Assembly (NCBI GenBank): GCA_038496445.1 | Contig: JALMLS010000310.1 | Location: 310,001 to 374,000 of the forward strand | DNA: 64,000 nt | Origin: Trichosphaerium sp. ATCC 40318 | Taxonomy: Eukaryota > Protista > Tubulinea | Direction: 5' to 3' | Shown: piece by piece, positions 1-64,000 of the stretch | How positions within the stretch are numbered: position 1 is the stretch's first letter | Layout: each line of letters begins with the position of its first letter | Made by a program: the position numbers and the translations under genes | The notes under the pieces: generated by a model | Database searches by the model: none | Seen by the model: only the letters and a program-made list of their open reading frames with translations | What the model was told of the DNA's origin: nothing

Positions 1-829
1 TATCCATGATCCACAATCTATTTTTTTTTGGAACTTAATTTTTGTCTAGGGACATGCCTGATATTCAACCTACGAATATAGGCACATTCCTTGCATTTTC
101 TCTTGTTAAAAGAACCAGAAGCAAAAGTATTTCTAATAAGGCAAAGAATGTATGAAGAGAAAACTGACTAAGTCAAAGCTGTATATTAAATTTTTTTTTA
201 GAGCTCTGGCGCACCTATTGTAAGGCCTGTACCTACAGAAAGCATACCACAAAAACCTGATCATACACCACCACCTCCTCCAACCAAATCACCTAAATCA
301 CCGCCTACAGAGTCTGTACAGACACAAGCCAATATAGACTAGATTTATTTTGCAAGGTTTTTTTTTTATCTCCAGAAATAAACTTGCCTTCGCTCACCAC
401 GTACCATTGAAAATAATATTATTTATATTCTTACTTATAGACCATCAAGAAGTTTACCATGTTTATGGCATTAACATTGAAGTAGTTAAACAGAAAGAAC
501 AAAATCTAAGGTTCACTAAGTTTTACAGAGAAGTTAACAGTACTACTCTTGCAGCTTGGGCCTATGTTGGTGCGACCGCAAAAACACGAAGGCCAACATC
601 TACCTGCAAAGCACGTACAAGTTTCAACGATTTTGTGGTAAGAAGACCATATTTGGTAGACTAGTTCCCAAAACGGAATATTCCTAATCCAGAACACAAA
701 CACACCACAATAGCAGCTTATCCCTACACTTATTCACTAGCACTGTACACTAAATATACTATTTGAAGTACGTTTAATCCATTGTTTCGCTTGTTGCGCT
801 CGCTAGGTGTTAATTTTAGTGTTTAGAAC

Positions 830-3800
830 ATGCACAGCACTTCTATCGCTCTTGTTGTTGTACTAGTAGTACTACCACTTTATATCGAGCGCGCTCAAGC
901 TGCTTCAAACGCAAATCCAATAGATGTTCACTCTTGTGATGTCTACAGGGACTGGGGATGTATAGTAGAGGACTGGCAGCTTGTTACAATAAAAAATGAT
1001 GCCGGCGAAATAACCAAACAATACCGAAATAGACGCAACTGCCGTGCTAAACCAGAGCCACCCATGTCTTGGGTTACCAGAACGCGCCGAACAGATTTGT
1101 ACCGTATTTACGCAGGTTCTTCGATAGACAAACAACAACAATCTTATGTGCCTGGAAGCGTAGTGGAAGTTACTCTCTTGGTAACAAAGTACAAGGCAAA
1201 GGTGCGAACTTTGAATTAATTACTACGCAGAACTTCGTTTTTGACTTGATTTATAGTTCCGTGGCCTTCTTATGTACGCTGAGGATGTTAATAAGACACA
1301 TGTCGGAGAATGGAAGTTGTCTAGTGACGCTCCAGGTTCGACAAAATCGGATTTGAAAACCTTTACTAGCAATCATTGTTAAACGTTTAATTAGATTTCT
1401 GGCAGTTACCTTGGGGCTCCAGTTCTTCTTGTAAGCAAAGCGTTATGCATAATAGCGCAGAAATCAAAGCGCTTGAAACAAAATTCACTTTTATTGCTCC
1501 ACCTAAAGGAACTGGAACAATATGGTTCCGTGCTTTAGTAAAGAGCGGTGATGCAAATACTGGAGACTTTTGGTGGCCAAATCCAACCAAAGATTTCTCG
1601 TTAACTGAGTCAAGTGAATCTCTTCAACCTCAAACTTGGGTACAAACTAAGGCACGTGTCAAATTTAAGTGGGAAAAAAAATGGAGTTTCTAATGTAACA
1701 GTGTAGGTTGGACAATCATGTACTGATAAGTGTGCTGAAGATAATCTAGTTTGTGATGTTGTTGAGTTAGAACGTATGAATAGTATCTCACGATTACAAG
1801 AAGAGTTCACAAGCTTCATGTGTAAAAAACCTTTTTTGAGCAACTGCTTGTCAACAGGTGTCTCTCAGGGTTCTAACGGCTTATGTTATTACGATGACAG
1901 TCGTTGCATAGACCAAGGACGCTCTTCAGACAGAGTCAGTTGCGATGCTTCAAGCGACAACGATGTAAACGGGTATGAGTTTAAACAAACACATTTCCTT
2001 GGTTGGAAGCGGCTAACTGGTTTGTAGAATGCGATTCTGTAAATGTGTCGAACCAAAAGCTACACTTGCTCCAATAGAGCCTGAAGAAACCGAACTCCCT
2101 CCAACACCAAAACCAATCCCATTTTCATTCACGCAAGCTTCTCCTGCCTCTAAGCAAACATCATCTTTGTTGCTCCTTTGTTTATGCATCTTTGGTGCTA
2201 AATCGTTCAACGGCGGACATAATACACCAGCTGTCTTTGCTGTGTTCATCTTGATGGCGTTGATGGCGTTCCCAGTCCCTACACAAGGCCATAACTGGAT
2301 GAAGAGTTTAAGTCGACGCTCCTTTGCCAGTACTGAAGCTCCTTGCCCTGCAAAGTTAGATGACACGCCTCATGCCCAAGTCGGACCTGATCAAAAGTTC
2401 GAGCTTGAGTGGACAACCGGACACAAAGGATTCTCATATTTCGCGATAGTACATGAAAAACACGCCGATAAATTGCGCTTGCACGATTCACGAGGAAAGT
2501 TGTTTAAAAAATACTTTGCAGATGCACCAAAAGGAGCTATTTCAACATTAGATGTTTACCATAGACAATACCGAGCTAGGAAGGTTATAGACGGCGAAAA
2601 TGCTCTATATTCTGGTGAGATTATGGAAGGTTCAAGCAAGTTTTTACCTAGACCTGAAGCGTTCGGTACTTGGAGATCAGATGCTAAACTGTTTGGTTAC
2701 AAAGATAATGTACATCCAGATAACTATGCGGAGTATGAGAACCCAAATATGACTTGGATCGAAGCTGTCTTCAGAGCCGATAAAATAATAGACAGGCCTG
2801 CAGATGCTGACGTAGTAAAATTGAAGATACCTGGGAGAGCTGGCACAGGAAATTACATTGTTCAATGGGTCTGGGGAGGATACAGAGATTGTACCGATGT
2901 TTCTTATGTTGATTACCAAGTAGAAAATATCTATGGTACACCATCAGAAGAGCTACACTTCACGTACGTTTTTTCAAGACTTGCAATGACTTTTTTCCCT
3001 AGTATTTTTTCCTCTGCTAACTTTCTTAATTAGCCGTGTTGATCACTGCTACTTTCCAAGAATATACCATGTTCCGGTATGTACACGTGTCTATAATGAT
3101 ATATCCTTTTGTGCACAGTCTTGTCCTGTTGGTAATACTTGCGCTGGTTTTGTTGTAGCACCTCTTCATGTTGATTCTCCATACTTTGAAGAAGCCAATT
3201 TGATACCAGACAAGTGTCTACAGAAGTTCAACTTTTCTAAACCACTCGATGCACCTGCTGAAGAAATATTCGTTTGTTATTCCGTAGTGTCTCATCAACC
3301 ATCAACAACACGCGGAGTTATCCAGAGAGTACAACCTGGTGACCCAGCATACCATTCAACGTGTTTTATGAAAGGAACAGGAAGAACATTCTCAGGATTT
3401 GTTGCACCAACAGAAAACAAAGTTGACTGGCGTCACGGGGATAAGTGTATCGATTGTTATACATTAAAGAAGAACACACCTTCGAAGAGTCTTCCAAAAT
3501 GGCCTCTCACGGATGATTGTCGTAACTGTGATCTAGAGCCATCACTTGAACCGCTTCCAGTTGATAGAACAATGACAAAGACAGATAACAAAACTGTTTG
3601 TGACGGATATAGAGGATACATGAGGAGCGCAAACAGCCATAACTGTAGTACTAAGGAGGAAGCCGCTAAAACATGCGTTAAGACTATAAAGAAGCTTGGT
3701 GGTCATGGCAGAGGAGCTACAATGTACAGAAAGGAGTGTGCGCTCCTAGTAAGCATGGATCCGGAATGTACAGATATAATTATGACTCAAATTGAAGGTA

Positions 3801-3955
3801 CACAAAAGTCTTTAACTTATCTTGGAGAACCTGTTATGCATTGTCACTGTATGACAAATAAGGAATGTTGTCAAGGATGTACTAAGCGCGGAAACAACAA
3901 GGCTGAGATTTGGAAACTTGATCCAGTTGGTGATCACGATGTTGGTATTCAATAA
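830..3955 (+). CDS. Secreted multi-domain protein: signal peptide, Reeler-like domain, Cys-rich module, internal hydrophobic/signal-like segments, His-initiated LPMO-like domain, Cys-rich C-terminus (about 6 exons)
   Basis: N-terminal signal peptide (MHSTSIALVVVLVV...AQA). Reeler-like motifs YVPG..V.V.L, FRGLLMYA and FTFIAPPKGTGTIWFRALVK. ORF fragments join through short introns, e.g. DVNG|MRFCKC across the intron ending at 2027. Internal TQG-HNWM and YIVQWVWGGYRDCTDV. Confidence 0.75.
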
Positions 3956-4072
3956 ACTAAACGCAAGTTCCATTAGACAATTGTCTAACGTTTTTACAAC
4001 TATTTATTGTTCTCCACAGTACGGGAGCGCTGTTTTTATATGCTTCAGTTGGTATGCGTGTATGCCTTTATC

Positions 4073-4718
4073 TCAAGTAGCGGGAGGCTTGTTTTCTTTG
4101 TCATCGTTATCGTTGTCATGGTCACCCTTTACAAGTTTTATCCTAGTTCGTGGTTATTAAGTTTTGTTTTTTTTTATAACTAAGTTGGTACTCTGAGCTG
4201 TTGGGTTCAAATACCCTTGCCGGAAACAATCCTGATTGTGGCTTTCTTCGCAATTCTGCCACCTACTTTCGATTAGCTTATGTCTTTGCTGATTAACTCT
4301 TCGTACTTGGTTAATCACTGCTAGCCAATGTTGCTTGTTTGCCTCCGAGTCGCAGTACAGTGGTACGCCGTTTACAATAAACATCCTGGTGCCTAGATTG
4401 CTCTTGAGAGTTGTAATACTGTTCAAACAGTACCTGCGTTTTCTATTTTCGCTTGAGCGTTGATAGGCACAGTGTGTTCGACAACTCTTTGCTATGCCTT
4501 GTTAACGGCTCATAAATGTATTACTGGTTACCTTCTTTGTTTTGTAGATTGTCAATCTTCCGTTTTGTAGTTTGCCGGTTTGTCTACGTTTTTTACTTGC
4601 AGCTGCCAGTGGTCCGACTAGACACTAACAACTAGTTAAAGACGAAGAACTGATCTCGCAGTACTCCTTGAGCCGTAGGTATGCGTTTCAATTTCTGCTT
4701 TTGTGCATTCTCAGCCAT
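4073..4718 (-). CDS. Small PH-domain protein (5 exons)
   Basis: Spliced translation MAENAQKQKL...GKLQNGRLTIYKTKK|QRVVEHTVPI...MFIVNGVPLYCDSEANKQHWLAVINQ has the PH C-terminal helix with the conserved Trp. It ends ...DDKENKPPAT*. Confidence 0.6.
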
Positions 4719-4853
4719 GGCTTGTCGCAACGGTGAGTAGATAGTTTTGAGAGTAGGTAGTTGCACTTGTTAGCGCCAGTGCGAATTCCAGATTGCCTTA
4801 ACAGCTGGCTTAACGTACCTTTTCAAGAAAGCAAAACGGAGGTGACACCCACT

Positions 4854-7331
4854 ATGTCATTTAGCGTTCCACTTGTTCTAGCGCTTCTTGTAGCTATTGT
4901 GTCAACACAGGTAGCCTTATTAATTCTTTTTTATATTAACAATCTTTTTTTGAAGACAATATTCCCTCAACCGTCTTTCGAGCTCACAGGAGAAACGGTG
5001 AACCAAGTTAGCCCTGATTTGCAAATTGTAGACTCCAGTGGCGTTGGTGAACCGTTAACAGGCGCTATTAAACGTTATGTACGCCCACATCGTCAATTAG
5101 TTCCTTTTGCCTGTTAGGACCTAAAAAGAAAATGCCTTGTACTTATCCAACTCACAACAACGTTAGAACGCCCTCATCTTCTACTTGGGCCAGTTCAGAT
5201 CATCTGGTAGTGCTGATAATGTTATTACAACATTAGAAATAACGGTACAAAACACAAACGCTCCATTAAACTTAAACACAGATGAAAGCTGTACGTACAT
5301 TCGTTTTTTAAAAAAAAACCGTTGTGAATTTTTTCCAGGCTTATTTTTTGATTTTTTGAGCTTCTTTTCACGTGTTACCTACCATCACCATCTCTAATAC
5401 GGTTTAGACACCTTGATAGTATTAGCGAAAACTGCTACCATCGAAGCTGCCACAGTTTACGGCGCTATGCGCGCTTTGGAGAGTTTTTCTCAGCTCGTAC
5501 GTTTTATTTCGTCACAAATGCTTTTTTATTGTACTGTCGCTAATCTTATCCTGCTAAGGTGTACTACAACTCCTCTGTTAGTATGTACACTATCCATGAT
5601 AGCGTAATCAAAGACGAACCAAGATTTAACCACAGAGGCGTTATGATTGACACTTCAAGACACTTTTTGCCTTTGATCACAATAATGCAAATGGTAGATG
5701 CCATGGCATACAGGTACTATAAAGCGTAATAAAAGCCGCTTTTGGAACTGTGTTTTCTTTTCTTTCTCACTTTTTTATCCAGCAAGTTTAACGTGCTTCA
5801 CTGGCATATTGTTGATAGCCAAGCTTTCCCATATGAGAGCAAGGTGTACCCACTGTTGAGCCAAAAAGGAGCATGGAGTCCAAGACACGTTTACAGCATA
5901 CAAGATGTAAAGAGCGTTATTGATTACGCTGCCGCAAGAGGAATCAGGTAAACCTTTTTTTTTTTTGATTCCAACTTTTTTCTACTGGTTGCTAACACTG
6001 GATATCAAACAGAGTTATTCCTGAATTTGATTCCCCTGGTCACACTTTAATATGGGGCAATGGTTACCCTAACTTGTTAACTCCTTGTTACGCTGTACGT
6101 CATTTGATTTTCAAAGGAGAAACTTTGTTCCGCTGGATTTTATCATTTAACTGTTGTTGACTTCTTTTAGAATGGAAAGCCTACTGGCGCTCGCTATGCT
6201 GTTAATCCTATTTCCAATTACTCTTATGAGTTCATGGGCAACCTTTGGAAAGAAATCAGCGAAGTTTTCCCTGATAACTACGTCCACGTTGGCAAGTCAC
6301 TACCTCACGTTTTTTTGTTGTAACTATTTTTTTGTTTGACAAACAAATGTTTAATTAGCTAAATGCTTATACCCTTAATAGGTGGTGATGAAGTCTCCTT
6401 TGGATGTTGGCAAAGCAATCCAGAGATACAAGCGGTACATATTTTGAAGAAAAGCAACTTATTCTTTATTAAGTTTAGCTCACTTCTTTTACTAGTTCAT
6501 GGCAGTAAAAGGATGGACTGATTACGCCCGTTTGGAGCAGTACTACGAAAATACTCTATTAGAGCTAGTAGGAAAGCTGGATAAGGATTATATTGTTTGG
6601 GAGGATGTATTCGATAATGGAGTCAAACTTCTACCTGCCACAGGTATGTCAGCCACTTTTTTCTTGAGGATTTTTTTGTTTGTTGCTTATTTTGATACCT
6701 ATAGTCGTACATGTATGGAAGGGTACATGGCAAGATACTGTCGCAAAATCAACTGCTGCTGGATACAGAACAATCCTGTCACAACCTTGGTATTTGAACT
6801 ACATTTCGTAAGTGATTTTCTTTTTTTAATTGTATTGACTACAGTCTGACTTATTTTTTTTACCAGATACGGTTCTGACTGGAAGACCTATTATAAAGTT
6901 GATCCAGAAGATTTCCAAGGATCAGATAAACAAAAAGAACTTATGTTCGGCGGCGAATGCTGCTTCTGGGGAGGTAATCAAAATGATCTTTCTTTTTCTT
7001 TCTTTTTTTACTTCAAAAAAACAAATTTCTTTACACTCTTATTTCAGAGTACATCGATGACACAAACATTGTATCTCGCGCTTGGGTCCGTGCATCAGCT
7101 ATCGCCGAGAGGTACAAAGTCGACTTTATATTCAGGTAGTTTGCGCTGACGTCGTTTTTTTTCAGACTATGGAGTCCAAAGACTACAACTGATATTAATG
7201 ATGCAGAAGCCAGATTACATACTTTCAGATGCCGTTTACTACAACGTGATATAAATGCAGAAGAACCTAACGGTCCTGGTTTCTGTGAGCACGAGTTCAA
7301 GCCTACCTACAACCCTCCTTGGGAGAAGTAG
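4854..7331 (+). CDS. Lysosomal-type beta-N-acetylhexosaminidase (GH20), multi-exon
   Basis: Signal peptide. Motifs [51 protein letters not shown] (catalytic DE), GGECCFWGE and RCRLLQRDI. Confidence 0.96.
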
Positions 7332-7574
7332 GCCCATTGTGTAACTTAACAATAATAAATATGTTATACCATCAACAAACGAAAGAAACTACCGTCATTA
7401 ACACCGTTCACGGCCATTTTGGCCTTGCTTTTTTGTTTACGATTACATCTATATCAACGAAACTTGCTTCCTCATGTATAGGTGGCGGGTTAAAAAGGAA
7501 ATTTTGATTGAAAAGACAAACTCGAATATCGAAAGGCGTAGTTTATTTCAGAAGGTGGAGGATTAGTCTATCTC

Positions 7575-8615
7575 TCATGGAAGTGTTACACCCTCTACAG
7601 TGTTGATTTCTAATGAAGAAACGCCTGATTGTCTCTCTTCTGGGTCAAAGAAGACACCACCAGCAACACGGAATCCGAAGGTTCTAATCTTTTTGGTGTT
7701 AATATCTTCTGCGTCAGGGACAGGGCGACCTTGTAAATCTATTAGCAAACTGTAGTAAAATCTATATTGTATGTACCTCTTTGGAATGCGATAAAGTCCG
7801 CGAGTGGCAAAAGAACATCTGTGAACTGACCATCGTCGACCAAAGTGAAAAACTGTTGGTATTCAAATTCTTGGTTTTTTGCGAATAAGACAACAGAGAA
7901 TCGACTGCTGTTTCCTTGAGCGCGAAGATTTATTTTCAAGTGAGTGTTGCTGCTTAGGTTCCACCTTACTTTAGTTTGTCTGCTCGCAAATGCGGCGCCG
8001 TCTACAACAAACGTGAGTTTCAAAATCACAGAAAAACATGATTTGATTGATTTTTTCAGAAAATAGAAGTTTGGAGGAATACAGTCGACCGTAGTGTGCG
8101 AAATAGAAAGGAAATAAGCGATAAAAATTTGTTTTAGGCGAGAAAAAAGGAGTGACAAAGATTTAGTTGCTTTTCGAAAAAATCACATGATTGATTTCTA
8201 GCTAACTGCCGCAAAGACGAACAAAACTCGTTTACTTGGTTCCCATTTAAAAAGAGCGAGCTCCATTTGACTTATTTCGCTGGGAGCAAAGTTTTTCAGG
8301 TCGTTGAAACGTACTTGGCTGAGGGTTTAATAGAGCGAAGAATACAGCTCTCTTGAACTGGTCTGCTGTCTGGGTTCCAATAGTAGCGAAGGACAAGCCT
8401 AGAGTAAAGCGTTAACTCAAGAATCCTTTGCAAGTGCTTATCTAGGCGAAACAAAGAGGTGTATACGTACCTACTGATCGTACAGTGTCGCTGACCTCAT
8501 CCCACTTTTTAAGCTTGATGTCGTCGGTGTTAAAGTCGAGTAGCACCGAAGCGTTAACAAAGTGAAATAAGGTGATAGATAAGAGTAAGAAGAATAGAGC
8601 TGAAGATGCGTTCAT
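7575..8615 (-). CDS. Secreted CIA30/NDUFAF1-like carbohydrate-binding-fold protein
   Basis: Signal peptide, then LLDF...WDEVSDTVRSVG, GAAFAS, LRAQG, LPLADF...RGRPV and IRTFGFRVAGG...SLEI, which match the CIA30 family pattern. One intron is about 370 nt. Confidence 0.8.
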
Positions 8616-9010
8616 CGTTGTACTTTTTAGTGATTGACTTTCAGATATTACCTTAATAAGTAAAATGCGACTTAGTTATTTCCTAAAACACCAGGAATTT
8701 GCCTATCAAATCTTCGTTTTACTCCAAATTTGGCCTGAAAAGTTTTCTTGTTGCGAGTTGTAGTCGATTAAATTAGCTCTGGGAGAACGCGGATGTGTTA
8801 ATAGCCTTTATGGAGTACTCCAAAAACTGCATGTCCAGAAAACCTACCTAAAAAGGTAAAAATAATACGTAGTTTTTGTATCATTTTTCTTGACAATCGC
8901 GGCTACTGCTTAAGTTTAAAGTTGTTCTCAAGTGTAAGATACTATCACAGTTTAGCGTACACTAAGTATCATCTTATTATTGAGCCTTAGAGTTGATATT
9001 TGATGGGTTT

Positions 9011-11515
9011 TTAATGTTTATTTTTGTATTTTATGTACAGCTTCCCCAGATGGTGCCATGGTGTTTAGTAGTACTTCTATAAGAATGAAATTAGTATTTA
9101 GTATGAGCCTATGTAAAACAACAATATTGAAACGTACTGGGCGTTGATGGAAAATTCAATGGTTTAACTCCTAAAAATGAACAGCGAAGTGGTAACCCTT
9201 CGGCGTGGCTTGCAATAGTTGCTGCTAAGCTTGGAAGATCTCCCTCCCACCTAACAAATATATTATGTTACCTTTTTAGCCAACCAATAACAACGCACCA
9301 GTAAGGTATAGGAACAAGTGTAATCCCTAAAGAAAACAAAAGAGGTAAGCACAAAAAACTAACAGAAGGGAGCTACCTTTCGATTTACAGTACTGTGCTT
9401 TATCTGAATCTTTTATTGCCTGAGCTACAGAAGATAGAGCATATCTTACGCCATCATCATAATGTTGTTCTCCTTGGTATGAAGTTAGAAGTTGAACAAA
9501 TACTTTTGAGATATTTTGAATGCTCGTAAAAGTGTACTACTGACCTTGATACTCAATAGCGATGTTGTATTCAGGTATGAAAACATCAACAGATAACGGT
9601 GCGCCACCATCTGTGTCGATGTTGATACTCAGTTCTTCAACCACAACTGTATTTGGTAACAACTTGTTTACACAATTTATCAAGTGCCTAAAACAATATT
9701 AATAGTTATGTATGCTAAACAAAAAGTCATTTCACCAAAGGCTGCGTGGCGGAGGGTTGGTAGTAGTATTTGCGTACTGTTGCGTTGACCGTTTATTCAT
9801 CGAAGAGAAGTCACTCCATTTCCATGGAAAATCAGGGTGAAGATGTTGAAGAGCGTTAGGATAAAAACTCCGAACAGAGCGACCATATCGACCACTTGCG
9901 ATATCTGCAATTGAGACACGATACCTTTATATTAGTGAGTTAAGTATACGTTATTAAATAAAGAACAGGTTACTAATTTACCATTGTAATGGGTCACTGA
10001 CATCTAGAGTTTCACCTAACTTTTTGAGGAAGCTAACTTGGTTTGTAATATTCTTCCAGAATCCATAAGGCTTGTAGTCTCTCCTTTCTTCGCCAAAATA
10101 TAGTGGCGACCAGTTGTGCTCTGGATACATAAACTTAAGTGCATTGGGAAGGCGGCTCTTATGTCTATGTACCAAACTCAGTATGCAATAACAAAAGAAG
10201 TCAAATACTTGTTTAAAATAGTGCGAAGACTAAAGAGTTTTTCATGTGTCACTGTGAATTGTGTCCATTGGTCAAACGTGTGAAGGCGCTCTTCTTTACT
10301 GAATGAATCAAACACTATTCTTTGGTTTTCCCTCTCCTTCCAGTAACCGGATGGAACTCTCCTAGGAACAAAGTTAGAAATACACGAAGAAACAAAAAAA
10401 ACAAGAACACGTGTCAGATATCTACCTTCAATGATATATTTTCATTAGTGGCTGTGACAAAATAGAGCATTATGGATACAAGTACACAAGAGTGTAATAC
10501 ATGGTTCTAAGCAGTACGTACCGAAACCTCCAAACATCTATCTTTTTATTTGGATAAAGACTTCTTAATACATCTGACATGGAGCTATTATGATACCTAT
10601 CATCTATGTCAGTACTCCACATACATGCGAATCACAAACACTCTGGAGTGTTACGTGTTCATCGAAAAAAAACTTGTTAGTAAACTTAAAACCGTACTTC
10701 TTCAGGATGCCGTGTCCAAGAGGTTCAAGCAACTCACGCGCAGTTACTTTATACCAGTCATCCCATGTTTTAATGTTTAAGATCTCTGCTGAGTCCTCTA
10801 GGCGCTTGAGGCGGTTGGCTTTGTCTAACCATAATTTTTTAGCAACAAACCTTTTTAAAACGGGTTAGTAAAGAGAACAGTGCATCTTAACGCGTATGAG
10901 CATGTTTTTGCGTGCTTTTCTCTTACGCACCTGAAATTCCATGGTTTCCATTCAAAGTCTGGATAAATAGCGTTTAGTGCTTTTGGAAGAGATCCTTGAT
11001 ACCTACAACGATTAGCGGGTTATTTTAAAAACGTAAACTCTAAAACGCACTTTTGTATTATGTTCAAGCCACCATGTCTTACCACGTCGTCTTTCTTTAT
11101 GTCATACCAATCATCTATCGTTTTGACATCTAAACGTGCTGCTACGTTTTTTTCAAAGTAACTACGCTCGTATACCTTGAATCGCAAGCGTTTTACACTG
11201 TTTGAGCTTAAAAGTTAACATTTACGCTGATTCTCGTCTTAATAGTGGTTATACGTACCCTCGGTTGCTATTATTTCTGTAAGACGCAGCCTTGGCGCTG
11301 CGCATCCATTGGACAGTAAAACTACAAAAAATGTCGAGTTTTCGCCAATTAAAAGTACATTTGGTTAACGAGCCTAAAGCGCAGCCATAGTGTGAAAGCT
11401 CTCGACTACTTTCAACCAATAAGTCATGAAAGCGACAACCAGCAGTAAGAAGCGTCAAGAACTGGAAAGCTAAAATTGCTACAGCATAAAATTACTTTAC
11501 ATTATTTCTCAGCAT
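9011..11515 (-). CDS. Probable mitochondrial protein with tandem helical repeats and a C-terminal PD-(D/E)xK-like (RAP/Vsr-like) domain, many exons
   Basis: Repeated units such as PYGFWKNITNQ..FL..LG...W, SLPKALNAIYPDFEW and LPNALKFMYPEHNW. C-terminal VDVFIPEYNIAIEYQ|GEQHY and GITLVPIPYW. The start MLRNN|FLTLL is uncertain. Confidence 0.7.
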
Positions 11516-11739
11516 CGACTGCTTCCTCAAACATGGAAGAGATAACTTGCTTGGCCTCACCAAGATGTAAATAAAGGTATGAGCAACTCTAGATGGTATC
11601 ACATTGGATAACAAAGTACAAGCATGTTTGTAACACAAAAAAAAGTTTCAATTGCATTTTTAGCTGTTCAATGAAGAGCGGTTAATTTTGCACAACTTTT
11701 ATGCAAAGTTCCCACAACACAATAACAACACAACACAAA

Positions 11740-12786
11740 ATGACTAAAGTAGTGTCGAGCATACAAGAGTTACCTCCAGAGATATTAACAGCTGTTTTGT
11801 GTAGTTTAAGCAGAAAACAACGTATTAAATCTACAGCAGTCTCTCACGTATTTAATAGCATCATTCGTCAAAATATTGGCTTTGATTGTATTAAATTACG
11901 AAAAGCATCAGATTGTAGAGTATTTGAAGGCAGCCCGTTGCTTAAAAACACTAAAATAGTGTGTCGGAACTTGACACTATCTGAAAACGATTTATCTTGT
12001 CTTTTTGGTGTTCACACCATCAATCTCTGGCATGCGGACATTACAGACGCAAGTATACTTGCACTAGTACATTCTAACGAAAGGGGATCAAACGAGGACA
12101 CCTCCATTTACGACATCAACTTGAAACGCACATGCATTACAGATGTTTCTTTGAAAGCACTCAAAGGAGTACATACAATAAACATCAGTATGTGTACAAG
12201 TATTACTGACGATGGATTGAAATCAATAAGCGGAGTACGCTGTATCTATATCGCTGGTTGTGAGCGTATAACTGTTGAGGGTATAAAAGCAATCAAACAT
12301 AATTTGCATACAATTGCTGTTGATTTTCCAACAGACGAATGGCTTGAACATCTTTCCAATGTACATACAGTTAAAATAGATGAATACAATCAAAAGCTTA
12401 CTGTGGAAGGCATAAAAGCACTAAAAAATGTACACAAAATTATATTAAGCCATCCAAAAGATGAATGGCTTACGCACCTTTCCAATGTCCACACAGTATG
12501 CCTATATGAAGACTATTATGGTAGACCAAGCTCACTCTCAGATGATGGAATCATGGCACTAACAAATGTTAAAAGCCTTTCATTATCGTGTTGTCTATCT
12601 GTATCAGCGTCAGGATTGAAGCACTTGGTCAATCTTGAGCATCTTGAAATGTATACTTGTCACCTTACTTATGGCTCATTTTTGAAACACCTTAAATCTC
12701 TTAAATCCATGATAATATCTGATTGTCCTTTGGTGACAAAAGAAGAGATAGAAGAAGCTGAGGCATTGGGAGTTAAATCCGACTAG
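11740..12786 (+). CDS. Intronless F-box + leucine-rich-repeat protein (VHT.I.L-type LRRs)
   Basis: F-box IQELPPEILTAVLCSL...VSHVFNSII. LRRs GVHTINISMCTSITDDGL and NVHTV. An upstream in-frame ATG is also present at 11701. Confidence 0.85.
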   Translation: MTKVVSSIQELPPEILTAVLCSLSRKQRIKSTAVSHVFNSIIRQNIGFDCIKLRKASDCRVFEGSPLLKNTKIVCRNLTLSENDLSCLFGVHTINLWHADITDASILALVHSNERGSNEDTSIYDINLKRTCITDVSLKALKGVHTINISMCTSITDDGLKSISGVRCIYIAGCERITVEGIKAIKHNLHTIAVDFPTDEWLEHLSNVHTVKIDEYNQKLTVEGIKALKNVHKIILSHPKDEWLTHLSNVHTVCLYEDYYGRPSSLSDDGIMALTNVKSLSLSCCLSVSASGLKHLVNLEHLEMYTCHLTYGSFLKHLKSLKSMIISDCPLVTKEEIEEAEALGVKSD

Positions 12787-13268
12787 AAGCCATACACTAA
12801 TACAGTAGAAAAATTAAGTTTAGAATAATGAAGTGTAGAATAAATAAGTCGAATAACTCAGTTGCACCAAAAACTGATTAGTTTGATTTGGAATGCATTA
12901 TACACGTGCGATTGACCTCTTAACCAACTGTTTGTTGTAGATATAAAACAAAAGTCAATAGGAACATAGCGCTCATTTGAAATATCCTTTTGGATGGATC
13001 GCTAAATAAAAATAGAAAGGTTGCTTTAAAACACTATTTAAAAAGCGGGCACTCTTAAGAACAAATGGATTACATGCTCAGGATATATTTTGATAGAATT
13101 TACTATTGTATGACATAACAGTGATGCATGGCTAAGTAGAGTTAACGATTATAATATAGTATGATTCAAATAAGTTTCAGTAGCACTGTTACCAAGCTTT
13201 TTAGTATGGCAATTGTGCCTGTATAAACAAAATACACCTTCTTTATCAAAGAGTTCAAGGGTAGAGAG

Positions 13269-14141
13269 TTATTTTTCCCTTTGAAGATATTTACTAACCC
13301 ATGATGGGGATTGAAGGATTTGGCCAAAATATTCATATTGATGTACTTCTTCTATCTTACCATTTACAAATGTCATACGAATTCGGAGACAACCAATGTA
13401 ACTCCACTCCTTGAATTCTCCTTCGCGCTTACCATTGATGTAAAAACAATATTGGTGTAATTGTCCATTATCATACCAACACTTGTACTCCCCTTCCTGC
13501 TTATCATTGATGTAATAGAATTGTTCTTTCAATTGGCCATTATCATACCAGCCCTTGTACTCTCCTTCTAGCTTATCTTTTATATATTTACATTTACTCT
13601 TAAGTTGGCCATTTTCATGCCAATTCTTGCTCTCTCCTTGAAGGCTACCATTGACGTAATTGATTTGTTCTTTCAATTGACCATGTTTGAACCATGATTT
13701 CTCTTCTCCTTGTCGTATTCCATTTACAAAGTTAAGTTGCCTGAGCAATTGGCCATTTGTAAACCAAACACTGCGCACTCCTTCCAATTTACCATTTATG
13801 TATTGGTGCTTGCTATATAATTTCCCGTTTATTCTCCACTCAGTGCGTGTTCCGTGACGCAGACCGTTCCTAAAATACTCTCGAACTTGCGCTTGCCAGC
13901 TGTTAAAATAATATTTTACCCACTTTCCATGTTTTTCCAGGTCGCTGTCAAACCTTGTCAATGCCGTGTACTTGGATAAAAGTGGCCACTTGATATTAAC
14001 TTCAAAGTCTAAATCTAAAATATCAAGCTGCAGCTCAACTGGAAGGCACAATAAACCATTATCCACTGTTGTGGTATTAATCTGATGATGCTATTAGTAT
14101 GATAAGGTATTAGACGCAACTACCTCGTGTGTTAATTCCAT
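13269..14141 (-). CDS. F-box-like + MORN-variant (MORN_2/YwqK-like) repeat protein, copy 1 (about 7 repeats; 18-nt first exon)
   Basis: LLCLPVELQLDILDLD followed by 24-aa repeats of the type GEYKxWYDNGQLKEQxxYIN. The ORF has no ATG; an ATG exon at 14124-14141 (MELTHE) joins in frame through a 42-nt GTAGTT..CTAAT..CAG intron. Confidence 0.85.
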
Positions 14142-14158
14142 TTGGTGTGACGTGGATA

Positions 14159-14292
14159 TAGAGTGGCAGAAATACCGGTCCGAACCCTTTATGTGAAATG
14201 AACCTGTTCTGGATATGATCCGGTTTGAAACGATTATCATAATACTGTTATGGGAAAAACCTGTGTCTTGAAACCAATATCTGCCACCTCTA
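14159..14292. mobile_element. hAT-like MITE (134 bp)
   Basis: Imperfect TIRs TAGAG-TGGCAGA and (reverse complement) TAGAGGTGGCAGA. The flanking 8-mers CGTGGATA (14151-14158) and CATGGATA (14293-14300) match at 7/8 positions, consistent with an 8-bp TSD. Confidence 0.7.
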
Positions 14293-14823
14293 CATGGATA
14301 TAATTCTTTTCATTCTTTGATTAGTAGAAATGTAGTAATGACATGTTGTTAAAGAGCGTTAATAGTACTTCTTTGAATGAAAAAAAGTAACGAACAAAAT
14401 CACGTGCGCATAGCTAGCTTAGTAGTGGGCAGCTTTTATTTCTATACATTTCGATTCTTTGCTACGTTTATGGGATATTTAGCAGTAGTTGAGAACTATG
14501 TGATTTTATGATAATTACGACGAAAGTTGCCAAGCAATGTCGTGTTTGGAAGAAATAGTTCCGTTTTTGAGATCAAAGTTTCCTTGTCTCACATAAAGTT
14601 TCATGTAATCATGCTAAGTATTTTCTAAAGACCTGATATGGCTGTTTACAATTTGTTTCTGATGACTAGCACGCATGGACCCTATTGTTAAAATACCTGT
14701 CGCTGTGTTACAGTCGACGACCTTGGAACAACAACTCAAAGTGTAGATAACGTAATGAGAAAGCACCAACAAAGCTTTAGAAGTAACAAGTTTATTTAAG
14801 AAAAAAGTTGATGCCAACGGAAA

Positions 14824-15983
14824 TTACTTCTTGACGGTTTTAGCAGGTTGCTTTGTCATTCTCAAGTAAGGCTTCAATGTTTTAAAGTCCTATGATATAC
14901 TTAGAGGTGGTTTGAAAGAGGCGTACGCGAGTAAAAAAATAGTTAAGAACAAAAAAATAAAACTAATAAAATCTGAGAAATGAGGCGTACAGTGAACATT
15001 TCTTTTGCTTTCTCATCGTTGATGCCTGGAAGGATCACAACATCATCTCCTTGTTTCCAGTTAGCTGGTGTAGCGACTTTAGAGCCATCAGTCAATTGTA
15101 AAGCATCAATCACACGAATCAATTCATCTGTAAAAAACCATAAGCAAACAACAAAACAATTCAATCAAATCTCGGTTACTTACCAAAGTTTCTGCCTGTA
15201 GCTGCTGGATATGTAAGAGTGAGTCTCAATTTCTTTGCAGGGTCGATAATGAATACAGAGCGGACCTAGAGAGGCAAAAAATTAAGATTCATTCCAAAAA
15301 AATACGAGTTTTATAAAAGCGGTTGTTTCCGGAAACTTACGGTTAGTTTTCCTTTCATTGTGTCTTCTGCGTTAGGTGCGAGCATACCATAGCTGTTGGC
15401 AATAGCGCGTGTTGGGTCAGCAACGATTGGGAAGTTCATCTAAGCGAAACATGAGAAAACGGTTTTTTCAGTCAGGAGAATGTTCCACCATTTTCTCCTT
15501 TAACACCGTACCTTGGTGCCCTGCGTCTCTTCAATATCTTTAAGCCATCCGTTGTGAGAATCAACTGGATCAACAGAAATAGCAATAGGCTTTACACCGC
15601 GAGCCTTCCATTGGTCTTTAAGTAATTTAGACAATGAATAGAGGCGTAACAAGGTCTAACGTACCACCGTATTTTGCGACTGTTCCCAACTCTGTCGTGC
15701 AGACCTGAAAAGTTTTTGAGTTCACAAACGGAGTAGTATGATTGTTTTAAAGACGCACAGGTGTGTAATCAGCAGGGTGAGAAAAGAAAATAACCCATGA
15801 GTCTCCAGCCCATTTGTGAAAGGATATTTTACCTTCAGTACTGTCTGCTTCGAAATCTGGGCACTATAGGTGAATTAGAAACGAGATAACGCATAATGAC
15901 GTTTTAAAAACTGAACCGAAATAAACGAGGTTAATAAAGATACGTACTGCGTCGCCGAGTCTTAAGTAGTTTGCTTGAGCCAT
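14824..15983 (-). CDS. PRDX6: 1-Cys peroxiredoxin (Prx6 family)
   Basis: LRLGDAV|[12 protein letters not shown]|VCTTELG (peroxidatic Cys), [30 protein letters not shown] and PYLRMT. Confidence 0.96.
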
Positions 15984-16528
15984 GATGATGATGTGTTGTG
16001 TTGATGGGACAAATGAGTTGAAAAAACTTAAACACGATCTACTAAAAAGGAAAGTAGAGTGAGCATGCGCCACACAAGTTTCAAACACGCTTCTTTTATT
16101 TGTCCTACAAAGTAGATGTAATGTTAATCCTCTATAATCTCCTATTTGGAGCTCACAACATAAACGTTTAATCGCGTTTTTCAACTTTCAGCAAACCATG
16201 CTCCAGTTTAACAATAAAGTCTTGTACCATTTCTGAAAGTGGTAATGAACGACAGCAACAGTTCAGAACGGCATCCATATTGTTATTTTATTATCCAAAG
16301 TCAAAAGCAGCAGAAAAGTCCTCTAATTGTTACGAGGGCCTTTGTCGCGCGTAATATTTTCTCGTGCGTAGTACTAGCCACAGCAAACCCAAAACTGGCA
16401 AATGCTTTCAGAATTGAACGGAACAATGAAACATAATTCCCCGCAAACCTGGTTAGTTCTACAACGCTGAACAGAAGGCAATAAAAAAAAAGAATGCAAG
16501 TTACACCTCTTTGTTTTACAAATTGATG

Positions 16529-17488
16529 CTATAGGACTGTACTTTCAATTACTTGGCCATTTCTATCCCAACTTTTGTATTCTCCATTTCGTTTACCTTT
16601 GATGTAATTGGACTGCCTCCACAATTGGCTGTTGTCATACCATTGTTTGCGCTCTCCCTCTAGGTTACTATTGACATAGTTGCAGTGCACGTACAACTGA
16701 CCATTTATATGCCAAGATCTGAACTCTCCATCTAGTCTACCATTAACATATTTACACAGATAGTGCACTTGGCCTAACTCTCGCCATGTCCTGCACTCCC
16801 CTTCTCGTGAGCCATTTACATAATTACAGTGAAGTCCTAATTGGCCATTACTATACCATTCCTTGAATTCTCCTTCTTGTTTGCCATTAATGTAATTACA
16901 CTTCACCCTCAATCGACCATTATCATGCCATTCCTTGCATTCCCCTTCTCGTTTACCGTCTATATAATTACTTTGCTCCTTCAGTTGGCCGTTGTTGTAC
17001 CATGTCTTGTATTCTCCTTCTTGTTTACCATTAATGTAATTACACTGTACATTCAATTGGTCGTTATCATGATATGTCCTGAACCCTCCTTCTCGCTTAC
17101 CATTTATGTAATTACATAGTACCTTCAATCTGCCATTGTCATGCCATGTCTTGAGTTCTCCTTCTCGTTTACCATTGATGTAATTGCACTGCACCTTCAA
17201 TGAGCTGTTGTCATTCCATGCCTTGTATTCTCCATGTAGTACACCATGTTTCCAAACCTCTTGAGTAACAAAGTTGTTGTTTCTTCGTTTTTGCCATTTT
17301 CGGTGCTTTTTTAACTCGCCATCAAATCTTGTAGTCATTGCTGTGTTTTTACAAAGGAGTGGATATTGTACATACACTGATGTATCTAAATCGATAATAT
17401 CTAGCTGAATTTCGACTGGAAGACATAAAAGATGGCAATTGTCAGATTTTACTGTAAATGTGTCTTGTTTGGCTGCTAGGTGCGTCAT
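16529..17488 (-). CDS. F-box-like + MORN-variant repeat protein, copy 2 (about 10 repeats, intronless)
   Basis: LLCLPVEIQLDIIDLD...LLCK, followed by 72-nt/24-aa tandem repeats. Confidence 0.88.
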   Translation of the reverse strand: MTHLAAKQDTFTVKSDNCHLLCLPVEIQLDIIDLDTSVYVQYPLLCKNTAMTTRFDGELKKHRKWQKRRNNNFVTQEVWKHGVLHGEYKAWNDNSSLKVQCNYINGKREGELKTWHDNGRLKVLCNYINGKREGGFRTYHDNDQLNVQCNYINGKQEGEYKTWYNNGQLKEQSNYIDGKREGECKEWHDNGRLRVKCNYINGKQEGEFKEWYSNGQLGLHCNYVNGSREGECRTWRELGQVHYLCKYVNGRLDGEFRSWHINGQLYVHCNYVNSNLEGERKQWYDNSQLWRQSNYIKGKRNGEYKSWDRNGQVIESTVL

Positions 17489-17643
17489 TTTACAATTTTC
17501 AGGCGTTTACGTTGTAACTACAACACGTGGCTATTCAGCTTTTAGAGAGCACTGTGTGCAGTCCTTAATGCATTAAGTCAATGTCTACAACGAAAAATTA
17601 AACTCTGCGAGCCGAAAGAAACCCGAAAAAATCGCTTCAACAT

Positions 17644-17919
17644 ATGGGAAACAAAGCGCCTTCGTATTCTTACTTCTTATTTGAGTTCACTGGCAACAAT
17701 GATGACGAAATGTGGGAATTTAAAGCGAGTTGCCGCGATAATATGGATAAAATTGCGCGAGTATGGGATAGCGATTGCAAAGTACCAGGGTATTCGGGTA
17801 TCGTATATTTGGTGCAATGTAAGAAGAAGTTCAAAGCAGAACACGCAGAAATCATTTCAAGCGCGCAGTTCGACGTGTACGTCAAGGAATGTCAGCGATA
17901 CGACCATACTAGCTGGTAA
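17644..17919 (+). CDS. Small intronless 91-aa protein of unknown function with an N-myristoylation-like start
   Basis: Clean ATG ORF starting MGNKAPS, protein-like composition, head-to-head with the MORN copy-2 gene. Confidence 0.6.
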   Translation: MGNKAPSYSYFLFEFTGNNDDEMWEFKASCRDNMDKIARVWDSDCKVPGYSGIVYLVQCKKKFKAEHAEIISSAQFDVYVKECQRYDHTSW

Positions 17920-18449
17920 TAACCTGAAATCTGTAAAATGAACCACCAATACATTATATGTTTACAGGGTACCAAGGGGGTGGCAAACCCGTTCCCCTTG
18001 AGTATTATATTCATTAATTTCAAAAGTTTTTTGTTTGTGATATTTCGAAAATGACGTCACTTAGACTTGAGTCCATTTGTACTGAAAAGGCAATTGTTCA
18101 TCAATTAACAACTACGAAAATAGAAAAACAGCGGAAAAATTAGTATCATGCCTCTAGTTCAATAATTTGAAAAAACTCATGACTGTGATGCCAGCGTCAG
18201 CGCTTGAGATCTTGTCCTACCGGTGTAGCGTCATAGTTGTAGAATTACTAAATGAAGAAAACAAAATTGTTTACACTTTTCTCGTGTGATGGAGGTGTTA
18301 ACAAAGAGGCTTATAACTTAAATAGATAGAAACCATGCTATTGAAACCACAGTAATAATATTATCACAACGGTTTTTGGTGTCTGAAGGTAAGTTCTTAT
18401 GAAAGACATTACGTTAATACAATTGTTGCCGTGTAAACTAAATCACTTT

Positions 18450-21400
18450 TTATTGCGGTTGGCTCTTTGCCCCATATTGATCTTCCAGCTTCTTTTTAGA
18501 TCCATTCATTTCTTGAATACGTGCACGTGCCTTATTTACATCAAGCTTGTCTTTTACAACTAGGTCTTCACTACAAAAAGTGTTAAAGAATTGTGATAAT
18601 CTCATTGGACCTTTTTTTGTCGTACTTGTTTTGATGCGGCATCTCGATGTTATGGAGTTTTGCTAGCTCGGCTAGTTCAGTTTGAATTTTCCCAATCTCC
18701 TATTGAACTGGTAAGTTTATTTCTAATGCATTGCTGCAACCGAATAAAGTAAGAAATGAAAAAAAAAACCAATCGTTTTTCTCTGTCCTCACGTGATTTA
18801 CGGAAAATAATGTATGATTGTATACATACGCGAGTGGTAGTATATAGATCATACGTGGTTTTGGAAATAAAATAAAAAGGACAGACGCTGTACACAGCGT
18901 TTTAAAAAAGAAAAAATTCTCACCTCCAACAACCATATCTTTTCACTTAACTCCTTCTCTTGCTCTACGATAAAGTTATATATCTCTTTGGTTAATGAAT
19001 TTACATACCGTTATACTTGGCTATACTTCGTTGAAGTTCGTTGATTTTGTTCTTAACCTTTCCACACTCCTTCTTAATTTTTTCAAGTTCCGTAATCTGT
19101 TTTATTGTCAGAGACCACAAAGAAATGTTGAAGCTTCTATGGTACCTCTTTTTTGAGAATCGCAATCTTCTCTTTAAGTTCTTCAATAGTCTTGACAAGT
19201 CCTGGTTTTTCTTCTCTTGCTTTTTCAGCTTGAGGTTTCAGCTCCAAAAACTCAGGTTCAACGTGTTTCCTTGTTTTTTTCTTAACAACACATAAAAAAA
19301 AAAAAAGATGACTTACAAGTTCTCAATCTTATTTTTTAGTACTTCTATATATTCACGAAGCTCTTCATTTGTATCCAATAGTAACATAGGAGTTAATGCA
19401 TTGGCCTGAAGTACTAGACAGGAACAGTTAATAGCTCAGAAATATAGAATAAATAAGTAAAAAAGAAAATAAATTGTATGTTAAAAAGACTAATTAAGAT
19501 TCAAGTGGTACCATCGTTCATAGGCAGCATTGATTGGCGACTAGACTTTTCGTGCCAATCATCCATGTCTCTGTTACGTTGCTCGCACATTGTCCTAAGT
19601 CTGGGGACTTTCAACACAGTGTCAAACAGTTTCGTTAAATCGTATTCCATATCAATAACCTTTCTTTCTATTTTTGCAAAAACAACCCTCGTTTCCTCGC
19701 GCTGTTTCTTTAAGTCCACAAGAAGAGCCTAAATTGAAGATAAATATATATTTTTTCACATTGTAATAATTTACGTGCCTTAAAAGGTCTTAACTTAGCG
19801 GCAAGTTCTTCGCATTGTTTCAACTCTTGTTCTAATCCTGTAATTTTCATTTTTAGTTTCTTAACTTCTTCAATCTCTTGCTTCATCGCTAAGTATTACA
19901 ATTAATATAAAGCTACTCTCTATGTATCTATCACCTTTATTCCTTATTTTAATATTCTCTAGCCTATCTAACTCAGCGATCAAGGTGTTTTTTTCTTTAG
20001 TAAGTTCAACAAATATGGTATGGCTATCATTCTTTATGGGTTCTAGTTTAACCCACTCTACCGGAGTCAACTTCGCCTCTATGTATCTAGGCTGTTGCGC
20101 ATCTTCTGCGGTTATATCGTCAAGTATATGAGGAGCTTGTTCTACGACTTTTTGGCGCAAAGAGTCATATTTTTGTTTAAGTATGGCAACTTCATCTTTT
20201 AAGGCAGAAATTTCTTCTTTCAGTTTAGCATCGATTAAGAACTTAAAGTCGACCTTAACATCATCGCTATTACGAGGTTCAACAGGGTGTCAAATACAAA
20301 GTGCCACATACCTTTTCTCTGGTGATCTTTTAGACACAGACTTCCTGACAGCTCCCCAAAGTCTGCGTGTTTTGGGTGCTTTTTCTTCTTCGTTGGGTTT
20401 ATCCGGTGCTTTAGGTTTTTCTTCTTTGACTGGTTTATCAGGTGTTTTAGGTTTTTCTTCTTTGACTGGTTTATCCGGTGCTTTAGGTTTTTCCTCTTTG
20501 ACTGGTTTATCAGGTGTTTTAGGTTTTTCCTCTTTGACTGGTTTATCAGGTGTTTTAGGTTTTTCTTCTTTGACTGGTTTATCAGGTGTTTTAGTGACTG
20601 GTTTCTCTGGTGTTGGCTCAGGATCAGGTTTAGGCTTCTTTTCATCTTTAAGCGGTTCCTTGGTATCTTTGGAACCCTTTTCACCCCATAATTGTCGGTC
20701 TCCTAGCCCCTCATTATCTGAAAGTTCGTCATCAGACAAATCATCATCACTGTCTTTTGCAGTGTCTAGTGTAAGTTAGTTATCGACTTCTCTATAATTG
20801 TTCTACCTTCTGTAGATGGTTTCTGAGCATCACTTTCAGTGTTTTTATCGCCCCATAATTGTCTGTCACCCATACCTTCATCGTCAGAAAGGTCGTCATC
20901 AGAGAAATCGTCGTCAGAAGAAGTTGTCTTCGGTTTTTCTTTTGGTGACTTGGATTTTTCACTAGGTACTTTCTTCCCTTTTTTAAGTAGTCTCTGTTGT
21001 TGAACTCTCTGCTTTCTCTCCTCAAGTTCTTTCTTTTTATTACGGCGAGCGAATACTACATATTTTGGCACTATTTGAGACTCCTAGGAAATAGTTAAAC
21101 AACAACACTATCGAGAACAAATCTAAAAATAAAAATACCTGGAAAACAACAAGCTCATCGTATTGTGCTCCCTTTCCACCATTATGTATTGTTCCCTTAT
21201 TGTTAACAAGAACTCCATGAGACTGGTAACCCGATATACCTATTTATAGAATGTATTAAGCACGTGAAATTCATGCTAATGTGCTAAAAAAATACCTGGA
21301 TTTCCAGCTAACGAATCAGCGCCCTTGGCCTCCTCAATGGTAGGATATATATTGCCAGGTATCAGGTAACTTATAATGAATACTTTAACTTCTTCTGTAG

Positions 21401-24400
21401 AGTACTTTGATGCATATTTAGAGTCACCTGTAAAGTACATTCCTTTGTGAAAGTCAAAACTAGTCAGGTTGTACCGATTTTTTTATCGTACCTCTTCCAT
21501 ACCACCCTTCATCAACAGTTGCCAATGAAGCAAATCCGGACTGACATATACTCCATACAGCAGCTTCAGATGTTCCATGAACACCAAGAAGAAGCTTCAT
21601 CTAGATTACGTATAAGGACAATCAGTAACTTGTTGTTGAGCTTACTTTTCTGTTTTCATTGAAAGAAAAAGCGTCTTCTCTATCTTGCATGTACTGATAA
21701 ACACGCTTTCTCTTATCAAAATCAGGAAGCTTCTTCCAATGATCCCTATTAAATACATAAGTAAACTAGAAGAGAACAAATAAAGCAAACTTGTGTACCT
21801 CTTGAAAAGCCAAGGTGTTTTCTCCTACAAACTACGGTTAGTGTACTTTTATTTTGTGAAAAAGAGTACCCATTTGTTTAGAAGAGTGTTATACTGCACT
21901 TTAAACTGAGATTCCAGTTCTGGGTTATAAACCGCATACAGTTCATTTATATCAAAAGTTCCACCTCCCAAATTATTGCTAAAACACGTGAATATTTTGT
22001 TGAAAAACAGAAAAAAAGAAGAAAAAGTTGGACGGGTTTTTTTTGTTTTGTTTAATTGTCGTACTTCCAGAAGTCCATGAATTTATTGTACTCTCTATTA
22101 ACCCAATAACCAATACTTTTGCCATCAAGTTTATAAACAGAGTAAGGATTTCTACCGTATCCTTTTGCTTCCCATCCTTCTTGATTTATAAACTGAGTAG
22201 AGAATCCCCAAGGTCTTTGCAAAGGCTCTGCAGTCAAAGAGATAGCAGCATGGTTGCTAAAAAGAACATTAACATAGATAGATGAAAGTCATGTGACGAC
22301 AACAAATATCCAACTATGCAGTCACAAAGTGATGAAAAGAAGGCTAAAACAAAGTTGTTACAAAAAAAAAACTTACTTCATATCAATGTGTGAGTATCCC
22401 AAGTCATCATACTGAGCAAGTTTCGAAAAATTAGCAAATCCTATATCCTCTATACCCTTTCCTAAACCCAGAAGACCCATGTTACTTTCACCTGCAGTAT
22501 GCAATGCGCCGGATTCATCAATAGCGATAATACATGAAGGACTTGAAGCTATTTTAACAAACTTTGGATCGCCTTGCTTGTGTTTAAACACTTTTGGGTC
22601 ATCATTAAGCTTAGTCCACCAATAAACGTCTCCCTTGTCTAGGTCGTATTAGACGTATTCTAAAGGTACGCTTGACATGAGTGTCACACCTGTTATAGCA
22701 CTACAAATTGAGTAGTAGCTTGCGTGAAGGTACACAAATTTCTCTTCGCCTTCAATATACTTATCAAGTTTACAGCCCTGGAAAGTGCCAATAGCCCCAG
22801 AATCTAACAAAATGATTAGCTTTATACTTTTTACCGACCAGTCAACGCACCAGACAATACATAGCTGTGTCTATCCTGCAAAAAAAAACAAAGTCAACGG
22901 AATAATGTACAAACAAAAGAAATCAAAAAGCTCTTCTAGAAATTGCTCTAAGCACGTGATGTACGTACACCGCCTTCGATAGTAACTAATTTTCCAAGAT
23001 TATGGTGAAATAATCCACTAAAACAAATTAGAAACTCAGTAAGAGATAAGAATCAACAAAGATACCTGTGAATAGCATCTCCAGCTTTTCCGTAAATATA
23101 AAGACTTCCCTTGCAATCCAATAGCATAGTAGTCAAAACACCACAAGATAATGATGAGTATATGATCTTATCCTTTGTTGGTCGAAGTTCAGGAGAAAAC
23201 GATGGTTCTTTATTCGGCCAATACTACACGTTTCATTGTCAATAAAATTGATAAACTCAAATAAAACAAAGTACCATTCCCCATATATGGAGCTCATGAT
23301 CTTCTGTCACAGCTGCGCTATGAACATATCCTGCGTTGATTAACCTCACATTACCAGGTAACGAAATACGTTGAGGTGTGCTGAAAGCGAAGCGCTTAGT
23401 ACCAACGCCAACTCTAAGTCATGTTAAGAGAAAAACAGTAAAATCGATTTTGTACGCACTGTCCTTTGTCGTTCAAACCCCAGCCTAGTCCAGTACCTTC
23501 CTCTGTCAAGGCAACACAATGCGCACCACCTGCTGATACGCTTTTTATTTTAGTCGTAAACAAGCTTGTTACAAGCCTTGGACTGAAAGTGTTCTTCGAA
23601 TTTCCATGACCCTAAATTTACTGTCAGTACGTTCGTTTCGATAAAGTCAAAACACATTTTTGATTGACAGCAAAGGTTTGTGGTTAAATCAATACAATTA
23701 ATAGTATTATACAATTTGTGCAAAAAAAATTGTGTGGACACAAAACCGCAAGATAAAAAACACAAAAAATAAAACGATCTCCTTACCAAAATTCCGTTAA
23801 ATCCTCCTCCCCATGTAGACAACCTAAAACAAATTAGCACAAAGTTATAATGTCTAATAACACCTGCTCATCTGATCCCGGCTCTAAGAAAGAATACGTT
23901 AGTACATAACACGTGAGTTGGAAGTATAAACCATCAATAAAATAAAAAAAACACAAATATTAATATGGTCTTACCTTATCCTTGATATGCTCTAAAGCCG
24001 AGTCTATGTCATACAAGAACGGCTTCTCATTTTCCAATGTAAACTTAGCATGTTTTGTTAAAAGTCCAACTGCAGGGAAGAGATCATGAGGATATTCAGA
24101 ACCGATAATACTACGACAACCAAAAAAGCTTCCATTCAATGTAAGAAATATCTGTTGAAAAAAAAAAACGGTTAAATCTCGTTGTTCTGATTCTTTTGGT
24201 CTTACAATGCCTGTCTTTGTATCCATACCAATGCCCACAACGACATCTTTAGCAGACCACGGGTGTGATATTTGCTCTGCATTACCGTTATCAAAGAAGG
24301 TTCCATCATCACCATGCCAACCTTAAGAACATTAATAAAATGGATGTGAACTCCATCGTGTTTCTTTCTGCGCACCTAATGTGTTGTCTGTCCATCCAGG

Positions 24401-24931
24401 TAAATTATCAACTATTTTTATATCCCTTGTAGCTAATCCTATAGCTACGCAAACATCCCCTGACTCCGCTAAATCTGTAACTTTGAGCTAAAAAAATATT
24501 TTAAGTAACTTCGCTTGTAATCTTTCTAACGCATTCTAAAACGATCTTACCTCACAGTACAGTACTTTTTCGTCATCTCCGAGCTTCCAGGGAAGATAAT
24601 TTGTAAAAACACAAGTTACACCTTTACCAGCACGTGCAGACTCTTAAAATAGAAGTGTAAACACAAAATTAAAAACGTAAGAAGCGTTGAAGGTACCTTC
24701 AACGTAATAAAAGAAGTTTCTTCCTTCTTCTTTCAAAACGCCGCTTGCCAGCAACATATTGTTTAGAAGCCTTGCTGTTAGGGGCAATAAAACGTTAAAA
24801 CAAAAAAAACACAAAAACTACGTCAAACAAAATCCGAAAATGTAGGTACGAGAATTTGCAATTCCAAACTTTTGATTGATGTAAACTGTTATCCAATTAA
24901 TTGTTATTAGTTGGATATAACTCCTTTCCAT
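18450..24931 (-). CDS. Large multi-exon SPRY + RCC1-repeat + PARP catalytic + KP-rich repeat + coiled-coil protein
   Basis: SPRY: AIGLAT...LPGWTDNTL|GWHGDDG, DVVGIGMD, LFPAVGL. RCC1: AGGAHCVALTEEG..LGWGLNDKGQ, AGYVHSAAVT. PARP: VHGT...GFASLATVDEGWYGR|GMYFT...YDELVVFQ|ESQIVPKY. The C-terminus is heptad-rich. Confidence 0.8.
20395..20593 (-). repeat. Coding minisatellite, 36-bp unit, about 5.5 copies (KPK[T/A]PDKPVKEE)
   Basis: The unit TGGTTTATC(A/C)GGTG(C/T)TTTAGGTTTTTC(T/C)TCTTTGAC is directly visible. Confidence 0.95.
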
Positions 24932-25063
24932 AAGCTCAAGCTATCACTTTTGCACCTGCCAAAATGAGCAAAATCGCGTACTTTAGCAAGCGATGATAAA
25001 TCATACTATTGAAAAGACAGTCTACCTCAGTCATAGTTTGTAAATAGTTTGAGAACATTTCGA

Positions 25064-26882
25064 ATGAGCGCTAAAAGGATGAGTAGTGGTTCTTTTAACG
25101 ACGCAATGACTTCAGACCTATTACGTTTACCAATAGAGATTATTGATCATTGTACTAGTTGGTTAGCGCCACATCATGTCATTTCTCTTACTACTTGCTG
25201 TAAAACACTTATGCTGCTATACCACAATGTTGTACGTTACCTTTTTGACAATTTAAATATAGTGGTCAGCTAAGAAATGGTCAGCTAAGAAATAGCGAAA
25301 TCAGAATATTTTGCGATTTTTTTGCTTTCAAGGCAGAAAGTTAACTCCAATTCGCAGATTACCTGGAAAAAAATTGCTAGGCGGTATTTTGTTACTGAAG
25401 GCCTCGATAAGGTTGGTTTGAACTCTGAACAAGCACGGAGGATGGTTAGAAGGATAGAGTATCGTCATTGCGACCAGCATGTCTTATACATAATAGCATC
25501 AGTCAAGACTTCACCTACTGTTCTTGGTAACTGAAACCCGTTGGCACAACGATTACCTAACACTACTAGATTTCATTTTTAAGACACTTGAACCTATGAC
25601 GTGGAAGAGAGTGATAATGGTTAAAAACGGGCCTGCACAAGTTGCTAGTAGTAAAAATGCAAAGAGTAGAGAAGATATCATTTCAGACGCAAAGAAAATA
25701 AGTCCTGATATATCAACTCTGTTACTTGACATTAACACTGATGATAGCAATGAAGACAAGTATACCATGAAAGTGTCTCTACTCCATGAGGTTAGACGAT
25801 GCCAATCTTGGTTTTTTCTTTTTTTTTTGGCTAGAGTATTGCTAACTTCCTGTTTAGGCACTCGCTCATGTATCACGTGACAAAATTCTTATGCCTAACT
25901 ACTGGTGTTTACACGCCGAAATGAAGCTCAAAATTGACGAAAAAGACTACAACCCAGACGAGGATCACATTAACATTTTTTCAGAAAATTCGGAATATCT
26001 TGGAGAATGTCGGATGATAGACGGACAAAAGATTCTTGGTTTGGTGGTTTCCACGACAAGTTTATCTCAGAACTTGGAAGGCGTGCAGCTTTAGAATTAG
26101 GAAGTTCAGGTCCATTTCTTTTTAAAGCCATATTAACTTATTTTGACTATTAGAGAATTTGTTGCACGAACGTATCTCTATTGGAATGAGTGAACAAGAC
26201 TTTAAGAATACAAATTTTGGGAAGAGCTGCACAGAAGGATTTACTAGCTACTTTAAACCATGTATGTCGGTACAACTTAAGGGTAATTAGCTAAATCATC
26301 TAATGTTCTAGATGTATTCTTTGGCGTATGTGGTAAATACCGTGCTGTTGTTAAAGACAAAAAGTTGATCTGTGTGAGATTCCAATGCGAATGCTACGTT
26401 GATAAAAACGTTTCACAGATGTTCATTGAAGCGATGCTTAACAAAACAAAGACTATTGCATGCTATTCTACCAATCCATGTAATCTCTTAACATAGAAAT
26501 AGATGGCATCTGTGAGAAAAAAGGAAGAAAACGAACCTACAATTGTTAAGGAATCAACGGTGCGAATTTTGGTTTCACTTGTTAAAATAGTTCTAAGCCT
26601 TAGGCATTAGGTTGTTAAAGCAATACGGGATTTTGAAGAAACCATTACAATGTTCGAGAAACGTGTTAGTATATACGGATGGAGAATGTTCAAGAATCAA
26701 CCACCTATTGCTCTAGAGAGAGCTGAATGGCCACGAGTATGTCAAACTAGTTAAAGAAATTATGAAGCTCTTTATGTTAACTCACTTACGTCCTCTAGAC
26801 TAAAGTAATGATGTGGTTACATGGAAGCAAATATGAAGGAATTTATCGACTAGTTCTCGCTTATAGCAAAGGATCAACCTAA
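25064..26882 (+). CDS. Multi-exon F-box protein with an unrecognised C-terminal region
   Basis: LLRLPIEIIDHCTSWL.....LTTCCKTL (F-box). Exons join through GT-AG introns to ...YRLVLAYSKGST*. Confidence 0.7.
25263..25292. repeat. Perfect 15-bp tandem duplication in intron 1 of the F-box gene
   Basis: TGGTCAGCTAAGAAA x2. Confidence 0.9.
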
Positions 26883-27234
26883 GAGGTTTTGGAAACAAAA
26901 TATTTCAACCAACTTACACAAGAGTTTTTGTATAAATAAGCTGGTTACGCTGTTTCACTTTACAAAAAAATTTGGAAGTAGAGTTGTGTTCAATTTCATA
27001 CTATTTAATAAACAAAACCTTGGTAGGCAACCACTTGTAAACCAAAATAAGACAAACTTGCCTAAATTGATGGAGATTGCAGGAGTATCAACAACATTAC
27101 AACCGTAATACTGCGTAGATGGTAACTTGGCCAAAAACACCTAGCACATGTGATTTTAAACTGCAGGTAAACATCGACGATAAAGTCATCACCATTCTAC
27201 CTTTGTTGTGCATCGTTCGTGTTAACGCTTGCGC

Positions 27235-27504
27235 TGACTTGCCACTCAAAGAAAAATGGGTGACATTTTGACATGATTAGCAATTTTCAACAAAAAAAAA
27301 AAGAGGTATTAAAGCTTGGCATTCCTATTCAGATTTTTGCTTCTAGAGCTTTTGGAAGCAATCAACTATGATTGTGGATTGGGAGAATGTGGAAGAGGTT
27401 ATAAAGGGACTTTTGTTGGAAAATGAAAAAAATGGTAATAATTTAGCAGTGGAATCACAAGTTTTTTTTTTAATCTTGTGATTTGGCACGTGAGTGGCAA
27501 GTCA
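27235..27504. mobile_element. Putative MITE or remnant bounded by a perfect 14-bp inverted repeat
   Basis: TGACTTGCCACTCA (27235-27248) and TGAGTGGCAAGTCA (27491-27504). No TSD is evident. Confidence 0.45.
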
Positions 27505-27712
27505 TTAAGGGAACCAGACAAAGAGAGGTAGTGAGAATTTTTATTATACAAATTCGTGGTTTTGACGACACCTTATATAGAAAATTGGGCGTCACACTGT
27601 CAAGAAGGAAAGAAACTTTTTTTCTTTCTCATTCTTTTTTTTGTTTTTTTTTTTGCCATTTTTTTCTTTTTGATTATCAGCAAAAAAAACTGTACATACA
27701 TTATAAGACAAT

Positions 27713-30380
27713 TTAAATTACAGTTGCGGCAGGGTTCTTGAAGCTAAAAGGTAGCATACTAGAAGCACCATCCACAATCTCATCAAAGATAACCTTCGCA
27801 GGAGCACGTTTGCACATACGGTATCCCTGACCCACAAAAATTGGGACCATGGATAAGTTTCCTAAAAAGAAAAAAAAGTCAGACTCGGAGATCACGTTAC
27901 GAAAAATAAAAAACTCGGTTCAAGCTTCGTTCATGGTGTAGTACGTACCTTGTTTTACAGCTTGCCGCATAGTATCAACGACAAGATTATGTTGTATAGG
28001 GAATACAGGTATCATATGTTTTTCTTTTTCAAGTAGTTTTACATAAGAATTAGCAATAGCCCGAACAGGCCGACCTGTGAAAGATCTCGTAATCAAGGTT
28101 GTTACACCTTCATCCATGACTTGCTTATAAGCAGAGCTTGTAGCACATTCATTAGACTTCATAAAGGCAGTACCCATCATAACACCTATCAAAAAAGTAA
28201 ATATCAATCTCAACGTAGAGCTCGCTAGAAACGACAAATGTACGCATTGGCGTACAAGGAAACGTTTCAAAGCCATCAAAAAAAAGTTACGAAATAAAAA
28301 AAATATTACGGCAAACGTAAAATCAACAGCGAGAGTCGTATACTCGCAGCGTTTTGTTGTTTTGGTCAGTTCTAAAAAACGTACCTTCTGCACCCAACGC
28401 CAGGCATGCTACTACTCCTCTAGCATCCATTATACCCCCGCTGGCAACAATAGGTATTGTAGTGATTGCCCTAGAGAGCTGAGGAACTAAAACAAAAGTC
28501 CCTTGTCTGTCAGTCTCTTCCAAGTTTTTTGATAAAAATACAGCGCGTTGTCCGCCCGCTTCACTTCCTAAAGTAATAGCTTAGCATTATATCAAAGCAT
28601 ATAAAGTGGTAGAGCAGCAAGAGAGAAAGAATAGGAGATATAATAGGCCGACAAGACGATATTCGTAAAAAATATGTAAAAGCCTTACCTTGTACAACAA
28701 GCATATTAACACCTGATTTCTGTAGCAGCAAAGCTTCTTCCAATGAAGTACATGTACCCATTGTTGTGATACCATTCATCTGACACTTTACAAAAAAAAA
28801 TGTAAGCTCAAGAGATCATGATTTAATACGAAAAGAAACGTTCACATTTTTATCTTTTAAAAAATCATACACAGCCATGAAACGAGTAGTTACGAGTACA
28901 TGCTAGTATGGATACGCAAATATGTACAGAAGGTTTTTTAAAAGGCGTAAAAACAAACAAAATTACGAAAAAGCGTAAAAACTGTAAACAAGTTTTAACC
29001 TCTAGACTCAAAAACTTTTTTTCACATTTTTTTTTCAAGTTTTGTTTGTGGAATTACTCTTTTTTTTTTTTGTGGTAAATTTTGTTTTGTTTTCATACCT
29101 TATAAACAACGTCAAATGTTGGTAAACCAAAAGCAAACTGAACAACAGTTACTTTTTCTTCTATACAAACATCCAAATGCTCATGATAATGAGGGAACAT
29201 TGGTGTATCATAATCGCGCTTCATCCTCTTATTAGGTCTTTCAGCAAGCGTCGCTATAAGAAAGAAACACATAAGTACACAATAATGGCAACTAAATAAA
29301 ACTAGAAGCTCGTTCACGAGCTTAAAAAAAATGTGATAACCGACAGCAAACAACAAAATTTACGTAAAAACCGGTAAAGCGTAAAAAAAGGGAGCGCGAA
29401 CCGGAGCGTTCTTGAGGGTTGTAATACGTACGTTGTGCATCCATGTAACGAACAACACCTTTACCGTTATTATCCCTACAAGCTCTTTTTGTAGGTGCAT
29501 GAGCATGACGAACATCAAAGTCATTATCATTGCCATTTGCAAGGTCAATTTTACCAAGCAATTGCTTTATATTAAAAATCTTTTCGTCCATTCCAACCAT
29601 ATCTCTTGCGTCTCTTTCATATGGTACAAGCAAATTTACACCGAATGGCTAAAACGGAGTTTAAGAACTACAGAAAAGTGCATAAGGAGAAATTGATTTT
29701 TTTTGTTGTAATTTTTTTCCGATAAAAAGGCAAAATTCTCATCTCCATACGGTGGAATTTGAATAAAAACCACTCTCATACGTTTAAAACATAGGTTTTT
29801 GTTTGTATGATGGGTTATAGTATAATACACAGACTTGGAATTGAGAATCGGATAAACACACCCAGAAAGAAAACTATACGCTAAAACCAAGTCGTACCTT
29901 CTTTGTTAACGCTTTAATTTGTCTTATATTTGATCGGAGCTCGTCAGGCGACAAAATGCCTGCTCCAAATATTCCTAATCCGCCAGCGTTTGAAACAGCG
30001 GCAACGAGCTGTGGTGTGCCCATTAGTTCATTCTACATGGTGTTAACTTTACACTCTTCGTTTTCGTTTAATCGCAGAAAAAGGGCGTTTACAATTCTAC
30101 CCACCGGCAACGCAACGCAGAGTGCGTTGACAATTGCAATCAAACGTCAATTGAACGCAGATTGTTGTGGAATACAACAACAAGTTGTTCGTAAGTTCGA
30201 GAGAGCAAATTTTACGCAATGAGTTTGTTATACCGTATTATACGGTGTTTGACGTACTGTTATTGCCTGATTCATTGGTGCTAGTATTATTGGGTATTCA
30301 ACGCCCAGTAGCTCTGAAACACGCGTCTTAGGCCATGTGCGAAGCCCGCGAGGCACATTAGCTTGTGTTGAGGTGGTCAT
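27713..30380 (-). CDS. Nitronate monooxygenase / FabK-like FMN TIM-barrel homologue (about 8 exons)
   Basis: LLGVEYPIILAPM, LVAAVSNAGGLG, PFGVNL, VVQG|SEAGGQR, PIVASGGIMDARG...LGAEG|VMMGTAF, TRSFTGRPVRAI and VGQG. Confidence 0.92.
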
Positions 30381-31131
30381 TAACAAAAATATGAGCTAAT
30401 GCGTTGTTATCCTACTTAGCATCGTATAATGCAACGCGAACTGCAATCATTTAATACGCAGTCGTAACTTAAAAAAACCGCGCTTAACGTACAAACCCGG
30501 CTGCAAGCCCCTTAAACTACGCGCTTGACGCTACTACCTTCACGAACGAGCAGTGTACGGAGTACAGTTTACGCTCGTAACCGCGTAACGGATGTCGGAA
30601 GAATTTCTGTACTAGACTCTCAATACGCTTTAAACACGCTCCTTTACATGACATATCGTATTTTCTATGCTAGATATTACGGTGTATGCTCATTCTTACA
30701 CTTCTCAACTTTTTTTATGTAAAATTGGTAAGTTTTTCCGAAAATTTACAACGGCTTTTGAACTTAGAACGGTTTTTTGTCAAGTTGTACAACCACTTGC
30801 TGGTACACATTGAAGGAGTTTCAATTAAATCAAAAAAATGCACACAAAAACGGGGAAATTAAAAAACTTTGCCCAAATCAGCTTACCATACTATCTATAA
30901 TACCGCTGTAGCTAGTTGCTCGCGTGTACGGATTTTTTCTGCAACAATGCTGCGTTTAGTCAGGGTGAGGCGTATTTGCGTTCACAACGCTGGTGCCGTT
31001 TGGGAAACAGTATATATTGCTTGCTGGCGAAAAGTTTTTGAGTTTGGTCTAAGCGAGCAAGGAGGCTGACTTAGGACTGTTTGAGGTTTTTTTCAGTTTA
31101 CACCTAAACTCTTTTGTTTTTGCTTGTAATA

Positions 31132-33539
31132 ATGTGGCAGTGGAGTGACGATGCTGGTGGGTGGAGGGATTATGATAAAGAGAGAAACAAAATTATTGAA
31201 ACGGCGTTTCAAGCGAAACAGCCTTCAGCAGCTTTAACAATCAATGGAAACGCGTATAACGTTGTTTTTCAAAAAAAGGTGCTTATGAGAGTCCTCTGGG
31301 AGGAGTTCCTATCAAACCACTTTAAAATCATGTAATTACGCCTATTTAGATACGTCAAGTCCGTGTTGATGATAGTTTTTACTACAGAGACGTTCGTCGG
31401 TTAGTAGAGCAGGTAGGAACTAGAGGAAACAAAAAATAAACGTGATTTAAATAATTAAAGGCTGTAGGGTGAGAAGACTGTTGTGTGGGTAGACGACAAC
31501 CCTCACAACAATGAAGGCCTTGTAAATGAAATTACAGCATCAGGTACTTAAAAAATTATGTTTCGCACGTGACTAACAAATTGTCCAGGTATTAAAGTAG
31601 TTCAGTTAAAATCAACTTGTGAAGCAATAAAGTACTTTCAACGCGATGATCTCAACACAGAAAATATGCGTGTTGTAAGTGATATGGCACGTGATGAGTT
31701 TAGTCCATCTTCAGACCGTAAAGAGATGATTACCACTGCTGGTGTTTTGCTTGCAAGACGTTTAGCTGTAGAACTTGACGTTGACGTATGCACTTTGTAT
31801 TTTTTTTACTCTTCGATTTACTCAGTTTTGAAAGATACCTTACTTGATTTTTACTGGTGACTACTGGCAAGATATTATTAAAGAAAGATGGCCATTCATT
31901 AGATCATGCACTACAACACAAGAATGTAGGGATTTCATTACCTTCAAAGACTTGAGCCTTAGCGGTTTAGTAACGAACTTTGAAATGTGTATGTGCTTTA
32001 AAAAAAACAATAAGAGAAGCACAACTAACACGATTTTAGACAGAGATCCAACCAGGAATGATAAAGAAGATTATCCATCATATTGGACACCATTCAGAGT
32101 AATTAAAACCGAAAACTAGCACTCCACTTTGAACTAAAAGACTTTTTTAGGAACATGCTGATGTAGTAATCGACAACGCAACTGAAGAGTTTAAGTGTAT
32201 AGATAGATTAATGAATGGAACTTTGAAGAAAAATCACGCGTATGGTGCGTACAGACGTGTGCCAAATGACTTACACCTCTACTTTTTTTGTTGATATTAA
32301 CACGTGCAACCAAAACAGGCAAGTTAAACAACACGTTTCCATCAAAATATAAAGTGACACGTGTTGTTCGTCTGCAAGATGTAATGCAATGGAAGTTATA
32401 TAATGTTCAGAGAGAGAAAATGCAAAGACAGCATAAAAAATACAGAGATACTCCAGGTACACCAACAAACATATCACCATCTGTTTAACAATTTCAAAAA
32501 AGGTTACAAAGAGACTTGCAAACTACTTCGAGATAATCCTATCGAGACATCAAAATATAGCCAACAAGATATGAATAAAGATATAAGAGAAGTATACTTA
32601 TTCCACGGAACAAATATATCAACTACAATGAAGATAAAGGACCTTGGTTTTGATAACCGCGTTGGCAAAGTATCAGGTAAAATCAACTTTTTGATGTTTT
32701 TTGGATTTCTTGGTTCGAACGCTTAGATCCAATGCTCTTTAACGCACCAGCAATATTTTAAAAACCTATATACAAGATTAAAGCATCCGCACTGTATTTC
32801 CTAAGCGTCTTTACAATAAACCACGTGACTAATGTTATTTATTAAAGGTATGTTCGGCGGAGGCGCATACTTTGCAGACGTTTCTAGTAAGGTAAGTCTA
32901 GCATTATATTAAATGATCACAAGTCAAATTAAACTAAATATACCCAACAGTCAGCACAGTATATACCTTGTTCTACTTGTGAAGGAGGCAACTACTTTAA
33001 TAAAAAAAGGTGCACTTGCACGTGCAAAGAGGATCAAAAGGTACACAAGAAAAGAAAATACTAACCACAGCTACATTCAAAGAGAGCGTGGGCTATTACG
33101 AATACTAAATGAGGTGCTAGGATTTGTGTATGATTGTTTCAAGGGTTTTACTTGGAGACTTTCATCTCGTTAAGAAGTACGATGAAAAGACATATAAAGG
33201 AACTACAAAGCATCCTGTGCGTATATTGACGTGCTTTTTAGCATCTATAAATAAAGATGACGTTCATTAACGGAAAAAAAAACTAAAGCAAGCGTTAGGT
33301 TCGTCGTCCTCCTAACAAAGAGGGTTTAAATGGTATCACGTATGACTCTGTAGTCGCTGAGAGAAAGGAATGGGACGGATGTGTTGAATGGAGGGAGTTC
33401 GTGATTTACGACAGGTGCGTCGAATTGACGTGCTTTTTTTTTTGTTTTAGCGTAATTTATAGCGTCAACGCACTCACCGAAATGCTGTAGGAACCAGGCT
33501 TACGCCGAATACCTCGTTTATTACAAACGAGTTTTGTAG
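31132..33539 (+). CDS. WWE + receiver-like + tankyrase-like PARP catalytic domain protein
   Basis: WWE: WQWSDDAGGWRDYDKERNKIIETAF. REC-like: VVWVDDNP...RVVSDM...LIFTG. PARP: EVYLFHGT, GMFGGGAYFAD.SSKS.QY, Cys-rich insert, RVLLG, YDSV, REFVIYD..QAYAEYLVYY. Confidence 0.9.
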
Positions 33540-34036
33540 CGTTTCAAATACGTCTTGAATGTTTTCTTAAAGTAGTACTAGATTCAAGGATAACAAATAT
33601 ACCATTGTTTAAACGATAAAACGTAAAGTAACGTAAATTTTGAACCTTCTTTTTTTTTTTTCTTTATTACGGTAAACTACTTTTGTCTTCATGGAAACTA
33701 CCAAACGACACATTCCTAAACTCCTAATGCCCCTAAATAATCAATTAAACATTACTACTAACAAAAAGGAGGTTGCTCAAATGAGGTTTTTCGGGTGAAA
33801 TGCGAATTCGACATGCAAACCTAAATTTAGAAACCAGGTCAAAACCACTTACAGAAATTAGATATCACAAGACCTTAGTACCAATTTTAGCCTTGTACAC
33901 ACCCTCACTCATAATATTATACCAAAAAAGCCTGTTTTGATCATAAAACAAGTTCACAAACTCACCAACCGTCGCAACAGGCTAGAATCATTTTATTTAT
34001 TGTATTAACGCGTGGATACAAACGTACTGCTTTAAA

Positions 34037-36149
34037 ATGTATCACAAGAAGATATTCAGTGGCGGTGGACGCGTTGGGCGTATAAAACACACGTCAGTAG
34101 ACGCCGAATACCACAGTGCAGACAAAATATATGCTATCAAAAGAAAGGCGAAAAGAAAGACTGTATCGGCACAAAGAAGAAAACTACCTTCATATATACT
34201 CACAGTAATAGTACAGCAAGGCGTTAACCTAATGGCAAAGGACTCAAACGGTACGGTCGGAGTGTAGTAACAATATTTCTCCATGATTTTCTTGTATTGC
34301 GTTTTTCGGGGTTTTTTGCAACCTTTACTGATTTTAAAATAGGGCTGAGTGATCCTTTTGTTAAGCTATCAGTTGGTGCTATTAAATACAAGACAGCGAT
34401 TATCAAAAAATCATTAAATCCAGTTTGGAAAACTGCTTTTTTTACATTGTGCGTACAAAATACAGACTTGCATCTTTTCCGCTACCGCTTTTTGACGCTT
34501 ATAAATTACTAATTCATTCTCTTTTAGCGAACTTGAAAAGTTAGTAGGATCTCTATGCTTTACTGTTTATGATTTTGATAACTTTTCTCGAAACGACTTT
34601 ATGGTACGTTTTTTTTTGTTGTTGTGCAATTACAATCACACGTGCTCTAATTGTTGGAGCTTTTCAAATTTATTTGTCTCCTAATATTAATAAAAAGGGA
34701 GAATATATAATCCCTTTGGAGAAAGTGAGACAATACCAAGGTGTACGTTATCTACACCTTCTTTCAAGATCAGGACAAAAAAATCAAGGATATGGTCAGC
34801 TTAAGGTAAAAATCAAGCTTGATGGTTCTGCAGATCCGGAACCTATCCCAGAGATGACCCCTAAAAGACCAACACGTAAACTGCAGCTTTTACCAAAAGC
34901 ACACATAGATGCAAAGAAGAAAAAGAAAAAAAGAAGAACCAGACCAAAAAAGAAGAAAAGTACTCCACGTGAAATGTTCAAAGCACAAACCGCAGTGAAC
35001 ATGACTGTACGATCTTCGCTAGAGTTCAAAGGTACTATATATACTACATTTTAAGTACCATGAGGCTTATGCTGGGGGTCTTAGTACTGTTTGTCGGAGA
35101 CTACGCTGTTGGGAAGTCAACTTTGTGTCAAGTTTTAAACAACGAGATAAATGCAGCTGAGCTACCAACGGCAAAGCCGACTGTTGGTCAGGATTTTTAT
35201 GTTAAAAAGTACGTGGGCAATCCTATAAATAGAAGTAACACTCTAAGACCGTTACCTAGGTATTTCGTTTACAATAAGTTTATAACCGTTCGTATCGTGG
35301 ATACAGGTATACACTTTTTTTTTTCCTTTGTTTTCGTTTTGTAGTTACTAACCTACTTCTCCTAGCTGGTCAAGAGCGATTTAAGGCAATGTGCCAACAA
35401 TTTTATAGAGGAGCACATGGCGCTGTAGTAATGTATGATATAACCCGCCTTGACTCTTTCGACAACGCCAGAAAGTACGGAAAAAACAATACAACGAGCT
35501 TTTTTTGTTGCGCTGCTTTAGGCTAACATTCCTTTCCAAAGTTGGATAACTGACGTGAGAGCTTATTCTGGAAATCCGTTGATACAAATTTTGCTAATTG
35601 GGAATAAGGTATGCAGTTTTATTGAAAGAGTGACGCGAGACTTTTAACCTTTTTTTCTTCTTATTAAGTTATTAGAGTGATATGGCAAATAAACGTCAAG
35701 TTCCTTCTGAACGTGCAAAGAGATTTGCACGTGAATGGCATATTAATTTTGTAGAAACAAGTAGTTTATCTCATGCTGCAGCAGAAATAACCTTTGATGT
35801 GGTACTGCAAGGTAGGTTTTTTAACTATTTATATCTTGTTTTCTAACTGTTTTTTTTCTGTTTAGATATTTGGTCTTTGTATAGTAAGATCGGTCTTCAC
35901 GCCTTAAATCCTCAAGAAATGCATATGGATAGGGCTGCATATGACGTATCAATGATGTCTTCGGAGGCTTTGGAGTTGTCTTTTTCAGACGATGAAGATA
36001 ACTTGCCAGCGTTCCGTGGTCCTAGCCTACCTGAGGCTCCTCCTTCTCGGTTTTGGCATCCTAGACCAGAGACTACAAACGCACTTGTTGTAAAAAATAC
36101 GCCTGAAAAAGAAGAGGAAGTTCAGTATGTCAAGTGCTGCGCAAACTAA
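34037..36149 (+). CDS. C2 domain + Rab-like small GTPase fusion with C-terminal CC prenylation motif
   Basis: C2: NLMAKDSN|GLSDPFVKL...KKSLNPVW, DFDNFSRNDFM|G. GTPase: GDYAVGKS, PTVGQDF, DT|AGQERF, GNK|SD, ETS. It ends VKCCAN*. Confidence 0.85.
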
Positions 36150-36367
36150 CTTATTTCAAAAAAAAAAAAAAAGAACTGTACACAAAAAAAGATTGTAAAT
36201 ATTAGTCTGTTCACGTTATTTAGCGGTAGCGAGTACAATGAAAATTGCGTTCTCAGTTGCATTACCATTTCCACTTCACAACCTGAAGTATTGTCACGTG
36301 ATAATGACTTATAGAACTCAAAAACTACCTTAACGAATTTTTGAGATATCGCCTGCCAAAAACCAGC

Positions 36368-38289
36368 ATGTCGCTGGAAAAAGGCAAGCAAGGGCTGCAA
36401 ATAGCCCAGCAAAATCTTACATCTATTGTGAAACAAGATAAGCATGGTACAACATACCAGGGAGAGGACTATTCTCGCCAATTACTACACGAACAAACAA
36501 GTAATGCAACTCCTGCGTTCGTATACACAACAACCGCTCCGCCTGTACGATCATTTGCCCGTGAGGCGCTTTTGAGTCACCACTACCAAAATCAGCCGTT
36601 CTTTGACCACAACTTCACCAATTGAATCAAAAGTTACCTTACGTACACTACATGTATTTACACGAAAATAGATTGCGTCAGGACACCCAGAAACAATGGT
36701 TGGCGGTAACTTATCATTAGGAGGTCAGCAAGGTGGTTTCCCGCACAATACAGCGTACAATCAACATGCAGCGCCAAGTACGCCAATTCTTCATTTCTCT
36801 ATTCTTAACGGCCTGTTTCAGCACAACTCCTTACCCATCAATACCCTACAACAGTACGTGGTTGTATTATTACCGTGACAAGTATCTAAAATCGCTTGCT
36901 GGCCTTATTTTGTTAGTTTTCTTCTTTTATCTAAAAATCTTTAGATTGCAGAAGACACAATGCCTTTAAACCCAATTGATGATACAGCAGCTATGGATGA
37001 TGGTACGTTAAACTATATTCTTGCTGTGTTTGCGTTATTTAATGGTTTGGTGGTTAGAACTGAGCGCAAAACAACGAAAGAAAAAAAAACAAGAGAATCA
37101 AAAAAAATTGATCATGATTTTTCTTCGTGCTACGACTAAACAGACTGATGAAGCGCGGAATGTGGTATCTTGTCAAGAACAGAAACGCCCTCCTCTAGAT
37201 AAAGCTAAATTATTCGGCATATTCAGCCGTAACGTATGCGCAACATTTTTAGGGTTTTTTTTCAGTTTTCTAAAGGTTTTAGTTTCGTACTACACCTGAA
37301 ATCTCCAAATCTGTTTTCTGGCGATACACTAAACAGGTATACACAAATAAGGCTGTTCATAAGGATAGGAAAACAGGTGGATACAAAGGTACGAAAGATT
37401 TTGTGAAAATGAAAAAAAAAATACCAAATGATCATTTTGACATTTATGTGACATCCTTGTTTTGTTTGACTTTTTTCGCTGTAATTTTGCTTACCTGTTT
37501 AAAAGGTTTCAGTGGGTTATGTTTTCGTAACCCAACGGATCCTCATGACTTGAATTTGATGCGTGACCATCTAACAAGAATAACGGCTTTTCTTGGCACT
37601 ACTAAAGAGCAAGTGATTGCTGACGTCATTGCTGCTGCACAGTCTCATGCAATGAAACAAGAACAGGGTGCAAGACGTACATATGGTAGTGGCGTGCGCC
37701 AAAAGCGCCAACATTCTGCTATGGAATCTTACGATGAGATGGTAAGCTCGTTTTTCTCTTCACTGAATATTCTGTTGGACTCTTTTTTAATTTATTTCAC
37801 CAGGAAGAGCCTGAATACAAAAGACAAAGAGTTGATGATTACGAGGGAATATCTGCTGCGCGTGCGCATCAATTAAGACAGCTTTTAACACCGACAGCAC
37901 TCGAAGGACTAAAGTACAAAAAATTCAGACACAATTCCTGTTTTGGTTTCTTACGGGTTTTACGTTAGGCTTTTAAATGATCCAAATATAGTCGCCGCTT
38001 TGCGAAGTTATAAAGAGGAGCTTGACCCCTCTGGTAATCTTCTCATACCAGAAACTAATAATGTGCCCCAACAGGAGCCTATGCGCGATCTAGGGCCTCA
38101 AATGGCTCAGACGTTATTGGATATGCAACAAGGTACAGATAGCGTGTTTTTTTTAGTGACGCAAGTTGCGAATTTACCTTTTTTGGTAATAACCCAAAAT
38201 CTAACCTCTGTTAAGGTCAAATCAACAACACAACACAAGCACCTCTTATACCAGAGGTTGTTGACTCGAGTTCAAAGCAACAGACATGA
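36368..38289 (+). CDS. Multi-exon protein of unknown function: Q/P/H-rich N-terminus and a central basic domain (possible winged-helix DNA-binding domain)
   Basis: Exons join through GT-AG introns. Central LDKAKLFGIFSRN|...VFWRYTKQVY...GGYK|GFSGLCFR. Confidence 0.55.
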
Positions 38290-38647
38290 TTTTAAAGCCT
38301 ATTAAGCGAGTTAATCGAAGAAATAATAATAGTATCAAAAAAAAACTTGGTAGCTACTTATTAATGCAAGACAAAAGAGTCACATCGTAAAGAGGCGTGT
38401 AGGAAAAGAAGGAGAAGAAAGATTCACAACTAAAAAAAAAAATTGCCTTATTGTAAAAAAGGAAGTGACTTATTCATATCGCGTTATCGGTTTTTTTTTT
38501 GTAACAACGCACAACACGGATTTTATAAAAAAAGCTACCTCACGTTCTTATTGTGGCTATGATAAAAACGTAAAACGTTCATCCCCAAGCGGCGGAAGTT
38601 TCACGCAAAGAATTGTTTTTTTGTGTAGATAAAGAATTGGATTTGTG

Positions 38648-39879
38648 ATGCAAGATTATGAGTTTACAGCAATAACGGACGCTTTTGATGTTTTTGAAGA
38701 TTCAACAGACGCTTTTCACAAATCTCTCTGTATGTTCGATGATACACGATTTTCATACCCTGAGAGGCGTGAGAAGTGTACTACAAAACGGAGACGCGCC
38801 ACAAACTCGTACGAGAATGAAAGGGTACATAAAACGCGAAGCTGTAGAGATTTGAGTACAGGGTACGTATATTTAGACGAACATATCTTTTTTATTCTAA
38901 TGGAAAAAAATAGGCAGAGGCAAAACAAATTGCCCAAAACGGCTCGTCGCCGTCAAAATCGTGAGAGAGCGGCAACAACAAATCGTAGACGTAGAAGGCT
39001 TAGTTCTGATAAAAAAAGAAAATATCCACCTCAAAATCGTTCTCTTCGCACTAGGCGTAGTTCACGTAGTTTCGATGGGTTCCTAAACGCTGAAGAAGAG
39101 ACTAGAGAGGAAGATGTGGCAGCAACATACGTCAGATGGCCCAAACAAAGAAAAGTATTATCAGCCAGTGCTACACCACGTATGAACAAATCACGCGCCA
39201 CTGGACGACCCCAAGCATCATCACGTAAGGGAAGGACACCCAAACGGCCGAAATCACGATCGCGCAGTAATTCACCAAAACCTTCGAAGAGAAAATATGC
39301 CACTAAACAGCGCGCAAGCTCATCTCCTGGACGATTTAAAGCGGTCTTTACAAATATAACACGTTTTTTAAGTCCAAGGCGATACAGACGTCACAGAGCA
39401 GTCTCAACGCCTACTACAATCAAAGAAGAACGTGAAGAAGAAAACCATGAAGAAAGTAAAATCACGGCAAGCGTGCGCCGATCTCGAAGTGCTGGCGATA
39501 TCCGCGCTCAGAGGCGCCAAGATGGCCTCGTACCTATAGTAGTGCAGCAAATTGGGAGGACATCACCAAGAACACATCACGTTAGTAATTACCGTAAAAC
39601 TAACCACCTGACGATGAACTCGGTTCCCCGCAGGCCTAGGCGGCGTAAATCAATAATACGTAGACCCACGCGTGAGTCTGGGCCTCTATCACTTGATTTG
39701 AAGTCTGTAAGTAGAAGCAATACGCTAGGTACCTTTTACAAACAAATCTTTCTTTTCTTATTGTTTATTAAGGTCCTATACGTGTAAAACAATCACCTAG
39801 AAGAACATTCAGCCCAGCAGAGGCATTTTTTAGCTTTGAGTCACTGCAGAGGATGGAAATACATAATTTACACGTTTAA
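38648..39879 (+). CDS. Arg/Ser-rich basic low-complexity protein of unknown function
   Basis: 380-codon ORF rich in RRxxS/RS motifs, with a terminal exon after the intron at about 39729-39772. Confidence 0.7.
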
Positions 39880-40275
39880 ACATAAAAACAAAATAATCAA
39901 TGGTGTGCTTGACGTTAAAATACTACTTGTCTCACCTCTAGTAGAATGTAAGAATAAATGTAGAATAAAAAAAATGTAAATATACAAAATGAACACTCGT
40001 TTTCGTTCAAGTTCGCAACTGACTAGTTTGGAACATTGTTCTTCAAGTTATGGTGTTACGTTGTAAGCAGTAGTTCAACTCTACGAAGGCAGTCCCTGCA
40101 GACAGTCAATTGCCTTGATTAGTAAAAAGGAACTTACTAATCAGGTAATTGCCAGGTCAACCGTTTTCGCCCATGTTTTAGAAAAGCGTACAACAAAGCC
40201 GGAGTGTGCCATCTTGAGGTTAAAAGGCGTTCATTGTTCTTGTATTAGTGGCAAAGAGGCGGAGAATTGCTCCCA

Positions 40276-41610
40276 ATGGCAACAAAACGCAAAGCATGCG
40301 TTTTAATCATATAGTAGTCCTATTTAACAACTATATAGGTGAATACTACAAAATCGGGTTATGTTAACCTTCTACAGCTTCCAATAGAGCTACAACTTGA
40401 TATTATCGATCTAGACTATGAAGTGTATACAAAGTGGCCTGTCTTATGCTCACAAGCGGCAACGAATACAAGGTTTGATGGCGACTTAGAAAAACACGGA
40501 AAATGGATGAAAAAGGGATATAAACAATACTATGCTAACACTCGCACTCAGTACACAAATACTGTGTTTAACCTTTGTAAAGATTCAAAAAGCTTTATGG
40601 AAACCATGAAAAAACGTTTAGAATACATACCTGGCAGAGGAGGTAAGTTTGCTGAATCAAGACATCCAAAAATCCAAGACATACTCGAAGAATACTGGAG
40701 ACATGGTAAGCTACATGGAGAGTTCAAGGGATGGCATGGACGAGAATATGGTATTGATGAAGATCAAATACTAGCAGAGCAAGGAAGTTACGTCGATGGT
40801 GAGCTTGATGGGGAGTATAAGTGCTGGGATGATGAAAATTTTGTGGTGAAGAAGTGTTACTTTGTAAATGGTAAACTTGAAGGAGAATATAAACTTTGGA
40901 CTCCGGGTATTAAAGCTGATTGTATATCACAACGTGGTACTTTTGTTGATGATAAACTTAATGGAATATGTGAGTATTGGAATGGAGGTAGCATTAGTAA
41001 ACAAGTGCACTATGTGAATGGGAAAAAAGAAGGATTATATCAGCTTTGGCATGATAATGACCAATTGGAGTATCAGACTACTTATATCAATGATGTAGAA
41101 GAAGGAAAGAGTAAGGGATGGGATTATAATGGCCAATTGACACTTTTACAGTCTTTTTCTGGTGGTCATTCGCATGGAGAGTTTAAGAAATGGCATAGCA
41201 ATGGATTAAAGTGCATGGAGTGTAGCTACATAAATGGTCAGCTAGATGGAGACTACAAGACGTGGAGTTACACTGGCCAACAGACTGTGCGATGTAATTA
41301 CAAAAATGGTAAACTAGAAGGACTTTATAACTGTTGGAATTACACTGGTGTGTTAGAACTTCAGATCAATTATGTACATGGTGAGCCAGATGGAGATTAC
41401 AAGTGTTGGTACGACAATGGGCAATTAAAAAAGCAGTGCCATTATGTGAATGGTAAACAACATGGTCATTGCAAGCGTTGGTATGATGACGGGCAATTGA
41501 AAGAGCAGTGCAATTACGTCAATAATAAACTAGACGGTGAGTACAAGAGTTGGGATGAAGAAGGTCACTTGAAAGAGCAGTGTAAGTACGTCAATGGTAC
41601 AAAAGAATGA
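40276..41610 (+). CDS. F-box-like + MORN-variant repeat protein, copy 3 (about 12 repeats; probable 18-nt first exon)
   Basis: LLQLPIELQLDIIDLD...TRFDGDLEKHGKW plus 24-aa repeats. An ATG exon at 40276-40293 (MATKRK) joins in frame through a 45-nt GC..TAG intron at the same position as in copy 1. Confidence 0.85.
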
Positions 41611-41687
41611 AGCACATAGCTTGTGAGAGATGTTGTTTTATTAAGTTTAAACACAAAATAAAGGTAGTATTAGTTGTATCAGTTGTT

Positions 41688-43309
41688 TTAAAACTTAACA
41701 GCAGAGGCGTATTCCTTACAGACGAGGAATTTATCCAAAGATGGTTGATCAAGTGATAAAATTAATTCATCATTGTTGACATATATTTGCCTGCAATAAG
41801 CAGGCAAATGTGGTTCTGAAAACAAGGTAGCTTGTAACTCCTTTATAGATGTTCCATTGCTATCTTTAAAATTCGTTCGTGGATCAAGGCAGTTGTTTGT
41901 TATTTCTACAATAAAGTAGGTTAAAAAAAAGAGGAAAAAAGAATGGATTTTCTTTAATTGTGCTTACCTAATAGTTTTTTCGTCAATAGATCGTTGTTAT
42001 GTATCAATGATATTCTCCAAACGTATTGGCCATAATGAGCTGTAGAACCTAAAGTTACAATTCCACTATGGGCATGATTGATGTAATCTGCAACAAGCCT
42101 ATTTACTAATAAGAAAACACAAAAGTAATCAATGAAAAACAACTTCGTTGATGTTTTGTTTTTGTTTTGCTAGCAACCCTTCTCAACGATCAGTCACGAA
42201 GACATGTTTCAATGGCAACTGATCTATTGAGAAACAGCGGACAATACAAGAGGTATTCAAAACACGTGATCTTGAGCATTAAGAGATCTTTGACTAAATT
42301 CTCAAAAAAATTTGGTTTTACGACGTACTTTAGAAAAGCTTGTGTTTGAGTCTCTTGTTGATACCAAGATACGTTTACAAGTGCTTCTAGTTTATGCAAT
42401 GATCCCCAATCCTTTGAGGTAACTTTTTTAGGTAGCTTATTTGTTTTCCAATACCCTTGAATGTAATTCCATAATCCATTCTTTATTCCTTCTTGGGCAT
42501 CTGGATAAGATAGTGCGCGATTGGCAATAAACTCTTCCCATGATACTGTTTGAACTTGATTTTTTCCTGATGAGTCTGTAGCTAATTGAATACCATCGTT
42601 TACCTTTTAGGACATAAATACTAAGAGCAAACAAAGAAAAGGAAGCAATTCAATCCAAAAAAACCCAAGACATCTTCAAGAAGAAGACTGGATTTACATT
42701 GAGCGTCACACTTTCAAATGGTTGCAAAAGGAAATTAAAATAGTAAAGTTGACGGCTGTCACCACGTTTTGAAAAACCAAGCTCGGAGGCCTCTCAGCAC
42801 ATTTTCTGAAAAACAACTGGCGAAAAACTTGTTTTTAGAATTCGCACGTGATGTTTTTAATTAAGGATTTTATTGGCACGTACCAAAGTTAAAGATGTTG
42901 CTATGGGCCCTCCATCTGGTAACAGACTAATCAAAGAAGTAAAAATCGAGAAGATAATTCCAAACGGGTTTGTAGATGGAGGAGGATCTTGTGCTGTAAA
43001 GATACTCTGAAAAGCAATCAAATTGGCAACATCTACATGGTAGGAATATTCGAATGCTTGCCTTGGTATTCATGTTAGCACATTGCGTAGCATAGGTGTT
43101 GTGACGTACATGAAGAAGTTTTGGAAGAAATACGGAGCGTCAAAACTTGTGGATGCTCTCAGTTCTCCTAAAACGCGAGAAAGGCTTTCATTTAGTAGTT
43201 GCTTCTCTTTTATCATATTAGCGGATATCGCTGGGCATTTTTTCGTAGAGATGGATAAAGATCCACCAATAAAAGCAATCAGTAATAATATAACAATCTC
43301 AAACTTCAT
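41688..43309 (-). CDS. Secreted protein of unknown function, multi-exon
   Basis: Signal peptide MKFEIVILLLIAFIGGSLS. Spliceable exons run to ...CKEYASAVKF*. Confidence 0.65.
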
Positions 43310-43552
43310 GAAGATGAACAGGACACGTGGATTATGTAAAAAAAAAAAAAAGACGAGAGAAGAAAAACTGTCACAAATTCCTTCAAAGTTTCTCGTTTCT
43401 ATTGTCCTTACTCGGAACAAGCTGTATGTAGACCTCTAGCACCCTGAAAAAGAGCATGACCCAACGAAAAGAGCGAAACAGGTTTGCTGAGGTGAAAGAC
43501 TTAAAATGAGGATAAGCACGCTTGAAAATCGCTTTTATCTGCTCTATTACAA

Positions 43553-44689
43553 ATGTTGCGGCGCGCTATATCACTAAACGTTCGCAATGTTACGTTGCAG
43601 CGCTGTACAAGACGTGTACCAATATTAATTTATTACTACCTGGTTATAACTCGTATTAGGCGCGGTTTGTTCGTAATAAAGTCTATTTGTCGGATGAAGT
43701 GATTAAAATACGCTCAACAAGTACGTACCAACGCAAATCATAGCGCTAAGTACTTTATAGCCAGGTTACAACAAAAATACGCTCTAGCCATGGAAAAAGA
43801 CCAAGAAGCTGGTATTAAACTCTTTAGCTTTCTAGCGCCAAGAGTTTATGACAGTGAGTTCGTTACGCGGGAATACGAACGTTTCACCACGTCTGGCGTA
43901 GAATTACCTCTAACGTTCTACAACGCCTGCATAACCAGCTCAGACACTATAGAAACCGTAGATGCGAGAATGGACGCTCTACGAAAAGCTGGTCATAAAC
44001 CTAACTCATACACATTCAGCGCGCTTCTGAGGGCTCTTTGCGCGGTTGATGCTAGCTTAGAGCGCATTGAAAAATGCTGGAAAGAGCTCGAAGAAACTCT
44101 AGACATAATCGATTTTAGACACTATAATCACGTTATTCATGCTTACGGAAAGCATGGCGACTTAGCTAAAGCAAAGGAATTCTTAATGAGAGCAAAACAA
44201 GAGAAAAAGCTTAATTTTACGCTAATAACGGCTTACATACGTCATTGTCCACCAGAAGAAGGTATGCGTCTTCTTTATGAACACAGACACGGTGATGACT
44301 GCGGTCCAACTGAGAGATCTTATTGTTATATCGTCGAAAAGTTTCTTCTTAATAATCAGCCTGAAGAAGCTGTTGAAGCTATTGATACATCTATCAGAGA
44401 GGCAGGCGGTGTTCGTCTTGTTTGTATTGAGAACATGATGACCTGGTACGCTGAGAGAGGTGATAGTGCTGAATGGTATAATATGTTCAAACGTCTTCGT
44501 GTAAAAGATGCGCGTGTTACTTTTATTGGGTTGAAGTCTTTTAAGATCTTGGTTGATAAAGTTGCTCCTGATTTCGAGTATAAGCCTATTGATGCAGAAG
44601 AGAGACATGGAGTTAAAATAAATAAAGAAACGATGGATGCATTAATAGTCAATGCAAATACACTCAGTTCTCACCTTGCAAACAATTAA
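43553..44689 (+). CDS. Mitochondrial pentatricopeptide-repeat (PPR) protein
   Basis: Arg-rich presequence MLRRAISLNVRN via two short introns. PPR motifs KPNSYTFSALLRAL, YNHVIHAYGKHGDLAKA and PTERSYCYIV. Confidence 0.85.
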
Positions 44690-45250
44690 GGAAAAAAAAA
44701 ATGACGAAGAAGTCTTTCCTCCATTAATAAAACAATTCAAAAAAAAAAACCTGCGCATGTTGACAAAGACGCTACAAACCTGTGACTGAAAACTTGAAAC
44801 GACACTTTCCTTTATGTAACAATTTGACCTTAATTGGAATTTTGTCGATTTTTTTGGGTGTTCAACTCAAACGAGTAGCTCAATTTTCAGCGGCACAGTG
44901 CTATTGATTGCATACATCTGTACTGGCCAATATTCGTTTCGAATATTATGCAGCATTTGTAGATACGGTTTTACTAGTGCGCGAGTAAAGGAAATATTGC
45001 TAAGCCAGATAATAAAATCTGGTGCGTTATCTACAAGCCTTGAAAAGATATCCCGTCATTGTTAAAAAACTGCAATGTACGATCATCTTTACACTCTATT
45101 TACAGTGTGCCATTGTTGCATTCTGTAGTTAAGACTTCGAAATAGTTCGAATTGGAACCCCAATATAAAAAACCACCCATTGTTGGTAACATGTAGAAAC
45201 ATTACTTTTTATTTTGTATGCCATAAAGTGGCTTTAACATTAGAAAATGT

Positions 45251-46944
45251 TCAAGGGCATCCACGGAAAGCAAGTCTGTTAGGACCTCTTGGGTCAGAGA
45301 TTTGGTTCAAAGTGGCGGTATCGATGAGTTCCTTACGGACTTCTTCAACACCCCAGCTTGGGTTATCACCAACAATGAGAGCAGCAACACCACATACGTG
45401 TGGGGAGGCCATGGAGGTACTGCAAAGAATGTAAGAAAAGATAACAAGCGAAAAAACAAAAAAGATAAAGACACTTACCCAGAGAGAGTGGATGAGGCAG
45501 TGTCGCTTGAGATACCGCATGAGACAATTGATGAACCTGGAGCGTATACATCAATACCATCACCCCAGTTGGAGAAAGATGAACGAGCGTTTGTGCTTGT
45601 TGTGGAACCAACAGCGATAACAGTTGGGCAGTTAGCTGGGTAGAAGCTTCTTACATCAGCGTTGCTGTTACCAGCAGCAGCTACGAAAACAACACCAGCG
45701 CTGGAGGCTGCAGCGATAGCAGTGCAAGCAGCGTTACCGCCAGTACCACCGTATGACATGTTGACGACCTAAAAAGTACAACGTCAACTATTGTTTTAAA
45801 CAATAAACTGTTGGTGTGTAAAAAAAATCACGTGATTTTTTGCTTGATTTAAATATTTAGAGGCTACGTACCATAGGGATGCTAGGGTTGGATCTCTTTT
45901 CGTTGAGCATGTAATCGTAAGCAGCGTTTGTTCCGGATGTTGGGCAAGAACCGAAACGTGTGCAGACTTTACCAGCGTAGAGTGTGACTCCTTTAGCAAC
46001 ACCAAAGGTAGTACCACCAACAGTACCGGCACAGTGGGAACCGTGACCGTTACCATCACCTTCACCTTCGTTGACAAAGTCTCTGCCGAAGATAGCACGT
46101 CCACCGAAGTCGTTGTGGGTGGTACGAATACCGCTAAGAAAAAATGTTAGATTTAAACAAAAACTTCAAAAAAAAAAACTAAAGGAAAGCGTACGTATCG
46201 AGAACGTAAGCGCGGACACCGCTACCATCAGATTCGTATTCGTATCTGTTTGGGAAGCTGCTTACTTTTGAGGAAATACGGTTGAGGCCCTGGTAGAAAT
46301 GTCATTAGATAGTTCATGAAAAGTTAAAACTTCGGAATAACTCTTCACCGCAGTTGGCGTTTGTTATATTGCAACGTACCCATGAAGGAGGGTTAGATTG
46401 AGTTTTGCACTCTTGTACGATGTATTGTACAGTTTCACGTTCAATGTTCTCGAGCATGTGGCTCTCTTCGAGACGCATGAGGTCAACAACTCTAGAGCCA
46501 CGTGAGTTTAATGAAAAAAAGAAAAATAAAAAAAAGCGTACTCTTCGTCTAGGACAGCGGCGAAACCTTTGAAAGTGTGGTGGTAACGGAAAGACTCATC
46601 AATATGGAATCTGGCGAGGAATTTTGTGACTAAAGAATGTAAACAAGGAGAAATGTAGTACGAAAGGGAAACGACTCCAAATTTTTGGACAGAATATAGT
46701 AGGCGCTAGTGGGAGGCGTACCATCATGTTCGCTGGCACCGGCCTTGAATCTGACGATGTAGTGGTTTGGCATTGCCGTTAGGGAGTCCTCTTCGAGGAT
46801 TGGCACGAGTGCTACACGGTAGAGTTAATCACGTGATTGGGTTGGACAAGTTATAAAAGAGATAACTGTTGGCAGGTTTTTATTACTTGGCCACGTACCT
46901 GAAACAGCAGCTACGATAAAGCAAAGGACAATAGCGGCTTTCAT
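45251..46944 (-). CDS. Secreted subtilisin (S8, proteinase K-like) with I9 propeptide
   Basis: Signal peptide, YIVRFK propeptide, SW|GLNRI, catalytic AYVLD, DGNGHGSHCAG, AAGN and SG|TSMASPHVCG. Confidence 0.96.
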
Positions 46945-47466
46945 GGTTGTTGTGATTAGCTACGAATGACTTTTTTTGGTTAGAGTTAAGGTAGGCGGAA
47001 AATTCGTGAGCTATGGAGAACAGTGGTCAACAATTGAGGATACGTGTATTAGTTTATAGTTTATTACGCGCACCAATGAGTGTCGTAGTTTATACAGCAG
47101 TTTTTATTTTGTAACGTGATGTTACTTTACTTGTTGATTTGCTAACTACTCCTCTACGCGTTACTGTAAACTACAAACCAATTCGGAAAAAGTATGTTAC
47201 CTTCTGCTTTTGTATTTTTTGCGCAACAATTTTTTTTCTCTACCTGGACATTGTCACGTTTTTGAAGGCTAGTCCAAAATGCACGCACGTGCGCGCTCAG
47301 AATAAGGCACAACGCACGCTTTTGTTGAATTTTCTTTTTTCGTCTCAACAGGTATAAGGCACATTCTCTCACGTGCGAAAGAATAGTCACAAATCTGATA
47401 CTAGCGCGGAACAAAAACTAAGAAAAGATTTTTTGCACAATGTTATTACACAAAGAGTGATGGATT

Positions 47467-49708
47467 TTATTGATGAATTTTCTTTTTATCTTCGTCAAAA
47501 ACATACTTTTTAAACTTTAGATGAAGTTCTTGTCTATTATTTAAAGATCCATCTTTTAAATTACCACTTCGAAAATTAACTTTAACTTTTCCGCTTTTAC
47601 CAAAACCAGACTCTATTGTACCTTCATCTCCTCTATCCGAGAGTATGAGTTTCTTATTAAAGAACGCAGATAGATCTGTGTGCTTTTTGAAAAGGTCCTT
47701 TGCTATGAGAACATTATCATTAACGACTCTGTCTATATGTCCAATCCTTGTCTTCATTTTAAATACTTTTATCGTCTTAACACTCTCTGCTGGTACTATG
47801 GCATCAATTATACCATGAAATGCTATACGACATTTCTTTAGATCTATCAACAAAAGTTAGACAACGCGAAGAATAACCAATACGACACTAGGACCGTAAA
47901 GAGAAGCTGCTAAAAAAAATTGAAAAAAAATCGTACTAATATCAGTGTCAAGTTTAGACGCAATGACGATCGCCTGTGGAGGTGCTGGAATAGGATGTTC
48001 AAATGAAAGTAGAGCCCATGTCTTTGAAACATCTCCACGTGAGCTGATACCCTCCACATACTCATAATCTCGCTCTATATCAAAAACCTTGGTACTGGTG
48101 CCTTTTTCACCATCTTCTTCTTCTTTAAAAAACATCGCAGTGCAAAGCACTGTCGAGTGTCCAATGGTCGCTATACAATACTTAGACGCGTTTAACACAT
48201 GTACTACAACTATATCGTACCATGGAACTTCGTATTAGCCTTGATAGGTCCTTTATAATAGTTGATTACCTTCGGTCTGAAAACGCAATGTTTTATTTCT
48301 GGCACGTAACCAACCTACTCTTTACATTAACTCTGCAACAATAAACTCAGCTAAAAGACACGTACTTCAGCTGCAAAACATCTTTCTATTTGTGAAGCAT
48401 CTAAACCAGTAACCAAACATCCAATACGATCGCCCTAAACACCAACTCAACACGAAGCTTCGATACGTTTCACTTTTTTGTTTCAGTGAAAATAATTTGT
48501 TTTGATTTGAAAGTCATTTCAATTGCATTTTTGACGTCACCTTTGTAGCCTTTTGTACATCTTTTCTAAATATCTGTATAGACTTTATTTTCTTTTGTAT
48601 CTTTGATTTACCAATTTCTACTGTATCTCCTACATTTAATGTTCCTTGCAAAACAGTTCCAGTGAGAACAGATCCTTTTCCTTTTAAAGGAAAACAATGA
48701 TCAACAGCAAACAATAAAGGTTTTTCATATTCCTTGTTATCTATGTCCTTCTGTATACCATCTTTTGCTAGCTCATACAACCCATCTCTAAGATCCTCGA
48801 TACCTTCCCTATAAAAGCAACAGTCAATTCAAAAAAAAAACAAGAAATCAAAGAGAGGAAAAAGTATGTATAGGGCTTTACTCGCATACTACGCGTAGCG
48901 TCTGTTTTTTTTTTGTTGAACTACGCGAGTAAAGTCGCTCATCATACATTTTGATAAGAAGTGTCAAAGTTCCACAAAATTTTTTTGGAAGACTCTTCGT
49001 AACACGTGACAGTGGACTCTCAGGTTTCTTTTGTTTTGCATGATTAAGGTACGTACTCAGATACTGCTGATGTGAAAACGAACTTCAAATTGGATCCAAA
49101 CTTGGTAGTTCCCAAGGCTTTCTTTAAACGACCTTTTACTTTTGCAAAAGCTTTTTCTCTTTGATTTTCAGGTACCAGATCAATTTTGTTTATAACTACC
49201 AGAATATCTCTCACTGCGATCTCAGCAATGACAAGACCTTCAGCAGTCTGCGTTTGGATGCCTTTCTGAATATCTATGACAACCATCGCGTAATCAATGA
49301 TTTGAGCACCTGACACACTTTAATATCTCATTTAATGCGTGCAGCCGCTTGTTTGCGTAGATTGAGCGGGGAAATTAATTGTTACCTCCAATAATCGTTC
49401 TAATGAGGGTGGCGTGGCCTGGGCAATCTACCAACGTGAATGCGACATCGTTGTGTTCAAAACACGAGAAACCAAGGTCTTTTGTTATGCCTGCAACCTA
49501 CAGTTAAACAACACCATATGGGGAGTATTATACCTTGTTCCTGGGCTTGTGGGTCTTTATCGAGTGCAGCTGTACTCAAAATTGACGACAATTTCGCGCA
49601 AAGAGCTGTTTTACCCTTACATTAGGTACTTAGCATACGCACAATCGTCAACTGACGTACTGAATCGACGTGGCCTAAAATGCCTATATTAATCCTCTTA
49701 GCTTTCAT
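47467..49708 (-). CDS. EEFSEC: Selenocysteine-specific elongation factor eEFSec
   Basis: INIGILGHVDS|GKT...STAALDKDPQAQEQ|GITKDLGFS, TLVDCPGHATLIRTIIG|GAQIID, GIQTQTAE, VDHCFPLKGKG, SKLDTDI..CRIAFHG and FGKSGK. Confidence 0.95.
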
Positions 49709-49819
49709 TTATACCGGATTATGATGGTGTAACTCTGTATCAAGCAAGTAAACAGAAATACGACCAGTTTTGACGCACGTTTTTTTCAGTTTTTCGTCGG
49801 CCGTTGCTCTCAAGCAGTG

Positions 49820-52818
49820 ATGTCTCTTCGAGACTCGTTTCAAGAGCAAATAGACATATTTACGTCACTGTATAAGAGTGTGGATACTCCTACAACTGCA
49901 TTTGGAGAGAATGAGCACACTTTTGAACTGGCCACGTTTATTAAGCCTGTATTCTGTACACAGTGCGATAAGTTCGTATGGGGACTAAAGACCCAAGGGT
50001 ATAAATGCATAGGTTGGTTACATACGTAGATTGCGTGTATTAATTCTTTTTTAGCCCCTGGTTGCCATTGGAAGGTGCATAGACACTGTTGGTACGCAAA
50101 TTGTATTGTTGTTATTTTCCAACATAAATTAATCCGTTATCTTTAGCTCTGCGGCTCCTAAAAACTGTATTGGGTTGCCAGGAGGTACTACTACAGCTTT
50201 TTGGCAAATTTTCAGTTGACACCTTTACCTTCCTAAAATCGTCACACTCTATTAGTTGCCAACAACATTGCTAGTGATATTAAAACTCACAACTTTTAAT
50301 AAGGGACTTCACGGCCAAGTAGTGCCAGAATGCCTCGATCCGCATCGTACACGCACAGGCGAGCGCCAGCACCACCAACGAATTCAAATGGGGGTGGACA
50401 AAGACGACAAAGCGTGCATGGTCCTCCACCGCCTATTCCTTCGCGAAAACTACAACCCAAGGACAAAACTGATGAGTTAAGAAACAGTAATTTTGAAATT
50501 CGTAAACCAAGCCCTCGACAGCAACCCAGTCATTCTACAAGGCAACCAATCGCGTACCCACCACCCAACGTATGTCCAATACTGCCGTTAATACATAGTT
50601 TTTGTTTTGGTTTTTGCAGACACGGTTTGATTGCACCGTAAAAGCAACTGCACGTGTTACTCGGCAAAAATGTTAGAAATTAAATTAGCAAAAAAAAAGT
50701 ATAAAAACCTTACCTCCCTTTTCCTTCCAAATGTAGGCACCAGTTTCTAAAACGAGTATTTAGTATGAAAACTCGTACTAATCATTTTTTTTTTTGGGAT
50801 TTTGCAGACAAATTCTCTGAAAAATTTTTATCTTCTGTTCAACCTCTACTATACCTTGTGTAACTCGAAAACCCTCTTAATATAGTACACGCATTTTATT
50901 AATATTCATTATCCTGTTTAGAATCAATACCCACAGTGGTACACGCCTCCAAACACATTCAATCCAGATTCTGAGTTTCCTTTTTTTGATTTACATGAAG
51001 CATCTCCTCCAACTACTCCACGACGTAGAAATGCTCCAGGAGAGTTTTCTAGTGTCATACCGAGACGTCCAATGCATAGTGGCCATATAAGCTCAGGAAT
51101 CGGACATAGGGGACGTTCTTCAAGTTTTGATGGAGGTCAACGAAACCTTGATGATCCTTTACCTACACCACCTACACAGAATCCTTTGGGTGTTTCTATG
51201 CCTATTCCAGTATCAGCAGAGCCTCTAGAAGATAAAATCCTCAAAACTAGTATTTCTGAACCTCCACCATCATGTTTGTGCGTCGCATTGTTTTTTTTTG
51301 TGCATGATATCATTTTTTTTGTTTCTTACAAATTGGTAGATTGTATGAGTTCAAACCTGAAGAATTAACACGTATTTACCCTCATATTGCTCGTGGTACA
51401 TATGGTATGGTATTTAAGGGTACTTCATCTTCTATATCTGGTGTGGTTTGTATAAAAGATATGACACTTGGTGCGTTTGTTTGAGAAAAAAAAAGAAAGA
51501 AAATGAAAACGGAGTTTTAGTGTTTTGTTGCACTCGCTGTCCTATTTGATCTCATTCTTATATTTAATGTTTTATTTTAGGACTTTTACAAGGTCAAACT
51601 TCTCTTGATGAATGGAAGAAAGAAATACAAATGATGACGTAAGTAGTACTACAAGAAACTGTTTACCTTTTTTTTTGTTGATCTTTGTTTTTTAGGCAGA
51701 ACCGTTGTCCTTATGTTGTTGATATATTTGGATGGTGTAAATCAGATGATACTGTTACGATCGTTATGGAGTACATGCCCAAAGGAACAGTGTTTGATCT
51801 TATACACAAGTGCGTTTGAAAGTTAAATTTCTTTGTTCTTTTGAGTTGACGTGTTGTAGGAGCAAAGAACATCTTTCCTTACTTCAGCGCATGCGTATGG
51901 CTCGACACTGCGCTCTTGGTTTAACATATATTCACGCTAAAGGCATAATGCACCGCGACATAAAGTCTATGAACATTTTGGTACTGGTTCTTTAGTATTT
52001 CGAAGAAACAAAGTTGTTGTGACTCAAGTGTAGGTGACAGAAAATTATGCTTGTAAATTGACAGATTTTGGTATCGCGAAGGCGGCTGCCGGAACCTTCC
52101 ATACTGTAGGCAAAGGTAAGAGCTATCTTGTTGGGTGTTTCTATTTCTAATGGTAAAAAAAAGGTACTCCATTTTGGATGGCACCTGAAGTCTATCAAGG
52201 GCGGTATGATTACTCTGCAGATTTATATAGCCTGGGTATTGTATTATTTGAGTTATTTGAGATGAAACTTCCAGCTTGGGATAAGAAAGCAAACAGAATA
52301 GTTTTGCCAGGATCATTTTCCGTACGATTTTGGAGCGTAAGTCGCCAAAACAAAAAACCAAAACAAACTTACCTCATTACAACGATATCACGTGACTTAC
52401 TCTTAAAAATTTTTACCTAACATTATTTTTTATAGTCTGAGCTTATTGTAAAGGAATGTATGCGTCAGGATCCATCAGAGAGGCCAACTGCGTACAAGGT
52501 AATTTATTCTTGTTTTTTTTCTCTTTTCTTTTTTTCTGTATGGCTCAAGTCTTCTGTAGTTTTTTTCAACTCTCTTGTAATTATGTTTTTTAGGTTGTAG
52601 AAACATTAGATAATCTTATACGTTCAACTATAAAAAATATTGTAAAGGTTCTTGATGATGAAGAGCAAAACTTTCTTGTTGATTCAACAAAACAATGGAA
52701 ATTTCGTAAATCAACTGATACACTTGAGAATGCTTTGAGGGATTTATATAATCTTTTACTTTCAAAGGATACAAAGTATGTCGATTATCTTATAAACAAA
52801 GCATTCAAAAATGTTTGA
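49820..52818 (+). CDS. C1-domain + Pro-rich linker + TKL-type protein kinase
   Basis: C1: HTFELATFIKPVFCTQCDKFVWGL..QGYKC. Kinase: ARGTYG, VMEYM, HRDIKSMNIL, DFG, GTPFWMAPE, ADLYSLG and DPSERP. Confidence 0.92.
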
Positions 52819-53254
52819 TAATCAGCGAGATACGCGGCTAGACTTGATCGAAAAAGCGCAAAAAAAAATTCTCAAATTAATAATAACTCTGAAATGTTTC
52901 TAGTGTACCATAGTTTGTAAAAAAAATAAAAAATCTAAGTTCATATGTAAGGTAGCTGTGGGATATAAGTTCGTTGTTATTGAGATGTGCAAAAAATCAA
53001 AAATCAGCACCCTTAGCAACATTTTGGGCAAGTGTCAAAAAAATGAAAAATGTCAAATTTTGCAAGTGTCAGATTTTGATTGCACGCACGTGTTTCTTTG
53101 TGCCGGTACAGAATCTAGGCTGCTTATTTTTGGTTTTACAAAAAATATGTTCAAACAGTGTTTCGTAGCTCGTTGTATGTTTGTTTTTTCTTTCGAAAAA
53201 AAAGCCTTGAAGTCAGAGCTTTTATTTCTTTTCTTTCGTTAAAATGCTACAACT

Positions 53255-56200
53255 ATGACACTAAAGCTTGTTGTTGCGTCAATTTGCTTATTGTGTACGT
53301 TGAGTGTTTATGGTGTAATACCTGGATGGGTTGCGGTATGTAATAATGACATTTTGTTTATTAATTGTTTATATTGTATAGGAAGACCATGGTATTCCTA
53401 TAGACGTACATGTTACGTTGATAGGCACGTTTGCTATTTTCTGCAACGTTGTTTGGTTAACGTCACGTAGATACCGTTAGTAGAACTGATTGGGTAGATA
53501 CTAGCGTATTACGAGACCTTTTAAGTCACTCACTGCCGTATCATTACCCACACTCTATCGAGTCTCAAAAACGCCTCCATATTGGCTACAAGCTCAATTA
53601 TTATGTACTATTGGCAAAACGCAATTGTTAACGCTTTGATTATTTATTTCTTTAAGGTCGCTCATACTTCGGCCGGACACTCTCCTATGATGCTAGAGGA
53701 TATTCTACGCAAATCAAGTCAACCTGATGGAACTGAAGAAGAAGGCGTTGTCAAAGTTAGCACAGAGGCCCTGTGCGACTACTTTTCGCAATTAGTATGT
53801 TCTCGTTACCTTTCTAGAAGTAGTACGGAACAAAAACTAGATCTAACTTCTTTCATCAAGGTGACACCTGTCAACAAGGATTGGTCTGACAGTTTTACAG
53901 TGTTTGTTATAAAGCCACTACCTATTCGCTTTCTGCCAGAGGGATACAAAAACGCACGATACGCATACCAGTACGTTTGATACAAAAAAGCAATGTGTTA
54001 TTTTTTTTGTGGGTGTTTGATTCTTCCACGTGCCACGCGTTTTGGCTTGTGGTTATAATTTCTATTTTAGAGTTCCTGGGGCTAAAGGACTTGGTGCTTC
54101 ATGGGTAGGCTGTAAGAGGTTTATTGTGATTGATGTCATGGCAGGTATGTGTGACTATTCAAAAACGATTTTGTTTTTATTGAGTTTCTTTCAGGTCCTC
54201 TTTTCTATGGGCGTTTTGGAGATGTAGAAGAAGGAAATACAAACCCAGAATCATTTCCACATCTTGAAAGAGATGGGTCAGAAACTGTAAAGCGTGTATG
54301 TATTACTTGCTTCTTTTGTTTTTGGAAGAAAATTGATTGTACGTTTTTTAATGTTTACTCATTAGAAAGTGGCTCTTGAAGGTAGACTCACAGCTAGTAT
54401 CGCTCGTGGTATAAAACATGTATTTTTGGGTGACATTTTATTTGATGAATTGCAACAAACAGACAAGTACGCATGCGGCTTTTAACCAAACATTAGTTTC
54501 TATTAATTTTTTTTTTTGAAAGTTGTTTTAATCCCTTTTACAGGATACTAATGCCAATAATTGTTCTTCGTGACCATACCACATATAACCCATTAGTACC
54601 TGGAACAGATTATAGTATAGACATAAGGCGCATTGAGGTACGTATTGGTCACTGGTGAAAAACCAGTTGACTTAGTGGGTTGTTGACTTAGCTGATTTTT
54701 CTTATTATTAGGATGAAGTATCTGGGATGCTTCTATCTAGTCAAAATTTCGATGTAGTACCTTCATTGAGATATCTTCATACACATATGAATATTTCTAT
54801 ACCATTCTCAACATCAAAAAGAAGCAGGTCAACATTCTCTGTTGATCTCAACACACATCATTTTGATCGTGTTTTGACGCCTTACCTTGATACACAAGAG
54901 TTTATAAAGCAGCTAAGAAAGAACCACATACAAATCATACAAGTACGAGAAACATTCATTTACCACAGTCCTTTTCCTGGGCAACTGGAGACTTCCCAGT
55001 AAACATAAAAAGTGTTTTCATGTGCTTTATTGTTTTGGCTGAGGTTTCCATGTTAAAGTTGTTGGACTGCTTGTTTCAACAAGTCCTTACAATGATTAAT
55101 TCTTATTGGATTGTGTTAATTATAATTGTTAGGAATTAATACCACGTCAGTTATCGAAAATACCTCATAGTAAAGGCTTTTCTCCTAACCGTTCAGGGGT
55201 GCGTTTTTCCGAGTCAGTCGTTTCATTTTTTTCCTTTCATTGTTTGTTGTAATCCGTCGGATTGAACGTTGTGTTATCCTAAAGCTGTATAATGATATAA
55301 AATGATATGTACTAATTGTAATACTAGGGTAATGTTTTAGAATCAAGAGGAACAAGGATACTTCCTATTTATGTTTTCTCTGTTGAAGGATATAGTAACA
55401 ACTTTTTCCTTGATAATTATCAGTCTGTTGTTTCTTATCAAGATGCTGTCATTGTCATACAAGTACGTGCTTAACATATACTCAACTTGGGTCACATAGC
55501 ATCATTATTTATGCTTCTTCTAGCGCCTTGAGTCAGACAAGAGTCCTTTTATGTCTGAGAGTGGTACCATTGAACTTGACATCAAGGACGCCACAGCAAA
55601 TATAATTGCAGGCATTACCATGGCACTAGGTGGTGTTACACCTCCTCAAATTGCTTGGGATGAAGAAGATAATAGATTGGAGAGAGATTATACATGGTAC
55701 AGTAGTTTTTTGGACGAAACCTCCGTTTGTAAAGATGTTCTTAAGTCTGTTAATAGGAGCACCGGACATCATCCTTTTGGACCATTTGCAGCTAAAACAT
55801 CCTCTATATCTCCTATTTTTACGGATGCAGTGATTCGAAACCAAATCTTGAGTAGGCTAAGCTACTGTATTGATACATTACGTTCTGTTTCTGGTACGAT
55901 GCATTAACATTTAAGATTCTTTGAAAGAAATGTTTTTTGTTTTTTTTTTGTTGGTGACATTGATACGCCAAGTGCAACTTTGACGTTCATAAAATGTGTT
56001 TGTGTTGGTTACTTATACCTTTGTTTCTTATAGAGAGTGTTGATAATTTTGCTAAAAAGTACATGTATGATCCTCTTGGCAATCTTTTAAGTGATGATAA
56101 AGTTGATGGTGCTGGGAAGTTACCTTATGAATGGATGTCTGCTTTATATCGTAAATCTCATTCTACAAATGTCAAACAAACTATAGAACTCTTACGACGC

Positions 56201-56790
56201 GCAGAGAATCGTGTTGTGCTTCACTTGAACGTTATTGCTGAGTTAGTGTCCAAGAACAAGTTGCAAGAGGTAAATCCTATTTTAATTTTTTTTATGTTGT
56301 CTTCATCATAGTCTGTCTCTAACATAATATTACAGGCGTACCCATTGTCTAAGACATTCACAACATCTCTTAAAGGGCTTGAAGATTATGTAGCAGCAGA
56401 AATACGGTACATTTTTTGAGTAAGATGAAAAGTTTGCGGGTGTTTGACATTTTTGTTTTTAGTGAAATTGAAGGAGATATGGTTTGTTGTGATTTACAAC
56501 ATGATGTTGTTCATGAAGTTCCTTGGCTTAGATATGGTATAATCGTTACATCTGGTATTATTGCATTCTTTATAGTACTACGGTTTACAACACCAAAGCG
56601 TAGGCCAAGGCCATTGAAGAAGGTAAGCAAGTTTCCTGCTTTTTTTTTGATAATTTGTTCCGACTATTATTGACAACTTGACGACTTTGCTTATTATTTT
56701 ATTTAGGGTTCCCAATCTACTACGTATAGTAGTGTAATGGGTGTATTCAAGAATGTTCGAAAAAGAAATACACAGCACTTTGAGCTGTAA
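53255..56790 (+). CDS. Conserved signal-peptide + C-terminal TM protein of unknown function (resembles a plant/protist uncharacterised family)
   Basis: Signal peptide, WVGCKRFIVIDVMA|GPLFYG, ILPIYVFS, IIAGITMALGGV, GHHPFGPF, D.V.RN and TM GIIVTSGIIAFFIVL. Confidence 0.8.
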
Positions 56791-57020
56791 AAAAAGAAAT
56801 ACTTTTCTCGAATATTTAATAAATCTTGTACAAAAAAAACCATCTCCAAAAAAAAAATTATCTTCACTTCTGGGGTAGATATTGGCGAGTGTCGTTGGTG
56901 AAATTCCATAGAATGACCGTTAAAAATCCTATTACATTTCATGTTTACCGTGCGTGTTCTGTGTCTAAGAGAATGTCGTTGACTTCGTTTTTTGTTCTAC
57001 TTTTCTTGCTCTTTACAACA

Positions 57021-59459
57021 ATGCTAATTACTAAATTATTCACTGTTGTGATCTTCACTGTACTGTTAAATGTCGGTGCAGCTGATCTTCCCAATTTCGT
57101 TATGCTGTATGCCGATGATATGGGCAAGCCAGTTCGTACAATTTTTCGCTTATTTACCTTCAGGTTACGGCGACGTTGGTGTTTTTGGCTCACCTACTAT
57201 CTTAACGCCAAATATTGATCGCATGGCCTACGAGGGACTCAAACTAACCAATTTCTATACAGCATACCCTATTTGCTCTCCTTCACGAGCGTCTCTACTC
57301 ACAGTAAGCGCCGGGAAAATAGTATTTTGTATTTTTTTTCTAATCACGTGCGCTTTCAGGGAAGAGTTCCAATACGTACTGGCGTCTACTCTAACAGTAC
57401 GTCAGCTCTTAGTAGACAGGAGATAAATAAATTACACCTTTCTTATGCTTGTGTAGCGACGTATCCTGAGGATTTGGTGCTCCGTGTATTTTTACCACAA
57501 TCTACAGGAGGCAAGTGAAATTTACTTTGCTTTTTTTTTGGAAAGTTCTGACGTTTTAGCATAAAGGCCTCTCTCAGAAAGAAATTACTATAGCTAAGCT
57601 CCTCAAGACAAAAGGTAACTCTTAAGATTAATAATACATATATCGTGATTTATACTATTCAAAGGATATCAATCAAAGCTTATTGGAAAATGGCACCTTG
57701 GTAAATAATTTGTTTTTTTTGTTCTTCCACGTGTGCCCTATAGATTTCATTAACCAAAACCCTAGGACATTACAACTACTCGCTTCCTACTGAAGTCGGT
57801 GGATTTGACTCATTTTATGGTCTTCCTTACTCACAGGATGAAGGTTGATGAATTTACATTGTCGCAATAGATTGATTTTTTTATATTAGGTTGTCCTCCT
57901 GGATATGGAAACCCTTGTTCCTGGGTACGCGATTAATATTTCCAACGTTTTTATAACTAAACTGGGATCTTGTTTTAGTGGCAAAAGGATGTCTTGCGTG
58001 TACCTGTGCCTTTGTATGAAGATACAAAGATAATACAACAACCAGTAGATCTTGATACATTAATGGACCGCTACAACGATCAAGCTACATCTTTCATCAG
58101 TACGTTATGCTATTACAAATACAAAAAGTGCCATACTAGAATATTCTCGAACTGACAGAGCTATCACTCAACCATGTCTCGAGAGCCTTGATTTTTTGAT
58201 TTCTTTTGACTTATAATTTTTTTACAGAATCTTCTGTTGCTTCAAAGAAACCGTTCTTTTTGTACTATGCTTATGATGAAGTTCACGTGCCACTTTTCGC
58301 ATCAAAGCAATGGAAGAACAAGAGTAAACGCGGACTCTTTGGAGACGCCAGTACACATTATTTGTAAAATGAGTTTTTAGCTTATCGTTACGTAGCCATG
58401 GAGATGGATGCTTCTATTGGAATGATTATGGATTTATTAAAAGACTTAAAAGTAGATGATAACACATTTGTATTTTTCTCATCCGATAATGGACCATGGT
58501 TGGATCAAAAGCAAGATGGCGGTTCTGCCGGACCCTTTAAAGGAGGCAAAGGTGTGTACTTGTCAAATAGCCACCCTCATTGACCTCGAGTTCTTAGGAA
58601 GTACTTATGAAGGAGGTCTCAGAGAACCAGCAATAGCTTGGTACGTTTTCGTCTGTTTTTTACCTTCATCAAAGAGTTAAGTTATCCTTTTGGTGTCTGA
58701 TTTTTCTTTAATTAAGGTGGCCCGGGAAAATAAAACCAATGTCTGTTAGTTCAACTCCAACAACTACAGTACGTATCAAAAAAATGAAAAGCAATATACT
58801 AAGTATTTCGTAGATGGATTTATTGCCTACATGGTAAATCACGTGACCATTGTTCATGTATTATAAACAATGTATTTAAATAATGTTAGGTGTGAGCTTG
58901 CTGGTGTTACACTTCCTACAGATAGAGTCTACGATGGGTACAATTTAAAACGATTTTTCGTTTCATACTAAAAATTTCATAAGACACTCAATCACAACTA
59001 CTCTCTTTGGAACCCAAGAACTACCTTCTAGACCGCTTGTATTTTACAGAGGTGCTTACACGTACAATGTCACGATTTCTAACACCATACAAGGGAAGAA
59101 CGTTTATGCAATCCGTATTGGCTCTTACAAGGTAGGAAAAACTGTTTTTTGTTTAAACTTACTCCGATTTCTTTTAGGCCCATTTTTTCACTCGCTCTGG
59201 GTTTGGTGTTGATGCACCTGTTGCGCATAATCCACCATTATTATACAATCTTGATAATGACCCTGGTGAGGCATATCCTTTGGAAGGAACAGAGTATGAT
59301 GAAATCATTTCAATGATACAGAAAGCGAAAACAGAACATGAAAAAAGTGTAAAGGTTGTTCCGCCAGAACTAGACGCAATGTCAGGAGCTGAAGATGTTG
59401 AACCTTGTTGCTATGGTACTATATTCCCTGCTTGTACTTGCAATGTTCCTCTGTATTAA
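57021..59459 (+). CDS. Arylsulfatase (ARSA/GALNS-like, formylglycine-dependent), about 20 small exons
   Basis: [11 protein letters not shown]|[14 protein letters not shown]|GR (CxPxR), GKWHLG, FSSDNGP, GGK|[11 protein letters not shown] and [10 protein letters not shown]. Confidence 0.96.
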
Positions 59460-59536
59460 GATATAAAGAAACCTATTAGTAAGCGCTCGAACATCTCTTC
59501 AACCTTTTAACTCAAATTCTTATCCAGAAATTAAAA

Positions 59537-59722
59537 CACTGTACCATCTTTTAACATAGTGTCCCCATAAGTGAAAAGAAAGTAGTAGTTATGGGTGTCA
59601 TATATATGACTCTTCAAATAACGTTCGTAACAAAAGTCTTAGTATCGGCAACAAGCCACATAGTAAACCTTTTGCCAATACATAAAGTAGATGGTGACAT
59701 AAAACGAACGGGATGCACAGTG
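59537..59722. mobile_element. Putative non-autonomous element with CAC termini and bipartite TIRs (Transib/RSS-like), 186 bp
   Basis: Left end CACTGTA-16nt-TGTCCCCAT; right end (reverse complement) CACTGTG-16nt-TGTCACCAT. TAAAA flanks both sides, a possible 5-bp TSD. Confidence 0.5.
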
Positions 59723-59884
59723 TAAAAAAACTTTTTGTTTTCATTAGTTCAAGTGATAGTATCATTATGTCTTTTTCAGCTATTTATTACATAGTTTGTT
59801 ACGGTGTTCCATCTTCTTGCAAGGTTACAGGATTCATACTGAATCAGTAACCTGCTAGTTGGCTTTTTTCTTCTTTACTTCTGT

Positions 59885-62614
59885 TTAAACATCGTGGATG
59901 CCATCCTCTTCGCCCTGTGCTGACGTGATGAGCTCACTATTACGTTTCTTTAATATTTTCTTTAGTTTGTCTGATTTCTCTGGTTCTGACTTCATAGAAG
60001 ACAATGGTTCTGCTTTTTTACCACTTGAAGTTGTGTCTGAAGTGGACACTTTACCCATACTTTCAAATATCGCCTTACCAATTGGCTACAATTGTACATC
60101 ATGAGCAGAGGTAGTTATGTATTTGGTATCAAAGACGTACACGCCATGATTCCACATGTAGATTGAGTGTAAAGAAGAATATGATGCGGTTCAAAATTGG
60201 ACATAGCCAAACCAAAATAGGAACAATGAAAGGAACTGGTTTCTGAACAAAAACAATGAACATTGATACGCTGCAAAGTAAGTAAAATACGTACTATATG
60301 TTTTTCTGCACAATTACCCATGCTTGTAATCTCACATCCTAACGCATCGATCACATCTTGACCTTGTATCTCAACTTGACTTTTTGCTGAAAAAAAAACA
60401 ATCAGTAAGAAAGTAGATTCTTTCTTGTATCTGGCTAACTGTGGTACGTACTGTACCAATATGATATAAAGAAAGGTAATAAAGATACTGCGTATGAAAT
60501 AGATATTATGAGAGTTCGATAATACGCTTGACGCTGTCGCTTGTGTCGGAAAACTTTGGCTTTTCTGCCTTGCTATTCAAATAATAAGCAAAGTAGTTTA
60601 CACTCCTTAAACAAGGCACGGTACATACAGCACCAATTAAGTATGCTAGGCTACCCAATACAAGACAAGCTAATAGCCATACTACAAAAAAAGGATAGAA
60701 TCCTAGAAGTTCAAAGGTAAGGAACTCAGTGTCTGCTAGTCCAATTAACACTGAAGGCCTGTTTTGCGAAAAAAGGTTAAAACAACAATTGACTCATTGG
60801 TTGCGTACTGTGGTGCTAAAAGCGCGAATCCGAGTTTTCCTAGCCCCGCAGTTATGATAGGAAATATAAGAGGCGGTATGAGGGAAGTCGTATGGACGAT
60901 AATCTTGTGTTTCATTGTAGACAATGGGCGCAAGGTTTTGTAAACATAAATAAGAGCCAATCCCATCCAAACAATATAAATATCGGCCGCTAGCGAAGCC
61001 CACAGATGTATGAAGGCTTTATTGTTGAAGTCAGTATAACACATATGTGAGTATATGGTGGTTCGAAGGTGCACGTGCCTACTATTGCGATGTATGGTGA
61101 ATTTTTTTGACTTTTTAGCTCAGTATTGCTATGGCAAGCGTAGTTCATGTACTCACCAAAAAAAGTTGAGACACATGTAGGCAACAGGAGTACAACAGTC
61201 ACTAGCGCAAATTATTAATAATGACGGCTTTCATATTAGCCATCTAGAAGAAAGCGCAATTTAAGGCATTGATCATATGAATTAAACACGTGACGTACGC
61301 ATGAGGTAAATATATTTGAGATTATAAGGGAACATAAATATCTGCTCCTTTGACGTAATAACCCAAGAAGTCAACGCAAGGATACACAATAGCATCATAA
61401 CCCAAGAAAGAGCGAGATATACAGCCCATAATCTTTGAAGCCATTCTTCTGGGTATTGAAAATCCGGGCACATCAATCTGGAAATCACGTGTAAGTAACG
61501 CGTATTCTATACTCAAATATGAAAGTAGTCGTTCGTACTGGCATACATCTCCATTATTCTCAGACGCCAAAAAAGGTGGCGGGCAGTACTTACGGTTCTT
61601 TTCGCTGATTGGAGCTGCATTGGTGCAGTTGACTTGGATGCCAAAAAAATCATATCCTGTCTCTGGGTACGCCTCAAGCTTTGAAATATCGTCTCTAAAA
61701 GAACAATTGGGCAACGTGAACTCTACAGCCGTCTAAATCATTACTTAGTAATTATATTTGTCACGTGAAAGGCAGGTAGGTAATGTTTCAACAAAAAACC
61801 AAAGTAAGTGCTTTTGAAAACGAAACTAAGCGCACCAGTGCTGGTAAATCGCTTGCACATATATCCAGAAAATCAGTACAATCCTTCTTACATACTGGAG
61901 TTGCTAGTGAAAGTGTGAATGGTATAAGAGTTTTTGAAGGTAGTTCCCTTTTTTTTGAGACCGTTATTATAACGTACCTACAGGTAAATCACCAAAAAGA
62001 GTTGTAATATTGTAACAAGGTCTGAAGAAATCTTGGCAATAAAGCGACATTACAGCTGATTTGCATGCTGGATCCCTAACGATAATTGTAGAACTAGGAG
62101 ATGCACTTAGTTTATTCGGTTTTTTCGAATATTACGGTTTAATCCCTGACAACCAAGTGCTATGTAAATCAAGACCATTTCAAAAGAATTTCTGTTCTTT
62201 CACAAATAAAATCGTAGCTTCCCTTTTATCGCAATCATACAGGTTAGATTTTAGGTAGGCTTTTTTTTTTTGGTCTACAAAATAAATCACGTGTTTTTTG
62301 ATTAAAACTTTTTGCCATTCTTTTTTTTTTTTTGTTATTATAACGTACGTTTTTATGGCTATATCAGCGAGTGTGTAAAGTTCTTGCGTCGTATTGAGTA
62401 TGTTTAAAAAACCCTCGCCATCTTTGATATAATCTTCACAAATCTGTACAGAACCGCCGGTATAAGACGCACACACTACATAGTTACAACAAGGGTAAGT
62501 TTTATAATTTTTAAATTAATATTAAAAAATATTAGATCAGCACGCACCTTGAGCGTGTACTTGTATCGAGACGCAAGCGATTATAATACAGGCAGCATAT
62601 AAGATACGAGCCAT
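59885..62614 (-). CDS. Frizzled/Smoothened-like 7TM receptor with N-terminal Cys-rich domain, copy 1
   Basis: Signal peptide MARILYAACIIIACVSIQVHAQ. Cys-rich CRD-like exons, CPPPFL..CQ..CP linker, FPYN after TM1, YACHSN and multiple TM helices. It ends HDV*. Confidence 0.8.
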
Positions 62615-62995
62615 CCGAAAGCAGTCGGTTGTGAGTTAAAATGCTGTTGACATTAAGCCACAAACCGCCTGTTGCGGAGATTTGACGTATTTTGTACAAT
62701 ACATGATCATGATGTTATCGAACTTACTGCAGTTTTGTTTTGATCATGAACAAGTTCTATTGTTAACATTCATTGCTAGGCGACAACAAGGTACACTAAG
62801 TTTCTGAAACATGGATACAATCCGTTGGTTGTAATTCACTTTATAAATGGGTGATTCGATGGTTCAAAAAGACGTTATCAAACTCTGATACTAGTCTTTT
62901 ACTACATTTAGTTGTTCTTGTAAGTGGATTCGAGAGAAAGTCTATTAACATAAAAATACAAACCAATTTTTTTTTTTCGCGCTTGTTGCCTTTTG

Positions 62996-64000
62996 TTAAA
63001 CGTCGTGAATGGTGTCCTCCTCACCCTGTGCTGACATGATGAGCTTACTATCGGTTTTCTTCAATATTTTCTTTAGTTTGTCTGATTTCTCTGGTTCTGA
63101 CTTCATAGAAGACAATGGTTCTGCTTTTTTACCACTTGAAGTTGTGTCTGAAGTGGACACTTTACCCATACTATCAAATATCGCCTTACCAATTGGCTAC
63201 AATTGTATATCATGAGAATAGGTAGTTATGTATTTGGTATCTAAGACGTACGCGCCATGACTCCACATGTAGATTGAGTGCAAAGAAAAATAGGATGCGG
63301 TTCAAAATTGGTAATATCCAAACCAAAACAGGAACAATGAAAGGAACTGGCCTCTTAACAAGTATGGATAGTTAATAAAAAAGCTGGGGATATAAATATG
63401 TACCAAATGTTCTTCACAGTTTCCCGTGCTCGTGACCTCACAGGCTAACGCATCGAACGTACTCTGGCGCTGTACCTCAACTTGGCTTTTTGCTGAAAAA
63501 AAAAACCAAACAGTTAGAAAGTAGATGCTTGAATATGATACGTACTGTACCAATATGATGCAAAGAAAGGTATCAAAGATAAAGTGTATGATATAGATAT
63601 TATAATAGTTCGATAATATGCTTGACGCTGCCGCTTGTGTCGGAAAACTTTGGCTTTTCTACCTTGCTAAAAACAGAAAACTGGTTAGACTTCTTGAACA
63701 AAAACCGTCGCGTACTGCTCCTACTAAGTACGCGAGGGCACTTAATACAAAACATGCTAATAGCCAAACTATGAAAAAGGGATAGAAAGTAAGCGCTTCG
63801 AAGGCAACGAAGTCAGTAGTTTCAACAACAATTAGAACTGTGGGCCTGTATAAAACTTGTTATACAAAATACGATAATAGAGTATAGTTGCCGTACTGTG
63901 GTGATAGAAGAGAGAATCCAAGTTTTCCAATTCCTGCAGCTATTATTGCTAGTATCAAAGGTGGTACAAGGGCCGTTGTATGAACGATAATCCTGTGTTT
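62996..64000 (-). CDS. Frizzled/Smoothened-like 7TM receptor, tandem paralogue (3' part; 5' end lies beyond the window)
   Basis: Colinear with copy 1 with shared intron positions (KHRIIVHTT, FYPFFIVW, KFSDTSGSVKHIIE). It ends HDV*. Confidence 0.8.

Follow-up and report, generated by a model that had tools for sequence, protein, structure and literature searches.

Can a single gene encode a membrane-held surface protein and also a secreted protein whose essential first residue is exposed only by an internal cut? This question is raised by a locus in Trichosphaerium sp. ATCC 40318 (assembly GCA_038496445.1, contig JALMLS010000310.1), within a window of 64,000 nucleotides covering positions 310,001 to 374,000 of the forward strand. 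The original prediction was that one transcript here yields a membrane-tethered Reeler protein plus a separately released copper enzyme, through signal-peptidase cleavage directly in front of a histidine. The sequence features on which this prediction rests are confirmed. The interpretation is supported at each step tested, though only by comparative and structural inference. Many protist relatives share this layout, and no paper describing it was found.

Gene structure

The gene lies on the + strand (830-3955) and consists of six exons, giving 939 codons by arithmetic on the coordinates. Exon 1 (830-1201) opens with the ATG at 830 and encodes a signal peptide of 24 residues (830-901), read from the sequence as a hydrophobic core, IALVVVLVVLPL, followed by AQA, and then the start of the Reeler-type module. 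Its donor site is AAG|GTGCGA and its peptide matches 13 relatives at collinear positions. Exon 2 (1257-1335) encodes a core strand of the Reeler module (FRGLLMYAED...) and matches 21 relatives at collinear positions, with tblastn alignments of homologues breaking at its borders. Exon 3 (1395-1639) encodes the Reeler core and matches 77 of 150 relatives, with a best E of 2.5e-22. Scanned singly, the exons of the window give no Pfam hit to this domain, and the Reeler assignment is transitive. Of 56 homologous N-terminal modules, 33 hit PF02014 (best E 1.3e-11); that of the relative P0001 (P0001:18-225), which exon 3 matches at E 2.5e-22, scores 33.6 bits against a cut-off of 21, and a second relative, P0032, scores 34.9 bits.

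Exon 4 (1707-1972) encodes a Cys-rich module that matches 42 relatives (best E 4e-17), with a weak sub-threshold hit to the C-terminal end of PF15024. The following intron (1973-2027) is GT..AG, 55 nt in length, and keeps the frame (GG|A = Gly, then ATG at 2029), with homologue alignments resuming downstream in the expected frame. Exon 5 (2028-2963) lies in an open reading frame without a stop (2029-3033) and holds the end of the Cys-rich module, a Pro/Thr/Ser linker, two hydrophobic stretches and the whole LPMO-like domain. A second GT..AG intron (2964-3033, 70 nt) is consistent in phase, and homologue alignments resume at about 3026-3035. Exon 6 (3034-3955) encodes a Cys-rich C-terminal region of 306 residues and the stop codon, without a hydrophobic tail. 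It matches 54 relatives (best E 1e-37) and gives no Pfam hit, with only a weak PAN/apple-like lead. An AATAAA at 3951-3956 overlaps the stop. No paralogues were found inside the window.

That these modules form one open reading frame is almost certain. All six exons map collinearly onto intron-free relatives, and complete intron-free precursors exist on transcript-like contigs, one of which (L001) has an in-frame stop upstream of its ATG. Two of these are Trinity transcripts labelled Flabellula baltica and Rhizamoeba saxonica. It could be argued that two adjacent genes have been wrongly read as one, or that an internal promoter or start gives the His-domain protein its own N-terminal signal peptide, as for mouse Igsf1 isoform 4, an isoform documented as starting in an intron (PMC9162367). 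The junction does look like a GPI signal followed directly by a complete signal peptide, as a fusion of two genes would leave it, and stand-alone genes exist. However, there is no stop between the modules in the single exon, and the only in-frame Met residues near the junction lie inside the hydrophobic core and would leave a signal of about 12 residues. Across the family, Met is not enriched in front of the internal signal (34% against 29% expected), so there is no conserved separate start. Independent production of two proteins is thus considered very unlikely.

The predicted internal signal peptide

The first hydrophobic stretch, SLLLLCLCIFGA, is located at 2164-2199 (precursor residues about 365-378) and could be either a stop-transfer helix or a GPI-signal-like tail. 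It is followed by a short polar loop, KSFNGGHNTP (2200-2229), and by a second, signal-peptide-like stretch, AVFAVFILMALMAFPVPTQG, at 2230-2289, which ends in PTQG with Thr at -3 and Gly at -1. The next codon (2290-2292) encodes the His of the HNWM motif, which is His409 of the precursor and His1 of the predicted mature C-terminal product. In the family, 84 internal-type rows, the window's included, have a first hydrophobic stretch with a median of 14 residues, preceded by an S/A/G-rich stretch, and the gap to the second has a median of 7 residues. By a hydropathy-based segmentation (median gap 6), the loop in the 73 members with two hydrophobic segments is rich in K/R, with 123 K+R against 24 D+E. 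At 11-14 residues, the first stretch is short for a membrane helix.

An exhaustive search found 369 relatives. Among the best 150, 127 align from the His, and all 127 have His at this position (motif HNW). The His is internal in 88 of these, always with A/G/S at -1 and A/V/T/S/C/G at -3, and 72 of the 88 carry the Reeler module upstream. Among the 39 members called as N-terminal, -1 is A/G/S in 36 (P in 2, T in 1) and every -3 is an allowed residue. Four stand-alone relatives are verified to have an in-frame stop upstream of their ATG and an ordinary N-terminal signal peptide ending at the same His. A crude rule, requiring A/G/S at -1, A/V/T/S/C/G at -3 and a hydrophobic 9-mer within 25 residues upstream, is satisfied at 82 of the 88 internal His positions, but at only 0.27% of all other positions and 0.17% of other His residues in the same proteins. 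This is far more than chance.

These observations make cleavage at this site very likely, although the site is predicted from the -3/-1 rule and from conservation alone. The alternative is that the chain is not cut and the two hydrophobic stretches form a permanent membrane hairpin joining two lumenal or extracellular halves, with the His as an internal conserved residue. Closely spaced hydrophobic pairs often form stable hairpins, and the basic loop follows the positive-inside rule, which a stable hairpin also predicts. Nonetheless, an uncleaved helix end has no reason to conserve small residues at -1 and -3, as is seen in 88/88 internal members. In addition, the same His is the first mature residue in the verified stand-alone members, and homology begins exactly at the His in 127 of 150 alignments. 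The uncleaved hairpin therefore appears improbable.

A tree of the domain showed stand-alone and internal types interleaved (16 changes). This is not read as frequent fusion and fission, because at least one “stand-alone” entry (the relative P0125) is a truncated gene call on a contig with one open 1149-codon frame.

The predicted LPMO-like domain

The domain that follows the predicted cleavage site (2290-2961) comprises 224 residues. A model from the single sequence was uninformative (pLDDT 33), but with the family alignment AlphaFold2 gives a pLDDT of 93.7 and a pTM of 0.91. The best fold matches are of LPMO type: X325 with Z 8.0 and AA15 with Z 7.7, followed by AA9, AA10, AA11, AA13 and AA16 with Z 6.0-6.6. 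Each of these matches starts at the chain's mature N-terminus, with 12-24% identity for all but one LPMO-type row (8gul, 8%), against mostly 3-8% for other sandwiches. The top hit of a Foldseek search is AA11, although the best E is only 4e-3. Structural neighbours in the atlas (TM 0.52) include clusters in which some members carry LPMO_10. The evidence leans towards an LPMO-type beta-sandwich, but Z scores of 6-8 are middling and lie in the range that unrelated beta-sandwiches can reach.

His1 is invariant in the family alignment, as are R9 and Y75. His45 (2422-2424), within WTTGHKG (2410-2430), is invariant in 81 sequences and is a candidate second histidine of a brace. Towards the C-terminus, a strand-pair motif, YIVQWVWGGYRDCTDV (2854-2901), contains Tyr198 (2881-2883) and Cys201 (2890-2892), and a Y198-x-x-C201-x-D203-V motif is conserved. 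W195, G197, Y198, D200 and D203 are each conserved in at least 94%, with Y198 at 95%, whereas C201 (81%) is co-conserved with C19 (84%, 2344-2346). H28 and H95 are conserved in about 91%, but the window copy has Arg at domain position 95.

Searches by sequence gave no link to a described family. No Pfam, NCBIfam or PDB match was found for the domain, a profile gave no PDB hit, and only 1 of 81 members hits AA9, weakly (E 0.0057); no profile-profile comparison with a real LPMO family was possible, a tblastn search of plasmids for an AA10 sequence having given only chance hits. A word-based protein search found nothing with the single domain and only 3 short relatives with the profile, most relatives being far longer than its length window.

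It remains possible, though unlikely, that the precursor is cleaved as described but releases a beta-sandwich binding module, or an enzyme of another kind, which needs a free N-terminal His for a different reason. The lack of any sequence-level link to an LPMO family favours this view, as do Z scores typical of models without true relatives. TTHA1873 and pilin or adhesin sandwiches score nearly as high, and the helical insert follows His45 instead of preceding the second His, an arrangement that may differ from that of AA10. On the other hand, an invariant residue-1 His directly after a signal-peptidase site is the hallmark of His-brace proteins (PMC7924993, PMC5823890). LPMO-type chains also dominate the top of two independent structure searches, with about twice the identity of the other hits, and a second invariant His and the conserved Tyr-x-x-Cys-x-Asp-Val motif are present. 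A copper histidine brace is regarded as likely, but it is only inferred.

Proposed processing of the precursor

The explanation favoured, with moderate confidence, is that the gene makes one secretory precursor of 939 residues. It is inferred that the N-terminal signal peptide starts translocation, and the Reeler and Cys-rich modules enter the ER lumen. The first hydrophobic stretch would stop transfer, leaving the short basic loop on the cytosolic side, and the second would re-insert as an internal signal peptide. Signal peptidase would then cut after Gly408 (...PTQG|HNWM). This would result in two proteins: a Reeler protein held in the membrane, and a soluble protein of 531 residues that starts with the invariant His of the predicted LPMO-like domain and continues into a Cys-rich region. 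The Reeler half may be held by the hairpin or after conversion to a GPI anchor. The S/A/G-rich sequence before the first stretch (S 20%, A 14%, G 8%) may reflect a GPI signal, although the linker composition alone could give this pattern, and an internally placed GPI signal can work (PMC2288913).

The free amino group of His1, together with His45, would form a copper histidine brace, and the protein could act as an LPMO-type oxidase or as an X325/Bim1-type copper binder. It could further be speculated, although this is doubtful, that the fusion is a dedicated two-component system. Reeler domains may accompany DOMON and cytochrome b561 modules in ferric reductases, and the Reeler half would then be the membrane-bound redox or copper-delivery partner of the LPMO-like half. 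Production of both from one chain would guarantee 1:1 co-delivery to the cell surface, a new logic for activating a copper oxidase conserved across many protist lineages.

Comparison with known systems

The closest structural match is the X325 protein LaX325 (PDB 6ibh), with 124 residues aligned at an rmsd of 3.2 from residue 1 of both. In X325 proteins, including Bim1 of Cryptococcus, His1 is exposed by signal-peptide removal and the fold is a small beta-sandwich. X325 has a His brace but no known polysaccharide activity, and is used for copper uptake (PMC7924993). The domain described here has no sequence match, is larger (224 against about 150 residues), has the conserved Tyr-x-x-Cys-x-Asp-Val motif, and occurs in protists, not fungi. 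Its His1 lies in mid-precursor in most members.

The second-best match is the AA15 LPMO TdAA15A (PDB 5msz), with 118 residues aligned, an rmsd of 2.7 and 19% identity. The brace in AA15 is formed by His1, a second His and an axial Tyr (His1/His91/Tyr184, PMC5823890), and in the present family the second His comes much earlier in the chain. No activity is known for this family. All described LPMOs, and every described histidine-brace protein, obtain His1 from an ordinary N-terminal signal peptide, whereas here the His sits about 400 residues into a precursor in most members of a large, unclassified protist family. If the inference holds, a cellular polyprotein cut by signal peptidase is the normal route to an active copper site. 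This would define a candidate new LPMO-like family in marine protists, with possible roles in breaking down chitin or algal walls, or in copper uptake. It would also mean that annotation pipelines which look for His1 only after N-terminal signals, or which miscall the internal Met as a start (as for P0125), will miss or split such proteins.

The layout suggests a functional pairing of Reeler (PF02014) and LPMO-like domains, and no paper holding both “Reeler” and “histidine brace” was found. In the viral glycoprotein polyproteins of flavivirus, hepacivirus and bunyavirus, stop-transfer plus internal signal sequences are cut by host signal peptidase (for bunyavirus, see the review PMC7926653). 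The present case is a cellular gene with introns, and no relatives were found in viral contigs with the one pattern scanned.

The cellular precedent is mammalian IGSF1, which is cut at an internal signal sequence by signal peptidase (PMC9162367). In IGSF1, and by inference here, one mRNA encodes two lumenal or extracellular halves separated by hydrophobic segments, and IGSF1 probably arose by joining a gene to one that kept its own signal peptide. The authors of that study state that they know of no other cellular case, and the present family would add a widespread second example. In IGSF1 the two halves are paralogous Ig arrays and the new N-terminus has no known chemical role. Here, the cut would create a catalytic or metal-binding residue, and the layout is that of a large, ancient family and not of a single gene.

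Gene Structure and the Junction Exon

The + strand from 830 to 3955 reads as one six-exon gene, with exons at 830-1201, 1257-1335, 1395-1639, 1707-1972, 2028-2963 and 3034-3955. All introns are GT..AG and range from 55 to 70 nt in length. The exon lengths sum to 2820 nt, which corresponds to 939 codons plus a stop, and an AATAAA sequence overlaps the stop codon at 3951-3956. The composition of the first 4 kb (about 39-41% G+C) and the intron size fit the published draft genome of the marine amoeba Trichosphaerium, for which a G+C content of 37.7% and a mean intron of 75 nt are reported (PMC10521059). All searches were performed exon by exon, with the residue numbers of the precursor being derived from the coordinates.

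The original prediction described one open exon in which a linker and two hydrophobic stretches are directly followed by a His, and each of these elements was confirmed. Exon 5 is open from 2028 to 2963 and encodes the end of a Cys-rich module and a Pro/Thr/Ser linker. These are followed by a hydrophobic stretch at 2164-2199 (residues 365-378), the loop KSFNGGHNTP, and a second hydrophobic stretch at 2230-2289 (residues 387-404) that ends in PTQG. The His follows at 2290-2292 (HNWM) and is residue 409 of the precursor. The second His (WTTGHKG) is located at 2422-2424, and the motif YIVQWVWGGYRDCTDV at 2854-2901.

Relatives and Conservation of the Junction

A word-based search with the 224-residue domain found nothing. 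In contrast, an exhaustive search found 369 proteins at E <= 1e-3 and 169 at E <= 1e-10, with a best identity of 45%. Of the 150 best hits, 127 align from query residue 1 and all 127 have His there, almost always as HNW. In 88 of these the His is internal (positions 56-921, median about 371), whereas in 39 it lies within 45 residues of the called start.

At the 88 internal sites, position -1 is Ala in 72, Gly in 10 and Ser in 6, while position -3 is always A, V, T, S, C or G. Two hydrophobic runs, with medians of 14 and 15 residues, are seen in 84 internal-type rows, that of the window included. The runs are separated by a gap with a median of 7 residues. By a hydropathy-based segmentation (median 6), this loop holds 123 Lys+Arg against 24 Asp+Glu. 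A crude signal-peptide rule is met at 82 of the 88 internal sites, but at only 0.27% of other positions and 0.17% of other His residues in the same proteins. Met is not enriched where an independent signal peptide would have to start (34% against 29% expected).

The possibility that two genes have been read as one is countered by the collinearity of the exons. The peptides of exons 1, 2, 3, 4 and 6 all match the same relatives in collinear order, and tblastn of six full-length relatives onto the window breaks at the proposed exon borders. Seventy-two of the 88 internal-type relatives carry the exon-3 module upstream of the His, while none of the 39 called as N-terminal does. Several relatives are single intron-free ORFs on transcript-like contigs. 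Among these database proteins, P0001 fills a 2994-nt contig and has an in-frame stop upstream of its ATG, P0003 is a Trinity transcript labelled Flabellula baltica, and P0008 is one labelled Rhizamoeba saxonica. A further relative, P0026, comes from a transcriptome labelled Euplotes focardii, although a prey or contaminant origin cannot be excluded for that label.

The stand-alone type is real, but it is over-counted. The relatives P0018, P0019, P0033 and P0082 each have an in-frame stop codon upstream of their ATG, followed by a 15-21-residue signal peptide ending exactly at HNW. The 799-aa protein P0125 also appears to be a stand-alone protein consisting of a signal peptide plus HNW, but it is a truncated gene call. 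Its contig (JGI 3300013895, L005:2-3449) has a single open frame of 1149 codons with its own N-terminal signal, the Reeler part, the hairpin and then the His. Counts of stand-alone members taken from public gene calls are therefore inflated. Such miscalls may partly account for the interleaving of the two types on a tree of the domain (16 changes), and no conclusion is drawn about repeated fusion or fission.

The N-Terminal and Cys-Rich Modules

The exons of the window give no Pfam hit when scanned singly. However, 33 of 56 homologous N-terminal modules match Reeler PF02014, with a best E of 1.3e-11, and the relative P0032 matches as a whole protein. Exon 3 of the window matches these proteins at E values down to 2.5e-22, and the Reeler label therefore holds by transitive homology. 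In an alignment of the Reeler-type modules of this family (A2; window 1395-1639), there is a nearly invariant Cys and a His six residues later (C127 and H133 in A2 numbering; CKQSVMH in the window), and also K139. This could be a ligand-binding or metal-binding site of the partner half.

The Cys-rich module between the Reeler domain and the linker (exon 4, 1707-1972) weakly resembles the extreme C-terminal part of glycosyltransferase family 18 (PF15024). The window scores E 0.034 and the relative P0005 (residues 213-298) scores E 4.5e-4, with both being below the Pfam cut-off. The second Cys-rich region, of 306 residues (exon 6, 3034-3952), would travel with the LPMO-like domain and is conserved in 54 of 150 relatives. 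It has no Pfam match, and an Atlas feature search gives only a weak lead to PAN/apple-type modules (scores 0.87-0.90 with low shared-feature counts).

The Candidate Histidine-Brace Domain

In an alignment of 81 sequences of the domain (A1), the residues H1, R9, H45 and Y75 are invariant. N2, W3, P18, H28, Q30, Q35, G44, D144, Y149, D174, G187, W195, G197, Y198, D200, D203 and G216 are each conserved in at least 90%. C19 and C201 are co-conserved (84% and 81%), as expected for a disulfide. The window copy differs from the family at two well-conserved positions, with Arg at domain position 95 (2572-2574), where 91% of the family has His, and Thr at position 155 (2752-2754), where 88% have Pro. 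All other highly conserved positions are kept.

Structure prediction from the single sequence gave a pLDDT of 33, whereas prediction with A1 gave a pLDDT of 93.7 and a pTM of 0.91. Foldseek ranks AA11 LPMOs first, but weakly (E 4e-3). A Foldseek-independent search of 48,161 chains ranks LaX325 first (Z 8.0, 124 residues, rmsd 3.2) and the AA15 LPMO second (Z 7.7, 118 residues, rmsd 2.7), followed by AA13, AA10, AA9, AA11 and AA16 at Z 6.0-6.6. In each LPMO-type row but one (8gul), the alignment begins at model residue 1 and at the mature N-terminal residue of the chain. Identity is 12-24% in the LPMO-type rows except 8gul (8%), against mostly 3-8% for the pilin, macroglobulin and other sandwiches in the list. 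An Atlas shape search gives a TM of 0.52 to a haptophyte cluster in which 19% of members carry LPMO_10, and the feature search pointed the same way.

Nonetheless, these Z scores are in a range that can arise from a common arrangement. No Pfam LPMO model matches, with only 1 weak AA9 hit in 81 members, and a profile search of PDB sequences finds nothing. The domain is therefore referred to as LPMO-like, or as a candidate histidine-brace domain, and not as a member of any AA family. As to its function, an LPMO-type oxidase and an X325/Bim1-type copper-handling protein (PMC7924993) fit equally well.

Inferred Processing and Comparison with Known Systems

The inferred mechanism begins with the N-terminal signal peptide (830-901), which starts translocation. 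The first hydrophobic stretch would then halt it, with the basic loop remaining cytosolic, and the second stretch would re-insert. Signal peptidase is predicted, from the sequence alone, to cut after Gly408. The resulting C-terminal product would be 531 residues long, comprising the LPMO-like domain and the 306-residue Cys-rich region. It has no hydrophobic tail and would be secreted with His as residue 1.

The Reeler half may have one of several fates. The first stretch is short (median 14 residues) and is preceded by S/A/G-rich sequence, so the junction looks like a GPI signal followed by a complete signal peptide. An internally placed GPI signal is known to work (PMC2288913). A hairpin anchor, a GPI anchor, or trimming by signal peptide peptidase are all possible.

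Full-text literature searches returned no paper in which an LPMO or histidine brace was combined with an internal signal peptide, a polyprotein, signal peptidase or a Reeler domain. The one cellular case of such processing found in the literature is IGSF1, whose authors state that they know of no other (PMC9162367). The mechanism inferred here follows the logic of IGSF1, which is also that of viral glycoprotein polyproteins.
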